A stretch of 64,000 nt of DNA from positions 832,001 to 896,000 of the forward strand of contig CBDDCK010000005.1 in the NCBI GenBank assembly GCA_965225855.1. Direction: 5' to 3'. The notes under the pieces are model-generated. The model saw nothing but the letters and a program-made list of their open reading frames with translations. It was not told the DNA's origin and did no database searches. Position numbers and translations under genes: made by a program. The stretch is from Spirochaetia bacterium (GTDB lineage Bacteria; Spirochaetota; Spirochaetia; SP-2023). Of this stretch, positions 1 through 64,000 are shown piece after piece; position 1 is the stretch's first letter, and every line of letters starts with the position of its first letter.

Positions 1-2
1 AT

Positions 3-701
3 CCATCTTTTGTCTATGAAATGGCGGTTATCATTCAAGATGGTTTGAAATGTATGTACAAAGATGGTAAGGAAATTTTTTATTACATTACGGCCATGAA
101 TGAAAATTTTACCCAGCCAGCTATGCCCAATGGAATAGAAGAAGGTATTCGCAAGGGTATTTATCGTTTCCAAGTTTCCGAGGCTGAAGGGAGCAGGGCA
201 AAAGTTCATTTGTTGGGTAGCGGTAGTATTTTCCTTGAGGTGCGTGCTGCTGCCAGAATATTGGAGCAAGATTACGATGTGGCTGTGGATATTTGGAGTG
301 TCCCCGGAATTATTCAGCTTGCGCGTGATGGTGCCGACTGTGAGCGGGAACAGACTTTAGATATGGCTAGCCAGCGTATGCCTTATGTACAAAAAGTTCT
401 CCATGAAGTTGATGCTAGTGGAGAAGAGCCTGTAATTATCAGTACCGACTATATGAAAGCTTACGCTAATTTGATAGCTCCTTATATCAAAAGGCCTTTT
501 TATGCTTTGGGTACAGATGGTTATGGTCGTAGTGATTCGCGCGAGGCACTGCGTGATTATTTTGAAGTCAATCGCAAATATATTGTGATTTCGGCATTAC
601 GTGCTTTGGTAGAGCAGGGTAAGTTGAAGGACAAAGTGTTGCAGGAAGCTCACAAAAAAATGGGTTTGGATAAAGCAAAAAACAATCCGCGGCTGTCCTA
701 A
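3..701 (+). CDS. aceE: Pyruvate dehydrogenase E1 (homodimeric AceE type), C-terminal part; gene begins before the window
   Basis: YYITAMNEN..QPAMP, LLGSG, LGTDGYGRSDSREALR motifs typical of AceE; followed by E2 and E3. Confidence 0.95.
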   Translation, partial: PSFVYEMAVIIQDGLKCMYKDGKEIFYYITAMNENFTQPAMPNGIEEGIRKGIYRFQVSEAEGSRAKVHLLGSGSIFLEVRAAARILEQDYDVAVDIWSVPGIIQLARDGADCEREQTLDMASQRMPYVQKVLHEVDASGEEPVIISTDYMKAYANLIAPYIKRPFYALGTDGYGRSDSREALRDYFEVNRKYIVISALRALVEQGKLKDKVLQEAHKKMGLDKAKNNPRLS

Positions 702-726
702 CAAAGTAGGAAACATTGGAGAATTT

Positions 727-2310
727 ATGGCAAAAATAATTGATATTGTGGTCCCCGAAGGTGTTTCTGACGCAACGGTGGTGGAAATTATACAGCAAGT
801 TGGTTGCCAGTTGGCCGAAGAGCAATCTCTGGTGGCGGTGGAAACTGATAAGGCAACGGCAGAGGTTCCATCGCCGGCAAAAGGTAGGCTGTTAGAATTG
901 AGTGTTGCTGTTGGCGATATTGTTTCCAGTAGTGATGTGATTGGCAAATTGGAAATTGCCGGTGAAGCACAAGCAACCAAAGCTTCCGTTGAAATCGATA
1001 CGAAAGTTTTAGCAGGAGAGCTTGTTTTGAGGGATATTGTGGTGCCCGATGGAATTAGCAATGCAGCGGTGGTGGAAATTATGCAGACTGTAGGTGCCGT
1101 TGTTGCAGAAGATCAATCTTTAATCGCAATTGAGACGGATAAAGCAACGGCAGAAGTGCCTGTTCCCGTAGCAGGTGCCATCGCCGAATTGGCAGTTAAA
1201 ATAGGCGATATTGTTTCCAGTGGAGATATAATTGGCAAATTGCAAAGTGCGGATACGGTTCAAACTGTAGCGCCGGCTAGTCCTCTGCCCCCTGCGGATA
1301 TACCTATAGGCAAAACTTTAGATGCTCGGTTAGAGACAATTTCTAGCCCTGTTGCGGCAGTTCCAGCGAATGTGCAAAAAATGGGTGCTAGCGTCCATGC
1401 CTCACCTTCTGTGCGGCAGTTTGCTCGTGAATTGGGTGTGGATTTGACTCGTATAAAAGAACCCAGTGGCCCGAAAAAGCGCATCACTTTTGGTGATGTC
1501 AAGGGTTTGGTTAAAGGTGTGATGAGCAGTTCGATTGTTGGCCATACTTCCCATAGCGGGGCTGCTGGTATACCTGTGATCGAACTGCCGGATTTTAGCA
1601 AATTTGGCCCAATCGAAGAGCAAGAGCTGAGCAAGGTCAAACAAATTACGGGAGAACATTTAAGCAAAGGTTGGCTCAATATACCTTTGGTAACCCATTT
1701 TGAAGAAACCGATATTACTGGGCTGGAGGATTTTCGCAAGGAATTGAACAACCGTGTGGAAGTTAGCAAGGGTGAATTGCCTAAGGCAACGGCTCTGGCT
1801 TTTATTGTTCGGGCGGTGGTCAAAGTATTGCAGCAGTATCCTCAGGTCAACTCATCGCTCAGCAGCGACAAAAAATCTTTAATTTTGAAGAAGTACTACC
1901 ATATCGGTATTGCGGTTGATACCCCACGTGGGTTGTTGGTTCCCGTAATAAAAAATGCCGATCGGCTATCGCTAGATGAAATTTCTAGTTATATCAAAGA
2001 TTTAGGTACTAAAGGTCGTTCGGGCAAGTTAGACCCCAAAGATATGAAAGGAGGCAGTTTCACTATTTCCAGTTTGGGTGGCCTGGGGGGGACAAACTTC
2101 ACCCCGTTGGTGAATCCGCCAGAAGCGGCTATATTAGGGGTTGCCAAATCGGCATGGAAACCAGTTTGGAATGGCAAAGAATTTGTAGCGCGTTTGATGT
2201 TGCCGTTTTCTGTGTCATACGATCACCGAATCCTCGATGGTGGCGAGATAGTCCGATTTGCTACGGCATTGGCCAATTACCTGCGGGATTTGCGCTATAT
2301 TTTGGTGTAA
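727..2310 (+). CDS. aceF: Dihydrolipoamide acetyltransferase (PDH E2) with two lipoyl domains
   Basis: Two ETDKA lipoyl motifs, HASPSVR E3-binding domain, catalytic DHRILDG. Confidence 0.95.
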   Translation: MAKIIDIVVPEGVSDATVVEIIQQVGCQLAEEQSLVAVETDKATAEVPSPAKGRLLELSVAVGDIVSSSDVIGKLEIAGEAQATKASVEIDTKVLAGELVLRDIVVPDGISNAAVVEIMQTVGAVVAEDQSLIAIETDKATAEVPVPVAGAIAELAVKIGDIVSSGDIIGKLQSADTVQTVAPASPLPPADIPIGKTLDARLETISSPVAAVPANVQKMGASVHASPSVRQFARELGVDLTRIKEPSGPKKRITFGDVKGLVKGVMSSSIVGHTSHSGAAGIPVIELPDFSKFGPIEEQELSKVKQITGEHLSKGWLNIPLVTHFEETDITGLEDFRKELNNRVEVSKGELPKATALAFIVRAVVKVLQQYPQVNSSLSSDKKSLILKKYYHIGIAVDTPRGLLVPVIKNADRLSLDEISSYIKDLGTKGRSGKLDPKDMKGGSFTISSLGGLGGTNFTPLVNPPEAAILGVAKSAWKPVWNGKEFVARLMLPFSVSYDHRILDGGEIVRFATALANYLRDLRYILV

Positions 2311-2349
2311 AGATTTTCAAAATAAAGATTTGGGAAAAGGAAATGATGA

Positions 2350-3768
2350 ATGGAAAAATATGACGTAGTGGTAGTTGGCGGTGGTCCAGGCGGTTACAAT
2401 GCGGCCTTTCGTGCAGCGGATTTGGGTAAAAAAGTTGTGATAATAGAGCGCTATAATGTGTTGGGTGGAGTTTGTTTGAATGTTGGTTGTATACCATCAA
2501 AATCTCTTTTGCATATTACAGAGAGTATTCGCGCTGTAGAAGAATTGAAAGAATTGGGTTTGGAAGCCGAAATTAGAAATCTGGATAATTCTTTGGATAA
2601 AATACGCAGCTATCGCGATTCGGTTATCAGCCGTTTGACGAGTGGTTTATTGATGTTGGCCAAACAGCGCAAAGTTACGCATATTGAAGGTTTTGCGACT
2701 TTTAAAGATGAGCATACATTTTCCGTCCAAAAAAATTCTGGCACTGAAAAATTGGAGATTGGCTTTGACCAATGTATTTTAGCCATTGGTTCGCGGCCCG
2801 TGAAAATACCCTCCTTTCCCAATGATGATCCTCGATTGATCGATTCGACTGGGGCCTTAGAGATGAAAGATTTGCCGAAAAAGCTTTTGGTTGTGGGAGG
2901 GGGGATTATCGGCTTGGAAATGGCCGAAGTCTACCATGCTCTGGGAACAGAAATTACCATTGTTGAGCTACTCGACCATATTGTGCCGCCGGCCGATAAA
3001 GATTTGGTGGAACCTTTAATGAAACGCTTTCAGACTTTTTCTACCATTTATCTGAAGACAAAAGTTACTTCTATCGATGCAAAAGCAGAAGGTTTGGAAG
3101 TTTCATTTGAAGGTGAGGCTTGTAACGATACTTTGTTGTTTGACAAAGTTTTAGTTGCGGTGGGGCGCCGACCCAATGGCGATATAATTGGGGCTGAAAT
3201 GGCCGGAGTGAAAGTTGATGAGCGCGGTTTTATTGCCGTTGATGCGCAGCAGCGCACGAATGTGGCCCATATTTTTGCAATAGGAGACGTAGTGGGCCAG
3301 CCGATGTTGGCACATAAAGCCTCACATGAGGCCCATGTTGCTGCTGAAACGATTGCCGGATTTAAAACTGCCTTTACGCCAATGGCCATACCTTCAGTAG
3401 CATATACTACTCCTGAAATTGCTTGGGCAGGTATAACTGAAAAAGAGGTCAGAGAAAAAGGTATCAAATATACCAAAGGCATTTTCCCTTGGGCAGCAAG
3501 TGGGCGTGCTATCAGTATGCAAGCAAGTAGTGGTAAAGTGAAATTACTGTTTGATGAAGAAAGCCACCGTATTATTGGTGGCGGGATTGTTGGCCTACAT
3601 GCGGGGGATTTAATTTCGGAAATTATGCTGGCTATTGAGCTTGGTGCTGATATGGTGGACTTGGGTAAAACTATCCATCCGCACCCGACTTTGGGGGAAA
3701 CCTTAGGTTTTGCCGCAGAAGTTGCACACGGCAGTATTACAGAAATTTATCTTCCCAAAAACAAATAA
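2350..3768 (+). CDS. lpdA: Dihydrolipoamide dehydrogenase (E3)
   Basis: GGGPGG FAD motif, GGVCLNVGCIPSK disulfide, HPHPTLGE C-terminus. Confidence 0.97.
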   Translation: MEKYDVVVVGGGPGGYNAAFRAADLGKKVVIIERYNVLGGVCLNVGCIPSKSLLHITESIRAVEELKELGLEAEIRNLDNSLDKIRSYRDSVISRLTSGLLMLAKQRKVTHIEGFATFKDEHTFSVQKNSGTEKLEIGFDQCILAIGSRPVKIPSFPNDDPRLIDSTGALEMKDLPKKLLVVGGGIIGLEMAEVYHALGTEITIVELLDHIVPPADKDLVEPLMKRFQTFSTIYLKTKVTSIDAKAEGLEVSFEGEACNDTLLFDKVLVAVGRRPNGDIIGAEMAGVKVDERGFIAVDAQQRTNVAHIFAIGDVVGQPMLAHKASHEAHVAAETIAGFKTAFTPMAIPSVAYTTPEIAWAGITEKEVREKGIKYTKGIFPWAASGRAISMQASSGKVKLLFDEESHRIIGGGIVGLHAGDLISEIMLAIELGADMVDLGKTIHPHPTLGETLGFAAEVAHGSITEIYLPKNK

Positions 3769-3771
3769 GTT

Positions 3772-4437
3772 GTGACAGCCAAAATTGGTATTGTTTACCT
3801 CTTAAAAATGGTGCGGTTGTGTTTGGAACAAGGGACTTTTTTGGCTGGAATTATTGCTGGCAGAATGACTCACAATAATAAAATAGGCATGCTCAGTGAT
3901 ATGGGCGAACAAGATGCGGAAATTTTGATGTATGCTTTTTATGCTTTTATTCAAGGAATTCGGCAGGTAAACCAAGATAGCCAGATTTTCATCACGCACA
4001 CAAATTCAATTGAAAGTGTGTTGGAAAATGAAACCCAAAAAATGGTTGCAACTGATGGGGTTGATATTATATTTGCCATGTCGCAGAACTATAATGATAT
4101 CATCATTTGCTCGGCCTATTATTTTGGTAAAGACGTATTTTTAATCAATAGCTGGTATGATTCAGCTTATTCCAAGCATGTGATCACTTCGCTAAAAATT
4201 TATTTTGGGCCCATAATAAAATCTTTTATTGAAGAGATCAATAATCCGGATAAATTAAATCCTTTACTTAAAATACTGTTTTATGATTTGTCCAATCCGG
4301 ATGTAATGTCTTTCTCTTGGGATGAATATAAAAATGAAACTATGCGTTTTAAAGCCCAACATTCTGGTAAATATGGCGAATTGAGCCGTAGAACGCGTAA
4401 GGAGTTGTGCGTATGGGCACAGCGCATTCGCAAGTAG
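3772..4437 (+). pseudogene. Probable truncated BMP-family (basic membrane lipoprotein) ABC substrate-binding protein remnant
   Basis: EQGTFLAGIIAG, KIG, F.QG, GVDIIF match the C-terminal half of BMP proteins; no signal peptide or N-terminal lobe. Confidence 0.55.
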
Positions 4438-4543
4438 AATTTACTGTAACTGTATTTAATGTCATGGAAAATAATACGGCTTTTGATACGCCTAAAAATT
4501 TTCATTATCGAGATTCTTCTAAGTATTTACAGGGTGATGATGA

Positions 4544-5902
4544 ATGAAACAAGTTCCTTTGGCCTTATTGCAGCAGATTTTTACGTTAGCCGTTTTCATA
4601 CAAGACAGGGAACAAAAAATAGCTACATTGCAGTGTGATGAATTACGAGCTCTCATTGAAAGTGCCGGCTGGCGTATTTGTGCTGAACTACAATTTCCTT
4701 TAAGAAAAATTCATGTTGGTCATTTATTGGGAGCTGGGCAAATTCAGCGTATTGCCCAGCAGATTCAGCTAGCAGAGCAAGAAATTAAAGAGCGCGATGA
4801 TTTGGCAGAAGCGGTTGACTTTGTGGTTATCGATTATGAATTGAGCCCAACTCAACTGTTTAACTTGGAAAAAACTTTGCAAAAACCAGTGATTGATCGT
4901 AAGTCTTTAATTTTAACTTTATTTGAACAGAGGGCCCAAACGCGCGAGGCGCGTCTTCAAGTACATTTGGCGCGCTTGTATTACGAAAAGCCTAGGTTAA
5001 AAAGAGCTTGGACGCATTTATCGCGCCAGCGGGGTGGGCGTTACGGTACTAGGGGCGAAGGTGAAACCCAGATAGAAATCGATGGCCGCTTGATCGATAC
5101 TCAAATCCGCAAGCTGGAAAATCAAATAATCCAAGTACAAAAGCAACGCATGCAGCAACGAAAAAAAGGTGCTGAACTTGCTCACATTGCGCTTGTGGGT
5201 TATACCAATGCTGGCAAGTCCGCCCTGATGCATGCAATGAGCCAAAAAGAGATTTATGTTGCAGACCGTTTGTTTGCAACGTTGGACCCGAAAAGTAGTC
5301 AGTTGATTTTGCCAAATGGCGAGCAAGTGATTGTTACCGATACAGTGGGTTTTGTGCGCAATCTACCACACGAATTGATCGATGCCTTTCGGGCTACCTT
5401 GGAAGAAACGGTACTGGCTGATTTGCAATTGTTAGTGTTAGATGCCAGTGATATGCAATGGCAAGAAAAATTGCATACGGTACACCAAGTTTTGCAAGAT
5501 TTGAAAGTCGATGATAAAGACCAAATTTTGCTGTTGAATAAAATTGATTTGCTAAATGAGGAACAAATTAGGGAAATGCAAATGCTATTCCCCCAAGCTT
5601 TATTAATTTCAGCACAGGAAAGAATTGGTTTAGAGCTTTTATCTACCGAGCTTAGCAAGCATTTGGCTCGGCGCGATTTGGCAAGCGGTTTGGACCAAAA
5701 GAAAAAATATTCTTTGGAAGTCCCCCATCAAGCCCAGGAAGCGGGTGCTTTGCGGGCCTGGTTGTTCCAGCACAAACTAATTTTTGAGCAACACAGTGAA
5801 ACCGAATATAGCCAGTTTTTTCACTTACAGCTTTCTGGAGCCAATTTGCAGTATTTGCGCCAAAGGTTCCCCCAATTTTTAAGTAGCCTAAACCCTTTGT
5901 AA
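4544..5902 (+). CDS. hflX: Ribosome-associated GTPase HflX
   Basis: RAQTREARLQV, GEGETQIE, GYTNAGKS, LFATLDP, DTVGF, NKID. Confidence 0.95.
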   Translation: MKQVPLALLQQIFTLAVFIQDREQKIATLQCDELRALIESAGWRICAELQFPLRKIHVGHLLGAGQIQRIAQQIQLAEQEIKERDDLAEAVDFVVIDYELSPTQLFNLEKTLQKPVIDRKSLILTLFEQRAQTREARLQVHLARLYYEKPRLKRAWTHLSRQRGGRYGTRGEGETQIEIDGRLIDTQIRKLENQIIQVQKQRMQQRKKGAELAHIALVGYTNAGKSALMHAMSQKEIYVADRLFATLDPKSSQLILPNGEQVIVTDTVGFVRNLPHELIDAFRATLEETVLADLQLLVLDASDMQWQEKLHTVHQVLQDLKVDDKDQILLLNKIDLLNEEQIREMQMLFPQALLISAQERIGLELLSTELSKHLARRDLASGLDQKKKYSLEVPHQAQEAGALRAWLFQHKLIFEQHSETEYSQFFHLQLSGANLQYLRQRFPQFLSSLNPL

Positions 5903-6068
5903 ATATTTTTTCAATATTTTAAAGTAAAGATTGGCAAAGATGGCTTGAGGGTTTGACCCAGATTTGTTAAAAATCTTGCGCCAAAATCCTCTCTCATCTT
6001 GGTTAGATCCAAACAAGTATAGAAAAGATATTTAAAATAATTTTTTCAAATGATTTAAGGCTTATAGA

Positions 6069-6938
6069 GTGGGCTTGCAAAAAATTGATTTATTATTCCA
6101 AAACTTGGGCATAACGGGCCGGTATTCGATTTGGCCATTTCCCGTTTTTGAGTTTCAAGCAGGTTTGGAAATAGGCTTGCAAGCTTTTAGCATTGCGACT
6201 GATCCTGCTGATGTTGTGGGACAATCGTTGGCAAGTCATGGGATTCAATTAAACCTATTACAACAAGTGCATGGCTGTAACTATTCAGAGCTAACTACTA
6301 CTAGAGTGGAGGCAGTTGCAGATGCTTGGTTATGGTCTGGAAAACAAGTACCGGCAGACGCGCAAAAAGCTTACGGTATCTATACCGCAGACTGTATACC
6401 CGTATTAATGTATGTAGAGTATTTGCAATGGCATGGCGGGGCCTTACTACATCTGGGGCGCAAGGGGATTGAATTGGGTTTGCTGGAAAAATGTTTTGGA
6501 GCTTTGATAGAGCGGTTGTTTCAGCAATTGCCATTAGATTTACAATGGCAACAATTGCGTGGAAAACAATTGTTAAACTTGTTTGGGGAATTACGGGGAA
6601 AATTATTTTTGGGGCCAGGCATTGGGGCTTGTTGCTATGAAGTCCCTACCTCAATGGCCCAAGAATTTTGCGTGCAAGCCCGAGTTAGCCAGGCAAGTAG
6701 GCCCTCTTTTAATGCAGGCCACCAGATGTTAGATTGTAAAATGGCGATTTGCGAACAGGCTCGCAATCTCAAGTTTTGCAATTTCAACCTTCAATGGCAA
6801 ATTTATGTGGAAGAACTTTGCACCAGTTGCCAAGCCAAAAAATACATTCAGCAGCAGGGGGCAGAAACTCTTTGCTATTCTTACCGCCAAGGCCACAGAA
6901 CAGAACGGATTTACACGATGGTTTGGTTTTGCCCGTGA
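6069..6938 (+). CDS. pgeF: YfiH/PgeF-family purine nucleoside phosphorylase (laccase-domain protein)
   Basis: QVHG, TADCIP, H.GRKG, GPGI..CCYEV, CT.C, SYR motifs; start uncertain. Confidence 0.85.
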   Translation: MGLQKIDLLFQNLGITGRYSIWPFPVFEFQAGLEIGLQAFSIATDPADVVGQSLASHGIQLNLLQQVHGCNYSELTTTRVEAVADAWLWSGKQVPADAQKAYGIYTADCIPVLMYVEYLQWHGGALLHLGRKGIELGLLEKCFGALIERLFQQLPLDLQWQQLRGKQLLNLFGELRGKLFLGPGIGACCYEVPTSMAQEFCVQARVSQASRPSFNAGHQMLDCKMAICEQARNLKFCNFNLQWQIYVEELCTSCQAKKYIQQQGAETLCYSYRQGHRTERIYTMVWFCP

Positions 6939-7858
6939 ATACAACGTATGCAAAATTGCTGAGCGATATAACTAACGAAAATAAAAAATTTTGCAAAAAG
7001 GATTTGCTGTTATTGCTGGCTTTTTTGGCCAACCTTTTGGAACAACCAAAATACCTGTCCACAAACCCTACCTTTACAGTTCGGCTGGACTGTTATAGCC
7101 GAATTAATAATAAAGCTGCCAAAATTTTGGGCAAAATGCAAGATAGCGTTCCCATAGAGCTGGAGCATAGTTTTCAACAAGCTGTAACTGATTTAGAAGG
7201 AGGAATGCCTCTTGCTTACATTTTGGGGCTAGAAGATTTTGCCGGGCGGAGTTTTATGGTGGGGCCCGGCGTGTTAGTTCCCCGTGAAGATAGCGAAATT
7301 TTGCTACAGCAAGCGTTAGCTTTTTGCCGGAAATTGAAATATCCGAAAGTATTAGAGCTTTGTTGTGGAACGGCTTGTATTAGCATTAGTTTGTGGTTGG
7401 AAACAATGGCAGCAGAAGTTTGGGCTAGCGATATTTCAACGGAAGCTTTGGCCTACGCTGAACAAAATAGGGCGTATTACCAACCTATTGAGCATCGAGA
7501 AATGGAATTTCATCTGCGCCAAAGCGATTTACTTGCAAATGTGGAGCTGCAGCAAAAGTATTCATTGATTTTGGCCAACCCGCCATATTTGAGCAATAGC
7601 GAATTTGATAAGCGCAATTCTTGGCTAGAGCCAATGTTAGCTTTGCGTGCGGGGGCAGATGGTTTTGCCTTATTGGGCCGTATTGTTGCCGAGACTTACC
7701 ATTATTTAAAACCTGGGGGCACTTTGTTACTAGAAGCGGCTCCGTGGCAAATGCATGAATTGAGCCGTTTGCTGTATGCTAATGGTTATGGGTATACAGC
7801 CACGCATTGTGATAATGCGGGGTTCGAACGCGCTATTAGCGCATGTCGGCCAGATTGA
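6935..7858 (+). CDS. prmC: Release factor glutamine methyltransferase (HemK)
   Basis: PLAYILG, VLVPR.DSE, ELCCGTACI, NPPY; GTG start at 6935 overlaps the pgeF stop (GTGA). Confidence 0.9.
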   Translation: MNTTYAKLLSDITNENKKFCKKDLLLLLAFLANLLEQPKYLSTNPTFTVRLDCYSRINNKAAKILGKMQDSVPIELEHSFQQAVTDLEGGMPLAYILGLEDFAGRSFMVGPGVLVPREDSEILLQQALAFCRKLKYPKVLELCCGTACISISLWLETMAAEVWASDISTEALAYAEQNRAYYQPIEHREMEFHLRQSDLLANVELQQKYSLILANPPYLSNSEFDKRNSWLEPMLALRAGADGFALLGRIVAETYHYLKPGGTLLLEAAPWQMHELSRLLYANGYGYTATHCDNAGFERAISACRPD

Positions 7859-7861
7859 AAA

Positions 7862-8515
7862 TTATTTGTGAGGGTAGTTTAATAATACGATTGTTGCACC
7901 CCGCCCACCGTTGCGTTCTGAAGGGTGGGAAAACTCCCAGACGCAACCTATATCTTTTGCTTCTTGCAACAAGTTGTAGACTAATCTTTGCAGTACCCCC
8001 TTATTACTAGCAGAATGATGGCCTTTACCGTGTATGATGCGCACTTTGCGTAGCCCTTTTATGTGCGCATTATGTAAAAAATTCTGCAAGCATTCGCGTG
8101 CATGTACTTGTGATAGCCCATGTAGATCAATTTCATCATCAATATTGCATCTTTTTAATTCTTGCTGAAATTGATTCTTCAGTTGCATATTCTCTTTGCT
8201 TTTGTACGATTGTCTGTAGCCTATATTTTTTTGTTTCAAGTCTTTGGCCTTAGGCAAGTATTGCTCCCATTGAGAATAAAAATCCATTACTTGTTCTGGT
8301 ATTTTACCGGTATCAGAGCATGGCTGGCTTTTTCTGCCTCTTTTGGGTGAGGCCTGTTCTCTATTAGACGATACAGAAGATAGCAGTTCTACCATATCCA
8401 TAAGAGTTTTATCAAACACAACGCTACATTGTTTTGCATTATGGCTGTGGCTGGAAACCTGTGTTTTTGCTTTTTTGTTCGCACTTTTACTTTTGGAAAG
8501 TTTTTTCTGGGACAT
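7862..8515 (-). CDS. Smr/MutS2 C-terminal domain protein
   Basis: IDLHGL, IIHGKG.HS, GG.GAT.V Smr motifs. Confidence 0.88.
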   Translation of the reverse strand: MSQKKLSKSKSANKKAKTQVSSHSHNAKQCSVVFDKTLMDMVELLSSVSSNREQASPKRGRKSQPCSDTGKIPEQVMDFYSQWEQYLPKAKDLKQKNIGYRQSYKSKENMQLKNQFQQELKRCNIDDEIDLHGLSQVHARECLQNFLHNAHIKGLRKVRIIHGKGHHSASNKGVLQRLVYNLLQEAKDIGCVWEFSHPSERNGGRGATIVLLNYPHK

Positions 8516-8527
8516 AACACTAAAAAA

Positions 8528-9847
8528 TTAAGTGTTTTTTTGCCCAATTTGCTTGCAGCCCATATAAGGTTGCAATGCTGCAGGAATGCGTATGGAAGTA
8601 TCGGCTTGCTGGTGGTTTTCTATTAGAGCAACAATGGCTCGCGATAAGGCTAATGCAGTTCCATTTAAGGTATGTACGGCCACATTTTTGCCTTCTTCAT
8701 TGCGGTAGCGGATACCTAGGCGGCGAGCTTGGTAATCTGTGCAGTTCGAGGCTGAAGTTATCTCCCCCCAACTACCATTTTCGCCGCCAGTTTCGTGGCG
8801 GCCAGGCATCCAAGCTTCTAAATCAAATTTGCGATAGGCGGGCGCACCCAAATCTCCCGTACAAATATCGAGTACGCGGTAAGGGATTTCCAGTGCTTGG
8901 AAGATTTCTTCTTCAATTGCCAGTAATTTTTGGTGCATTTGTGATGAATCTTCTGGCTTGCACAGGATAAACATTTCGACCTTGCTAAATTGGTGTACCC
9001 GGTATAAACCTTTAGAATATTGGCCGGCTGCACCAGCTTCTTTGCGAAAACAATGGGATATTCCACCAAGAAGAATGGGTTTACTCAAGTCAACAATCTG
9101 GTTAGAATATAGACCCCCCAGGGTAACTTCTGCGGTACCGATCAAACAGAGATGTTCATCTTGTATCATGTAGGTATTGGATTCTTCACCGCGTGGTTGA
9201 AAACCGGTACCTGCTAAAATTTCTTCGCGGGCTAAATCTGGCGTGATGCACATGGAAAAGCCATGCTTTTGCAAAATATCCGCAGCAAAACGGGTGAGCG
9301 ACATTTCCAAAAATACGGCTTGGTTGCACAAATAGTAGTGCTTGGCACCGGTAACTTTGGCAGCGTTCTCAAAATCAATCCAGCCTTGTTGCTGCATCAA
9401 CTCTACATGATCTTTGGGGCGAAAATCTTCAAATTGGGGAATTTGGCCTACAACATACAGCTCTTTGCTATCGGTATCGGCTTTGCCAACGGGAACATCG
9501 GGGTGGACCATGTTGGGCAGCAGTAGGCTTTTTTGTTGCAATTGGGAATCCAGTTTGGCAAAAATTTTTTCTTTTTTGGTCAATGCTTCCTTAATTTTTT
9601 TGCCGTGGGCCATAATTTCTTGTTTTGCAATTTCGCGTTGAGTGGCCTCCATTTTATCCAAAGCTTTCGCTGCTGCCGCATTTTGGTTGCGCTGTTGGCG
9701 CAGTATATCTATTTCTTGCTTGATAGCCAGAGACGCTTTATAAAGTGCTGCAATCTGCCGTACGTCTGGGGGCTGTTCCAAAAAACGATGGTCAATATTT
9801 TTCTGCACAGTTTCTATATTCTGGACCACAAATTTTAAATCTAGCAT
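8528..9847 (-). CDS. serS: Serine--tRNA ligase
   Basis: MLDLK start, LIGTAEV, CFRKEAG, GLYRVHQF.KVE, EITSASNCTDYQARRL, HTLNGT. Confidence 0.97.
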   Translation of the reverse strand: MLDLKFVVQNIETVQKNIDHRFLEQPPDVRQIAALYKASLAIKQEIDILRQQRNQNAAAAKALDKMEATQREIAKQEIMAHGKKIKEALTKKEKIFAKLDSQLQQKSLLLPNMVHPDVPVGKADTDSKELYVVGQIPQFEDFRPKDHVELMQQQGWIDFENAAKVTGAKHYYLCNQAVFLEMSLTRFAADILQKHGFSMCITPDLAREEILAGTGFQPRGEESNTYMIQDEHLCLIGTAEVTLGGLYSNQIVDLSKPILLGGISHCFRKEAGAAGQYSKGLYRVHQFSKVEMFILCKPEDSSQMHQKLLAIEEEIFQALEIPYRVLDICTGDLGAPAYRKFDLEAWMPGRHETGGENGSWGEITSASNCTDYQARRLGIRYRNEEGKNVAVHTLNGTALALSRAIVALIENHQQADTSIRIPAALQPYMGCKQIGQKNT

Positions 9848-9917
9848 ATGAGATATTGTTTCCGTAATTTTCTGTTATTTTAGTTTTTAAAAACCAGCTA
9901 ATAAACCTATACAAAAT

Positions 9918-11312
9918 TTATGTAAAACTTGAGGCGGCGATAGCCGCACCTAGCAATGGAGCATTTTCTACCGTTTTAAAGCGGTAGTATCGTTGCTGTT
10001 CCAGCAAGTAGTCGAGCCAATTTCGCACACGCAGTTCAAACCGGTGCAAGGCATAAAAAGTAGAACCATCTATTGTTAGGCAAATAGGGCGCAGTGGAGA
10101 TAGACCGCCATTTGTGCGGAAGATGCAAGCAGCCATGTTGACTGCAGTAAATAATGCGTTTCGTTCTAAGATGGCTTGGGTTAAGAAATACATGCGCTCG
10201 CGGGCATTCTCATCAATATCGTGTTCGTCCAACCAGGCCACCAAAGGGCTCTTGGCATTATGGGGGCTATTTCCCACCAAATGGGGCGGACGACTAGGGT
10301 TGTGTAATATTGCATTGGCTGTAGCACTATTTTGTAGCGGTAGTTGGCAAAGTTCTTTAGGCAAAAGATTTTCTGCTCCTGCTTGGCGCAACACCATACA
10401 CACCAATTCTCCCCAGTAACAACCCGAGCAAGTTTTTTCTTGTAAATACGTGCCGGGGTTTTGGGTTTGTCTATCGTATTCTTGGTCGATAGAACTTTGG
10501 GGGAAGCGGCTATAGTTGCCGGATTCGGTATTGATGATAATGCGTTTTTCTTGGTAGTGCTTATTTAGCGTGGGAATATTTTCGCTGTATTCTGCGTAGC
10601 AGCTATTGATACCAGTACCCAGAATATAGCCAATAAAATCACTATAAGCTGCATCTTGGGCCACGGATTGGCCTGCAAGTAACGCTGCCACTGTGTCGTT
10701 GATAATATAAATGTGGGCGGGCGCTTTGGCTGCAAATTTTTGTTGTAATACTGCAATTAAGCGGCTGCCGATATATTCTCCCACTAAGTCGGGAACTTTG
10801 ATTTCTTTGCTCCATTGCAAAAGCTTGCCATCTAAATTGCCGTTGCGGTCTATAACAATTTGTGTTGAGTATGAAAAACAAAAACCTAGGCAGGGTGGGC
10901 TTTGCTGGTAGCGTTGGTAATATTGCTCTAATACTGGCTGTATAAAGTCGGCAATTTCGTTTAAAAATTGCTTTGCACTGATGGTTGTTTGCAGGCCAGG
11001 CATTTCTTGCTTGGCAAAAAGCTCTAGTGATGGCTGACCCGTATCGGGTAGAGTAATCATGGCACGGCGCAAATTGCTGCCGCCAGCATCGAGCACTACC
11101 GTTGCTTGGTTGCGTTGAAACGCTTTATCTGGCGATATATAAGTGGGGATCATTTTCAGGGAGCTTGATTGTTTTAGACCTTGTGTCATTTCCGCCAGAT
11201 AATCGGCCAGTAGTTGTTTCGGCTCCAATTGGTTACAGGTCAGGCTGTGATTTTCTAAAAATAACTGCACAGCTTGGCTATTTGCTGTAGTGTTTATGAC
11301 TGTTTTTTGCAT
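9918..11312 (-). CDS. Hexokinase-family sugar kinase (eukaryote-type hexokinase fold)
   Basis: LKMIPTY, LDAGGSNLR, LGFCFSY, WSKE, INDTVA, ILGTG.N..Y, INTESG, DGS motifs; AGGAG RBS before the ATG at 11312. Confidence 0.88.
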   Translation of the reverse strand: MQKTVINTTANSQAVQLFLENHSLTCNQLEPKQLLADYLAEMTQGLKQSSSLKMIPTYISPDKAFQRNQATVVLDAGGSNLRRAMITLPDTGQPSLELFAKQEMPGLQTTISAKQFLNEIADFIQPVLEQYYQRYQQSPPCLGFCFSYSTQIVIDRNGNLDGKLLQWSKEIKVPDLVGEYIGSRLIAVLQQKFAAKAPAHIYIINDTVAALLAGQSVAQDAAYSDFIGYILGTGINSCYAEYSENIPTLNKHYQEKRIIINTESGNYSRFPQSSIDQEYDRQTQNPGTYLQEKTCSGCYWGELVCMVLRQAGAENLLPKELCQLPLQNSATANAILHNPSRPPHLVGNSPHNAKSPLVAWLDEHDIDENARERMYFLTQAILERNALFTAVNMAACIFRTNGGLSPLRPICLTIDGSTFYALHRFELRVRNWLDYLLEQQRYYRFKTVENAPLLGAAIAASSFT

Positions 11313-11442
11313 TGGTACTCCTGCATCTTGAGCTATAAAATCAAGTCGGCCCAGTATAGTTAGACAGCAGAAAAAAGTTAAGTACTTAGCCGCTATTATC
11401 ATTTATTCAAGTTAGAATAACGTCAATTTGTCTTTGTTTTAT

Positions 11443-11470
11443 TTGCACTTTGTTTAGATATGTTTATAAT
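11443..11470 (+). promoter_or_regulatory. Putative sigma70 promoter of nagA
   Basis: TTGCAC-16 bp-TATAAT. Confidence 0.5.
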
Positions 11471-11541
11471 TTGCAGAAGTAAAATTTCATGAACGCAGTT
11501 TATGTATAAATATTTACAATAGCGTTATTAAGGATTTTATC

Positions 11542-12777
11542 GTGCCTAAATATTTTAGTGCAGAGAATATTTATCATAATGGTGTGTTTTGCCCCGAGAG
11601 TATTTTGGCGGTAAATGATGATGGCTATGTTATCGGGGTGTTGCCTCGCAGTTATCTCAAGGCCGAGCAGACAAAATATTGTATGGATTTTGGGGAGCGT
11701 ATTCTTGCACCGGGCTGGGTTGATTTGCAGTTAAATGGTTGCGGTGGCGGTTTGTTTAACCGTGATTTAAATTTGGCCTGTATTGAAAAAATGCTATACA
11801 GTAGCCTTAGGCATGGGGCCACCAGTGTTCAGCCCACTTTGATTACTTGTAGTGATGAGCATATTTTAGAAGCACTGGAGGTAGTGCGCCAAGCAAAACA
11901 AAAAGCAATACAAGCGCAGCAGAAAAAAGATTGTAGTCAATGGCAATTGTGGCAAACCGTTATGGGAATGCATTTGGAAGGCCCTTATATTTCGGTAGCT
12001 CGGCGGGGTGCCCACCCGGAGCGTTTTGTTCGCAAACTAGATGAAGCGATGCTGCAAAAATTAGAGGCAGCGGGCCGCAATGGTATATTGCGCTATATTA
12101 CAATTGGCGCAGAATCGGTTCAGCCCGAGCAAGTAGCCCGTTTGGCTACCAGTGGTCTGACGGTTGCTCTGGGCCATACAGGGGCTGCCATTAGAAATTC
12201 GTGTGCGTTATTGTTGGCAGGGGCCCGTTGTTTTACCCATTTGTATAACGGCATGGGGGGGATTGATAGCCGCGATCCGCACACTTTAAGTTTAGCTTTA
12301 TCAGACAGGCGAGCCTATAGCGGTATTATTGCGGACGGCTTTCATGTTGCGCCAGAAAATATTCGCATTGCCCAGTGTTTATTAGGCAACCGTTTATTTT
12401 TGGTTACCGATGCTACTGCTACCACTGATGGTGCTGGTGGTGGCGAAGACAGTGTGTTTTTTGGCGAACAAAATTGTTATATCCGCGATGGCATTATTTG
12501 TAATGAAGAGGGTCGATTAGCTGGCTCTACTTTGACGATGAAGCGTGGTGTAGAAATTTTAGCAAATTTGTTTGATTTGCAAACCGCATTGGAAATGGCT
12601 TCGGTGAATCCTGTGCAAGCTTTGAACCCTCAAAATTTAGACAATCGCAGGATTGGCACTTTTGCACCGGGCACTAAGGCCAATTTTGTAGTGCTCGATG
12701 TTTCTCGCCATAGACGGATTTGTGAAATTTCTAGCTTAGAAACTTGGGTATTGGGGCAGCGTTGGCAATACTATTAG
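11542..12777 (+). CDS. nagA: N-acetylglucosamine-6-phosphate deacetylase
   Basis: PGWVDLQLNG, HLEGPY, RRGAH, GHT, THLYNGM, IADGFHV, LVTDA, LAGSTLTM. Confidence 0.93.
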   Translation: MPKYFSAENIYHNGVFCPESILAVNDDGYVIGVLPRSYLKAEQTKYCMDFGERILAPGWVDLQLNGCGGGLFNRDLNLACIEKMLYSSLRHGATSVQPTLITCSDEHILEALEVVRQAKQKAIQAQQKKDCSQWQLWQTVMGMHLEGPYISVARRGAHPERFVRKLDEAMLQKLEAAGRNGILRYITIGAESVQPEQVARLATSGLTVALGHTGAAIRNSCALLLAGARCFTHLYNGMGGIDSRDPHTLSLALSDRRAYSGIIADGFHVAPENIRIAQCLLGNRLFLVTDATATTDGAGGGEDSVFFGEQNCYIRDGIICNEEGRLAGSTLTMKRGVEILANLFDLQTALEMASVNPVQALNPQNLDNRRIGTFAPGTKANFVVLDVSRHRRICEISSLETWVLGQRWQYY

Positions 12778-12898
12778 ATTATTGCCATAAGTAATGTTTC
12801 ATCTTTAAAAATTAGTATGGAACAACCAAAGGCTGAAACAATGCAAAGGCCCACCCCCAAGCACCACCCCACCGTACCCACCCAATAACTGCCCCAGC

Positions 12899-12972
12899 CC
12901 AAAGCAACAAACCGAAACCAACAAGCCAAAGCAACAAACCGAAATAGCCATACAAACGCACATACAAACGCA
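12899..12972 (+). repeat. Short direct repeats in a C/A-rich leader region
   Basis: CCAAAGCAACAAACCGAAA x2 (12899, 12926) and CATACAAACGCA x2. Confidence 0.8.
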
Positions 12973-13009
12973 ATTGGTTTGCCGATGCCAATCTACAAGT
13001 CATCGCCTG
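12939..13009 (+). repeat. Conserved non-coding block preceding the 23-bp array; second copy at 47591-47669 (minus strand)
   Basis: CCGAAATAGCC...CATCGCCTG matches in both loci except an 8-bp GCAATTGG duplication in the second copy. Confidence 0.9.
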
Positions 13010-13010
13010 A

Positions 13011-13172
13011 CTTACCACAATATAGCTTTCCCCACTGGATCAAGGCCTTGATCCGCATTGGTATAAAGTATTGTTCCGTATTACTACAATATAGCTTTCC
13101 GCATTGGAGTAATGCATTGTTACCCACTGGATCAAGACCTTGATCCAAGGCGGAAAGCTATATTGTAGCAAG
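13011..13172. repeat. 162-bp array of seven 18-bp quasi-palindromes at 23-bp period with inverted termini (copy 1)
   Basis: Cores start at 13014, 13037, 13060, 13083, 13106, 13129, 13152, with 5-bp linkers; ends CTTACCACAATATAGCTTTCC / GGAAAGCTATATTGTAGCAAG. Confidence 0.9.
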
Positions 13173-13235
13173 GCACTAAAAAACACAAAAACATAAAAAA
13201 AGCACAAAAAAACTTACAAAAAGCTTATATAGGCC

Positions 13236-13262
13236 TTGACTCAATTCCCCCCCTAACACAAT
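13236..13262 (+). promoter_or_regulatory. Putative sigma70 promoter with C7 tract in a 15-bp spacer (lipoprotein copy 1)
   Basis: TTGACT-caattCCCCCCCtaa-CACAAT; same layout at all three paralogs; A-tracts upstream. Confidence 0.65.
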
Positions 13263-13325
13263 AGGGCTCTATGCACTAGCCCGTATGGGTTGGCTAATCT
13301 TTATCCATTCTTGGAGGTATTGCTT

Positions 13326-15476
13326 ATGTATAAGCTCAAACTACTTTTATTGCCTGTAGCATTGCTACTGGCCTTTATGGCCTTGGCCTGCGCACCACCC
13401 GATGACGATGATCGATCTTCTGCGCCGTCTAAGCCGACTATCAATAACGCCATCTACGACTTTGCTACGGCTCTGTTAACCGTACAAGGTACTGACTTAA
13501 GTCCTACAGAAGCGCAAATCCAAACCATCGTAGTAGATGGTGTAGCCTTAAGTTCCTATACTGCAGATGACCCAGCCACTGGGCCAGATAGTAACGGTCT
13601 TGCAAAAGGTAAGTACCGTATGAAAAGCGATGGCACAGCGATTTGGCTTAGACTTACCGATCGACATAAAGCTACTCTGAATGGCAAGGTGGGTAGCAAT
13701 GGTCTAAAAAAAGGGTTGCTTACTAGCTCTGGTGCTTGGGCGGGTTTAGATACAGCCAAAGACTTAACCGTTAGCAATATACCCGATAAGCAGACCGAAA
13801 CCGAAGAAGAGTCGCCTAAGTTACCCGAAGCCGAACAAACCGAAGAAGTCGATGATCAATCGCCTAAGCAACCTAAAGACAAACAAGTCGAACAAGCTGA
13901 AGAGGAGTCGCCTAAGCAACCTAAAGACGAACAAGTCGAACAAGCTGAAGAGGAGTCGCCTAAGCAACCTAAAGACGAACAAGTCGAACAAGCTGAAGAG
14001 GAGTCGCCTGAACTACCCGAAGCTGCAATTACCCGTGCAACCTACAATGTTGGCACGGCGCTGTTAACTGTACAAGGTACTGACTTAGGTAGTGCGACCC
14101 AAGCCCAAATCCAAACCATCGTGGTAGATGGCCTAGCCTTAAGTTCCTATATTGCAGATGCCACAGCCACTGGGCCAGATAGTCGCGGTCTTGCAAAAGG
14201 TAAGTACCGCCTGCATAGCGCTGGCACAGCGCTTTGGCTGAAACTTACCGATCAACATAAAGCTACTCTGAATGGCAAAACAGGTATGGATAGCAATGGT
14301 CTAAAAGATGGGTTGCTTACTAGCACTGGTACTTGGGCGGGTTTAGATACAGCCAAAGCCTTGTCCGTTAGTGGAAACCCACCCACAATTACCAGTGCAA
14401 GCTACAATGTATATTTAGGCTTCTTAGAGCTTACAGGTACTAATTTACCGAAAACAGTTGCAAGATGGGACTTTAGCAAATTGACGCTTGTATCCGGTGA
14501 TGGTACTAAGAGATACCCATTACCCCAGCACTCAACTTTAGGTAGAAACAGAGCCACAGGTTCTAATGCAAGTGCAACAGGCTTAGATATTATTTTAAAC
14601 GGTAGTGTAAAAGCGGAAGCCGATAAGATACTGGTTAAGGAAGGTGTTCGTGATGCTAATGGTGCATACAACCTGGAAGCAGCAGCAGGCTTTGCAGGTG
14701 GTAGCGCAGCAGACACAACCAATCCTATTACCGTTAGGGGGTATACAGCCAGCATCACCCGTGCAACCTACGATGCTAATACAGGCGAGTTATATATTAT
14801 TGGTATCAAGTTACCGAGAGCAGTTGCAGACTGGGACTTTAGCAAATTGACGATTGTATCCGGTGATGGTACTAAGAGATACCCATTACCCCAGCACGCA
14901 ACTGCAGGTGAAAACACAGCCACAGGTTCTAGTGCAGGTACAGCCTACTTAAGTATTACTTTAAGCGGTAGTGTAAAAGCGGAAGCCGAGAAGATATTGG
15001 TTAACGATGGTGATAGTGATGCTAATGGTGCATACAACCTGGAAGCAGCAGCAGAATTTGTATCTGGTAGTCCAGAAGACCCAACCAACCCTATTACCGT
15101 TAGTGGGTATGTAGCCAGCATCACCAGTGCAAGCTACAATGCTTATTTAGGCCGGTTATTGATTATAGGTAGCAGGTTACCGAGAGCAGTTACAGACTGG
15201 GACTTTAGCAAATTGACGATTGTATCCGGTGATGGTAGTAAGAGATTCACATTACCCCGGCACGCAACAGGTGAAAACACAGCCACAGGTTCTAGTGTAG
15301 GTACAACCTACTTAGATATTACTTTAAGCGGTAGTGTAAAAGCGGAAGCCGATAAGATACTGGTTGAGGCTGGTCTTGGTGATGCTAATGGTGCATACAA
15401 CCTTAAAGCAGCAGCAGAATTTGTACCTGGTAGCGCAGAAGACCTAACCAATGCTATTCAAGTAGTTATACATTAA
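13326..15476 (+). CDS. Modular repeat surface lipoprotein, paralog 1 (A-linker-A-B-B-B)
   Basis: GGAGG RBS then MYKLKLLLLPVALLLAFMALA-C lipoprotein signal; two types of ~120-aa beta-rich repeat; acidic linker. Confidence 0.85.
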   Translation: MYKLKLLLLPVALLLAFMALACAPPDDDDRSSAPSKPTINNAIYDFATALLTVQGTDLSPTEAQIQTIVVDGVALSSYTADDPATGPDSNGLAKGKYRMKSDGTAIWLRLTDRHKATLNGKVGSNGLKKGLLTSSGAWAGLDTAKDLTVSNIPDKQTETEEESPKLPEAEQTEEVDDQSPKQPKDKQVEQAEEESPKQPKDEQVEQAEEESPKQPKDEQVEQAEEESPELPEAAITRATYNVGTALLTVQGTDLGSATQAQIQTIVVDGLALSSYIADATATGPDSRGLAKGKYRLHSAGTALWLKLTDQHKATLNGKTGMDSNGLKDGLLTSTGTWAGLDTAKALSVSGNPPTITSASYNVYLGFLELTGTNLPKTVARWDFSKLTLVSGDGTKRYPLPQHSTLGRNRATGSNASATGLDIILNGSVKAEADKILVKEGVRDANGAYNLEAAAGFAGGSAADTTNPITVRGYTASITRATYDANTGELYIIGIKLPRAVADWDFSKLTIVSGDGTKRYPLPQHATAGENTATGSSAGTAYLSITLSGSVKAEAEKILVNDGDSDANGAYNLEAAAEFVSGSPEDPTNPITVSGYVASITSASYNAYLGRLLIIGSRLPRAVTDWDFSKLTIVSGDGSKRFTLPRHATGENTATGSSVGTTYLDITLSGSVKAEADKILVEAGLGDANGAYNLKAAAEFVPGSAEDLTNAIQVVIH
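13860..14003 (+). repeat. Intragenic tandem repeat 3 x 48 bp (SPKQPKDEQVEQAEEE)
   Basis: Units start at 13860, 13908, 13956. Confidence 0.95.
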
Positions 15477-15543
15477 GTAGGTTTTGGTTTAACCTTACTT
15501 GCCCAATAGCTCTTATAGCAGCTAAGTGAAAGCTAGCGGGCAG

Positions 15544-15587
15544 GCCAACCAAGTAAATGCGGTAAGCAATGCTTGGTTGGCTTTTTT
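15544..15587 (+). terminator. Intrinsic terminator after lipoprotein paralog 1
   Basis: GCCAACCAAGTA...TGCTTGGTTGGC hairpin followed by T6. Confidence 0.75.
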
Positions 15588-15610
15588 GTTGGGCTATTAG
15601 GCTGTATCTT

Positions 15611-15686
15611 GTTGTTGCAACGCTTGCATTGGCCAATTATAGCCTTGGTAAGTTTTTTATCAAGGCTGCTTTTGCCAATTATAGCC
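15611..15686 (+). repeat. Partial copy of the hairpin repeat found at 58447-58615
   Basis: GTTGTTGCAACGCTTGCATTGGCCAATT..AGCCTTGGTAAGTTTTTTATCAAGGCTGCTTTT matches the reverse complement of about 58540-58615. Confidence 0.85.
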
Positions 15687-15940
15687 ATTCTGGAAAGTAG
15701 AAAAAAATCGAGTTATCACGTCCGATGGCACAAAGTTATCACGTCCTGCATCATTTAGTCGGGGCTCTTCCCGCAAAGAACTTTGGCAATACAGTGTTTG
15801 GGGCTTGTTGTTTGGGTGGAATGTTACGATCTTCTGCCTGAATTAAGTATCGGACACGAGATATTTTGATACGCAAGCCTTAGTGTCTTCTCAATAAAAA
15901 AGCACAAAAAGTATTTGGATAAACTTATCATAATTCGATC

Positions 15941-15968
15941 TTGACTATTTGAGATTTGGCTATATACT
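15941..15968 (+). promoter_or_regulatory. Putative sigma70 promoter of the pnt operon
   Basis: TTGACT-16 bp-TATACT about 50 bp upstream of the start. Confidence 0.6.
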
Positions 15969-16016
15969 TATTCAGGATTTTTTTATTCACGATACAAACA
16001 AAAAAGGAAGATAAAT

Positions 16017-17120
16017 ATGATATTAGGTATACTGAACGAGTCAGAAGACAGACGCGTTGCAGTTACCCCTGAAGTTGTGCCGCAGCTGCAGGGAATAGGA
16101 TTAGAGATTATTCTCGAGAAAGGAGCTGGTATTGAAGCCGGCGTTCCCGATGCTGAATATACAAACTGCAATGCCAAAGTGGTTCCAGAAAAAAAAGAAA
16201 TTCTGGCCAATGCAGACATTATTTCCACGTTTTCGCCCCTTGGGGAAGCCGAGCAAAATCAGTGCAAAGACAAAGTTATGCTTGTTTCGCGCTACACACC
16301 CTATGATCAGGTGGACAAAATAGAATCTTGGGCAAAAAAACAGCACACTATTTACAGTTTGGACATGATTCCTCGCATCACCGTGGCGCAGTCAGCAGAT
16401 GTGTTGTCTTCGCTAGCTTCGATTGCCGGTTATAAGGCTGTACTGGTTGCTACAGAATATTTACAGCGTTACTTTCCCATGCTGATTACAGCTGCTGGTA
16501 GTATTCCTCCAAGTAAAGTATTGGTGCTTGGTGCGGGCGTGGCCGGATTACAGGCGGTTGCCACAGCAAAACGTTTGGGTGCTGTGGTGGAAGCGTTTGA
16601 TACTCGCGCTGCAGCTAAAGACGAAGTGATGAGCTTGGGTGCCAAATTTGTCGAGTTAGAAGGTGCCACAGATGACAAAGCAGCAGGGGGTTATGCCGTA
16701 GAGCAAACTGAGGAATACAAGGCAAAGCAAAAAGAAGCTATTGCCAAAAGTGTGGCCAAATCGGACGTGATTGTTGCAACCGCCCAGCTTCGAGGTAAAC
16801 CGGCTCCAACTCTAGTAACCAAAGAAATGGTGGAAAGCATGAGACCCGGCAGTGTCATTATCGACTTGGCAGCCATTACTGGCGGTAATTGCGAATTATC
16901 CAAAAACAATGAAATCATCAGCCACCAAGGTGTTACCATTTTAGGTGATTCGGACCTCTCGCAACGAGTGGCCAGTCATGCATCATTGTTATATGCCAAA
17001 AATACGTTGAACTTTTTAAAGTTCATGGTAAAAGATGGCAAAATTGTACTGTGTAATAATGAGCACGAAGTGGCTCAAAAAAGCTGTATCATCGAAAACG
17101 GCAAAAACATTTATCAATAG
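16017..17120 (+). CDS. pntA: NAD(P) transhydrogenase alpha subunit, domain I (alpha1)
   Basis: RRVA.TP, IPRIT.AQS.DVLSS, AGYKAV, GAGVAGLQA, GGYA, GGNCEL. Confidence 0.95.
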   Translation: MILGILNESEDRRVAVTPEVVPQLQGIGLEIILEKGAGIEAGVPDAEYTNCNAKVVPEKKEILANADIISTFSPLGEAEQNQCKDKVMLVSRYTPYDQVDKIESWAKKQHTIYSLDMIPRITVAQSADVLSSLASIAGYKAVLVATEYLQRYFPMLITAAGSIPPSKVLVLGAGVAGLQAVATAKRLGAVVEAFDTRAAAKDEVMSLGAKFVELEGATDDKAAGGYAVEQTEEYKAKQKEAIAKSVAKSDVIVATAQLRGKPAPTLVTKEMVESMRPGSVIIDLAAITGGNCELSKNNEIISHQGVTILGDSDLSQRVASHASLLYAKNTLNFLKFMVKDGKIVLCNNEHEVAQKSCIIENGKNIYQ

Positions 17121-17129
17121 GAGAAGAAC

Positions 17130-17447
17130 ATGGCTATTATTGAATTTATTGGCAACAATTTAACCAATATGACACTTTTAATTTTTGCCTCTTTACTGGG
17201 CATGGAAGTGATTAACCACGTACCGACATTACTTCATACCCCGCTTATGTCGGGAGCCAATGCGATTAGTGGTGTAACAGTAGTCGGCGGAATTTATCTT
17301 GTACGCAAAGCTGCAGAAGGCGATTACGTCTCTATAGGTCTTGGAGCCGTTGCTATATTTTTTGGCATGATTAACGTAGTCGGAGGCTTTGCTGTAACCA
17401 ACAGAATGTTGGACAAATTTAAAAAGAGTGGAAAAGACGGGAAATAA
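17130..17447 (+). CDS. pntA: NAD(P) transhydrogenase alpha subunit, membrane part (alpha2)
   Basis: VPTLLHTPLMSGANAISG, NVVGGFAVT.RML. Confidence 0.93.
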   Translation: MAIIEFIGNNLTNMTLLIFASLLGMEVINHVPTLLHTPLMSGANAISGVTVVGGIYLVRKAAEGDYVSIGLGAVAIFFGMINVVGGFAVTNRMLDKFKKSGKDGK

Positions 17448-17449
17448 GC

Positions 17450-18835
17450 ATGGGAAATTTAGATACATTCATTGAAATTGCGTATTTGATCGGCGTTATG
17501 TTCTTCGTCGATGGTTTGAAAAAAATGAGTAACCCGAAAACAGCCCGCCAAGGAAACTTCCATGGGATTATTGGCATGGCTGTTGGTATTCTGGTAATTT
17601 TCATCGCCCCCTTAGAAGCTGCCAGCAATAACTATGGCTTAATTTTATTAGCGTTGTTAGCCGGTGGTGTTATTGGCTATATTGCTTCTGTGCGTGTGAA
17701 ACTAACGGCAATGCCAGAGCTGGTATCTTTGTTTAACGGCCTTGGCGGTGGTTGTTCCATGCTTATCGGTTTTATCGAATTATACAAAGTTCTAAACGGC
17801 CAAGAGACAACAATCCTTCAAGTCGTTACCGGTTTATTTGCCATTTTTATCGGTGCTATTACTCTTACTGGTTCACTGGTTGCTTGGGGCAAACTTTCTG
17901 GCAAATTGAGTGATAAATTGCGCTTACCTGCCTCGCAATTTATCAACTTAATTTTAATGGCTGGTGCTGTTTATGTCGGCGTAATGTTTATTCAAGATTA
18001 CCAGATCAACGGGCTGCTAATTTTCTTAGTTATATCGATGATCTACGGTTTTACTTTTGTTACCCCCATTGGTGGTGGTGATATGCCAGTGGTTATATCT
18101 TTGCTCAACTCGTTCAGTGGTATTGCCGCTGCTATATCGGGCCTATTGTACGATAATAACTTCATTGTTGTTGGAGGTATTCTGGTTGGTGCTTCCGGTA
18201 TTATTCTTACCGTTATGATGTGCCGCGCGATGAATCGTTCACTGGTAAACGTCTTGATCGGTGGTTTCGGTAGTAGCAGTGTGGCTGCAGGAGCCGAAGG
18301 TGGTGAATATCTCGAAATCAACTATTCCGATTTGGCAATTCAGTTAAAATACGCCAGTAAGGTTGCCGTGGTTCCTGGCTACGGCTTGGCTGCCGCACAG
18401 GCACAACATGCTTGTTACGAACTGGAAAAACAATTGGAATCGGACGGCGTACAATTCTTTTACGGTATTCACCCCGTTGCCGGACGTATGCCGGGCCACA
18501 TGAACGTATTGTTGGCGGAAGCCCAAGTGCCTTATGATAAGCTGCTAGATTTGGAACCCTCTAATGAACAATTCCCAACAACCGATGTGGTTTTGGTTAT
18601 TGGTGCCAACGACGTAGTAAACCCCGCAGCTAAAGATAGTCCCGGTTGTCCGATCTATGGTATGCCCATTCTCGAAGTGGACAATGCCAAGACAGTGGTA
18701 ATTTTAAAACGTGGTAGAGGTAAAGGTTATTCTGGTGTTGAAAACCCTTTGTTCTTTAAGGAAAACTCTCGAATGTTGTTTGGCGATGCTAAAGACAGCC
18801 TTTCTAAAATTAAAGCGGAAATTGCTAGTATGTAG
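17450..18835 (+). CDS. pntB: NAD(P) transhydrogenase beta subunit
   Basis: MPELV, IGGGDMPVVIS, VPGYGLA, IHPVAGRMPGHMNVLLAEA, GANDVVNP. Confidence 0.97.
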   Translation: MGNLDTFIEIAYLIGVMFFVDGLKKMSNPKTARQGNFHGIIGMAVGILVIFIAPLEAASNNYGLILLALLAGGVIGYIASVRVKLTAMPELVSLFNGLGGGCSMLIGFIELYKVLNGQETTILQVVTGLFAIFIGAITLTGSLVAWGKLSGKLSDKLRLPASQFINLILMAGAVYVGVMFIQDYQINGLLIFLVISMIYGFTFVTPIGGGDMPVVISLLNSFSGIAAAISGLLYDNNFIVVGGILVGASGIILTVMMCRAMNRSLVNVLIGGFGSSSVAAGAEGGEYLEINYSDLAIQLKYASKVAVVPGYGLAAAQAQHACYELEKQLESDGVQFFYGIHPVAGRMPGHMNVLLAEAQVPYDKLLDLEPSNEQFPTTDVVLVIGANDVVNPAAKDSPGCPIYGMPILEVDNAKTVVILKRGRGKGYSGVENPLFFKENSRMLFGDAKDSLSKIKAEIASM

Positions 18836-18849
18836 TTTCAAACAAGCTA

Positions 18850-18883
18850 TAAAAAAGGAGAGGCTAATAACTCTCCTTTTTTA
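18850..18883. terminator. Bidirectional intrinsic terminator between convergent pntB and dnaE
   Basis: TAAAAAAGGAGAG-gctaataa-CTCTCCTTTTTTA perfect inverted repeat. Confidence 0.85.
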
Positions 18884-19149
18884 GGGTTTGAGTAATTCTT
18901 AGCAATTAATGCCAAACCGCCAACAGCCCAACATTATCACCCAGCAATGGATTGTAATTTTGCCAGTTTATTTTAGGCATTGCCGTGATATAGCCAATTT
19001 TTGCGCCATTGTTGTGGCAAATTCTGTTTGGTCCATAATTATGGGCAGAGATTTTTTGTCTTCATCGCAGACTGCAATAGCACATTTGGTTTTCGTTCCA
19101 CCCATTTCTATGGTACCACAAATATATTTTTCCATTTGTTGCTTCCTCT

Positions 19150-22100
19150 TTACATGAATTCAACTTCTTTAATCGGCAATAAATTACAGTTTAGCAAATC
19201 TTGCTCTAAAGCCTTGCTAGGGCTAATACCAATATTGGGTGCAGCTTCGAGAATATATTCTGAATCTTGTTCTGTACGCACATGTAGGACAACAGGGTTT
19301 GAGCCACTGTGTTCGTAAAGTAAACTGCGGAAGTTTTCAGCAGCTTCTTCATTTTCTAACAAAGGTTGGTCTGGCTTTGGTTCCAAAAACAAATGCAATT
19401 CGGCATTGGGTTTTAGCGGAGCTTCCTCAATTGGGAATAATTCTTCAATAATTAATTGGGGTGGACGATTGCTCCTTTTTTTTACATTAGCACGCAAGCC
19501 AATAAAATTATTTTGTTGGATAAAATCAAAATAGCTGCAGCCATCTGGCAATTCTTTATTTAAAATCCTAGTGAATATAATAGCACTGATCTTGCCATAA
19601 AAATCCTCAAGTTCTAGCACAATCATCATTTTGCCCTGCTTAGTAGTAACCTCGCGCTTTTCCCGTACCATACAAATTACCGTATGTGCTCGATCACTTG
19701 GTGCATGTTCGGCTTGATCAAAACGCAGAGAACTGGAACGCTGCCATTGACGGCGATAGCGTTCTAATGGGTGCCCCGATACATATATCCTAAGCAATTC
19801 TAACTCTGCTTCTAAAATTTCGCTTGCTGGAAATTCCTCTTTTTCTTCAATATCAATTTGAATGGCCACTTCTTCACTACAATCATCAAACAAACTGGCA
19901 CCTATATTTTTATCTTTCTTACCAATAGTATGGAATAGAGATTCTAAATTGTAGAGCATGGTGGCTTGGTTATATTTTTTCTCTACATTGCGAAAAACTC
20001 CCGCTTTAATCAAAATACTCAAAGCTTTTCGGTTGACTTTTTTTAGGTCAACCCGTTCGACAAAATTCAAAAAACCTTTAAATTTCCCATGCTGTTCACG
20101 GTTTTCAATAATTTCTTCCACAACCGCACTACCCATATTTTTGATACCTTGCAAACCAAAAATAACATTACCACCCTCCACAGTAAAATAGCGCTCAGAA
20201 GTATTTATGTCAGGAGGCAGTAAATTAATGCGCATGCGGTTTAGCTCATTGATGTAATTGCGCAATGCATCTGGGTTGCCAATTTCATTCGTCAAGTTTG
20301 CTGCCATAAATTCAGCGGGAAAGTTGGCCCGTGAATAAGCTGTTTTATAGGCCAAAATGGAGTACGCTGCTGCATGAGATTTATTAAAACCATAACCAGC
20401 AAAAGGAATGAGCATTTCAAAAATCCATTCAGCTAGGCTTTGGCTATAGCCTTTTACTACAGCCCCTTCAATAAATTCCAACTTTAGGCTCTGCATTTCC
20501 TTTTCTTTCTTTTTGCCCATCGCTCGGCGCATAATGTCGGCCTTGCCCAAACTAAAGCCACCAATAATTTGAGCTACTTCCATAACCTGTTCTTGGTAAA
20601 CAATTACCCCGTAAGTTGGCTCTAGTGTTTTACACAAATCTTTATGGGGGTATTGAATTTTGCCTGGGTTCTTCTTGCCCTCAATAAACTGGTCAATAAA
20701 TTGCATTGGGCCGGGGCGATAGAGTGCATTTAAGGCAATTAAATCTTCCAGACTATTGGGTTTGGCATCGGCCAAAATTTTTTGCATACCTTCACTTTCA
20801 AATTGAAATACTGCCCGTGATTCGCCGCGGCCTAGCATAGCAAAAGTGACTTTATCGTCTTCGGCGATATTTTCAAATGAAAAATCTGGGATTCGCTTGC
20901 GTATTAAAGTCTGAATTTTGTTGAGTAGAGTTAATGTCTTGAGCCCCAAAAAATCCATTTTGACCAAACCGCAAGGCTCAATTAAATCCATGGTAAACTG
21001 GGTAGAAAATGCATCGTTTTTATCTTTGTGTAATGGCACATAGTGGCTAATGGGTTCGCGGCCAATCACAATGCCACAAGCATGGGTTGAAACATGGCGA
21101 TGCATACCTTCCAACAGAGTCGATATTTCAAATAGTTTTTTGTATTGTGGGCCTTTGTCAAAAAATTCTTGCAATCTAGGTTCTTTCTCTAGGGCTTGAG
21201 CCAAATTCTTGGCATCGTCTGGTACTAAAGAAGTAAGACTATTGGCTTCTTCAAATGGAACTTCAAAAATACGGGTTAGGTCTCTGAGAACAGCCTTGGT
21301 TTTTAGTGTACCAAAAGTGCAGATTCCAGCCACATTATCCTTACCGTATTTGCTTGTTACGTATTCAATTACTTCGTTGCGCCGCTCAAAGCAAAAATCA
21401 ATATCAAAATCTGGCATCGAAATACGTTCGGTGTTGAGGAAGCGTTCAAATAGCAAATTGTATTTCAACGGTTCTACATCGGTAATACCCAAAACATAGG
21501 CGATAATAGAGCCAGCACCCGAACCGCGCCCTGGGCCCACAGAAATACCATTGTCCTTGGCCCAGCAGATAAAATCCCAAACAATCAAAAAATAGCCAAT
21601 AAAATCCAGTTGGCAAATCGTGTTTAGCTCATACTCCACACGCTGAAAAATTGTATCGGTTAAAGATTCCCCATAGCGTTTTTTGCTACTGCGCCATACT
21701 AAGTTGCGGAAAAATTCTTCTGTCGAACTAAAGTTTGGGGGTATTTGGTAGATGGGCAGAATCGGCCCTGGCTCTGGCAGTGTTAGCTTGCATTGTTCTG
21801 CCAGTTTTACCGTATTGGCTAGGGCTTGTGGCATATCGCTAAACAACTCATACATCTCCTTTGGCGTTTTGAGATAAAACTCTGGCATGTCTAATTTCAT
21901 ACGCTTGCGATTCGTACTATTTACCGTTTCTTTGGTGGCGACACAAATTAAAACGCTATGGGCTTCTGCATGTTCTTTGCGCAGGTAATGAACATCATTT
22001 GTGGCAATAATTTCAATACCAGTGTTTTGTGAAATTTTTTGTACGGCTTTTATAACTGTTTCTTGTTCAGGGATGCCATGGCGCATCACTTCAAGCCAAT

Positions 22101-22668
22101 AATTGCCTGTTCCAAATAAATTGTGATAAAATATAGCCCGATTTTGCGCTTCTTCAAACTGGTTGGCCAAAATTAGCTGGGCGATTTCACCACCCAAACA
22201 AGCACTGGAAGCCATCAAACCTTCTCTGTGCTTGGCCAATAACTCATCGTCCATACGCGGTTTGTAGTGGAAACCTTCGGTATTGGATAGCGAAACCAGT
22301 TGCAGTAAATTGCGATAGCCAATTTCATTCTTGCAGTATAGCACCATATGGTAGTGGTAGCGTTTTTGTGCAAGTATCCGTGGATCTGGTGTTTTATTTT
22401 GGCGGTGGCTGTGGGCAATATAGGCTTCACAGCCAATAATAGGGTTTAGGCCCTTGGCCTGGCAACTTTTGTAAAAATGTATGGCACCAAATAGATTGCC
22501 GTGGTCGGTTAAAGCAATATGCTTCATACCCAATTCGCAAACGCGCTCACCATACCAAGCTATTTTTACCGCACCATCGAGCAGAGAAAAATCCGAATGG
22601 TTGTGTAAATGCACAAAAGGATATTTTTCGGCCTCACGCTGCAATTTTGTTTGTTCTATCTCAAACAT
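19150..22668 (-). CDS. dnaE: DNA polymerase III alpha subunit
   Basis: FVHLHNHSDFSLLDG PHP domain, GPGRGSGAGS, FERFLN.ER.SMPDFDIDF, GYGFNKSHA. Confidence 0.98.
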   Translation of the reverse strand: MFEIEQTKLQREAEKYPFVHLHNHSDFSLLDGAVKIAWYGERVCELGMKHIALTDHGNLFGAIHFYKSCQAKGLNPIIGCEAYIAHSHRQNKTPDPRILAQKRYHYHMVLYCKNEIGYRNLLQLVSLSNTEGFHYKPRMDDELLAKHREGLMASSACLGGEIAQLILANQFEEAQNRAIFYHNLFGTGNYWLEVMRHGIPEQETVIKAVQKISQNTGIEIIATNDVHYLRKEHAEAHSVLICVATKETVNSTNRKRMKLDMPEFYLKTPKEMYELFSDMPQALANTVKLAEQCKLTLPEPGPILPIYQIPPNFSSTEEFFRNLVWRSSKKRYGESLTDTIFQRVEYELNTICQLDFIGYFLIVWDFICWAKDNGISVGPGRGSGAGSIIAYVLGITDVEPLKYNLLFERFLNTERISMPDFDIDFCFERRNEVIEYVTSKYGKDNVAGICTFGTLKTKAVLRDLTRIFEVPFEEANSLTSLVPDDAKNLAQALEKEPRLQEFFDKGPQYKKLFEISTLLEGMHRHVSTHACGIVIGREPISHYVPLHKDKNDAFSTQFTMDLIEPCGLVKMDFLGLKTLTLLNKIQTLIRKRIPDFSFENIAEDDKVTFAMLGRGESRAVFQFESEGMQKILADAKPNSLEDLIALNALYRPGPMQFIDQFIEGKKNPGKIQYPHKDLCKTLEPTYGVIVYQEQVMEVAQIIGGFSLGKADIMRRAMGKKKEKEMQSLKLEFIEGAVVKGYSQSLAEWIFEMLIPFAGYGFNKSHAAAYSILAYKTAYSRANFPAEFMAANLTNEIGNPDALRNYINELNRMRINLLPPDINTSERYFTVEGGNVIFGLQGIKNMGSAVVEEIIENREQHGKFKGFLNFVERVDLKKVNRKALSILIKAGVFRNVEKKYNQATMLYNLESLFHTIGKKDKNIGASLFDDCSEEVAIQIDIEEKEEFPASEILEAELELLRIYVSGHPLERYRRQWQRSSSLRFDQAEHAPSDRAHTVICMVREKREVTTKQGKMMIVLELEDFYGKISAIIFTRILNKELPDGCSYFDFIQQNNFIGLRANVKKRSNRPPQLIIEELFPIEEAPLKPNAELHLFLEPKPDQPLLENEEAAENFRSLLYEHSGSNPVVLHVRTEQDSEYILEAAPNIGISPSKALEQDLLNCNLLPIKEVEFM

Positions 22669-22863
22669 AAACCCTCCTTTTAAGCTAAGGTTTGGGGAGT
22701 TTAGCCAATCAGCAAAAATTTGTCTAAGAATTTGGCTACATGTTCTAAAAAAGCAAACCTGCTTTTGCGCTATTCCAATGTTTGCTATCTCATAAAGTTT
22801 ATCCTAAGGCAAACATAGCCTAGCTATTCCATCTTATGAAATATTTTCTTACAATTCGCCGAT

Positions 22864-24327
22864 ATGAACCAAAAGATGAAAAACAAAAACAAGACAATCT
22901 TGCAAATCCGCCATGAATTTGCCCCTTCACAAGGCAAAAGTTACACCCAAATACCATTTGAAGTTTTGCCTAATACAGAATATATCTGCCTTCGTGGGCA
23001 CTACAAAAATCAAAACAAGCAAGAACATAATGGTGCGGTAGCCATAGGCTTAGCCGATGCAGCGCAACAAATCCGCGGTTGGAGCGTAAACCTAAACTGC
23101 ACCAAACAAATTTTAATTGGTGAAGAACAAGCCAGTTATGGCTATCTTGCCGGCCCCCTACAAGCGGGAACTTGGAATATTTTGCTCGGTAATAGCCGCT
23201 TCCACACCAGCCATATTGTGGTAGAAATTGAGTTAGAAATACAGCCGTGCCAACCCCGCATTATTCGCGGAGATATACATGGGCACTCGATATACAGCGA
23301 TGGTACGCACAGCGTTGAAACCAAACTACAGATGGCAAAAGAAAATAACTTGGATTTTCTGGCTTTTTCCGACCATAATTCTATAGGCCAAAATTTTTGC
23401 CTACCGACTAACCCTGATGTATTACTACTGGACTCCTGTGAAATAACCACTTACAATGGGCACGCAAATATCTTTGGTTATACAGAAAAACGCATCCCCA
23501 ATTTTATGTGCAGTAGCTCTGCTCAAATGCGCCAAGTTTTCACAGAGCTAAAACAACAAGGCAGTTATATTCAGTGCAATCATCCTATCCGAATTGGCGA
23601 TGTAAGGGGTTGCCAATGGGATTGGGATTACGATATGCCATTTGATTGGATCGAAATTTGGAATGGAGAATGGGGACTCAATTGCCGTGAAACGGTAAAA
23701 ATTTGGCAAAACTTTTTAGAACAAGGCCGCTTCTTAGCGGCGGTGGCCAATAGCGATTTTCACGATATCAATGCTAAACAGCAGGGCTACCCTTGTAATA
23801 ATGTTTGGGTAAGCAAAAAGACCAAACAAGAAATTTACCGTGCAATCGCCAAAGGCAATAATTACCTTACAGCTGCCCCACACCCGAAAAAAAGTTTTGC
23901 TGCCCAATGCCTTATTGTTAGCCAAACCTCAACTAACAATGAATTTAGGCCATTTGGTACAACCTTCCATAAATGTGCTTCTGTGTTGTTTGAATTGAGC
24001 GTGAACCAAGCATATTTAAAAAATTTGGCCACACAAGCTTCTCTAATTTTGCGTATTTGGAATGAATGGGGCTTGTGCTTGGAAATGGAATTACAAATAG
24101 CTGATTTCCAACAATGTAGCCAAAATGATGAAGGCGACCACAAATTCAGTCTAGAACTTAGCCATTTAGCAATCCAAGAAATGCAGCAGAAACGCCAAAA
24201 AGAACAACCATCTAACACTGGAAATAAGCTCTTGCGGTTTTTGCGTTTTGAATTATTCAGTTTGAAAGAGACTGACCCGAATACAGAAAAGGCCCTACTA
24301 TTGAGCAACCCAATTTTCTGGCAATAG
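22864..24327 (+). CDS. PHP-domain metallohydrolase (CehA/McbA-like)
   Basis: GDIHGHS.YSDG, LDFLAFSDHN, EITT..GHAN, NHP, IEIWNG, SDFH. Confidence 0.75.
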   Translation: MNQKMKNKNKTILQIRHEFAPSQGKSYTQIPFEVLPNTEYICLRGHYKNQNKQEHNGAVAIGLADAAQQIRGWSVNLNCTKQILIGEEQASYGYLAGPLQAGTWNILLGNSRFHTSHIVVEIELEIQPCQPRIIRGDIHGHSIYSDGTHSVETKLQMAKENNLDFLAFSDHNSIGQNFCLPTNPDVLLLDSCEITTYNGHANIFGYTEKRIPNFMCSSSAQMRQVFTELKQQGSYIQCNHPIRIGDVRGCQWDWDYDMPFDWIEIWNGEWGLNCRETVKIWQNFLEQGRFLAAVANSDFHDINAKQQGYPCNNVWVSKKTKQEIYRAIAKGNNYLTAAPHPKKSFAAQCLIVSQTSTNNEFRPFGTTFHKCASVLFELSVNQAYLKNLATQASLILRIWNEWGLCLEMELQIADFQQCSQNDEGDHKFSLELSHLAIQEMQQKRQKEQPSNTGNKLLRFLRFELFSLKETDPNTEKALLLSNPIFWQ

Positions 24328-24396
24328 TTTTATTACCAGATTGTGCTGACCTTTTCTAGTGTAAGAGCCAAATTTTGCCCTTACACTAGAAACTTT

Positions 24397-24711
24397 TTAT
24401 ACGTTCAACGAAAATTTTTCGATAAGCTGCTGTTTTGGAGCAAAGCCCATATGCCGGATTGTTTCCTCTCCAGCACGAAACAAAATGAGCGTGGGCACAG
24501 CCATGATATCAAACTTTCTCGCTGTCTCAGGTGCATCGCTGACATTTGCTTTTGCAATTTTTATTTTCCCCTGATATTCTTGATTTAGTTGTTCGAGTAT
24601 CGGGGCTATCATAGTACAAGGCGGGCATCCTTCACCCCAAAAATCAACTAATACGGGAATTTCAGATTTTTTAATTTCAAAGTCAAAATTGGTATCATTA
24701 ATAGCGATCAC
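24397..24711 (-). CDS. trxA: Thioredoxin
   Basis: PVLVDFW, C-P-P-C, IAPILEQL, cis-Pro VPTL; 104 aa. Confidence 0.88.
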   Translation of the reverse strand: MIAINDTNFDFEIKKSEIPVLVDFWGEGCPPCTMIAPILEQLNQEYQGKIKIAKANVSDAPETARKFDIMAVPTLILFRAGEETIRHMGFAPKQQLIEKFSLNV

Positions 24712-24749
24712 GCATATCTCCTTTGGCCTATGGCCTATAAATAAAAATT

Positions 24750-25520
24750 TTACCGATTATATTTTTTTATATTTTTTTGACTTTTAGCAAAATTAGAAAG
24801 ACGAAAATCCTCAATAATGGCAAAAAGTTTTGCCGATGCCGTTTGAATATCTTCTGGAGGCTCTTGCCTATCATTGTCTATACTTCTTTCTAATGTATAA
24901 TATAAAGTATTCAACCAAACACCAGCAAGGTGGATCGCATCTTGGGCTACGCGGACTCGTTCGGACTTGGTACCTCTATCGAGACAGACCATGTCATTAT
25001 AAAATTCAACCCCCTTGGGGGGGCGACTTTCTGTAATGCTATACACATCAGAAAGAGAACGTTCTAAACGGTCTACTTCCAATCCGATATCCGGGCTGAT
25101 ACCACCCATGTAATAGGCAGTGCCGTCCCAATAATCTCGAATAAATTGATGTATCGCACCATAAAGCTGAGAAACTTCTTTAATACTGTTATCATGAAGA
25201 GAGGCTAAAAGTGGGTATTTGGCCATTCCAGCTTGAATTTCTTTGAGAACCGATTCGGCAAAACCACCTTCATTACGCTCTTTATACGCTGCCTTTCGTT
25301 CTTTTATTGTTTCAGCTTCAGCTAAAAAACGCTCCATAAATTCCTGTTCGCCTTTTAAGAAGAATATAATATCGGCTTTCTTTTTTAGAGAATCTAAATA
25401 GCGGTCTTCAAAAGCTCTCTTGAGATAGGCTGCTTTTGGCAAATGCTCCATAATCTCATCATAGCTGCTGCGAATTCGGTCTAAGATTCTATCAATTTCT
25501 ACAAAGTAGTTATTAGCCAT
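24750..25520 (-). CDS. Hypothetical alpha-helical protein
   Basis: 256-aa ORF with GGAG RBS; no recognised motif. Confidence 0.7.
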   Translation of the reverse strand: MANNYFVEIDRILDRIRSSYDEIMEHLPKAAYLKRAFEDRYLDSLKKKADIIFFLKGEQEFMERFLAEAETIKERKAAYKERNEGGFAESVLKEIQAGMAKYPLLASLHDNSIKEVSQLYGAIHQFIRDYWDGTAYYMGGISPDIGLEVDRLERSLSDVYSITESRPPKGVEFYNDMVCLDRGTKSERVRVAQDAIHLAGVWLNTLYYTLERSIDNDRQEPPEDIQTASAKLFAIIEDFRLSNFAKSQKNIKKYNR

Positions 25521-25670
25521 AAAAGAAGCGCCTCCAGTTCAAGATATTGCTCAATTCTAAAAGTTTGTGAAAATTCAAAGTTCAAATTTTCTGATGATTA
25601 TACAAATTCAAGCAAGATTATACAATAACATACTCGCAGAAATTTAGGCTAAGCCTACAATTACCCAAAA

Positions 25671-26477
25671 TCAAGTGATGGCGCGTTGTTTGCGGATTTG
25701 CTCCCAAGCTTCTTGAATTTCACGGAAACGCTTTTCTGCACTGGCGCGCATTTCTGGCGGCAAACCCTGTTGTATTAGTGTATCGGGATGGGTCTCTTTA
25801 ACTAATTTGCGGTAGGCATTGCGAATTTCTTCGTTGCTAGCTTGAACAGAAACCCCTAAAATATCATAAGCCGTATCCATGGTAAAACTTTGTCCTTCAT
25901 AAAATTGGCTATAAACTTGACGGATGACGGTTTCATCAAAGTAAAAAGCTGCAGCGATTTCCCGCAATATCTGGTCTTCTGTGCGACTAATTTGCCCATC
26001 AATGGCTGCCATGCTTACCAGTGTATAAAAAAGTTGCTGCAATATGACCATACGATTTTGACCACGATAACTGAGCGGCATTTTATTAATAATCTGATAC
26101 AACTGGGAAGCAAATTCCTGATGGGTATAAGAACTGTTTTTAGCTTCATTAAAAGTGGAAATAGCAAATTGGCGTTGCTTTCCCTGTAGGCCCATTTGTT
26201 CGAGAATATCCAAAAAATGATGGCCTTCTTCCTCGCTAATTCGGCCATCTGCTTTGGCTACTTTGGCCAGCAAGGAAAATATTGCTGAAAAAAAGATTAC
26301 TTGATATGAATCGGTATTATAGGGGATTTCAATACTTTGGCTCTCACCTAAATTTGGGTGAGAACTTTCGTTGGCTTTATCCAACATGTGACCAATAGCC
26401 AACCCAATCATTGAGCCTATCGGGCCACCAAATAAAAAGCCAAGCCCACCTCCGAGTATGCGATTAAACCAACTCAT
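25671..26477 (-). CDS. djlA: DjlA-like co-chaperone (TM helix, TerB-like domain, C-terminal J domain)
   Basis: GGGLGFLFGGPIG, AKADGRISEEE, AYDILGV...AYRKLVKETHPD. Confidence 0.88.
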   Translation of the reverse strand: MSWFNRILGGGLGFLFGGPIGSMIGLAIGHMLDKANESSHPNLGESQSIEIPYNTDSYQVIFFSAIFSLLAKVAKADGRISEEEGHHFLDILEQMGLQGKQRQFAISTFNEAKNSSYTHQEFASQLYQIINKMPLSYRGQNRMVILQQLFYTLVSMAAIDGQISRTEDQILREIAAAFYFDETVIRQVYSQFYEGQSFTMDTAYDILGVSVQASNEEIRNAYRKLVKETHPDTLIQQGLPPEMRASAEKRFREIQEAWEQIRKQRAIT

Positions 26478-26523
26478 GAAATTTCCTTCTACATTAGAAA
26501 TAAAATATAAAAATTGCGCTTTA

Positions 26524-27882
26524 CTACTTACTAAATTCCTGGCAAGCCCGATGGACTGTTGCCAAAATACGGGGAATATCTTTCTCTGGGATAGCAGAAA
26601 AGGCAAGACGCAAATATTTATTTTGCAAAGTAATTACCCCTATATCATATTTTTCCAGTATGTATTTGCGCAATGCATCTGCACTAAATGACTCTTGCTG
26701 TTTTATTTGTATTTCAAAAGTCATAAAATAGCCTGAGTTAAAAGGCAAAGCCTGAAGATATTGACTCCAATCTTTCGGGGAGGCAGCTAGGCATTGGCGT
26801 ACAGCACGATATCTTTGGGCTAAAATATTTTGCAAACTTTGGCGTTCAACTTGGGTTTCTTTCATTTGATAGGTGGCGAGCAACAATTCTTGGCTCAAGC
26901 GGCTGCTATTGGAAGTACTAAGTCGAACAGCAGCCCCAGCTTTTTGCTCCAGCACTTTACAAGCTTCGGCATTTTGATAGCCAAAACTAATAAAGCCCAC
27001 ACGCAAGCCCCAAGCAAAATCCTCTTTAGTGGCTCCATCGAGTTTCATAGCCAAAATATTGGGATGTAAGCCAGCAATAAAAGCAAACAGGGATTGTCGT
27101 TCGGTTTCTTCTTCATAGCAAAGCCCCCAGTAGGCATCATCACAAATAATTACAAGCTGCTTGCCATTTTGGGCTACTTGGAAAAATATCTCTTGCAATT
27201 TACTCATCTCATTTTTACTGGGACTATAACCAGTAGGGTTGTGCGGAAAATTAAACAATAAAACTTTTTTAATCCCAGGGGCGTCAATCTGTTCTTGGAG
27301 AGCTTGTAAATCTAAGCCATCACCATCAAACATGTTGTAATGTTTTAATCTAGCTCCACAATTGGCTTGGGCAATCAAACGGTAATTTGGCCAAAATAAA
27401 TGCGGCAATAAAAGCTCTTCCCCACGGCCCAAAAACATTTGAAACGTAATCCACAAACCCTGGGTAATCCCCCCCGTAACTACAGGAAGCGAGCTGTATT
27501 CTTTTTGCAAAGTGGTATTTTTTTCTAGCAATTGCTGTTGCCATAATTGGCGCAGTGGCAGCAAACCGTAGCTAGAGGCATACGGCACACACTGACTGGC
27601 ATCTAAATTGAGCATACGAGATATATGGCTATAATGCATGGGTTTACCCGTGTCATCTAGGGCAATACCGACTGTGGCATTGTAGCGGCTAGCTGCAGCT
27701 TCTTCAGCCTGTAGTAGTAGGCCTTGCAATGGATAATAAAGGCTCTTACCACAAGAACTTAAAATATCATATACCACAGGGGCTTGATTTTGTAATGTTT
27801 GGTTGAGAGTTTCAGCTTGTAAATCTGCATCGGGGAGCTTTAAGTTGGGCAAAGAATCTTCTGTAAAATAACTTTGGGGCAT
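26524..27882 (-). CDS. PLP-dependent aminotransferase class I/II
   Basis: NFPHNPTGY, DDAY, DGATKE..WGLRVGF, LR.AFS; start re-assigned to the ATG at 27882. Confidence 0.85.
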   Translation of the reverse strand: MPQSYFTEDSLPNLKLPDADLQAETLNQTLQNQAPVVYDILSSCGKSLYYPLQGLLLQAEEAAASRYNATVGIALDDTGKPMHYSHISRMLNLDASQCVPYASSYGLLPLRQLWQQQLLEKNTTLQKEYSSLPVVTGGITQGLWITFQMFLGRGEELLLPHLFWPNYRLIAQANCGARLKHYNMFDGDGLDLQALQEQIDAPGIKKVLLFNFPHNPTGYSPSKNEMSKLQEIFFQVAQNGKQLVIICDDAYWGLCYEEETERQSLFAFIAGLHPNILAMKLDGATKEDFAWGLRVGFISFGYQNAEACKVLEQKAGAAVRLSTSNSSRLSQELLLATYQMKETQVERQSLQNILAQRYRAVRQCLAASPKDWSQYLQALPFNSGYFMTFEIQIKQQESFSADALRKYILEKYDIGVITLQNKYLRLAFSAIPEKDIPRILATVHRACQEFSK

Positions 27883-28204
27883 ATAAATTCCTAGGATATA
27901 AAATAATATTTTATTAGCAAAATAGAAATAATCAACTAATAATAGCGAATTATAGTAACGAATTATAGTAATAAAGGGAAGGTGGCATTTTTTCATCTAG
28001 TTTTTCAATCCAAAACTATAGCAGCTTTAACCACAGCAGCTTTAGTAGCTTAGTTTGTATCGGCTTTATTTTTCTGTGCTTTTCTGCAGTATTTTGGCAA
28101 ACCCAACTAAACAATCATGGTTCTCGACAGCTATTTTTACAAAGTATTTGCCTACCGTGGGAATGGCCTTATAACAACAATAGTATTTGGCAGCTTTGTA
28201 CCAA

Positions 28205-28282
28205 AAGAGGTTCTCTTAATACCTATTGAGAGGTTTTCTTAATGCCCATTAAGAGAGTCTCTTGATATCCATTAAGAGAGTT
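28205..28282. repeat. About 3.4 copies of a 23-bp palindromic tandem repeat in the divergent intergenic region
   Basis: AAGAGGTTCTCTTAATACCTATT / GAGAGGTTTTCTTAATGCCCATT / AAGAGAGTCTCTTGATATCCATT / AAGAGAGTT. Confidence 0.8.
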
Positions 28283-28652
28283 GCGGGATTGATAAAGATC
28301 AAAGCCACTAACCATAGGCGCTTGGGCTTGGGATTGCCAAAGCTAAAATCAACAAAAACCAGCAGCATGGCCAGCAGCATGGGCATGGTTTGGGTAAAGG
28401 CAGAAATAGACTTTTTGATAAACAATCCTTACTACAATATAATCGAGTGGAGGGATTATTGGCTAAAAAAGTAGTTGTCAAACAAAAATGAAAAAATAAA
28501 CAACTCACGGCTACTTTATTGGCTTTGATTGACTTCTTTTTTTCAAGATTTACGACTTTAATCAGCCAATTAGCAGTAAAATGAATATTTTGGCATTGAG
28601 CAAAGAATGAGTATATCATTATGATTATCAGCCTTGGTATTAAGGATCGTCC

Positions 28653-30059
28653 ATGAATATTGATTTATTTTCCAATCTCTCACCGCTAGATCACCGCTAC
28701 CGCAATACTTATCCAGAATTGCATAATCGGCTAGGTGGCTATTTAGATGAACGGGCTGCCATTCGCTACTATATTCAAGCTGAATTTGCCTTGCTGAAAA
28801 CGCACATGCTGGAGCAAGGTAAAAAGCTTAGTGATATAGAGCAAGACCTTGCTAGCGTAGATATTTCTCCAGAAGAAGTGTATCGCGAAGAGGAAAAAAC
28901 GCAGCACAATGTACGAGCTTTAGTCAACTTGATGGTACACAAAGTTCCCAAAGCCTATCGCCCTTATGTTCACTTGGGGGCAACTTCCATGGATATTGTG
29001 GACACGGCCAATGCCATGCGTCTGCGCGATGCCATGCAACAAGTTGTCTTACCCCAACTCATTAGTTTGCAGACCCACCTGATTGCCTTGGCTGAGCGTG
29101 AAGCGGCAACCGCTCAAGTTGGACGCACCCATGGTCAATTTGCCGTTCCTATAACGTTTGGTTTTGCCATGGCCTCTTATGTTTCGCGTTTGGGCCAGAG
29201 CCTAGCCAAATTACACCAGTTGAGCGGTGATCTGCGCGGAAAACTTTCTGGGGCGGTTGGAGGCTACAATGCACTATCTTTAATTACTAGCGACCCTGAA
29301 GCGATGGAGCAAAAGTATTTGAAATTGCTGGGGCTCAAGCCTTCTGAGTATTCCAGCCAAATCGTTATGCCCGAATACCAATTGCGCTTATTGTTGGAAA
29401 TCAATATAGCCTTTGGGATTATTGCCAATTTGGCTGACGACTTGCGCCACCTGCAGCGTTCTGAAATTGACGAAGTGCGCGAATATTTTTCTCCCACGCA
29501 AGTAGGGTCATCGACTATGCCACAAAAGCGCAACCCGTGGAACTGTGAGCATGTCAAAAGTCTATGGAAGGCTTTTTCACCCCGCATATACTCATTTTAC
29601 ATGGATCAAATATCCGAACATCAGCGCGATTTGTCCAATTCTGCTTCTGCACGTTTTGTGGTTGATTTTGTTGCTGGCTTTAGTTTTGCCGTGGAGCGTA
29701 TGGATAGCATTGCCGTCCATTTATCATTATCACCAGAACGTTTGCAGCATAATTTGCAATACCTTGGAGATATGATATTGGCAGAGCCACTATATATTTT
29801 ATTATCGCTAGGTGGGGTTGAAAATGCCCATGAAATCATACGCCAGCTAACTTTTCAGTGTGAAGAAAGTGGGCAGAAACTTTGGCAGCTTTTGAAAGAC
29901 AAGCCAGAGTTAAATGCTATTATTGAAAAACAATTGGCTAAAGTGGGCTATGAGCAAAATTTTTTGGAAAATCCAGAACATTACCTAGGCTGTTGTGAAC
30001 AACGATGCTTAGCTTTATGCCAACAATATGCAAAACAATTGCAACAGCTCAATTTTTGA
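28653..30059 (+). CDS. purB: Adenylosuccinate lyase
   Basis: SPLD.RY, HLGATS.DI, GRTHGQ.A.P.T.G, GSSTMPQKRNP, HQRDLSNSA. Confidence 0.93.
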   Translation: MNIDLFSNLSPLDHRYRNTYPELHNRLGGYLDERAAIRYYIQAEFALLKTHMLEQGKKLSDIEQDLASVDISPEEVYREEEKTQHNVRALVNLMVHKVPKAYRPYVHLGATSMDIVDTANAMRLRDAMQQVVLPQLISLQTHLIALAEREAATAQVGRTHGQFAVPITFGFAMASYVSRLGQSLAKLHQLSGDLRGKLSGAVGGYNALSLITSDPEAMEQKYLKLLGLKPSEYSSQIVMPEYQLRLLLEINIAFGIIANLADDLRHLQRSEIDEVREYFSPTQVGSSTMPQKRNPWNCEHVKSLWKAFSPRIYSFYMDQISEHQRDLSNSASARFVVDFVAGFSFAVERMDSIAVHLSLSPERLQHNLQYLGDMILAEPLYILLSLGGVENAHEIIRQLTFQCEESGQKLWQLLKDKPELNAIIEKQLAKVGYEQNFLENPEHYLGCCEQRCLALCQQYAKQLQQLNF

Positions 30060-30069
30060 AACAAAACAT

Positions 30070-31098
30070 ATGAGAATAGTGCTGAAAATCAACTTACTTT
30101 TTGCTTATCTACTACTGATAGTAGTGGTTTTGGGTTGCCGTAGTAGTAGCAAATTACTCTACCCGATAGAGGTGGAATCTTTTTACGGTTATATCAATCG
30201 CCAAGGGAGTTTGCGCATACCGCCTAAGTACCCCTATGTAGAGCGTTATTCCGAAGGCTTGGCCCCTGTGCAGCGCAGTGATGGCAGCCTGGTCTATCTC
30301 AATCTTGATGGAAAAGAATTGGAAGTACCAACCAATCACGGGCAAGATTGCCCGATCAATAAACTCGATGTCTTTTCAGATGGTATGGCCCGCGTGGTAG
30401 TGGGCCAGAAAGTAGGTTATATTGATATCAAGCTAAACTGGGCCATATTACCACAATTTCGCCGGGCGGGGCAGTTTTCCGAAGGCTTGGCAGCGGTACT
30501 CGATTTTGCCAAACGGCGTGCTGCCTATATCAATAAAAAAGGAAAGGAAGTTTTTACGTTGGAAAATGTAACTGCAGTTGGCCCCATGAAGGCGGGTTTT
30601 GCCTATTTTGTGCGTAATGAGCGCTTTGGCATTGTGAATAAAGAAGGGAAAATTTTGCGCAAGCCCAACTATCTTTTTCTAGCCAGTGCAGACCCAAATA
30701 CAGGGCTTGCCCGTGCCCAAGATGATGAGAGTGAATTATTTGGTTTTGTCAATCGCAACGGTAATTGGATTATTTTACCACGCTATCCAAATGCCAAGGA
30801 TTTTTCTGGTGGTTTTGCCGCTGTATTTATCCGCAATAAAAACGCTTACGGCTATATTGACTCACGGGGGAATATGCGTATTTCCGGACAGTATTTGGCT
30901 GCGGGTGGGTTCCAAGATGGTTTTGCCTGGGTAAAAACCGATAAAGGGTTTCGCTATATCAATAGCGATGGCCAATGGCTCTCTCCATTGATATTTACTT
31001 ATACTCATGATTTTTATGAAGGTTTAGCTGCTGCTAGCCAAGGAGAGAGCCAGTTATATATCAACACCCAAGGAGGGATTACTTGGCCCAGCCAGTAA
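30070..31098 (+). CDS. WG-repeat (KWG Leptospira-type) lipoprotein
   Basis: Signal ending VVLG-C; repeated FSEGLA.V...GYI....G units. Confidence 0.85.
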   Translation: MRIVLKINLLFAYLLLIVVVLGCRSSSKLLYPIEVESFYGYINRQGSLRIPPKYPYVERYSEGLAPVQRSDGSLVYLNLDGKELEVPTNHGQDCPINKLDVFSDGMARVVVGQKVGYIDIKLNWAILPQFRRAGQFSEGLAAVLDFAKRRAAYINKKGKEVFTLENVTAVGPMKAGFAYFVRNERFGIVNKEGKILRKPNYLFLASADPNTGLARAQDDESELFGFVNRNGNWIILPRYPNAKDFSGGFAAVFIRNKNAYGYIDSRGNMRISGQYLAAGGFQDGFAWVKTDKGFRYINSDGQWLSPLIFTYTHDFYEGLAAASQGESQLYINTQGGITWPSQ

Positions 31099-31177
31099 GA
31101 ATATTGGTCAATAATTTATTTTATTTTTACTATATATTTTCTATACAATAATTTGGGAAGTTGTAACAACATAAAAA

Positions 31178-32389
31178 ATGGATACAGAACAAAAAGATTT
31201 GGCCCCCAGTACAGGTTCCAAAAATCAGGCCAATTCGCAACCAACACAAACGACACAGGAAGTGGAAAGCCAAGAAACAAAAAAAACAACAGTTCCGCGG
31301 CTCAATCTATTTCAGAGGCCCAAAAAACCGAGTGCCAAAGTAGTAAAATCAAACTCTGATATAGGTTTGGCAGCCAAGCCAGCAGCACAAAAAAATGCCA
31401 GTGTTATTAGCCCAAAGGAAATAAAATTTTTCCAAAGTCGCCAAATGGCAATCCATAAAAATATGTGTGGCAATATTATTGGGCAAGAAGATTTGCTACA
31501 CCATTTATTGCTAGCGTTAGTTGGTGGTGGCCATATCCTAATTGAAGGTGTGCCGGGCCTTGCTAAAACTTTGGCTGTGCGCAGCTTAGCTAAAAGTTTG
31601 CAGCTCAGTTGCAAGCGCATTCAATTTACGCCGGATTTACTGCCTGCAGATTTAATTGGAACGATGATTTTTCACCAAAGTAAAGATCAATTTGTCCCAC
31701 GGTACGGCCCGATTTTTACCCAAGTATTGTTAGCTGATGAGATTAATCGTGCACCGGCCAAAGTTCAATCGGCTTTGTTGGAAGCGATGGGCGAACAGCA
31801 GGTAACTATTGGCAATGTCAGTTATCCATTGCCAAAGCCTTTTTTTGTCATGGCGACCCAAAATCCAATTGAAGAAGAAGGTACATATACGCTGCCTGCA
31901 GCCCAGTTAGACCGTTTTGACATGAAATATGTAGTGCGTTACCCCAATCCCAAAGATGAATTGCGACTGCTGTTGCAATATCAAGAGCAAAAGCTGGATT
32001 TTCAAAAAGAGGATTCTAATAACGATTTTTGCTTAAATCCCGGGGATTTATTTCAAATGCGTAAAATTGCTGCTAAAATTCATTTAGGAGAATCTCTTGT
32101 ACGCTATATTGTAAACATTGTCAATGCCACGCGTGAAACACACAGCCGTCTTGAATTTAGCCGATACCTTGATTTGGGGGCCTCGCCGCGTGCAAGTTTG
32201 GCTTTGTGTCGTTACGCAGCCTTAAATGCACTATTTTCTGGGAGAGACTATGTATTACCTAACGATATTAAAATTATTTGTCCTGCTGTATTGCGCCACC
32301 GCTTATTGCTTTCTTATGAAGCAGAAGCAGCCAACCAAAGTGCTGATAACGTGATCGAAAAAATTTTACAAACTGTTTCTGTACCATAA
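31178..32389 (+). CDS. moxR: MoxR-family AAA+ ATPase
   Basis: GVPGLAKT, RIQFTPDLLPAD, DEINRAPAKVQSALLEAM, ATQNPIE.EGTY.LP.AQLDRF. Confidence 0.95.
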   Translation: MDTEQKDLAPSTGSKNQANSQPTQTTQEVESQETKKTTVPRLNLFQRPKKPSAKVVKSNSDIGLAAKPAAQKNASVISPKEIKFFQSRQMAIHKNMCGNIIGQEDLLHHLLLALVGGGHILIEGVPGLAKTLAVRSLAKSLQLSCKRIQFTPDLLPADLIGTMIFHQSKDQFVPRYGPIFTQVLLADEINRAPAKVQSALLEAMGEQQVTIGNVSYPLPKPFFVMATQNPIEEEGTYTLPAAQLDRFDMKYVVRYPNPKDELRLLLQYQEQKLDFQKEDSNNDFCLNPGDLFQMRKIAAKIHLGESLVRYIVNIVNATRETHSRLEFSRYLDLGASPRASLALCRYAALNALFSGRDYVLPNDIKIICPAVLRHRLLLSYEAEAANQSADNVIEKILQTVSVP

Positions 32390-32407
32390 AATAAAATTTT
32401 ATTGTCT

Positions 32408-33334
32408 ATGTTGGAAACAAACGATATTCATCAATATATCCAAAACTTAAACCTTACGGTGAGCCGCCTCGTGGAAGAGCTGTTTGCTGGCAACTATCGC
32501 GCAATATTTAAAGGTTTTGGCTTAGAATTTGCCGAAATTCGTGAATACATGGATGGCGATGATATGCGCATGATCGACTGGAATGTTTTTGCCCGTACTG
32601 GACAATTGCATTCTAAGACCTTTCAAGAAGAGCGCGAATTGACGATGATGATTATTGCCGACTGTTCGGCTTCGATGTTGGAAGCCAATATGGAACATCA
32701 TAAATTTGACTTGCAATTATTTTTGTTTGCGCTGTTTGCTGCTGCTGCGGCGATGCATAATGACCGAGTTGGCAGCATTTTTTACCATCAAGATGTAGCG
32801 AATTTTTTCCCATCGCGCAAAGGCTGTAAATATGTGATGCAGCAGCTCACCAGTTTGACGACCCAATTGGGGCATGCACACAAGAATCGTGGCAGCAACT
32901 TGGGTTTGGCTTTGAGTCTTGCAGCCCAGAAAATGCATAAACGCGGTATTTGCATTATTTTTTCTGATTTTTTGAGCCAAGGTTACGAAAAAGAATTGGC
33001 CATTCTCTCTCATCGCCATGATGTGATTGCCATTCGTTTGAGTACAGAATACCACAATCGCTTCCCCTCTGTTGGTTTGGTGCGTTTAAGTGATTATGAA
33101 TCGCAGGAAAATCGTTTTTTCTGGGGTCATTCATCGCAGTTGAAGCACCGTTATAAAGACTATTGGCAACGCCAAGAAGAGCAATGGCGCAAGATTTGCC
33201 ACCGCTATGGGGTCGATCATTACAGTATCCAAACTAACGAAAATATCATACAAAAAATTTACGAATATCTATGGATGCGCCGCAAAGTAACTCACAAACA
33301 CACCTACATACGGCCCGATATAGAGTTGGGCTAA
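32408..33334 (+). CDS. DUF58 (vWA-like) protein of the moxR/bat operon
   Basis: G.GLEFAEIREY..GDD.R.IDWNV.AR, EEREL, D.S.SM, SDF. Confidence 0.9.
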   Translation: MLETNDIHQYIQNLNLTVSRLVEELFAGNYRAIFKGFGLEFAEIREYMDGDDMRMIDWNVFARTGQLHSKTFQEERELTMMIIADCSASMLEANMEHHKFDLQLFLFALFAAAAAMHNDRVGSIFYHQDVANFFPSRKGCKYVMQQLTSLTTQLGHAHKNRGSNLGLALSLAAQKMHKRGICIIFSDFLSQGYEKELAILSHRHDVIAIRLSTEYHNRFPSVGLVRLSDYESQENRFFWGHSSQLKHRYKDYWQRQEEQWRKICHRYGVDHYSIQTNENIIQKIYEYLWMRRKVTHKHTYIRPDIELG

Positions 33335-33336
33335 AC

Positions 33337-34296
33337 GTGCTGCCTCGGTTTATTTGTTGGGCTTGGTTGGTATTGTGGTTTGGCCTATGTCCTATGGCTA
33401 TAATAGCTTATCAACTAAAGTCCCAAAAATTCACACCAGAAAAATATTATATTGGCCAGCGGGTTCGCACTACACTGGAAATAGAATTTTCACCCGATAT
33501 GGCACAATTATTGGATAGCCAGGCAGACGATGATGATACCGAATATAAGCTTCCCAATAGCTTAAATTACCGTATTTACCAAGCGAATATTTTGCCTACA
33601 AATCAACCAAATACGTATACGATTGAACTTGATTATGCTGTATTTACCACAGAACTCAATCAATTAGAACCTTTTAAAGTACAATCAATTACGATTGATG
33701 TCTTGACGATTCCGCGCGCGCTATCGAGTTTGGCCCATGACAATACAGAAGAACAACTCCCTCCATTGGAATCTATCCCGTTTTCGCTACCTTGGGTAGA
33801 TTTGAGTATTGCTGTGTTAATACAAGTAATCGTTTTACTGCCTATTTTGATTTTTCAAAGCTCGCGCCGACTGCGCAAATGTTTACAAACAATGTGCCAA
33901 AATTTCCAGCAAAAAAAGCCTTACCGTCAATTTCTGCGCCAACTCCAAATTTTGCAGCAAAATGAAAATCTCAATGCTCAAGAATATTACCGTATTCTAA
34001 GTTCGCAAGTGCGCCATTATTTAAGTCAGCGTACGCCATATCCTTGTTCTGCCTACACAACACAAGAGCTGGCTCAACTTAATGTAGTGCCTCGGCTACA
34101 ACCGCAAGAGCTATGGCAACAAGTCTTGGCCTTATTGCAAGTCGGTGATGATTTGCGTTTTCGTGCTGTGCCCCAGATGGTGGCAGAGAACATAGATAAC
34201 CGTCAAAAGCGCAAGGAAGTAAGCACCATTTTACATTTTGCCAAACTGGTTGAAAAGCAATTTCGGCAGCAAGAACAGGAGCGGCGCCGTGCTTAA
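33337..34296 (+). CDS. Bat-operon-associated membrane protein
   Basis: Signal-like N-terminus, central TM helix, YY..LS...R.YL...TT.E C-terminal pattern; lies between DUF58 and batA. Confidence 0.65.
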   Translation: MLPRFICWAWLVLWFGLCPMAIIAYQLKSQKFTPEKYYIGQRVRTTLEIEFSPDMAQLLDSQADDDDTEYKLPNSLNYRIYQANILPTNQPNTYTIELDYAVFTTELNQLEPFKVQSITIDVLTIPRALSSLAHDNTEEQLPPLESIPFSLPWVDLSIAVLIQVIVLLPILIFQSSRRLRKCLQTMCQNFQQKKPYRQFLRQLQILQQNENLNAQEYYRILSSQVRHYLSQRTPYPCSAYTTQELAQLNVVPRLQPQELWQQVLALLQVGDDLRFRAVPQMVAENIDNRQKRKEVSTILHFAKLVEKQFRQQEQERRRA

Positions 34297-35293
34297 TTTT
34301 GCAGAACCTGCATGGTTACTGCTATTGTTGCCAGTACCCGCCAGCCTATTTTTTTACTTTGCAACCTTACGCAACAAAGGGGGGATGCCGTTTTCCTACC
34401 GAATTTGGGGAGCTTGGGGCTTTTATCCTCGCCAGTCGTTTGTGGCTTTGCTGATTTTTAATAGTCGCTGCGGCTATATTTTGAGCTTCGTATTATTGGT
34501 AATAGCACTCTCACGCCCCAGTATTTCTTATCAGGAAAATATTTATATCAATACGGGTGCTGCGTTGTTGTTTTTGCTAGACCTTTCCCCTAGTATGGCC
34601 TCTGTTGATATTCCGCCTTATACTCGGGTAGAACGTGCAAAATATGCTGTGCGTGATTTTATTGCCAATCGGGTCAATGATAATATTGGCTTTGTCGGCT
34701 TTGGTAGTGAAGCTGCGCTGTTGTGGCCCACTTCACTCAATTATAAAGGTGCAATCCGCCGTCTCGAAGATATTGATGCGCTTAGTTTGGGTCAAGGGAC
34801 AGCAATTGGTTTGGGCTTGGCGGTGTCTGTTAGCCACTTGAGTAAGCTCCCCAACAAACATAAAATTTTGATCATGTTCACCGATGGCAGCAACAACACA
34901 GGCGAAATTTTGCCCGAAGGGGCTGCCGAAATTATACGCAATAAAGGGATTGAATTTTATATCATTGGCTTGGGGCAGATTGGCACCCGTTCGGCATTAA
35001 TTATAGACCCAGATACAGGGCAACAATTCCGCGGTAACCTAAGCGAAAGCTATAATCCAGAACGGCTACGCAAAATTGCAATGATTGCGGGTGGGACTTT
35101 TTATAACGGTATGAATAATAAAATTCTGCAACAAAATATGGCAGCGATCCATAAAGCAGAAGAAAATAAAAATAATATGGCTATTCGATTTAAACAGCAA
35201 AATTTAGAACAATATTTTATTACCGCAGCATTGCTACTACTTTTATTTGGTTTTACCATTCGCTGCATCATTTTGCAAGAACAACATATATGA
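34289..35293 (+). CDS. batA: BatA-like vWA domain protein
   Basis: F.EP.WLLLL BatA N-terminus, MIDAS DLSPSM, GTAIG.GL, TDG.NN.G; AGGAG before the GTG start. Confidence 0.85.
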   Translation: MLNFAEPAWLLLLLPVPASLFFYFATLRNKGGMPFSYRIWGAWGFYPRQSFVALLIFNSRCGYILSFVLLVIALSRPSISYQENIYINTGAALLFLLDLSPSMASVDIPPYTRVERAKYAVRDFIANRVNDNIGFVGFGSEAALLWPTSLNYKGAIRRLEDIDALSLGQGTAIGLGLAVSVSHLSKLPNKHKILIMFTDGSNNTGEILPEGAAEIIRNKGIEFYIIGLGQIGTRSALIIDPDTGQQFRGNLSESYNPERLRKIAMIAGGTFYNGMNNKILQQNMAAIHKAEENKNNMAIRFKQQNLEQYFITAALLLLLFGFTIRCIILQEQHI

Positions 35294-36450
35294 GCTTTTT
35301 ATATCCGAATTACTTATGGTATTGTTTATTCTTACTACCATACCTTATATTGTTGCCGCGCTATTATCGCAAACAATTGGAAGTTTTACAGTTATTTGGC
35401 CAACGCAACCTAAGTAGCAAAATGTATCAAATTTATCATCGTTATTTTTTTTTATTATCATTTTTTTTTGCTTTACTTATACTTTCTGTTATTTTAGCTT
35501 TGGCCAAACCATTATGGGGTTATAACAACCAAGTGGAACCCCAAGTAAAAAACTTACAAATTGTGTTTGTGTTGGATATTTCCCGTAGTATGCTGGCCCG
35601 TGATATTGTGCCTAGCCGCTTAAAACGCAGCGTAAAATTCCTTAGCGAATTATATGAGATATTTCAAAATGATGAGTTAGGGCTTGTGGTATTTAAGGGA
35701 CGACCCCAAATATTGGTACCACTATCGCACGATAAACTGGTGTTTCCCTCTCTTTTTCCTCAACTGGATAGCGATATTTTGCAAACGCCTGGTTCCAATG
35801 TTGCCAATGCTGTAGTAGAAGCGACTCGTTTATTTGATAACAAAAGTAATTCCAGCCAAATCATTATTTTACTTAGTGATGGTGAAGCTCTTAGTGGCGA
35901 ACTTAGCTATGCTTTAGAATGTCTTGACGAATGGAATGGAACTTTGATGAGTATTGGGGTCGGCACCAAAGAAGGTGCTGAATTATTTGATTTAGATGGC
36001 AACTTGATAACAAATTACTATGGTTTGCCCATACACAGTGAATTGCAAGATAAAATACTAAAAAATTTAAGTCGCCGTACTTTTGGGAAATACTACCATA
36101 TTCAAGAGCTTAGCTTGGCACAGAAATTACAAAATGAACTGGCACCACTTACCCGCGCAGACCATATTTTACAGTACAATTTGCGCGATCGTTACCAACT
36201 TTTTATCAGCTTGGCCTTGTTTTGTTTTTTAGCGATTGCCGTGTTAAAGCGTTTGGGCTTTACAGGCTTTTATCAATGTATGCAAGCACAAAGCCAAACT
36301 TTACAAGAACAGCAATCTTTAGAGAAACCTTTCAAGCAGCCTTTAGGGCAGTCCTCTTTGAGTCAATTTTCAGCTAGTCGTATACAGACCAACAGGCAAA
36401 CAAAAACTCAAACTCAAACTGCAAGAACTACTGCAAAAATCAACGGTTAA
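35290..36450 (+). CDS. batB: BatB-like vWA domain protein
   Basis: ALAKP.WG, MIDAS DISRSM, PSRL, SDGE, GVGT.EG. Confidence 0.85.
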   Translation: MSFLYPNYLWYCLFLLPYLILLPRYYRKQLEVLQLFGQRNLSSKMYQIYHRYFFLLSFFFALLILSVILALAKPLWGYNNQVEPQVKNLQIVFVLDISRSMLARDIVPSRLKRSVKFLSELYEIFQNDELGLVVFKGRPQILVPLSHDKLVFPSLFPQLDSDILQTPGSNVANAVVEATRLFDNKSNSSQIIILLSDGEALSGELSYALECLDEWNGTLMSIGVGTKEGAELFDLDGNLITNYYGLPIHSELQDKILKNLSRRTFGKYYHIQELSLAQKLQNELAPLTRADHILQYNLRDRYQLFISLALFCFLAIAVLKRLGFTGFYQCMQAQSQTLQEQQSLEKPFKQPLGQSSLSQFSASRIQTNRQTKTQTQTARTTAKING

Positions 36451-36454
36451 GCCC

Positions 36455-37114
36455 ATGTCTGCCTGTAATTTGCTCTATTGTATTTTCTTTTTATTCTTTA
36501 TGCTATTTTTTTCTTGCAATAGCTATCTGGCCGATGGCATGAGGGTGGCTTGGGGTAAACAGCTTTTCCAGCAAGGCAATTACCAAGAAGCATTGCTCTA
36601 TTTCCTCGATGCAGAACAAAATCGCTTGCGTAGCTTCCAATTACAGCCTGGTAATTCTGCAGAATTTTTGGCCTTGCGACGCATTCAATACAATGTTGGT
36701 TTGATTTACAGTGCCTTGGGCCAAAGCCTGCCAGCCATAAATTACTGGCAGGCAATTTTAGATAAAGGTGGCATCATTGATGATCAACCATTACAATTTG
36801 CGCTTCTCTATAATATTGGTCTGCTTTACAGCCAAACAAGCCAAAATGCCAAAGCAAGGCTCAACCTAGTTCAGGCCTTAACGCTTCAGCCCGACCACGA
36901 AGGGGCTCGAAAAGCTTTGGAGCTATGCCTCGAACAATTAAAACAAAGCCAACTGAGTGAAAAACTAGCAACAAAGGAAAATAAACTTCAAGAAGTTCTG
37001 CCATCTGAATCCAGTATTAGTGATGAACAAATTCTCAACTATATTTCGCGTCAAGCAAACTATCGCTTTAAGCGAGATACCAAAATACAACAAGCACTGC
37101 GTAATGATTGGTAA
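36455..37114 (+). CDS. batC: BatC-like TPR protein
   Basis: TPR repeats (YNVGLIY, YNIGLLY), C-terminal DW, operon position. Confidence 0.72.
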   Translation: MSACNLLYCIFFLFFMLFFSCNSYLADGMRVAWGKQLFQQGNYQEALLYFLDAEQNRLRSFQLQPGNSAEFLALRRIQYNVGLIYSALGQSLPAINYWQAILDKGGIIDDQPLQFALLYNIGLLYSQTSQNAKARLNLVQALTLQPDHEGARKALELCLEQLKQSQLSEKLATKENKLQEVLPSESSISDEQILNYISRQANYRFKRDTKIQQALRNDW

Positions 37115-37126
37115 ATTTTATTGGTT

Positions 37127-39454
37127 ATGAAACTTTTTACATCGTTTATTGGGGTTACTATTTGGGCCTTTGCTATTGGCCTACCTTGGTTATTGATTGC
37201 CCAAGATAATCAAGATTCCCAAAATGACCCAAATGCCCAAGAAGTGCCAGAGCAAACAGAAATTGAAATACTCAGCGATAAAGTCTACCTCTACAGCCAT
37301 TTCAATGTGCTATTTAAAACGCCTTTTCGCCTGGAAGAAACAGTACGCATCAGCCCAATAGATGAAGAGCAAACTGCCGTACTACGCACAGAAAGGCTTG
37401 ATTATTCGCGCTATACCAATGAAAAAGGTCAAGAGCGAAGGGCTTTCATTTTAGGCTTTTATACGGTTCGGCCTGGCTTGCATCAATTGCCACGTTTGCG
37501 TTTCCAAAATCGGGGGAATCGCCAAAGTTGGAACAGCCCGAGTATAGCGTTTGCTAGTTTTCAAATAGATGAAGGCTTTTTACCACTACCCGTAAATGTC
37601 GAGTTGAATCAGTTGCCCAAAAAAGTTTACTTAGGGCAAAACATTGTTTTAAATATTTGGGCAAAGCAAGTAGATGCAATCGATCAAAATTTTCTGCTGC
37701 AAACACCCGAATTTAATAATTTTTTAGTGCAAAAAAGCCCCATAAAAGCCAATGTAAAGCGCAAAGAAATTTTAGGCCAAAACGTATACCAAGTGCCTTT
37801 GGGGACTTGGTTGCTAAACCCAATACAAGAAGGTCTGCTCAATATTCCAGCGATTCCAGCCAGTGTAATGGGCTTAAAACGAGAGACTTTGGCCCAGCAG
37901 CTGGAAGTTTTGCCTTTACCGCCAAACCCTTACCAAAATAATAGTGAGCTGGTAGAACAGTCTGCCATTGCGATTGGCCAGTTTCGCCTATCATCTCACC
38001 TTTATGCGCCTGAAACACAGCTAGAAAACCAAATAAGACAAAAAGACGCAAAATTCAAACAAGATGAGAGCAAGCAAAAATTGGCAGAAGTTGCTCCTGA
38101 ATTTGCCAAAGATGAATTGATCCGCATTACTCTGCGCATTACCGGAAACGGGAATATCCATCTTTCTTCCTTTCCCGCAGTAAGAAGCCCCAGCAATTTA
38201 ATATTATTGCAAAGTAGTGAAACCGAGCAGCTAGAGTTAAATTTTTCCAAAGCAGAACTTTCGGGTTGGCGCGAACAAGAATTATCTTACAAAGCAAAAA
38301 ATTCGGGAAAATATAATATCAGCGTTGACGATTTTTATTTTTTTGATCCTGAACTAGGCAACTGGCAACGCATAAAAACAGAGAAATTAAGTTTGCAAGT
38401 AGTGAATCTGGCCACCCAATCTTATTATACCAATCTTGAAGACCTAAACTTTCCAGATACAACGGTATTTTTTTTCAATCTAATGTTTTGGATACAAAAA
38501 TATGCATTTTATATTTGCTTGTTTATCTTTTTCTTAATCAATATTTATTTTTTGTTATATTTCTCTCGTCAATTTGCCAATACTTCTTCTGCAAAAAATT
38601 ATCATATTCATTCTTCGCCAGCACCCAAAAAACAAGAGCCAAAGCACAAACTACCTATTTATATCTCATTTGTTATTTTGCTTACCGTCTTCGTATCTTT
38701 GTTACATTATATTTCTGTAAACCAAAAACGCTCTATTCAAGAAGAAACAAAACAATACTATCTTAAATTATTGCAAAAAAATATAATCGTTTCAAAAAAT
38801 GTTCATTTTCCTAAATTAACACAACAGTTGCAAAAATTATGGGATATGCCAGGAAATTTGCCAAACATTTCTTTATTTTTCTACCAAAATGGCATGCGAT
38901 TGCAGGCATTGGAAGTAGCCTATTTAAGTTATTTCCTGTTACCGTTGCACCCATTATCACGCCGCTTAGTCTCATCACTGCGCATCGAGCAAGGGTTAAG
39001 CCCCAATTTACCTGATTTTTTTGTTTGGCCTCTGCAGCTCAATCATATTTGGAAAATTTTGGTTATTAGCTTATTTCTCATAATTTTCATTGGTTATCGC
39101 AAAAAGCAAAAAAATTTTGAATATCAAAATAACGAATTTGCACAAGATAAATTATTGCATCGTCATCGCAATTATTCTACCATTTTGCTGCTATTGTTAT
39201 TGAGCCTTATTATCCCTTGGCGTTTTTCGCTGGCAGTCAATACCCGTGAAGATTTAGAATTGGCTACTATTCCCACAGGTAATAATACTGAAACAGCAGA
39301 TAAGCGCGATAGTTGGAATAACCGCTTAAATACAGGAGAGTTGATAAAAATTAAAGGGCGTGCGAATGATTCATCTTATATTCTGGTACTCAGTGAAAAA
39401 CAAGACCAAGGCTGGATTGATGAAAGGAGATTGTTTTTATTACCAAAATATTAA
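37127..39454 (+). CDS. batD: BatD-family protein with C-terminal TM segments and SH3-like end
   Basis: KVYLGQ, AIGQF, ITGNGNI, FFDPE.G BatD motifs; terminal GE...GWI pattern. Confidence 0.72.
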   Translation: MKLFTSFIGVTIWAFAIGLPWLLIAQDNQDSQNDPNAQEVPEQTEIEILSDKVYLYSHFNVLFKTPFRLEETVRISPIDEEQTAVLRTERLDYSRYTNEKGQERRAFILGFYTVRPGLHQLPRLRFQNRGNRQSWNSPSIAFASFQIDEGFLPLPVNVELNQLPKKVYLGQNIVLNIWAKQVDAIDQNFLLQTPEFNNFLVQKSPIKANVKRKEILGQNVYQVPLGTWLLNPIQEGLLNIPAIPASVMGLKRETLAQQLEVLPLPPNPYQNNSELVEQSAIAIGQFRLSSHLYAPETQLENQIRQKDAKFKQDESKQKLAEVAPEFAKDELIRITLRITGNGNIHLSSFPAVRSPSNLILLQSSETEQLELNFSKAELSGWREQELSYKAKNSGKYNISVDDFYFFDPELGNWQRIKTEKLSLQVVNLATQSYYTNLEDLNFPDTTVFFFNLMFWIQKYAFYICLFIFFLINIYFLLYFSRQFANTSSAKNYHIHSSPAPKKQEPKHKLPIYISFVILLTVFVSLLHYISVNQKRSIQEETKQYYLKLLQKNIIVSKNVHFPKLTQQLQKLWDMPGNLPNISLFFYQNGMRLQALEVAYLSYFLLPLHPLSRRLVSSLRIEQGLSPNLPDFFVWPLQLNHIWKILVISLFLIIFIGYRKKQKNFEYQNNEFAQDKLLHRHRNYSTILLLLLLSLIIPWRFSLAVNTREDLELATIPTGNNTETADKRDSWNNRLNTGELIKIKGRANDSSYILVLSEKQDQGWIDERRLFLLPKY

Positions 39455-39531
39455 AGTGATCAAACAATATTACAGGGCCCAATATTAATTACGAGGCCCA
39501 TGCCCATATTTACGCATCTTGTTTATGTATC

Positions 39532-39560
39532 TTGACTACCAATGTGAAAATATTTATATT
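39532..39560 (+). promoter_or_regulatory. Putative sigma70 promoter of the BI-1/YccA gene
   Basis: TTGACT-17 bp-TATATT; AAGGAGG RBS downstream. Confidence 0.6.
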
Positions 39561-39590
39561 TGGCATAGTAAAAAAACTTAAGGAGGATTA

Positions 39591-40289
39591 ATGAATAATT
39601 CATTTACCCAGCCATTGAGCCAAGATAAGGCAAAAACACAAGAACAAAATTTCTTGCGCAATGTCTATACTTGGATGTGTATGGCTCTAATTATTACCGG
39701 GCTAACGGCATACCTTACGGCCAATTCTGCATTGTACTACTACTTACAAGGTGGTAGCTACATTGCGATTGCTATTGGGGTTTTAGCTCTTACCTGGTTT
39801 TTACCCAATATGGTAATGAAGCTTAGTACCAATACGGCAACGTTACTGTATGCTCTATATGCTGTCTTGCAAGGTATATTGCTTGCCTGGATTTTCAAAG
39901 CATTTACTCAATCAACGGTCTATAGTGCATTTTTTATTGCAGCTGGTACTTTTGCTACCATGGCTTTTTATGGCACAACGACCAAAAAAGATTTGAGTAG
40001 TATGGGTTCTTATTTATTGATGGGTTTGATTGGTATTGTGATAGCTTCACTGGTCAACATGTTTTTGCGCTCTAGTGGCATGGCAATGCTGATCAATTAT
40101 GCAGCTGTTTTGGTTTATACATTGCTAGCTGCGTTTGAGACCCAGCAGCTTAAACAAATGGCTCGCGAGATGAACAATGCAGATAGTGTGAGCTTTCTGC
40201 GCGTGAGCATTGTTGCAGCGTTATCGCTCTATATTACATTTATTGGTTTATTTTTGCGCATCTTGCTAATCTTGGGCCGCCGAGACTAA
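39591..40289 (+). CDS. Bax inhibitor-1/YccA family membrane protein
   Basis: FLRNVY.WM, YG.TTKKDLS, LIGIVIASLVN.F, ALSLY; about 7 TM helices. Confidence 0.9.
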   Translation: MNNSFTQPLSQDKAKTQEQNFLRNVYTWMCMALIITGLTAYLTANSALYYYLQGGSYIAIAIGVLALTWFLPNMVMKLSTNTATLLYALYAVLQGILLAWIFKAFTQSTVYSAFFIAAGTFATMAFYGTTTKKDLSSMGSYLLMGLIGIVIASLVNMFLRSSGMAMLINYAAVLVYTLLAAFETQQLKQMAREMNNADSVSFLRVSIVAALSLYITFIGLFLRILLILGRRD

Positions 40290-40315
40290 ATTCTTAAAGA
40301 TTCAAAAAACTTTCC

Positions 40316-40364
40316 AATAAAGAGCCAGGAAGCACGGAAAATTCCAGTTTTCTGGCTCTTTATT
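40316..40364 (+). terminator. Hairpin, possible terminator, after the YccA-family gene
   Basis: AATAAAGAGCCAG...CTGGCTCTTTATT inverted repeat. Confidence 0.65.
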
Positions 40365-40391
40365 AGGCTATGCCGAACTTAGGAGGACTAT

Positions 40392-41669
40392 ATGGACTGG
40401 AAATTTGCAGCTTCTTTAAGCGATTTTTTGTTTGCCAACCCAACCCCGTTTCATGCTGTAGAGCAATTACAAGCAACTCTATTAAAATCAGGTTTTTGTC
40501 CATTAGACGAGCGGGATTCTTGGGCCGAATTGCACGCTGCCAAGCCCGGTCAAGGTTTCTTTTGCCTGCGTGGTGGCAGCTTATTAGCTTGGATTCGCGG
40601 TTCAAAAATGCCGTGGGAAAGTGGCTTGCGTTTGGCAGGCACCCATACCGACAGTCCGTGTTTAAAACTAAAATTAGAAAGTGCCCATTTTGATCAAGGG
40701 GTTTTAGTTTGCCATGTTTCTGTGTATGGCAGCCCGATATTTTCTACCTATATTGACCGTAGTCTTTCTGTTGCCGGTATTACTGTTAGCTCACAGGGGG
40801 TTCTGTGTTATATCCACAGTGATAAACCCGTAGCCTTGTTGCCCAATCTTGCCATTCACTTGAACAGGGAGGCCAATACCAAACTTAGTTATAATCCTCA
40901 AACTCAACTCAAAGCGATATTCGGCCGGCAAACAGAACCCAATTGTAGTGCCGTTTCATTGCTGCGCCAGAAATTAGGTCTGGGAGACGATGAAATTTGT
41001 GAACTACAGCTGTGTAGTAGCCAAAAACCGCAATTGCTTGGGTTTGATAGCGAACTGCTAAACGGCGCACGACTTGATAATTTGTCCATGGTTTACTTAC
41101 TGCTGTGTGAATTAGAACAATCTGTTATTGGTTCTAAATGGCCGGTAGCAATTTTTTGCAATGGCGAAGAAGTGGGCAGCCGAACCTACGAAGGTGCTGA
41201 TTCTAATTTTGTCTCCAGTGTATTGCAGCGTATAGTAAACAATACCGCCAGCAGCGCAAATAGTGAACTGCAAGCTCGTACCATGGCCCGTTCATTTTTC
41301 TTGTCTTTAGATGGGGCGCATGCTAGCCATCCTAGCTATCCAGAAGCTTTGGATTTTAATTACAGTGTAAAAATGGGCGGCGGGCCGGCTTTAAAATTGC
41401 CAAACGGCGCCAGCTATAGTAGCGAGCCTTTTAGTATTGCTGAAATTCAATCTATTGCGAAACGGGCTGGTTGCTATTTACAAAATGCAGTACCGCGTTC
41501 GGACAAACCAACGGGGAGTACCATAGGCCCAATTTTATCCAGCCAGTTAGGTGTTCGTGGGGTTGACATCGGCCTACCCATGTATGCTATGCACAGTATT
41601 CAAGAAACTATTTCGCTACATGATTATTTTGCTCTGCAAAAATTGATGCATGAATATTATTACGCATAG
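40392..41669 (+). CDS. M18-family aminopeptidase
   Basis: PTPFHAV, HTDSP.L, RLDNLS, EEVGS, D.AHA.HP, GSTIGP, D.G.P..AMHS. Confidence 0.92.
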   Translation: MDWKFAASLSDFLFANPTPFHAVEQLQATLLKSGFCPLDERDSWAELHAAKPGQGFFCLRGGSLLAWIRGSKMPWESGLRLAGTHTDSPCLKLKLESAHFDQGVLVCHVSVYGSPIFSTYIDRSLSVAGITVSSQGVLCYIHSDKPVALLPNLAIHLNREANTKLSYNPQTQLKAIFGRQTEPNCSAVSLLRQKLGLGDDEICELQLCSSQKPQLLGFDSELLNGARLDNLSMVYLLLCELEQSVIGSKWPVAIFCNGEEVGSRTYEGADSNFVSSVLQRIVNNTASSANSELQARTMARSFFLSLDGAHASHPSYPEALDFNYSVKMGGGPALKLPNGASYSSEPFSIAEIQSIAKRAGCYLQNAVPRSDKPTGSTIGPILSSQLGVRGVDIGLPMYAMHSIQETISLHDYFALQKLMHEYYYA

Positions 41670-41680
41670 TTTTTGGTTGT

Positions 41681-42502
41681 ATGTTTTTGCCCGAGTGTTA
41701 TGAACAACTGATGATGGAAGTTAATTCTATTGCAGAAGAACAAGTACCTATGCGCCCTCAATTGCAAAGCCCAGAAATTCGCATTTTATTAGTGAGTAAA
41801 TACCAGAGCCGTGCAGCAATTTACAGTGCTCTAGATTATTTTGTGCAGCAGCTTAACAAGGAACCCCAAAAAAATTTGGCAAACTTTTTACCGAATTTGG
41901 GCGAAAACTATGTACAAAATGCCCAGCAGCGTGCAGCTCAATTAAAACAATATTATCCGACCCAATATGATAAGAGCCCATTCCAGCTAAAGTTTTGCCC
42001 AAAATTGGAAATGATTGGCCCACTGCAAACGAATAAAGCTGCCAAAGCGCTCAGGCTATTTTCGGTTTTGCATAGTATCTCCAGCATAAAGCAATTGCAA
42101 TCGCTAGCAAAAGCTTGGAAGAATAGAGAAACAGAAAATTCAAATTCACATTTGGATATTTTCTTTCAATACAATGCCAGTGGCGAACCCCAAAAAAATG
42201 GTTGCCACAATTACGATGAATTGAGAATTTTGGCTGATAAGCTCTTAGGACAAAACAAGCTCCGTTTACGTGGTTTGATGTGCATGGGATATGCAGACAC
42301 AGCTGCAAGCAATAACCGTAAAGTTTTTGCAGTTTGCCGCAGACTGGCAGAGCAACTTTGGTCTGACTACCCTGCGCACCAGACGGGTGGCAAATTGATT
42401 CCCAATTTTGAATTATCGATGGGTATGAGCCGAGATTACCGTGAAGCTTTACAAGAAGGGGCGAATATCTTGCGTATTGGTTCCCTACTATTTTCCGATT
42501 GA
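41681..42502 (+). CDS. yggS: PLP homeostasis protein (YggS/PlpBP)
   Basis: VSK, GENYVQ, IGPLQTNK, GLMCM, LSMGMS.DY..A..EGA...RIGS. Confidence 0.9.
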   Translation: MFLPECYEQLMMEVNSIAEEQVPMRPQLQSPEIRILLVSKYQSRAAIYSALDYFVQQLNKEPQKNLANFLPNLGENYVQNAQQRAAQLKQYYPTQYDKSPFQLKFCPKLEMIGPLQTNKAAKALRLFSVLHSISSIKQLQSLAKAWKNRETENSNSHLDIFFQYNASGEPQKNGCHNYDELRILADKLLGQNKLRLRGLMCMGYADTAASNNRKVFAVCRRLAEQLWSDYPAHQTGGKLIPNFELSMGMSRDYREALQEGANILRIGSLLFSD

Positions 42503-42505
42503 TTT

Positions 42506-43153
42506 ATGATATTGTCTGCTATGCTTTTCATGCCATTATCCAGAAAGCTTGTGCGCCTATCATCTTGGTCAGCATCTTGGTTGTTATGCCTGTGCTTGGT
42601 AGGGGTTGCAAATTTTGGCGATTTGCTAATTGCAGGATTACAAACACGGAGACCAGATTGGGCTAAAATTTGGTTTTTTAGCCCAACACAGCTTGCAGCA
42701 CAAAACCAAAATGTCAAGCCTGTGCCCTATGAAGACGATGAATTTCCGTTGTTTCTCCAAAATGTCCGCCGTTTTGAAGTGATCTTGATCGGCTCTATTC
42801 CCCTAACCATATTATTTGCTTCATTAGCCTATGACATTGTCTATAGCATTAGCAATCCGGATATTCACGAACTGACAACCCCAAGTGAAAACGAACATTT
42901 ATTTGGAAAAATTGGGATTAGCATTAGTATTAGTGGTTTACTGGCTGTGTTGGATATGGCGATACATTTGAGTCACCGCAATAAAGCGAGGAGAGAACGT
43001 GAGAGAGTATTGCGTAACAGTGAATTTATCAAAAAAACAGATTATCCAGAGCAAAGAACAAGCTTTGAAACAAACTCTGGCAAAACAAAGGCAGAAAGTC
43101 CCGGAGGGTCTAAGCAGTCCAAGCCAAGCTCGCCGGCCATTACCAAACCATAA
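42506..43153 (+). CDS. Hypothetical membrane protein
   Basis: PY..DEFP....RRFE....GSIP pattern plus TM helices, recalled from spirochete proteins encoded between yggS and rluD. Confidence 0.6.
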   Translation: MILSAMLFMPLSRKLVRLSSWSASWLLCLCLVGVANFGDLLIAGLQTRRPDWAKIWFFSPTQLAAQNQNVKPVPYEDDEFPLFLQNVRRFEVILIGSIPLTILFASLAYDIVYSISNPDIHELTTPSENEHLFGKIGISISISGLLAVLDMAIHLSHRNKARRERERVLRNSEFIKKTDYPEQRTSFETNSGKTKAESPGGSKQSKPSSPAITKP

Positions 43154-43202
43154 AGCAACCAAACACATCAAAATTTTAGAACAACGTCTAGACCAAACAA
43201 TA

Positions 43203-44312
43203 ATGCTCCTTGAATCTGCGCCACATGTGCGATTAGATCAGTATATTTGTAGCCTAGCTTTGGAAGGCTTAGAAAGCCGCAGCCAACTCAAACGGCTCAA
43301 AGTGCAAGTATTCAAAGATGAAAAACCGTTAAAACTCTCCCATTTGGTAGAAGATGGCGAACAACTACAAATCCGATGGCAGGAAAAACAAGGTTTTGAT
43401 GCAAACATTGCCGTTCCGATGGATTTAAAGATTCTGTATGAAGACGAAGATATTGTATTGTTGGATAAGCCTCAGGGGCTGGCTGTTCACGGGGCTGCTA
43501 GTTTACACGAACCTAATTTAGTACAGGGACTATGCGCCCGTTACCAAAATTTTACACAGTGCTTTGAAAACTTTGAAGAACCCAATCCAAATCAATTAGG
43601 CCATGAATTCCTGCGCCCTGGGATTGTCCACCGGCTGGATAAAGATACTTCTGGGGTGTTGGTCGTTGCGCGCCATACGGCTAGTTTGCGTTGTTTAAGT
43701 GAGCAATTTGCGGCGCGCCAAGTAAAAAAAACATACTATGCCATTACACACGGCCGCCCATCGCAAATGGCGGGGCGTATTGAGCTGCCACTAATGCGTT
43801 CGCCCAAAACGCCCCAGCACTATACCACTTATGAGCCTAGCCGTTTGATTGGACTGTATAGTCAAAGTACTGCCAATCAAGGCAAGGTTGCTACTGGTAA
43901 AGTTCGTGAGGCGCTTACAGAATATGAGGTTGTGCACAGTTGGCAAGTTCGCCGTGTATTACCGGGTAAAAAAAATCAGCAGATTTTTGAACAACAGCAA
44001 TTTAGCCTATTACGGTTACAACCTAAAACTGGACGGACACATCAAATTCGGGTACACCTCAAACATTTAGGCTGCCCAATTGTGGGAGACCCAATTTATG
44101 GCAAGGTACAGCTTGATAGTGAGTTAGCAAACGCCCTACCCAATTTGGGCTTAATGTTACATGCATTCCGTTTGGAGTTTTGCCACCCAAATACATTCCA
44201 CCATAAAGATGGGCAAACAAATAGTGCCCAACATACCCAAAGGGCCCAAGCACCAACACCAGCACATTTTCGCAAGCTACTCCACTATTTGGCGCAAGTA
44301 CAACAAAGGTAG
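43203..44312 (+). CDS. rluD: RluA/RluD-family pseudouridine synthase
   Basis: S4-like RLDQY, DKPQGL.VH, RPGIVHRLDKDTSG, TGRTHQIRVH, PIVGD..YG; start uncertain (ORF open from 42999). Confidence 0.88.
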   Translation: MLLESAPHVRLDQYICSLALEGLESRSQLKRLKVQVFKDEKPLKLSHLVEDGEQLQIRWQEKQGFDANIAVPMDLKILYEDEDIVLLDKPQGLAVHGAASLHEPNLVQGLCARYQNFTQCFENFEEPNPNQLGHEFLRPGIVHRLDKDTSGVLVVARHTASLRCLSEQFAARQVKKTYYAITHGRPSQMAGRIELPLMRSPKTPQHYTTYEPSRLIGLYSQSTANQGKVATGKVREALTEYEVVHSWQVRRVLPGKKNQQIFEQQQFSLLRLQPKTGRTHQIRVHLKHLGCPIVGDPIYGKVQLDSELANALPNLGLMLHAFRLEFCHPNTFHHKDGQTNSAQHTQRAQAPTPAHFRKLLHYLAQVQQR

Positions 44313-44446
44313 CACAAAACATAAATTGCTCCAACCTTTAAGCCGATTGATTGTAAAAGGCTAGCTAAACCAACGGCTCACTGCTAAAATCTTTTGCTAG
44401 TACTACAACCCCAAAGGCCACACGCAAAAAACATAATAGGTAATTC

Positions 44447-44506
44447 CATAGTTATAGATTGTACAAGTCGATAACTATGAACTAGGTCGGCCCATAGTTA
44501 TCGACT
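44447..44506. repeat. Three 14-bp units in alternating orientation between convergent rluD and lipoprotein paralog 2
   Basis: CATAGTTATAGATT (44447), AGTCGATAACTATG (44466), CATAGTTATCGACT (44493). Confidence 0.75.
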
Positions 44507-44576
44507 AGGTTGTTTCTCAATATTCAATACAGGGCAACCCAGTAATTAGCCAATCGTTAGTAAACTAATAGTTACC

Positions 44577-46958
44577 TTATAACACTACACTAATACTAGT
44601 TGTTGGGTCTTCTGGACTACCAGTTACAAATCCTGCTGCTGCTTCCAGGTTGTATGCACCATTATTATCACTACCACCTTTCTTAAACAGTATCTTATCG
44701 ACTTCCGCTTTTACACTACCGCTTAAAATCATCCTTAAGCCTCCTATACCTGCTGCAGTACCTGTGGCTGTGTCTTCACCTGCGGTTGCGTGCTGGGGTA
44801 ATGTGTATTTCTTACTACCATCACCGGATACAAACGTCAATTTGCTAAAGTCCCACTCTGCAATTGTTGTCGGTAAATCAGTACCAGAAAGCCATAACTC
44901 GCCTTTATCAGCATAGTATGATGCGTTGATGATGCTGGCTGTATACCCACTAACGGTAATAGGGTTATTGCTTGTGTCTGCTGCCCTACCACCTGCAAAT
45001 CCTGCTGCTGCTTCCAGGTTGTATTCACTACCAGTATTTCCTGTAAGACCATTCCTAGACAATATATTCTCGGCTTGCGCTTTTACTCTACCGCTTAAAG
45101 TAATCGTTAAGCTTGTTGCACTTGCTGCAGAACCTGTGGCTATGTCTGCACCTGTGGTTGAGTGCTGGGGTAATGTGTAGCTGCGTGAAATATTATTTAT
45201 TCCAAACCTCAATTTTCTAAAGTCCCAGCTATTCACTGTTGACGGTAAATTAGTACCTGTAATCACTAACACGCCTGTAATAGCATTGTAGGTTGCACTG
45301 GTAATTGCGGGTGGTGGGTTTCCACTAACGGCTAAGGCTTTGGCTGTATTTAAACCCGCCCAAGCACCAGTGCCAACGCTAAGCAACCTATCTTTTCTAC
45401 CATTGCTATCCATACCGGTCTTGCCATTCAGAGTAGCTTTATGTTGATCGGTAAGGTAAAGCCAAAGCGCTGTGCCAGCGCTATGCAGGCGGTACTTACC
45501 TTTTGTAAGACCGCGACTATCTGGACCATTGGCATCCTCATCTGCAATATAGGAACTTAAGGCTAAGCCAGCTACCGTGATAGTTTGGATTTGGGCTTGT
45601 TGCGCACTACCTAAGTGATTACCTTGTATGGTTAGCAGCGCCGTGCCAACATGGTAGGTTGCACTGGTAATTGCGGGTGGGTTTCCACTAACGGCCAAGG
45701 CTTTGGCTGTATCTAAACCCGCCCAAGTACCAGTGCTAGTAAGCAACCCATCTTTTAGACCATTGCTATCCATACCGGGCTTGCCATTCAGAGTAGTTTT
45801 ATGTCGATCGGTAAGGTAAAGCCAAAGCGCTGTGCCATCGCTTTTCATACGGTACTTACCTTTTGCAAGACCGCGACTATCTGGCCCAGTGGCTGTGGCA
45901 GTATAGGAATCTAAAGCTACCCCATCTACCGTGATGGTTTGGATTTGGGCTTGGGTAGCACTAGCTAAGAGAGTACCTTGCAAGGTTAACAGCGCCGTGC
46001 CAACATGGTAGCTTGCACCGGTAATTGCGGGGTTTCCACTAACGGTTAAGGCTTTGGCTGTATCTAAACCCGCCCAACTACCAGTGCTAGTAAGCAACCC
46101 ATCTTTTAGACCATTGCTATCCATACCGTCCTTGCCATTCAGAGTAGTTTTATGTTGATCGGTAAGGTAAAGCCAAAGCGCTGTGCCATCGCTTTTAATA
46201 CGGTACTTACCTTTTGCAAGACTGCTACTATCTGCCCCAGTGGCTGTGCCATCTGCAGTATAAGAATTTAAGACTAGGTCATATACTTTGATGGTTTGGA
46301 TTTGGGCTTGGGTCGCAGTTGTAGGACTTAAGTTAGAACCTTGTACAGTTAGCAGCGCCGTGCCAACATGGTAGCTTGCACGGGTAATTGCAGCTTCAGG
46401 CGACTGCTCTTCAGCTTGTTCGACTTGTTCAGCTTGTTCGTCTTCAGTTTGCTTAGATGGCTGATTGTCATCGGATACTTTAGACTGCTTATCGGGTACA
46501 TTCCTAACGGTTAAGTCTTTGGCTGTATTTAAACCCGCCCAAGCACCAGAGCTAGTAAGCAACCCTTTTTTTAGACCATTGGTATTCATACCCACCTTGG
46601 TCTGAAGAGCAGCTTTATGTGGATCGGTAAGTCTAAGCCAAATCGCTGTGCCATCGCTTTTCATACGGTACTTACCTTTTGCCAGATTGCTATTATCTGG
46701 CCCAGTGGGTTTGGCATCTGCAGTATAGGAACTTAAGGCTACGCCATCTACTACGATGGTTTGGATTTGGGCTTCTGTAGGACTTAAGTCAGTACCTTGT
46801 ACGGTTAACAGCGCCGTAGCAAAGTCGTAGATGGCGTTATTGATAGTCGGCTTAGACGGCCCAGAAGATCGATCATCGTCATCGGGTGGGGCGCAGGCCA
46901 AGGCCATAAAGGCCAGTAGCCAGGCTACTGGCAATAAAAGTAGTTTGAGCTTATACAT
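44577..46958 (-). CDS. Modular repeat surface lipoprotein, paralog 2 (A-linker-A-A-A-B-B)
   Basis: Same RBS, lipoprotein signal and repeat types as paralog 1; 5' ~450 bp nearly identical to it. Confidence 0.85.
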   Translation of the reverse strand: MYKLKLLLLPVAWLLAFMALACAPPDDDDRSSGPSKPTINNAIYDFATALLTVQGTDLSPTEAQIQTIVVDGVALSSYTADAKPTGPDNSNLAKGKYRMKSDGTAIWLRLTDPHKAALQTKVGMNTNGLKKGLLTSSGAWAGLNTAKDLTVRNVPDKQSKVSDDNQPSKQTEDEQAEQVEQAEEQSPEAAITRASYHVGTALLTVQGSNLSPTTATQAQIQTIKVYDLVLNSYTADGTATGADSSSLAKGKYRIKSDGTALWLYLTDQHKTTLNGKDGMDSNGLKDGLLTSTGSWAGLDTAKALTVSGNPAITGASYHVGTALLTLQGTLLASATQAQIQTITVDGVALDSYTATATGPDSRGLAKGKYRMKSDGTALWLYLTDRHKTTLNGKPGMDSNGLKDGLLTSTGTWAGLDTAKALAVSGNPPAITSATYHVGTALLTIQGNHLGSAQQAQIQTITVAGLALSSYIADEDANGPDSRGLTKGKYRLHSAGTALWLYLTDQHKATLNGKTGMDSNGRKDRLLSVGTGAWAGLNTAKALAVSGNPPPAITSATYNAITGVLVITGTNLPSTVNSWDFRKLRFGINNISRSYTLPQHSTTGADIATGSAASATSLTITLSGRVKAQAENILSRNGLTGNTGSEYNLEAAAGFAGGRAADTSNNPITVSGYTASIINASYYADKGELWLSGTDLPTTIAEWDFSKLTFVSGDGSKKYTLPQHATAGEDTATGTAAGIGGLRMILSGSVKAEVDKILFKKGGSDNNGAYNLEAAAGFVTGSPEDPTTSISVVL

Positions 46959-47021
46959 AAGCAATACCTCCAACAATGGATAAAGATTAACCAACCCATA
47001 CGGGCTAGTCTGTAAATCCCC

Positions 47022-47048
47022 ATTTTGCTAGGGGGGGTGTTGCGTCAA
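47022..47048 (-). promoter_or_regulatory. Putative promoter with C7 tract in a 15-bp spacer (lipoprotein copy 2)
   Basis: Minus strand TTGACG-caacaCCCCCCCtag-CAAAAT. Confidence 0.65.
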
Positions 47049-47172
47049 GGCCTATACAAGCTTTTTGTAAGTTTTTTTATGTTTGGGCACTTTTTTTGTG
47101 TGTTAGTGTTGTAAGGTGGTTCAAAATCCATGCCAATCAAAAGGCTTAAGGCTATGCGATAGCAAGCACAAC

Positions 47173-47213
47173 GCCAACCATGCCAACCGTGCCAACCCAA
47201 CCATGCCAACCAT
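47173..47213. repeat. Degenerate GCCAACCAT microrepeat
   Basis: gccaaccat gccaaccgt gccaac ccaaccat gccaaccat. Confidence 0.7.
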
Positions 47214-47427
47214 TGGGCGGTATCAATATATCGCAGTTGGGGTCATCGGCCCGCAATATATAGCCAGATATTGTGCAAGTCGTCTAAAATGCCAGCATTG
47301 ACGCTGTGGGCTAAGGTCAAAGCATCGGCATACTGGCCCTATTTGAGGTCGTCCCAGTTTTGGCTTTCTACGATGTTGTTGGGTTTTAGCAAGTCTATGG
47401 CCTGCTTATTTTTATGGTTTTTAGTGC

Positions 47428-47589
47428 CTTGCTATGATACATCTCTCCGCCTTCGATCAATACCTTACTCCAATGCGGATCAAGGCCTTGATCGAAGTGG
47501 GAAAGTTATATTGCACCAATGCGGAGTAAGGCATTACTCCAATGCGGAACAATACTTTATACCAATGTGGAAAGCTATATTGTAGCAAG
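47428..47589. repeat. 162-bp array of seven 18-bp quasi-palindromes at 23-bp period (copy 2)
   Basis: Cores start at 47431, 47454, 47477, 47500, 47523, 47546, 47569; same core vocabulary as 13011-13172 in a different order. Confidence 0.9.
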
Positions 47590-47722
47590 ACAGGCGATGA
47601 CTTGTAGATTGGCATCGGCAAACCAATTGCCCAATTGCGTTTGTATGTGCGTTTGTATGGCTATTTCGGCTTGTTGGGCTAGTGTCGGCTTAGTGTGGGC
47701 CGTTCAGCAAGATAACAAGCTT

Positions 47723-48607
47723 TTAAAGAAAATCCAAACCAATATCCAAAATGGCAGCAGAGTGCGTTAGGGCTCCTACAGAAATAAAATCAACCCCTGT
47801 TTGTGCTATCTGGGCCACTTGCTCTAAACGGATACCGCCCGAAGCTTCAACCTGCGCGCGCTTAGCAATGTATTGAACGGCTGCTCTCATATCAAGCAAG
47901 CTCATATTATCTAATAGAATACAATCGGGGCTTGAATCTCTGTGGGCAAAATCAATTTGGTAAAGCTGCTCTAAAGAGTCTAGCTCTAGCTCTACAGCAA
48001 GCATATGACTTGCGTTTTTGCGAGCTGCCTGCAACGCTGGTACAATACCACCGGCTGCAGCAATATGGTTATCCTTAATCATAATCGCATCAAACAAACC
48101 AAAGCGGTGATTGCAACCACCCCCACAGCGTACGGCAAACTTTTCCAACGCTCTTAACCCTGGATTGGTCTTGCGCGTATCGGTAATCAAAGTTTGATTA
48201 TGGGCCACCGCTTGAACATACTCTTGCGTCATACTGGCAATACCGCTTAGATGGCAAAGATAATTTAGTGCCACGCGCTCGCGACTTAGCAATGGCAAAG
48301 CAAGCCCCGAAATTTTCGCTAATACGGTATTAGCCGGTACCACAGCCCCATCTTGCTGGTATAGCTCTACCTGTAGAGAGGAGTTATCATATAAAAATGC
48401 GGCCTTTGCCAGCTCTAAACCAGAGACAACATAATGTTTATTTAGCTGGCCACGCAAGCGCAATTGGGCAACCGCTTGGGTATTGGGCGCAATACAAGCT
48501 TGGCTAGTAACATCACCAGCAAGGCCCCAGTCTTCGGCAAAAGCCGTGCCTAATGCTTGCTGAATAATATGGTTTGCTGGTTGCAAGATTGTTCTCATCG
48601 TTATCAC
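47723..48607 (-). CDS. nadC: Quinolinate phosphoribosyltransferase
   Basis: ED....GDVTS, ERVALN, DTRKT.PGLR..EK, HRFGL.D.I.IKDNH, LLDNM, EASGG. Confidence 0.95.
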   Translation of the reverse strand: MITMRTILQPANHIIQQALGTAFAEDWGLAGDVTSQACIAPNTQAVAQLRLRGQLNKHYVVSGLELAKAAFLYDNSSLQVELYQQDGAVVPANTVLAKISGLALPLLSRERVALNYLCHLSGIASMTQEYVQAVAHNQTLITDTRKTNPGLRALEKFAVRCGGGCNHRFGLFDAIMIKDNHIAAAGGIVPALQAARKNASHMLAVELELDSLEQLYQIDFAHRDSSPDCILLDNMSLLDMRAAVQYIAKRAQVEASGGIRLEQVAQIAQTGVDFISVGALTHSAAILDIGLDFL

Positions 48608-48645
48608 TTTATTATCTACAAAATTTTATTGGGTAGATATATCCA

Positions 48646-50304
48646 TTACGGGCCGGTTTCTTGCAATATTTGGCTGATAATTTGCCAAGTTAAAAAACTA
48701 CGCCTGCCCTTACAATGATATTGGCCCAACAAGTTATGTAACTTATTTGGCAATACGGGATTGGTTTCTAAATAATAGTGGCTGCCCAGTGATTCTCTGC
48801 GCAATAGAGCCGCGCAAGTAATACTGATAGCCGCAACTAATGAATTATTTTTAGGCTGTGTTGCCAACTGCCGTAGAGCATATAGCAACCCCTCTGTGCT
48901 CCGCTCAACGCCAACGTATGCAGACATCAATGTTTGCGATAAAAATGGCGGTGTTGCTTGGCAAGCATCTGCAATTTTCGTCCCTATAAAATGAGAATCT
49001 GTGTTGGCCCCAATTGTTCCAATCGAAGTATTAGAACAAGGTCGAAAATTAGCAGAAATATCCAGTGCAGCCCAATTGGCCATTACCACAGCTTCGAGCA
49101 AAGAATTTGAGGCTAAACGGTTAGCTCCATGAAAACCGGTGCAAGCCAGCTCACCAATAGCCCATAGCCCGGTCACCGAACTACGGCCTCGCAAATCGGT
49201 AGCAATGCCCCCCATATGGTAGTGGACTGCGGGAATGATTGGCAACAAATCTTCCTTAGGGTTGAGTTTGTGAAATTTAGTAATTTGCCATAATGTGGGG
49301 AAACGCTTGGAAAATTCAGCACTGCTATCGCACAGATGTCGGCAATCGAGAAATGCTGCGCCCGTATCGCGGCGGGCACGAAACACAGCATAGGCGACAA
49401 CATTGCGTGGGGCCAATTCTGCGTTGCCATTGGCCGCACTGTCTTTTAGCAAGAACCGTTGGCCGTTGGCATCGAGCAGAGTCGCACCTTCTCCGCGCAG
49501 TGTTTCACTAATTAAAGGTTGGGGGGACTGGGCGCTCTTGATACTATGGGGCAAATCTAAAGCGGTGGGGTGAAACTGAATAAATTCATTATCGGCCAAT
49601 ACAGCACCAGCTAGGGCTGCCATTCCCAAACCTTGTCCCAAAGCACTGGGCGGATTGGTGGTTGCTTGAAACAATGCCCCAATGCCACCACAAGCCAAAA
49701 TTACTGCCCCCGCTGGCAATTGATAAAACTGCGATTGTTCGAGATTTTGGTAGATAATACCACAAACTCGGTTGTTATTTTGGATGAGCGTATGAGCTTC
49801 CACCCCTTCAAGCAAAGTAATTTGGGGTTGCTTTTTAACAGCAGCCATAAGGCTTTTCATAATCATGCGGCCCGAACTATCGCCAGTGCAGCGCACCACC
49901 CGTTTACTACTGTGCGCCGCTTCATGAGACAAAGCAAAACCCAAATCACTGCGGTCAAATGGCACGCCATAGGCTTCCAATTCGGCAATATGCGAAACAG
50001 CCGATTGGCATATTGCTTGGACAACTTGAGAGTCATTTAACTCGGCACCCGAACTGATGGTGTCAGCAATATGGGCCTCAATCGAATCGTTAGGGTCTAC
50101 TGCTGCAGCAATACCACCTTGGGCCCAAGAACTGGCGTTTTTCTGCCCTAGCCTAGCTGGCGAAAGCAGTGATATCGGCCAAGAACAGCGTTCGCTAAGC
50201 TTTAGAGCCGCAAACAATCCAGCCAAACCCGCACCGACAATGACAATGCATTCGGATTCAGCCGAAGTAGAATAAAAAGGTTGAAATTGGCACATCACAA
50301 CCAA
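48646..50304 (-). CDS. nadB: L-aspartate oxidase
   Basis: GAGLAG, SSWAQGGIAA, EAAHS..R, QFHPT, SE.LRGEGA, HY.MGG, HGANRLASNSLLE. Confidence 0.93.
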   Translation of the reverse strand: MVVMCQFQPFYSTSAESECIVIVGAGLAGLFAALKLSERCSWPISLLSPARLGQKNASSWAQGGIAAAVDPNDSIEAHIADTISSGAELNDSQVVQAICQSAVSHIAELEAYGVPFDRSDLGFALSHEAAHSSKRVVRCTGDSSGRMIMKSLMAAVKKQPQITLLEGVEAHTLIQNNNRVCGIIYQNLEQSQFYQLPAGAVILACGGIGALFQATTNPPSALGQGLGMAALAGAVLADNEFIQFHPTALDLPHSIKSAQSPQPLISETLRGEGATLLDANGQRFLLKDSAANGNAELAPRNVVAYAVFRARRDTGAAFLDCRHLCDSSAEFSKRFPTLWQITKFHKLNPKEDLLPIIPAVHYHMGGIATDLRGRSSVTGLWAIGELACTGFHGANRLASNSLLEAVVMANWAALDISANFRPCSNTSIGTIGANTDSHFIGTKIADACQATPPFLSQTLMSAYVGVERSTEGLLYALRQLATQPKNNSLVAAISITCAALLRRESLGSHYYLETNPVLPNKLHNLLGQYHCKGRRSFLTWQIISQILQETGP

Positions 50305-50329
50305 AAAAATTAAGAAAATTTAAGATAGC

Positions 50330-51370
50330 TCAAGAAAGTGCAACCATGAGCTCTACAGCAGCACGGGCTTTTTGGGCGATATTGCCATCCACTTCTACCG
50401 GATTTTTTAAATAGAGCAGACTATCTAAAATATTTTGCAAAGTAATTCGCTTCATATGCGGGCAAAGATTGCAAGGGCGGATAAAACGCACATTGGGGGC
50501 CGTGGCCGCTATATTGGCACTCATGGAACACTCTGTAACTAACATCACTTTGGAAGGTTGCTTTTTTTCTATCCAACCGATCATCGCCGCTGTAGAACCG
50601 GCAAAGTCTGCTTCAGAAATAACATCGGGCGGGCATTCAGGGTGAGCAATAATTTTCAAACCAGGATTATCACTGCGCATGGTTCTCAATTCTTCTGGAC
50701 GGAAACGCTCATGAACTTCGCAATGGCCTTGCCAAGTGATCAAATCAATATCGGGCTGGACTTCTGCTGCAATATTTTGGGCTAAATATTCATCAGGTAA
50801 CATAATTACTTGGCAAGTACCAAATTCTGCTGCGATGCGCCGTACAATATTGGCAGCATTGGCTGAAGTACAAGTTACATCGCATTCGGCTTTAATGGCT
50901 GCACTAGTATTGATATATGTTACCACAGGAAGGCCGGGCCATTGCTGGCGCAGTTGTTTTACATCGGCAACCGTAATAGATTCGGCCAGCGAACAGCCAG
51001 CTTCCATATCGGGTATGAGTACTAATTTGTCGGGGTTCATCAATTTAGAAGTTTCTGCCATAAAGTGAACACCCGCTTGGATAATAATGTCAGCTTCAGT
51101 GCGGCTCGCTTCAATGGCCAATTGTAGACTATCCCCCCGAACATCACCAACACCGTGGAAAATTTCTGCACCCATGTAGTTGTGGGCCAATATAACCGCA
51201 TTGCGTTGTTTTTTTAATTCATTGATGGCCTTTATATAAGGCGCATGAAAAGCCCACTCCATTGGAGGAATTACATTTTTTACTGTTTTATACAGAGGGG
51301 CTAGCTCTTCAGCCAGCAGCTCATCATATTCAAGCTGGGGGCGTTTGATAATCTGCTGAATTTCAGTCAT
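50330..51370 (-). CDS. nadA: Quinolinate synthase
   Basis: ILAHNY, GDSL, GVHFMAET, AGCSLA, YINTSA, C.VH, HPEC, CPHMKRITL. Confidence 0.96.
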   Translation of the reverse strand: MTEIQQIIKRPQLEYDELLAEELAPLYKTVKNVIPPMEWAFHAPYIKAINELKKQRNAVILAHNYMGAEIFHGVGDVRGDSLQLAIEASRTEADIIIQAGVHFMAETSKLMNPDKLVLIPDMEAGCSLAESITVADVKQLRQQWPGLPVVTYINTSAAIKAECDVTCTSANAANIVRRIAAEFGTCQVIMLPDEYLAQNIAAEVQPDIDLITWQGHCEVHERFRPEELRTMRSDNPGLKIIAHPECPPDVISEADFAGSTAAMIGWIEKKQPSKVMLVTECSMSANIAATAPNVRFIRPCNLCPHMKRITLQNILDSLLYLKNPVEVDGNIAQKARAAVELMVALS

Positions 51371-51499
51371 TGGAAAATTTCCTCCTTCTGTGTATATTTA
51401 CCGGAAGATTTTTAATTATAGGAAATAATACCTTCAATAATCTTTTACTAAAGAGATTATAAAAGTTGCGTACAGTCAGGCCAAGTAAAATCCATAACT

Positions 51500-51527
51500 A
51501 TTTTGTAAACTATATCTATTGCGTCAA
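51500..51527 (-). promoter_or_regulatory. Putative sigma70 promoter of nadABC
   Basis: Minus strand TTGACG-16 bp-CAAAAT. Confidence 0.5.
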
Positions 51528-51589
51528 TAGTCAAAATAGCAATTGTGAAGCAAACGATAACAATCAAATGATAAAAGTAGGATGATTAC

Positions 51590-53368
51590 CTAGCTTTCCG
51601 TTTTTATATGAGAATATTTTTCTAAATACTCGGCGACCAATGCATTAAACTGCTGGCCTCGGTCAAACTCATTTTGAAACATTTCAAATGAAGCATAACC
51701 TGGAGAAAATAGTAAATATTGTTGGCTATAGCTTTGTTTTATAGCTGTTTGGAATGCTGCTTCAAATGCTAAGCGCAATGAAGCAAAACCGAGGTCACCA
51801 TCAGATGCACAACCAAAATAAGGCAAGTTAGCGTTTTGCAAATATTGTATTAAAGTTTGGCTGCCACTGCCTTGAAGCAAAAATAGCGTGTAGTGTCCTC
51901 GATAAATACATAAAGCATTCAGCAGTTTGCTAGGGTCTAAATCTTTGTCTGTACCTCCTGCAACTAATAGGCAGTGCTTAGATTGGCTTACTTGCCTCAA
52001 GTTATGCAAAAATGTTTCTTCCAATATTCTAAAGTTTTTTTCCAAAGTAGGGTTTTGCAAGCAAGCTTCCAAGCCGGATACAGTTGCATCGGGCATGGTT
52101 GCCGTTGTGTCATTGATAAAATATAAAGTTCTATTATTACCAAACTGCATTTTTCCGCGTTGCTCCATGCGAAATGGCACACCAGAAAATTTGCGGCTCA
52201 GTTGGCCATTATCTTGCTCTTGGCAAAACGAGGTCAAGTCAATATTTTGTTTTTGCAAAAAACGATAGGCCATATAAGAGGCAATGCTGTAGTTTTGGAA
52301 ACTATATTGCCCCAATATGGTAAAGTTATCTTTTTTTAGAAATAATTGTTCTTGGGCCCTATTGGCTTGGCTTTCACGAATATAGGCATTGCCGTTTGGA
52401 AGCCAGTATAGTCCCTGCATTCCTTTAGGTAAAACATTATTTAAACAGAAATAATGCAAATGATGCTGGCAAAAATGCTTAAAATCTTTATGGAGGCGAT
52501 GATGGTTTGCATAAAATGCCCGTGTGGCAAAATCCCCCCAAAACTGAGGCCCCAAATACATGGTATCTGTAGGTGTTCCTAACAGTAGTTCGCCTGTTTC
52601 CAGCCGTGCCATATTTTCAAAAATATAAAATTTGTCCATCACATAATGATAAAAACTTGTATAACAATTTTGGTGATCATTTAGAATGTTGCTTAGACAG
52701 GCTTGCCTCGGCCGAAAAAATATTTGCCCGCGGTTTTGTTCTACAGTGCGCAGATCAGCCAGTTGCCAAGATGATAGCTCTAATATCAATGGGCTGCTAT
52801 CGAATTCTGGAATTTTTGCTTGATTTTGCTTGCAGGGCAAAGCAGCCGATAATGCGTAAGAGAGTGGAGAGCAGCCAATATTGCCAGCCAACATGGCTTT
52901 GGGCAGGTATTTTTGTAGAATATAATGTAAGGCATACGAAATGCTGGATTTGCCTTTGGTTCCTGTTATGGCTAGCACTGGAAACTGCGGGTAGAGTTCA
53001 AGAAACAGTGCTAAATCGGTTGTCCAGCTTTGGGCAGCTTGTAAATATGGCGAATGGCTTGAAACACCGGGATTTTTGATCACTAAATCAGCTTGCTGAA
53101 AATCTTTTAACTCGTGAGAGCCCAAGCAGTATGAAAGGCGTTTCTGTGCGTGTTTGTCGTTGAAAGCGTTAGCTAAAGTTATTTGGGCAAAATCGCGCAA
53201 GGCTTTTAAACTACTTGCCAATTTTTCTTCAGAGTTGAGGTCTGTTACCAAGACTTCAGCCCCACAGGCTAGGGCGAATTTTGCACTACTCAAGCCCCCA
53301 CCATTCAGCCCTAGCCCCATAATTACCACGCGTTGATTGAGCAATAATTGGCGAAATGATTGTTCCAT
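51590..53368 (-). CDS. murD: UDP-N-acetylmuramoyl-L-alanine--D-glutamate ligase
   Basis: MGLGLNGGG, KNPGV, ITGTKGKS, GNIG, LELSSWQL, NDT.AT, GG.DK, SPG.ASF..F.NEFDRG. Confidence 0.9.
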   Translation of the reverse strand: MEQSFRQLLLNQRVVIMGLGLNGGGLSSAKFALACGAEVLVTDLNSEEKLASSLKALRDFAQITLANAFNDKHAQKRLSYCLGSHELKDFQQADLVIKNPGVSSHSPYLQAAQSWTTDLALFLELYPQFPVLAITGTKGKSSISYALHYILQKYLPKAMLAGNIGCSPLSYALSAALPCKQNQAKIPEFDSSPLILELSSWQLADLRTVEQNRGQIFFRPRQACLSNILNDHQNCYTSFYHYVMDKFYIFENMARLETGELLLGTPTDTMYLGPQFWGDFATRAFYANHHRLHKDFKHFCQHHLHYFCLNNVLPKGMQGLYWLPNGNAYIRESQANRAQEQLFLKKDNFTILGQYSFQNYSIASYMAYRFLQKQNIDLTSFCQEQDNGQLSRKFSGVPFRMEQRGKMQFGNNRTLYFINDTTATMPDATVSGLEACLQNPTLEKNFRILEETFLHNLRQVSQSKHCLLVAGGTDKDLDPSKLLNALCIYRGHYTLFLLQGSGSQTLIQYLQNANLPYFGCASDGDLGFASLRLAFEAAFQTAIKQSYSQQYLLFSPGYASFEMFQNEFDRGQQFNALVAEYLEKYSHIKTES

Positions 53369-53498
53369 TCTTTCTGTGATTGGTCTATTCTATTTTCTAA
53401 TAATTCGTTGCACTGGTCTTTTATATTTCTTATACATTTTAAGCTTTATTTTTGCAATGAAAATTTTTGTCAAAAAAATTGCAAAATTATGATTTTTC

Positions 53499-53714
53499 TT
53501 ACAGAACGAAAATATTTTGATCTAAGCTATGCTCAATTTTTGCGAGGGCTTTCAGTGCACCCTCATCGACAGATTCTAAGTGGCGATATGCTTCTATATC
53601 TAGCTCGTACTGCTTGGCCATTTGTTCTTGGCTAAACTGGCGGTCTTCCCGCCAAAACAACAATTCGTCTTTTCCTCCGGGCCCGCCAAAGTCGCTAATT
53701 TTTACTAATCCCAT
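53499..53714 (-). CDS. Small XRE/Cro-like helix-turn-helix protein
   Basis: GGAGG RBS; L..WRE.RQFSQEQMA.......Y..LES pattern. Confidence 0.6.
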   Translation of the reverse strand: MGLVKISDFGGPGGKDELLFWREDRQFSQEQMAKQYELDIEAYRHLESVDEGALKALAKIEHSLDQNIFVL

Positions 53715-53726
53715 GATAGTGCGCCT

Positions 53727-53761
53727 CCGGTTCTATTGCTATCTCCACCGGTTCTATTGCT
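53727..53761. repeat. 14-bp direct repeat x2 at the XRE gene translation-initiation region
   Basis: CCGGTTCTATTGCT at 53727 and 53748 (21-bp period). Confidence 0.75.
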
Positions 53762-53989
53762 TTAGCTACTTTGGCTAGCTCTGCTTCGCTTGGTCATTTT
53801 TCTGCAGGACAAATGTAACAGGGTGAAAAGAATAAAACTCAAAAAAAGTGATTCTTTACTAATACTACTAAACTTTTCGGGGGGTTTAGCCAATAATATA
53901 AGTACAAAAAGTAAAACAGCGAAAACAAAGGCGGTAGGCCAACCTTAAAGGGCCAATCACTATAATTGCCAAACCTATACGAGGAGCCT

Positions 53990-54535
53990 ATGGCTGATCA
54001 TAATGAAACGACCTTTGCGGAAATCAGAGCGATTCTAAAGCAAAACGCCATTGCCCAAGCCAAGACCTATGAGCAGCTGGCTGAATTAACTAAAGGGCTC
54101 AATGATTTGAAAGAGCTGTTTGGTAATACCCAGCACAACCAAGGGCAAATCAATGAAGAATTTATATGCAATAGTATAGCAACCAACGGCAAGGTGCTCT
54201 GGAGTGTTTGTTACGACTATGTAGAGCGCAATGTCAAAAGCCGTTTTGGCCAGACTTAAGGCGAGTACGACTGCGTTGCCTACAATAGTAATAGCATTGC
54301 GATTGTCGAAGTCAAGAGCAAGGCCCATATCAAAGATATAGCCAAATTCCCCATGATGATAAGGACTTTCCGCATTTTATACCCGATGTACAAAGATTTT
54401 AAGATTTACATAGGCATTGCCTCTTTGCATATCAATAATGATGTAGTACAGGAATGCCAAGACAATGGCTATGGTATTTTGCGGTTGTCGGGCAACACAC
54501 TGGAAGAACTGGATAGCAAGCTTATCGCTCAATAA
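53990..54535 (+). pseudogene. Coiled-coil plus PD-(D/E)XK-like nuclease-fold protein interrupted by one in-frame TAA
   Basis: GAGGAG RBS; ORFs 53966-54259 and 54353-54535 share a frame; reading past TAA 54257-54259 gives GEYDCVAYNSNSIAIVEVKSKAH. Confidence 0.75.
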
Positions 54536-54609
54536 GACCCCACTAGCCGATAAGAGGATAATTAAAAATCAAAATTATTTGCGCAGTTTATGAAATCAAG
54601 TTATCATAG

Positions 54610-54813
54610 TTGAGAATTTGTCAACAAATGGTTGCTGATATAGGCAAAGCTAGAAGGTTCGCTAATAACGAATTTGTAGCAGAACTATTAGCGCCTATTC
54701 ATGAAGTACAAATAGAATTTGAGAAAAACAATAAAAGTGTTTATCGTATTTCCAAACATTTTGGAGTTTCGCAAAGACTCATTCATACACAAATTAGATC
54801 GATTACTTGGTAA
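54610..54813 (+). pseudogene. C-terminal fragment of an ImmA/IrrE-like metallopeptidase
   Basis: AN.EFVAELLAP...IS.HFGVS resembles the ANxFAAxLLxP...xFGVS tail; HExxH part absent. Confidence 0.5.
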
Positions 54814-55271
54814 TTCTGATTACGATAAAGAACTAGAACCGAAAAAATATGATTTTAATGTAACCAATATTTACCTCTATCTAATAAAAGCAGCGTTTCA
54901 AAACGCTAAAAAAGAAGGCTGAGCCCCGTGGAGCCGATACCCGCAAGCCAAAGCCCGATCTCGATACTCGTTTATCCCAACCTTCAAGTAAACCATATCA
55001 TGATAATAGCGACAAGTCAATAAAAAAATCCCTAAATAAAAACCCGCTACCGGACTTAACGACTATAACCAACTTACCAGACCTAACCCGACTGCCAAAC
55101 AATTAAATATAATCTGCAGCCAATACTCCGTTAGTATCACTACCATAAATATACCTTTTTAGTAAAAGCTTTAATAAGTTACTAAAATTAGCTAAAGCAT
55201 AACGATGTGGAATATTATAAAGATCAACATAAGGCTTTAAAACTTCCCATAATTTTCTCCTTATTTGATTG

Positions 55272-56483
55272 TTAATCCCACTTTAAAGCCCCGCCTGTTT
55301 GGTAGTCGGTAACTCGGGTCTCAAAGAAATTCTTTTCTTTTTTAATATGAATAATCTCATTTAGCCAAGAGAACGGGTCAGACACTAGAAACTCTGGCTC
55401 TAGGTTTAATTCCCTTAGCCTTTCGTCTGCTAAGCACTGTAAATAAGCAAACATAGTTTGTTTATTGAGTCCTAGGATTCCGTCTTGTACTGTTTCCGCA
55501 GCAAAGGCCATTTCTACATACAGCCCTTCCAGTATCATAGTTTTGACTTGCTTTTTAAATTCATAGCTCCAAACCTCTGGAAACTGTTTGATTATATCGT
55601 GAATAATCTTGACACCGACTCGTATATGCATAATTTCATCTCGCATAATATACTGTACTTGCTCGGCAAATTGGGTCATCTTGCCAATACGGGCCAAGGC
55701 CAACACTTGCACAAAGCTGCAATAGAAAAATAAACCCTCAATTACACTGGCAAACGCTATATAATTGATTAGAAACTTTTGGATACCCTGTAAGTAAGAT
55801 ATTCTACTAGGATAATCGGACTCTACTAGCGAAAAGTCGGGGTCTTCAATTACCCGCAGTTTGTTGCTAGCCCATGCCATTTTTAAAGCTACACTGGGCA
55901 GCTCGTGGTACATATTGAATATTTCTTTTTCAGTATAGCCCAATAGCTCGCCATAAGACTGGATTATGTAGATGTAAGAATGGCTGTGCAGCACTTCCTC
56001 AAAGCCTTGTTTGATTAGATAAAAACGGGCTTCGGGCAAAGTGATATGCTTAGCCAAGTTTATCATTACATTGTTGGCTACAATCGAGTCGGCAGGGGCA
56101 AAGAATCCCAATGTTAGTGCTATTATCCGCATTTCTGCGGGTCTTAAAGTTTTCTCTTTCAATAGTGCAATATCGGCTTGCATCGGTATCTCTTCCGGCA
56201 CCCAATGATTGCGCAAGGCATCTCTATACAGCTCAAAATAACTTGGGTCTTTAAAAGGCAATAATTGGTTGACATCGCAAGTGTCGCCAATAATCTTTTT
56301 CTTACTGGGCTCTACCCTTTGAATTGTTTTTGAACCCTCTTCAATAAGATTCTGGCCACTAAGCTTTTGGCCTAGATTGTTAGCTATCTTAGCAAACTTC
56401 TCTAACCCGCTACCCTGCAAATGGGGTAAAATATCGAGTGCTTGGCAGTAATCTTCTAGCTGTTGGTTATTCAGTGTGTTCAT
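55272..56483 (-). CDS. nrdB: Class I ribonucleotide reductase beta (R2) subunit
   Basis: NHW.PEE, F.PAD, EE.LHSHSY, EG.FFY, RDE..H, C-terminal EKNFFETRVTDYQTGGALKWD. Confidence 0.93.
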   Translation of the reverse strand: MNTLNNQQLEDYCQALDILPHLQGSGLEKFAKIANNLGQKLSGQNLIEEGSKTIQRVEPSKKKIIGDTCDVNQLLPFKDPSYFELYRDALRNHWVPEEIPMQADIALLKEKTLRPAEMRIIALTLGFFAPADSIVANNVMINLAKHITLPEARFYLIKQGFEEVLHSHSYIYIIQSYGELLGYTEKEIFNMYHELPSVALKMAWASNKLRVIEDPDFSLVESDYPSRISYLQGIQKFLINYIAFASVIEGLFFYCSFVQVLALARIGKMTQFAEQVQYIMRDEIMHIRVGVKIIHDIIKQFPEVWSYEFKKQVKTMILEGLYVEMAFAAETVQDGILGLNKQTMFAYLQCLADERLRELNLEPEFLVSDPFSWLNEIIHIKKEKNFFETRVTDYQTGGALKWD

Positions 56484-56894
56484 TTTACCTCTGTTTATGT
56501 AGATGTTTATTTTACTGGTAAATCCGCAAATAATCAATATACATTTGCTAATGAATGAGGCTGGCCAATTTGGGAGCTATTTTTTGACTATCTGGGCAAA
56601 TTAAGAGACTTTACTTAGCCGTTTCATTTGGGTCTGATTTTAAATTTTTACAGGCATAAACAGATAGTAAAAACAATACAATCAAGCTATATGGTTTCAT
56701 GAATACTTTTTAAAGATTTTTGTAATTTAAAATTTCCAAAAAATAGGCTACTGACGGCCAAAAAGCAAAGGTAAGAACAGCCCCTAATTTTTGACCTAAA
56801 GTTATCGCCAACCTTGAAAAATTTTCTAAGCCGAAAAATAAAGATGAGTATTATAGCGCAAGTCGAACAATTCGGCCTAGTTTAGCTTGAAAAT

Positions 56895-58250
56895 TTATAA
56901 TACTCGGATATGAAAGGCAAAATCAATTTTTTGGAATTGCTCGTGGAAAATTATACCAAAATCAAACTGGCCACGCACATTGACGGGCATACCAAAATAG
57001 AGTTCTGGTCCAGTAAAAAGGCTCATTTCTAAATCTCTTCCTAAGTCTATATCATGAAAGTTTACCGTGGTATTGGCAAAACCAACGATAGAACCGATGT
57101 TCCAACCCATATCTATACGGATAGGGTCTTTTATAAATATAGGGGTGAATAACAAGCGAAATTCTGCTGCACTGCGAATATAACCTTCATAGCGGCTGGA
57201 AAATACTTGTGATTTCATTGGCAACATTCCTTTACTCCGCCAATCGCCGTATAAACTTAGTGATGGGCGCAACCATTTGACTGGTTCTGTTACTAGGCCT
57301 AAGGCTAGGTGCACAAAATGATTTTCAGCAAATAAACCCACTAGTTCATGCTGGCTTTGAAATTTTACGTGATAGCCCAAGCCTTTGTTCGCTAGATAAT
57401 TTTGATCAAAACTTAGGTTTGTAAAAATTGCCAAGCGACCTTGTAGCTGCCCCGATAAATTTTTGTTATTCAATTCAGGGCCTAAGCCCAAACGCTTACC
57501 CATGTGGCTAGCGATTTTTAAATTGTTTATTTTTTGACCTTTAAAGAAATATAGCAGTCCTGCATCAAGCCCTAAACCTAATTGTAACCAACTTAATGGT
57601 TGTATATACAATTCAGGCCGCAAAAAAATATTGCTGCGAATGCGCGAATTTTCGTGGAAATCCCATTGGTCTTGTATTTGGTGGCCGGCTTGTATGGTAA
57701 AACCAAATATGGAATAAGCCAAATAAGGTAAGTCTAAAATTATATCTTGGCGGTTGTAGCCCATAGCCAACCAAACTAGCGATGGCAGGCCTTTGCGCGC
57801 TATGCGGTTGGCCCAACCAAATTTAGCGTAGGCGTTGCCACCGCCCGGTATAAAGCTAATCGACATTTCGGAAACCAAAACTTCGACATAGACTTCATGT
57901 TCTTTTTCATTCTCAAAATAGTCGTAAATTAATTCTAGACTGAGTAAGGTGGGCTCAGAATCGGCGAAATTGAATAGTATTCGGGCGGCTTTTTCCAATT
58001 GTTTTTTTGTACGTAAAGCATTTAAGCGGATGCCATTTTCTTGTAAATAGCGATGGATATGTTTTTCACTCAGCTTATCTATACCGGTGATATAAATATC
58101 TGTGATTTTGTAATTTATTTGCTCTGCTTTCCATTGAGCAGGCCATTGAGCAGACAGTGGCCATTGGTAAAATACAAAAAACATTACTTGGAGAAATATT
58201 GGCAATGTTGATGATACATTCGCCAAATTCCACCGATGGGAAATTTTCAT
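56895..58250 (-). CDS. Probable outer-membrane beta-barrel protein with N-terminal POTRA-like segment
   Basis: Signal peptide, I..I.ITG...LSE..I...L POTRA-like start, alternating hydrophobic beta strands to the C-terminus. Confidence 0.5.
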   Translation of the reverse strand: MKISHRWNLANVSSTLPIFLQVMFFVFYQWPLSAQWPAQWKAEQINYKITDIYITGIDKLSEKHIHRYLQENGIRLNALRTKKQLEKAARILFNFADSEPTLLSLELIYDYFENEKEHEVYVEVLVSEMSISFIPGGGNAYAKFGWANRIARKGLPSLVWLAMGYNRQDIILDLPYLAYSIFGFTIQAGHQIQDQWDFHENSRIRSNIFLRPELYIQPLSWLQLGLGLDAGLLYFFKGQKINNLKIASHMGKRLGLGPELNNKNLSGQLQGRLAIFTNLSFDQNYLANKGLGYHVKFQSQHELVGLFAENHFVHLALGLVTEPVKWLRPSLSLYGDWRSKGMLPMKSQVFSSRYEGYIRSAAEFRLLFTPIFIKDPIRIDMGWNIGSIVGFANTTVNFHDIDLGRDLEMSLFTGPELYFGMPVNVRGQFDFGIIFHEQFQKIDFAFHIRVL

Positions 58251-58446
58251 GAAGCTTCACTATTTTTTGAGGCAATACACCATTGTACCATTTTAGCCGC
58301 TGTAAAACCACTAGCCTTTAGTATGAATTAAAGCAACATATTCGGTGCTGGTCTCTGGAGTCTAAAGCCTGTAATTCGGCTTCCAAACTTTTTGTTCTTT
58401 TTTAGCTTGGTTGTACCAGCCTTTGGCTATATTGGCTTCCCGTATT

Positions 58447-58615
58447 TACCAAGGCTATAATTGACAAAAGCAACCTTGATAAAAAATTTTACCAAGGCTA
58501 TAATTGGCAAAAGCAACCTTGGTATTTTCTCCATACCAAGGCTGTAATTGGGAAAAGCAGCCTTGATAAAAAACTTACCAAGGCTGCAATTGGCCAATGC
58601 AAGCGTTGCAACAAC
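58447..58615. repeat. REP-like array: 35-bp hairpin unit at 42-44-bp period, three full copies plus one partial
   Basis: TACCAAGGCT.TAATTG..AAAAGCA.CCTTG.TA at 58447, 58490, 58534; partial copy at 58576. Confidence 0.88.
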
Positions 58616-58625
58616 CAAACTCTAC

Positions 58626-60770
58626 TTACCGAATTATAACTTGAATACTAGTGGTTGGGTCTTCTGGACTACCAGGTACAAATTCTGCTTTTGCTTCCAG
58701 GTTGTATTCACCATTATTATCACTACTACCAGCCTTAACCAGTATAGCATTGGCTTTGGCTTTTACATTACCGCTTAAAGTAATCTTTAAGAATGTTGCA
58801 TCTGCTTCAGAACCTGTGGCTCTGTTTGCACCTAAAGTTGAGTGCCGGGGTAATGTGAATCTCTTACTACCATCACCGGATACAAGCGTCAATTTGCTAA
58901 AGTCCCATTCTGCAACTGTTTCCGGTAACCTGCTACCACTAATATATAACACACCTGTACGAGTTATATATGATACGTTGTTGATCTGGCTTACGTAGCC
59001 ACTAACGGTAATAGGATTAGTTGTGTCTGCTGCGCTACTACCAATTACAAATCCTGCTGCTGCTTCAAGGTTGTATGCACCAGCATCATCACTTTTACCA
59101 CCCTTAACCAGTATCTTATTGACTTCCGCTTTTACATTACCGCTTAAAGTAATCCTTAAGCCTGTTGCACTTACAAAAGAACCTGTGGCTGTGTTTTCAC
59201 CTGCAGTTGCGTGCCGGGGTAATGGGTATCTCTTTCTACCATCACCGGATACAAGCGTCAATTTGCTAAAGTCCCATCCTGCAATTGATGTCGGTAACTT
59301 GCTACCAATAATATATAACTCGCCTGTATTAACATCGTAGGTTGCTTTGTCGATTCTGACTACATACCCACTAACGGTAATAGGGTTATTGCTTGTGTCT
59401 GCTGCGCTACTACCAATTACAAATCCTGCTGCTGCTTCAAGGTTGTATGCACCAGTATCATCACTATCACCATTCTTAACCAGTATAGCCTCGGCTTTCC
59501 TTTGTTCACTACCCCCTAAAGTAATCGTTAAGCTGGTTGTACTTGCTGCAGAACCTGTGGCAAAGTTTATAGTTGCATATCGGTAGTGTGCTCTTAATGT
59601 GTCACTCTTACGACCATTACCTGCGACAAACCTCAATTTCCTAAAGTCCCAGCCTGTAACTGTTTTCGGTAAATTGATACCTGTAATCACTAACACGCCT
59701 GTACCAGCATTGTAGGTTGCACGGGTAATTGCAGCTTCAGGCGACTGCTGATCTTCAGTTTCGGTCTTAGACTGCTGATCTTCGACTTCTTCGGTTTGTT
59801 CGGCTTCGGGTAGTTCAGGCGACTGCTGATCTTCAGTTTCGGTCTTAGACTGCTGATCTTCGACTTCTTCGGTTTGTTCGGCTTCGGGTAGTTCAGGCGA
59901 CTGCTGATCTTCAGTTTCGGTCTTAGACTGCTGATCTTCGACTTCTTCGGCTTGTTCGTCTTTAGGTTGCTTAGGCGACTGCTGATCTTCAGTTTCGGTC
60001 TTAGACTGCTGATCTTCGACTTCTTCGGCTTGTTCGTCTTTAGGTTGCTTAGGCGACTGCTGATCTTCAGTTTCGGTCTTAGACTGCTGATCTTCGACTT
60101 CTTCGGCTTGTTCGTCTTTAGGTTGCTTAGGCGACTGCTGATCTTCAGTTTCGGTCTTAGACTGCTGATCTTCGACTTCTTCGGCTTGTTCGTCTTTAGG
60201 TTGCTTAGGCGACTGCTCTTCGGCTTGTTCAGCTTCTTCAGTTTGCTTAGATGGCTGATTGTCATCGGATACTTTAGACTGCTTATTTTCGGGTACATTA
60301 CTAACGTCCAAGTCTTTAGGTGTATTTAAACCCGCCCAAGCACCAGAGCCAACGCTAAGCAACCCTTTTTTTAGACCATCCTTATTCATACCGGGCTTGG
60401 CCTCAAGAGTAGCTTTATGTTGATCGGTAAGTTTCAGCCAAATCGCTGTGCCATCGTTTGCAATACGGTACTTACCTTGTTCAAGACCGTTACTATCTGG
60501 CCCAGTGGCTGGGTCATCTGCAGTATAGGAATTTAAGACTACGCCATATACTTTGATGGTTTGGATTTGCGCTTGGGTCGCAGTTGTAGGACTTAAGTGA
60601 GTACCTTGTACGGTTAACAGCGCCGTGCCAACATCGTAGCTTGCACTGGTGATTGCAGGCCCAGAAGACGGCCCAGAAGATCGATCATCGTCATCGGGTG
60701 GGGCGCAGGCAAAGGCCATAAAGACCAGTAGCCGGGCTAATGGCAATAAAAATAGTTTGAGCTTATACAT
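58626..60770 (-). CDS. Modular repeat surface lipoprotein, paralog 3 (A-long linker-B-B-B)
   Basis: MYKLKLFLLPLARLLVFMAFA-C signal, same A/B repeats, GGAGG RBS. Confidence 0.85.
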   Translation of the reverse strand: MYKLKLFLLPLARLLVFMAFACAPPDDDDRSSGPSSGPAITSASYDVGTALLTVQGTHLSPTTATQAQIQTIKVYGVVLNSYTADDPATGPDSNGLEQGKYRIANDGTAIWLKLTDQHKATLEAKPGMNKDGLKKGLLSVGSGAWAGLNTPKDLDVSNVPENKQSKVSDDNQPSKQTEEAEQAEEQSPKQPKDEQAEEVEDQQSKTETEDQQSPKQPKDEQAEEVEDQQSKTETEDQQSPKQPKDEQAEEVEDQQSKTETEDQQSPKQPKDEQAEEVEDQQSKTETEDQQSPELPEAEQTEEVEDQQSKTETEDQQSPELPEAEQTEEVEDQQSKTETEDQQSPEAAITRATYNAGTGVLVITGINLPKTVTGWDFRKLRFVAGNGRKSDTLRAHYRYATINFATGSAASTTSLTITLGGSEQRKAEAILVKNGDSDDTGAYNLEAAAGFVIGSSAADTSNNPITVSGYVVRIDKATYDVNTGELYIIGSKLPTSIAGWDFSKLTLVSGDGRKRYPLPRHATAGENTATGSFVSATGLRITLSGNVKAEVNKILVKGGKSDDAGAYNLEAAAGFVIGSSAADTTNPITVSGYVSQINNVSYITRTGVLYISGSRLPETVAEWDFSKLTLVSGDGSKRFTLPRHSTLGANRATGSEADATFLKITLSGNVKAKANAILVKAGSSDNNGEYNLEAKAEFVPGSPEDPTTSIQVIIR
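59740..60207 (-). repeat. Intragenic tandem repeat 6 x 78 bp (26-aa acidic unit)
   Basis: Units at 59740, 59818, 59896, 59974, 60052, 60130; four QSPKQPKDEQAEEVEDQQSKTETEDQ and two QSPELPEAEQTEEVEDQQSKTETEDQ. Confidence 0.95.
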
Positions 60771-60834
60771 AAGCAATACCTCCAAAAATGGCTTGAGATT
60801 GACAAAACCCATACGGGCTATTGTATAGTGCCCT

Positions 60835-60861
60835 ATTTTGTGAGGGGGGGTGTTGCGTCAA
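60835..60861 (-). promoter_or_regulatory. Putative promoter with C7 tract in a 15-bp spacer (lipoprotein copy 3)
   Basis: Minus strand TTGACG-caacaCCCCCCCtca-CAAAAT. Confidence 0.65.
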
Positions 60862-61048
60862 GGCCCATACAAGCTTTTTGTAAGCTTTTTACAAGTTTTT
60901 TTGTGCTTTTTTTATGTTTTAGTGTTGTTTGGGTACTTTAGCTTGGGCTATATGGGCTTCTGGGTATTTAGCTGGGGCTCTTCAAGCAAACAACTTTGGC
61001 TATACAGTGTTGATCGGGTTTGTTGGAAAATCCCTAGGTTGCCAATCA

Positions 61049-61113
61049 AAAAAGCTAGTAAGGTTTTCAGTCAAAACCTTACTAGCTTTTTCAGAAACCT
61101 TATTAGCTTTTTG
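61049..61113. repeat. 19-bp perfect inverted repeat plus a third, direct copy of the arm
   Basis: AAAAAGCTAGTAAGGTTTT-cagtc-AAAACCTTACTAGCTTTTT-cag-AAACCTTATTAGCTTTTT. Confidence 0.85.
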
Positions 61114-61523
61114 AGACCGTGGCCCGTTACCATGATATTTTGATACTTGATGCGATATTGTTGCCCAATTACTGCCGACAACCCATATGCCGAAAAACAA
61201 AAATTTTTTACCTTTTTATTTTGGAAAGTAAGCCAATTTGTACCTTCCATTTGTCCCAAAAAAATCCCGAGTTATCGCGTCTTATCCCGTAAGTTATCAT
61301 GTCCTCTTTCAATTCTCTGAGGGCTGGAAAAAAACCGTCATTCTGGAAATTAAAAAATTGTAGTTGTCTCTATTCTGCAAAACTATCATTTCGTAGCAAG
61401 TTTACCTTTGCTGTGCTTTTATCCATTTTCAGAAATATTTTTTCAAAAGGAGTTGGAATATTTTTATCAAAGGATTATAATAAGTTCAGTCAGATGCCAA
61501 AGTTATTTGGTAGGAGATAAAAT

Positions 61524-62498
61524 ATGAGAATACTTATCACTGGTGCAAATGGATTTCTCGGAACCAGATTAGCTCAGAAACTTATCAGTCAAGGTCAAAT
61601 ATCTCTTGATGGTTCAATGCACGATATTCAAGAGCTCATACTTGTAGACAAGAATCCATTTACTGCCTTCTATGGGGCATATAAAAATGTTGTTACACTT
61701 TGCTACAATTTCTGTGATCCTGCCGCGTTAGATATAATTTTTGCTAAGGCTTATGATGTGGTATTCCATCTTGCTGCAATTGTTAGTGGGCAAGCCGAAA
61801 GAAATCTTCAGCTAGGCTATACAGTAAATGTCCAAGCTACTTGGGAAATACTAAACAGAATTGCTGAACATAAATATACACGTTTTTTTATGACAAGCTC
61901 TATAGCAGTATTTGGAGCACCTATTCCACAGCTTGTGCCCGATCTATTTCCTTGTTTACCGGCTTCAAGTTATGGCGCACAAAAAGCTATTAGTGAACTT
62001 TATGTTCTCGACTACAGTCGTAGAAAATTATGTGATGGTCGTATGCTACGATTGCCCACTATTGTAGTGCGTTCAGATACCCCCAATGCGGCAACCTCTA
62101 GTTTTGTAAGCTCCATTATCAGAGAACCTCTAAATCAAAGACACGCTTCTTGTCCAGTCCCTAAGGATTCAAAACTTTGGATATTATCTCCTGATGATGC
62201 CATAAAATCCATCTTGTATGCGACCGATTTAGAAGAATGCAAGATTTCTAATACGCGTATCATCAATCCTATTGGCCTTAGCGTTAGTGTGCAACAAATA
62301 TTAGATGTTCTTATTCAAATAAAAGGAAAAGAAATACTCCATTATATTCAATTTACACAAGATTCATTTATAGAAAGTATAGTTCTCTCATGGCCATCAC
62401 AATTTGAGTCAAAGACAGCAAGGGAACTGGGCTTCCCACCCATTAAAAATATTGAAGCCTTGATTAAAGAATATAAAGAATATAATGATAGTTTGTAA
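61524..62498 (+). CDS. denD: D-erythronate dehydrogenase-like extended SDR
   Basis: GANGFLG, FHLAAIVSG.AE, TSSIAVFG, SYGAQKA, LRLPTI, PNAA.SSF.S.IIREPL. Confidence 0.8.
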   Translation: MRILITGANGFLGTRLAQKLISQGQISLDGSMHDIQELILVDKNPFTAFYGAYKNVVTLCYNFCDPAALDIIFAKAYDVVFHLAAIVSGQAERNLQLGYTVNVQATWEILNRIAEHKYTRFFMTSSIAVFGAPIPQLVPDLFPCLPASSYGAQKAISELYVLDYSRRKLCDGRMLRLPTIVVRSDTPNAATSSFVSSIIREPLNQRHASCPVPKDSKLWILSPDDAIKSILYATDLEECKISNTRIINPIGLSVSVQQILDVLIQIKGKEILHYIQFTQDSFIESIVLSWPSQFESKTARELGFPPIKNIEALIKEYKEYNDSL

Positions 62499-62560
62499 GT
62501 TAATCATTATTAAAGGAGCTATATTATTATAGTCTAAATAAATCCGTATAGGAGGCGCGT

Positions 62561-63949
62561 ATGGACGCAAATTTATTTCAAATTATTTTAGGCTTAGCTG
62601 TAGAGATTATTGCTTTAGTGCTGTTTGTTGTTTTTTCACGGGTACATGCTTTTCCTGCTTTAATTATTGCCGCCATCATAGCAGGTACTATAGGAGGTTA
62701 TGGCTTCCTTCCCACATTAGATGCCATAAAGAAAGGATTTGGAGGCACATTAGGAAGCATAGGAATTATTATTGGGTTTGGTGTAATAATGGGAACATTA
62801 TTTGAAATCTCGGGCGCAGCAAAGAGAATGGCAATGTTTTTTCTTAAAATTTTTGGTAAAGGAAGAGAGGAATACGCATTAGCCGTGACGGGCTTTGTCG
62901 TTTCTATTCCTATTTTTTGTGATTCTGCTTTCATTATTTTGTCATCCTTGGCAAAAGCTATTGCGCGCAACACAGGAAAAAGCCTGACTACCCTAGGCGT
63001 TGCCCTGGCTGCAGGATTAGTGGTTACCCATACTATTGTGCCACCAACACCAGGACCGTTATTAGTGTTATCTAATTTTGATATTGAAATTGGAACATTC
63101 TTAATTTGGTCATTATTATTTTCTATTCCCATTGTGCTTGTATCTGTATTGTATTCTCAGTATATCGGGAAAAAGGTATTTCGTCTTCCAGCACTGCAAG
63201 GAGATGGTTTTATCGATGCTCGTTACTCTGAAGATGTTCAGAAGAAAGCATTCATTACTGATACAGAAAAACTTCCTTCTACTTTTATGTCCTTTCTGCC
63301 TATAATGCTTCCATTGTTTCTTATTTTTTTAAGCACACTTTTTAATGCACTTGGCTTAAAGGCAAACTCAGAAGCGCCTTTATACCAGTTTATACACAGC
63401 CTTGGAAACCCCATTGTAGCAGTAGGTTTGGGGCTTCTGGTTGGCCTTTTTACACTTACAAGAGGTATAGAAAAGCGCAAAGTGTTACATGCATCTGATG
63501 AAGCAATAAAACAAGCAGGTATTATAGTGTTTGTAACAGGAGGAGGAGGTGCTCTTGGTCAGGTGCTTCGAGATAGCGGTGCAGGTCAAATAATTGCTGA
63601 GGCGCTGGTAAATACCAATATTCCTATCGTTCTGCTGCCTATCATTATTGCCTCTTTAGTACGATTTCTACAAGGTTCGGGCACCGTATCGCTTATTACT
63701 TCTTCGTCTATTGTAGCTCCGATAATATTAAGCGGAGATATTCCTATCTCACCTGTTATTGCAGCCCTTGGGTGCTGTGTAGGTGGCCTCTTTTTTGCGT
63801 ATTTTAATGATAGTTATTTTTGGGTAGTAACTCGCAGCATAGGCATTAAGGAAACAAAAGATCAAATGCGTGTTTGGACCAGTACTACAATGGTAGCTTG
63901 GGCTGTGGGCGTGCTAATATTACTTCCACTCAGTCTTTTTGTAAGATAG
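62561..63949 (+). CDS. GntP-family sugar-acid permease
   Basis: GFGGTLGSIGIIIG.G, SIPIFCD, H..VPPTPGP, QGSGTV, NDS.FWV. Confidence 0.9.
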   Translation: MDANLFQIILGLAVEIIALVLFVVFSRVHAFPALIIAAIIAGTIGGYGFLPTLDAIKKGFGGTLGSIGIIIGFGVIMGTLFEISGAAKRMAMFFLKIFGKGREEYALAVTGFVVSIPIFCDSAFIILSSLAKAIARNTGKSLTTLGVALAAGLVVTHTIVPPTPGPLLVLSNFDIEIGTFLIWSLLFSIPIVLVSVLYSQYIGKKVFRLPALQGDGFIDARYSEDVQKKAFITDTEKLPSTFMSFLPIMLPLFLIFLSTLFNALGLKANSEAPLYQFIHSLGNPIVAVGLGLLVGLFTLTRGIEKRKVLHASDEAIKQAGIIVFVTGGGGALGQVLRDSGAGQIIAEALVNTNIPIVLLPIIIASLVRFLQGSGTVSLITSSSIVAPIILSGDIPISPVIAALGCCVGGLFFAYFNDSYFWVVTRSIGIKETKDQMRVWTSTTMVAWAVGVLILLPLSLFVR

Positions 63950-64000
63950 TACGGAGCTGCGCAGATACCCTGAAGGCGCACGGTAAAAAAATACGCCAAT

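Follow-up and report, generated by a model that had tools for sequence, protein, structure and literature searches.

The 23-bp palindrome array that precedes a predicted lipoprotein gene in this spirochaete is probably one copy of a species-specific mosaic passenger repeat, similar in kind to NIMEs and BIMEs, which is carried and reshuffled with natural mini-Mu cassettes that encode lipoproteins. The order of its units likely carries no message, and the repeat likely hitch-hikes in phage-derived mini-transposons that likely spread about 106 predicted surface-lipoprotein genes. The observations behind this reading are a family of related arrays in the same genome, its three subfamilies, its link to a single gene family, prophage ends and fragments in the flanks of those genes, and 6-bp duplications at some of the cassettes. 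The window, i.e., the whole 64,000-nucleotide stretch of DNA that was analyzed, contains the following arrays and lipoprotein genes:

13009 to 13174, plus strand: array 1 (U subfamily), seven cores of 18 bp joined by 5-bp linkers, the last unit inverted
13326 to 15476, plus strand: gene 1 for a predicted 716-aa lipoprotein, which belongs to the 106-gene family and has no Pfam match
44577 to 46958, minus strand: predicted lipoprotein gene 2, 793 aa, a paralog
47426 to 47591, minus strand: array 2 (U subfamily), seven cores at 47431 to 47586
58626 to 60770, minus strand: predicted lipoprotein gene 3, 714 aa, without an array

The cores of array 1 occupy 13014 to 13169 in a strict 23-bp step, and the outer linkers reach 13009 and 13174. 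The initial annotation had described seven 18-bp cores joined by 5-bp linkers, exactly as found here; its span of 13011 to 13172 was in the right place, but the limits took in three flanking bases on each side. It was also correct that a second array, whose seven cores we place on the minus strand, is oriented to its own gene as array 1 is, and that the left flank and AAGGCACTAAAAA are common to both arrays. The distance from the array to the ATG is 157 bp for gene 1 and 473 bp for gene 2, and an identical copy of array 2 is located at C1:227584 of the same genome. The equal length of the two arrays, previously read as conserved, is a coincidence, since U arrays have 5 to 10 units and seven units are present in 6 of 18. 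The proposed 21-bp inverted ends agree at 19 of 21 positions in array 1 and at 16 of 21 in array 2, and inverted terminal repeats are absent from the arrays of the T subfamily.

The genome that holds the window (G000, 2.71 Mb in five contigs, 94% complete) was surveyed by an iterated core search. Its host is probably a spirochaete, to go by a flagellin N-terminus, which NCBIfam labels simply as flagellin, and by the lipoproteins. The search returned 51 arrays with 308 units (4 to 15 units per array) and three isolated single cores. Thirty-five of the 51 arrays are distinct in sequence, and the units comprise 81 core types, i.e., the cores are reused. This reuse, together with the lack of a CRISPR match in Rfam, agrees with the earlier statement that the array is not CRISPR. 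Nearly all arrays (49/51) lie outside recognizable genes, and the other two are inside prophage genes. The D subfamily (20 copies, six sequences) has a nearly fixed four-unit form, the U subfamily (18 copies, 5–10 units, two of them assigned by hand) is variable in order and holds both window arrays, and the T subfamily (13 copies, 4–15 units) is mostly an alternating dimer. As the initial annotation had supposed, the arrays are tied to the lipoprotein genes: 41 of the 51 are no more than 520 bp away from one of the 106 family genes, as compared to a mean of 10 and a maximum of 20 in 2000 random intergenic placements. The unit number varies across the 51 loci as it would in a generic repeat, but the loci are not the unrelated ones that such a repeat would occupy. 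The 10 arrays that are away from any family gene count against the passenger model. A five-unit array at C5:676225–676334 lies between cas2 and a 202-repeat CRISPR array, and is itself enclosed by two copies of a degenerate repeat-like segment.

Judging from the genomes searched, the 51-copy palindromic repeat appears to be species-specific. The array and the lipoprotein family were not found in three congeners and two genomes of the same order (79–92% complete). A BLAST search of the array in 40 relatives gave no match in 39, and the lone match covers 26 bp outside the array. With two mismatches allowed, the palindromic core was found in 0 of the 5 closest genomes, as was the lipoprotein (0/5). 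No exact core match was present in viral contigs, and GTDB genomes yielded seven single core matches and no arrays. Lipoprotein relatives were not found in JGI metagenome contigs, nor were J relatives in viral contigs, and the 375 kb of congener DNA scanned, related prophages included, contained no differently worded arrays.

The unit order was then compared across copies. The initial annotation had argued that simple tandem duplication is insufficient to explain it, and we concur. Where copies differ in unit order, each can be read as an in-register mosaic of others. With one mismatch permitted per segment, all 16 distinct U arrays parse into two to eight segments of other arrays, and array 1 into six. 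The closest sister of array 1, at C5:1394587, has the flanks and units 3, 4, 6, and 7 in common with it; array 2 belongs to a different sub-lineage. Donor segments of at least 18 nt were on the same strand in 105 of 112 cases and in the 23-bp phase in 112 of 112, the latter being weak evidence on its own and partly circular, because long matches must be in phase. Linkage between half cores is higher within a core than across a linker (1.47 vs 0.86 bits of excess mutual information), and some hybrid cores are joined at the core center. The linkers are directional. In 37 of the 38 U and D arrays their direction reverses a single time, with one unit left to the end, and an internally inverted unit was found in 0 of 51 arrays. 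One shared terminal flip and no internal flips point to one inherited fold-back at a palindromic core rather than to an invertase, and the suggestion of a recombination-site array, taken as invertible sites, is not supported on the same count. The suggestion of a MITE-like element fares no better. The arrays resemble MITEs and Correia elements in size (about 160 bp) and high copy number and, outside the T subfamily, may do so in their imperfect inverted ends, but a flanking duplication of at least 4 bp was found at 0 of 51 arrays, the flanks are common to copies, the unit count is variable, and the mobile unit is the larger cassette.

The DNA of array 1 folds into one long hairpin (z = −9.3, 0 of 200 shuffles as good), and the folds of most arrays are far stronger than those of shuffled sequence (z of −5 to −11). 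The inner order is not fold-optimized: inner-unit permutation in U arrays gives folding about as good as the native order, and for array 1, 47% of 40 permutations were as good. The multi-hairpin RNA of the initial annotation is in line with the strong folding, but not with an inner order that does no better than a permuted one. It is quite unlikely that the arrays act at the level of RNA or transcription, with downstream D arrays as 3′ stabilizing or pausing hairpins and upstream arrays as clusters of extended −10 promoters. Apart from the folding, 19 D arrays lie 84 to 220 bp past a stop codon in a single orientation, and TG-N-TAYAAW occurs in 50 of 51 arrays (perfect TG-N-TATAAT in 14), both of which are consistent with such a role. 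However, the inner order is not optimized, most family genes have no array, and array 1 has no T run after its hairpin and no promoter or terminator call. A search of Rfam gave nothing near the gathering score; two plant miRNA matches were far below it and were discarded as chance hairpins. RNA-level roles are possible as by-products.

The product of gene 1 has a signal peptide and a lipobox, from which a surface location is predicted for the family. The 106 genes cover 212,589 bp, or 7.8% of G000. This count stems from a start-motif search, which gave 107 ORFs, minus one false hit of 30 aa; BLAST clustering gave 110. A protein search found 91 relatives, 86 on contigs equal in length to the genome's own and five from ENA contigs, and the ESM Atlas returned scores under 0.8 only. 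The family shares a candidate promoter module, which in front of gene 1 reads as follows:

13236 to 13262, plus strand: putative −35 hexamer, C7 tract, and −10-like hexamer, common to the family; a consensus scan gave no promoter call

A combinatorial operator array, as proposed in the initial annotation, is conceivable, but 67 of the 106 genes have the same promoter module and no array (39 carry one). The poly-C tract between the −35-like and −10-like hexamers is C7 in 85 family genes, C6 in 19, C8 in one, and C9 in one. This spread resembles spacer-length phase variation, with only the C8 and C9 copies near normal spacing, and could be mimicked by homopolymer assembly errors. In gene 3, tandem repeats (window 59690–60298) leave a different frame open for 202 aa, so that the two ORFs overlap; this second ORF is a by-product of the acidic linker repeats. 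A second repeat of roughly 42 bp, with GCCTT/AAGGC linkers like those of the array, is located at 15630–15700 and 58430–58600 of the window, between the family stop codons and the right end. The CRISPR arrays of G000 are found at C5:662644–675909, 896071–902506, and 1074340–1094649; 12 of the 578 spacers match the host genome, and two of these match the lipoprotein family at more than 100 places, about its 8% share.

The flanks of the family link it to a phage. G000 contains a 36-kb Mu-like prophage (C5, about 1,257,680–1,293,766) with genes for terminase, Mu portal, F, a cI-like repressor, a DDE transposase, an AAA ATPase, DUF3164, GemA, Mor, Mu I, T, baseplate J, and gp48. The prophage is defective, with frameshifts in portal, the tape-measure region, and J, while the transposase and ATPase ORFs are open. 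The one DDE transposase ORF (586 aa, PF00665) lies beside an AAA_22 ATPase and is predicted to encode the transposase; it is located at C5:1273165–1274925, and the repressor gene at C5:1268886–1269425. No multi-copy IS transposase was seen in G000. The left terminus of the prophage is degenerate and without a matching duplication, which counts against the passenger model, as do the broken portal and J genes. Further prophage pieces are located at the contig ends of C4 and C3. In contigs of run X1, possibly the source sample, the depth is 36–39 at portal vs 9 beside nagA, which may mean several copies or replication.

At their outer edges, the repeated flanks of the lipoprotein genes have inverted motifs that start with TGA and contain two 12-bp sites 23 bp apart, and the same motifs terminate the prophage. 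The initial annotation had overlooked this mobile-element context, which in the window consists of the following:

12767 to 13325, plus strand: multi-copy mosaic 5′ flank of lipoprotein gene 1
12932 to 12995, plus strand: left flank of array 1, part of the prophage gene that directly precedes baseplate J (83% identity, 64 bp)
15711 to 15753, minus strand: right end of the Mu-like element, which has a terminal TG and a pair of putative transposase sites spaced by 23 bp
47605 to 47694, minus strand: left flank of array 2, part of the same prophage gene (82%, 90 bp)
61269 to 61311, minus strand: left end of the Mu-like element, upstream of gene 3

The small gene before baseplate J we take, as a label, to be in the Mu gp46 position. 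In the 5′ flank of gene 1, the copy number climbs from 3 to about 110 towards the gene. Prophage DNA is present in the flanks of 61 of the 106 family genes; further arrays border on parts of the ATPase, tail-circulation-like, J/gp48, and, weakly, F genes, and arrays are located at junctions between such phage fragments.

G000 has 30 left-type and 32 right-type TG..CA ends, and the end motif occurs 85 times as compared to 6, 2, and 3 times in the congeners, two of which have related transposases. A left end lies upstream of 29 of the 106 family genes, a right end lies downstream of 27, both are present at 16, and neither at 66. Gene 1 has a right end only (15753) and gene 3 a left end only (61311). 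Five of the 16 facing end pairs, which bound cassettes of 2.4 to 3.7 kb, are enclosed by a perfect 6-bp duplication. When full-type left ends were compared with any right end, 7 of 18 had a 6-bp match, whereas neither of two shifted controls had any (0 of 576 pairs). The combination of TG–CA ends and a 6-bp duplication is a B3-type signature according to passages of PMC8705779. Mini-Mu transposition is demonstrated for a minority of the family, because only the 16 genes keep both ends and 66 have neither. Neither window array sits in a two-ended cassette, and there is no 6-bp duplication around the window's own cassettes. Two matched pairs of ends are far apart (C5:1352036 with C5:156270, and C5:1616622 with C5:1590138; separations of 1.2 Mb and 26 kb, respectively), which suggests later chromosome rearrangement between cassette copies.

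The two arrays within prophage genes allow comparison with intact alleles. A four-unit array replaces 48 portal codons (144 bp) with 107 bp relative to the 95%-identical intact protein P0093, and a contig from a second study aligns on both sides of this array and not across it, being about 37 bp longer, as an intact allele would be. A 15-unit array supplants the 3′ half of J, where roughly 470 bp of the intact allele on C4 correspond to about 330 bp. An assembly artefact is extremely improbable as the origin of the arrays. Array 1 is spanned by no contig among those listed, hence its exact unit order is provisional; against an artefact, Illumina-type contigs of run X1 tile the portal array with 0 differences, second-study contigs carry related units, and sister arrays recur on other contigs.

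No source of the 23-bp unit was found among the J, portal, and phage-end candidates, which counts against the passenger model, and neither J nor portal has a collinear match to the arrays. The idea that the array was carved in place from J coding DNA was rejected, as its score equals that of controls with permuted units (as high in 494, 452, and 643 cases per 1000) and was also reached by 366 of 1000 windows drawn at random from the genome. The same applies to portal (score reached by 90 random and 50 shuffled peptides, out of 300 each) and to a subterminal palindrome of the phage ends in the congener G002, the full motif of which occurs 0 times in the arrays. A 14-mer in common with the intact J allele (0.011 expected per 520 bp) had made such an origin look attractive by eye.

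The junctions with phage DNA bear on whether the arrays are sites of enzyme-driven recombination, which we regard as very unlikely. Hybrid cores that join at the core center, arrays that take the place of portal and J DNA, and the location of arrays at phage-fragment junctions would be expected of such sites. Against this, no array has an internal inversion, no IS110 gene (PF02371, 0 matches) and no Y1 gene was found in G000, and by eye the junctions look like short microhomologies. Two tyrosine recombinases are 4.9 and 18.6 kb from the nearest array, and this distance, like the lack of internal inversions, also sets the arrays apart from a shufflon.

It is highly improbable that the units form a guide-RNA array, CRISPR- or TIGR-like, aimed at the prophage. 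The regular period, the 9-nt half cores, the nearness to phage-derived DNA, and the array beside cas2 recall such systems. TIGR arrays, as described in part of bioRxiv 10.64898/2026.09.09.750476, have box C–N9–box D intervals and 36-nt dual-spacer units; array 1 has 0 such intervals, those elsewhere come from one palindromic variant, and the 35 distinct arrays contain one dual-repeat pair. Moreover, the units are reused and not unique, and their period is 23 and not 18 or 36. No Nop-family (Tas) gene was found with PF01798 (0 matches, with a model that may miss Tas proteins), the array neighbors being nagA, nadC, and lipoprotein genes, and 0 of 578 CRISPR spacers match the arrays or the prophage.

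A further alternative, which we consider unlikely, is that the cores are sites for a dimeric protein, such as a prophage repressor, an enhancer domain of the transposase, or a nucleoid protein of the host, and were amplified since binding aids cassette transposition or tunes the gene. The 18-bp cores are quasi-palindromic with conserved outer GG/CC, and the 23-bp period is the same as the distance between the two end sites, which counts against the passenger model. Divergent units hold the frame: in the 15-unit array, about nine have no counterpart elsewhere and yet keep it, which neutral decay fits poorly and which also counts against the passenger model. So does the near-invariance of the D array in 20 copies, which may reflect selection or just recent spread. 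In the sections of PMC5847225 that deal with it, an enhancer strongly boosted amplification of engineered mini-Mu. However, arrays are not enriched in two-ended cassettes (5/16 vs 34/90, p = 0.78), one of the five duplication-intact cassettes has an array, and the end motif is found in 0 of 51 arrays. There is also no array in the repressor–ner interval, nor in the scanned congener DNA with its related prophages, and the distance and side of the array relative to the gene vary across copies. A bolder version, rather unlikely in our estimation, holds that the Mu-like prophage is a domesticated surface-antigen amplifier. Its transposase would have seeded about 106 lipoprotein loci, or 8% of the genome, with copies of natural mini-Mu cassettes, the arrays would be a new class of cis site matched to the 23-bp end spacing that promotes cassette movement or exchange, and insertion into the portal and baseplate genes would have disarmed the phage and left transposition intact. 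Overall, the operator, enhancer, promoter, and guide-RNA readings are weaker than that of a mosaic passenger repeat.

Judged by sequence, the array appears to be a new family of a familiar type, intergenic mosaic palindromes, and seems to work most like NIME and BIME. Neisserial NIME/dRS3 repeats, in the parts of PMC1797815 that describe them, likewise form genus- or species-restricted arrays of about 20-bp palindromic units of variable number that flank surface-protein genes, and are proposed recombination substrates linked to a phage transposase; variable arrays beside predicted surface-protein genes are what we find at 41 of 51 loci. In contrast, the spirochaete arrays have a fixed 5-bp linker as opposed to RS elements of 19 to 214 bp, contain ATTCCC (of dRS3 ATTCCC-N8-GGGAAT) in 0 of 51 cases, use a small reused core set, and go with a Mu-like prophage instead of an IS110-type recombinase. 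REP, BIME, and REPIN elements, as far as PMC2817692 and PMC3116915 cover them, are also extragenic imperfect palindromes in regularly spaced, species-specific mosaics with strong folding. Unlike these, the arrays are accompanied by no RAYT/Y1 HUH gene (PF01797, 0 matches in G000; the control was positive in 6 of 14 genomes), are direct runs with at most one terminal flip and not of alternating orientation, have GTAG in 14 of 51 arrays and inside cores rather than at the terminus, and are tied to one gene family in 80% of cases, with two inside genes. The repeat is placed outside NIME and BIME because it lacks their sequence signatures and enzymes. The cassettes, in turn, match B3-type prophages, mini-Mu, and mini-B3 as presented in portions of PMC8705779 and PMC5847225, with TG..CA ends, paired sites, a 6-bp target duplication, and a DDE transposase plus ATPase that would act in trans. 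The mini-Mu units in those portions are engineered tools, whereas the G000 cassettes are natural, 2.4 to 3.7 kb in length, contain a host-type lipoprotein gene, and are present in dozens of copies. A search of open-literature listings turned up no natural lipoprotein-carrying mini-Mu units and no lipoprotein families borne on prophage ends.

We propose the following route to the present arrays. The basic form would be a tandem dimer in which an asymmetric core is paired with a palindromic one, as in the T subfamily. A single fold-back at the palindromic core may then have joined the direct run to an inverted end unit, to be inherited by U and D. Slippage, unequal crossover, and gene conversion among similar 23-bp units could add, drop, and swap units with the phase kept, so that the unit order looks permuted. 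Cassettes bounded by prophage ends would have been copied by B3-type (6-bp) replicative transposition in trans, and later recombination between copies may have scrambled them and also placed arrays in prophage genes. The array would be at most a recombination substrate beside variable surface genes.

The cassettes are more surprising than the palindromic repeat, and the context of the array matters more than the array alone. The sequence evidence suggests that natural mini-Mu units dispersed a roughly 106-gene family of predicted surface lipoproteins in one species, and such cassettes provide a concrete, testable way to build large antigen families that does not involve insertion sequences. 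The arrays, a case free of RAYT and IS110, can be used to test whether such mosaics need a dedicated enzyme. They also parallel the question posed by NIMEs, whether flanking repeats cause surface-gene variation or merely record it.

Related material is present in the congeners. A 27.7-kb Mu-like element related to the G000 prophage is located at G002:C1, about 229,800–257,550; it has kept transposase, ends, and tail genes, has no match to the terminase, portal, protease, and capsid genes, and is thus headless and possibly tailocin-like. In the congener G001, at about 621,000 and 637,000 of C4, unrelated lipoprotein-like genes lie amid scrambled Mu-like terminase, F, J, and portal fragments together with the end motif, hinting that the patchwork process may be genus-wide.
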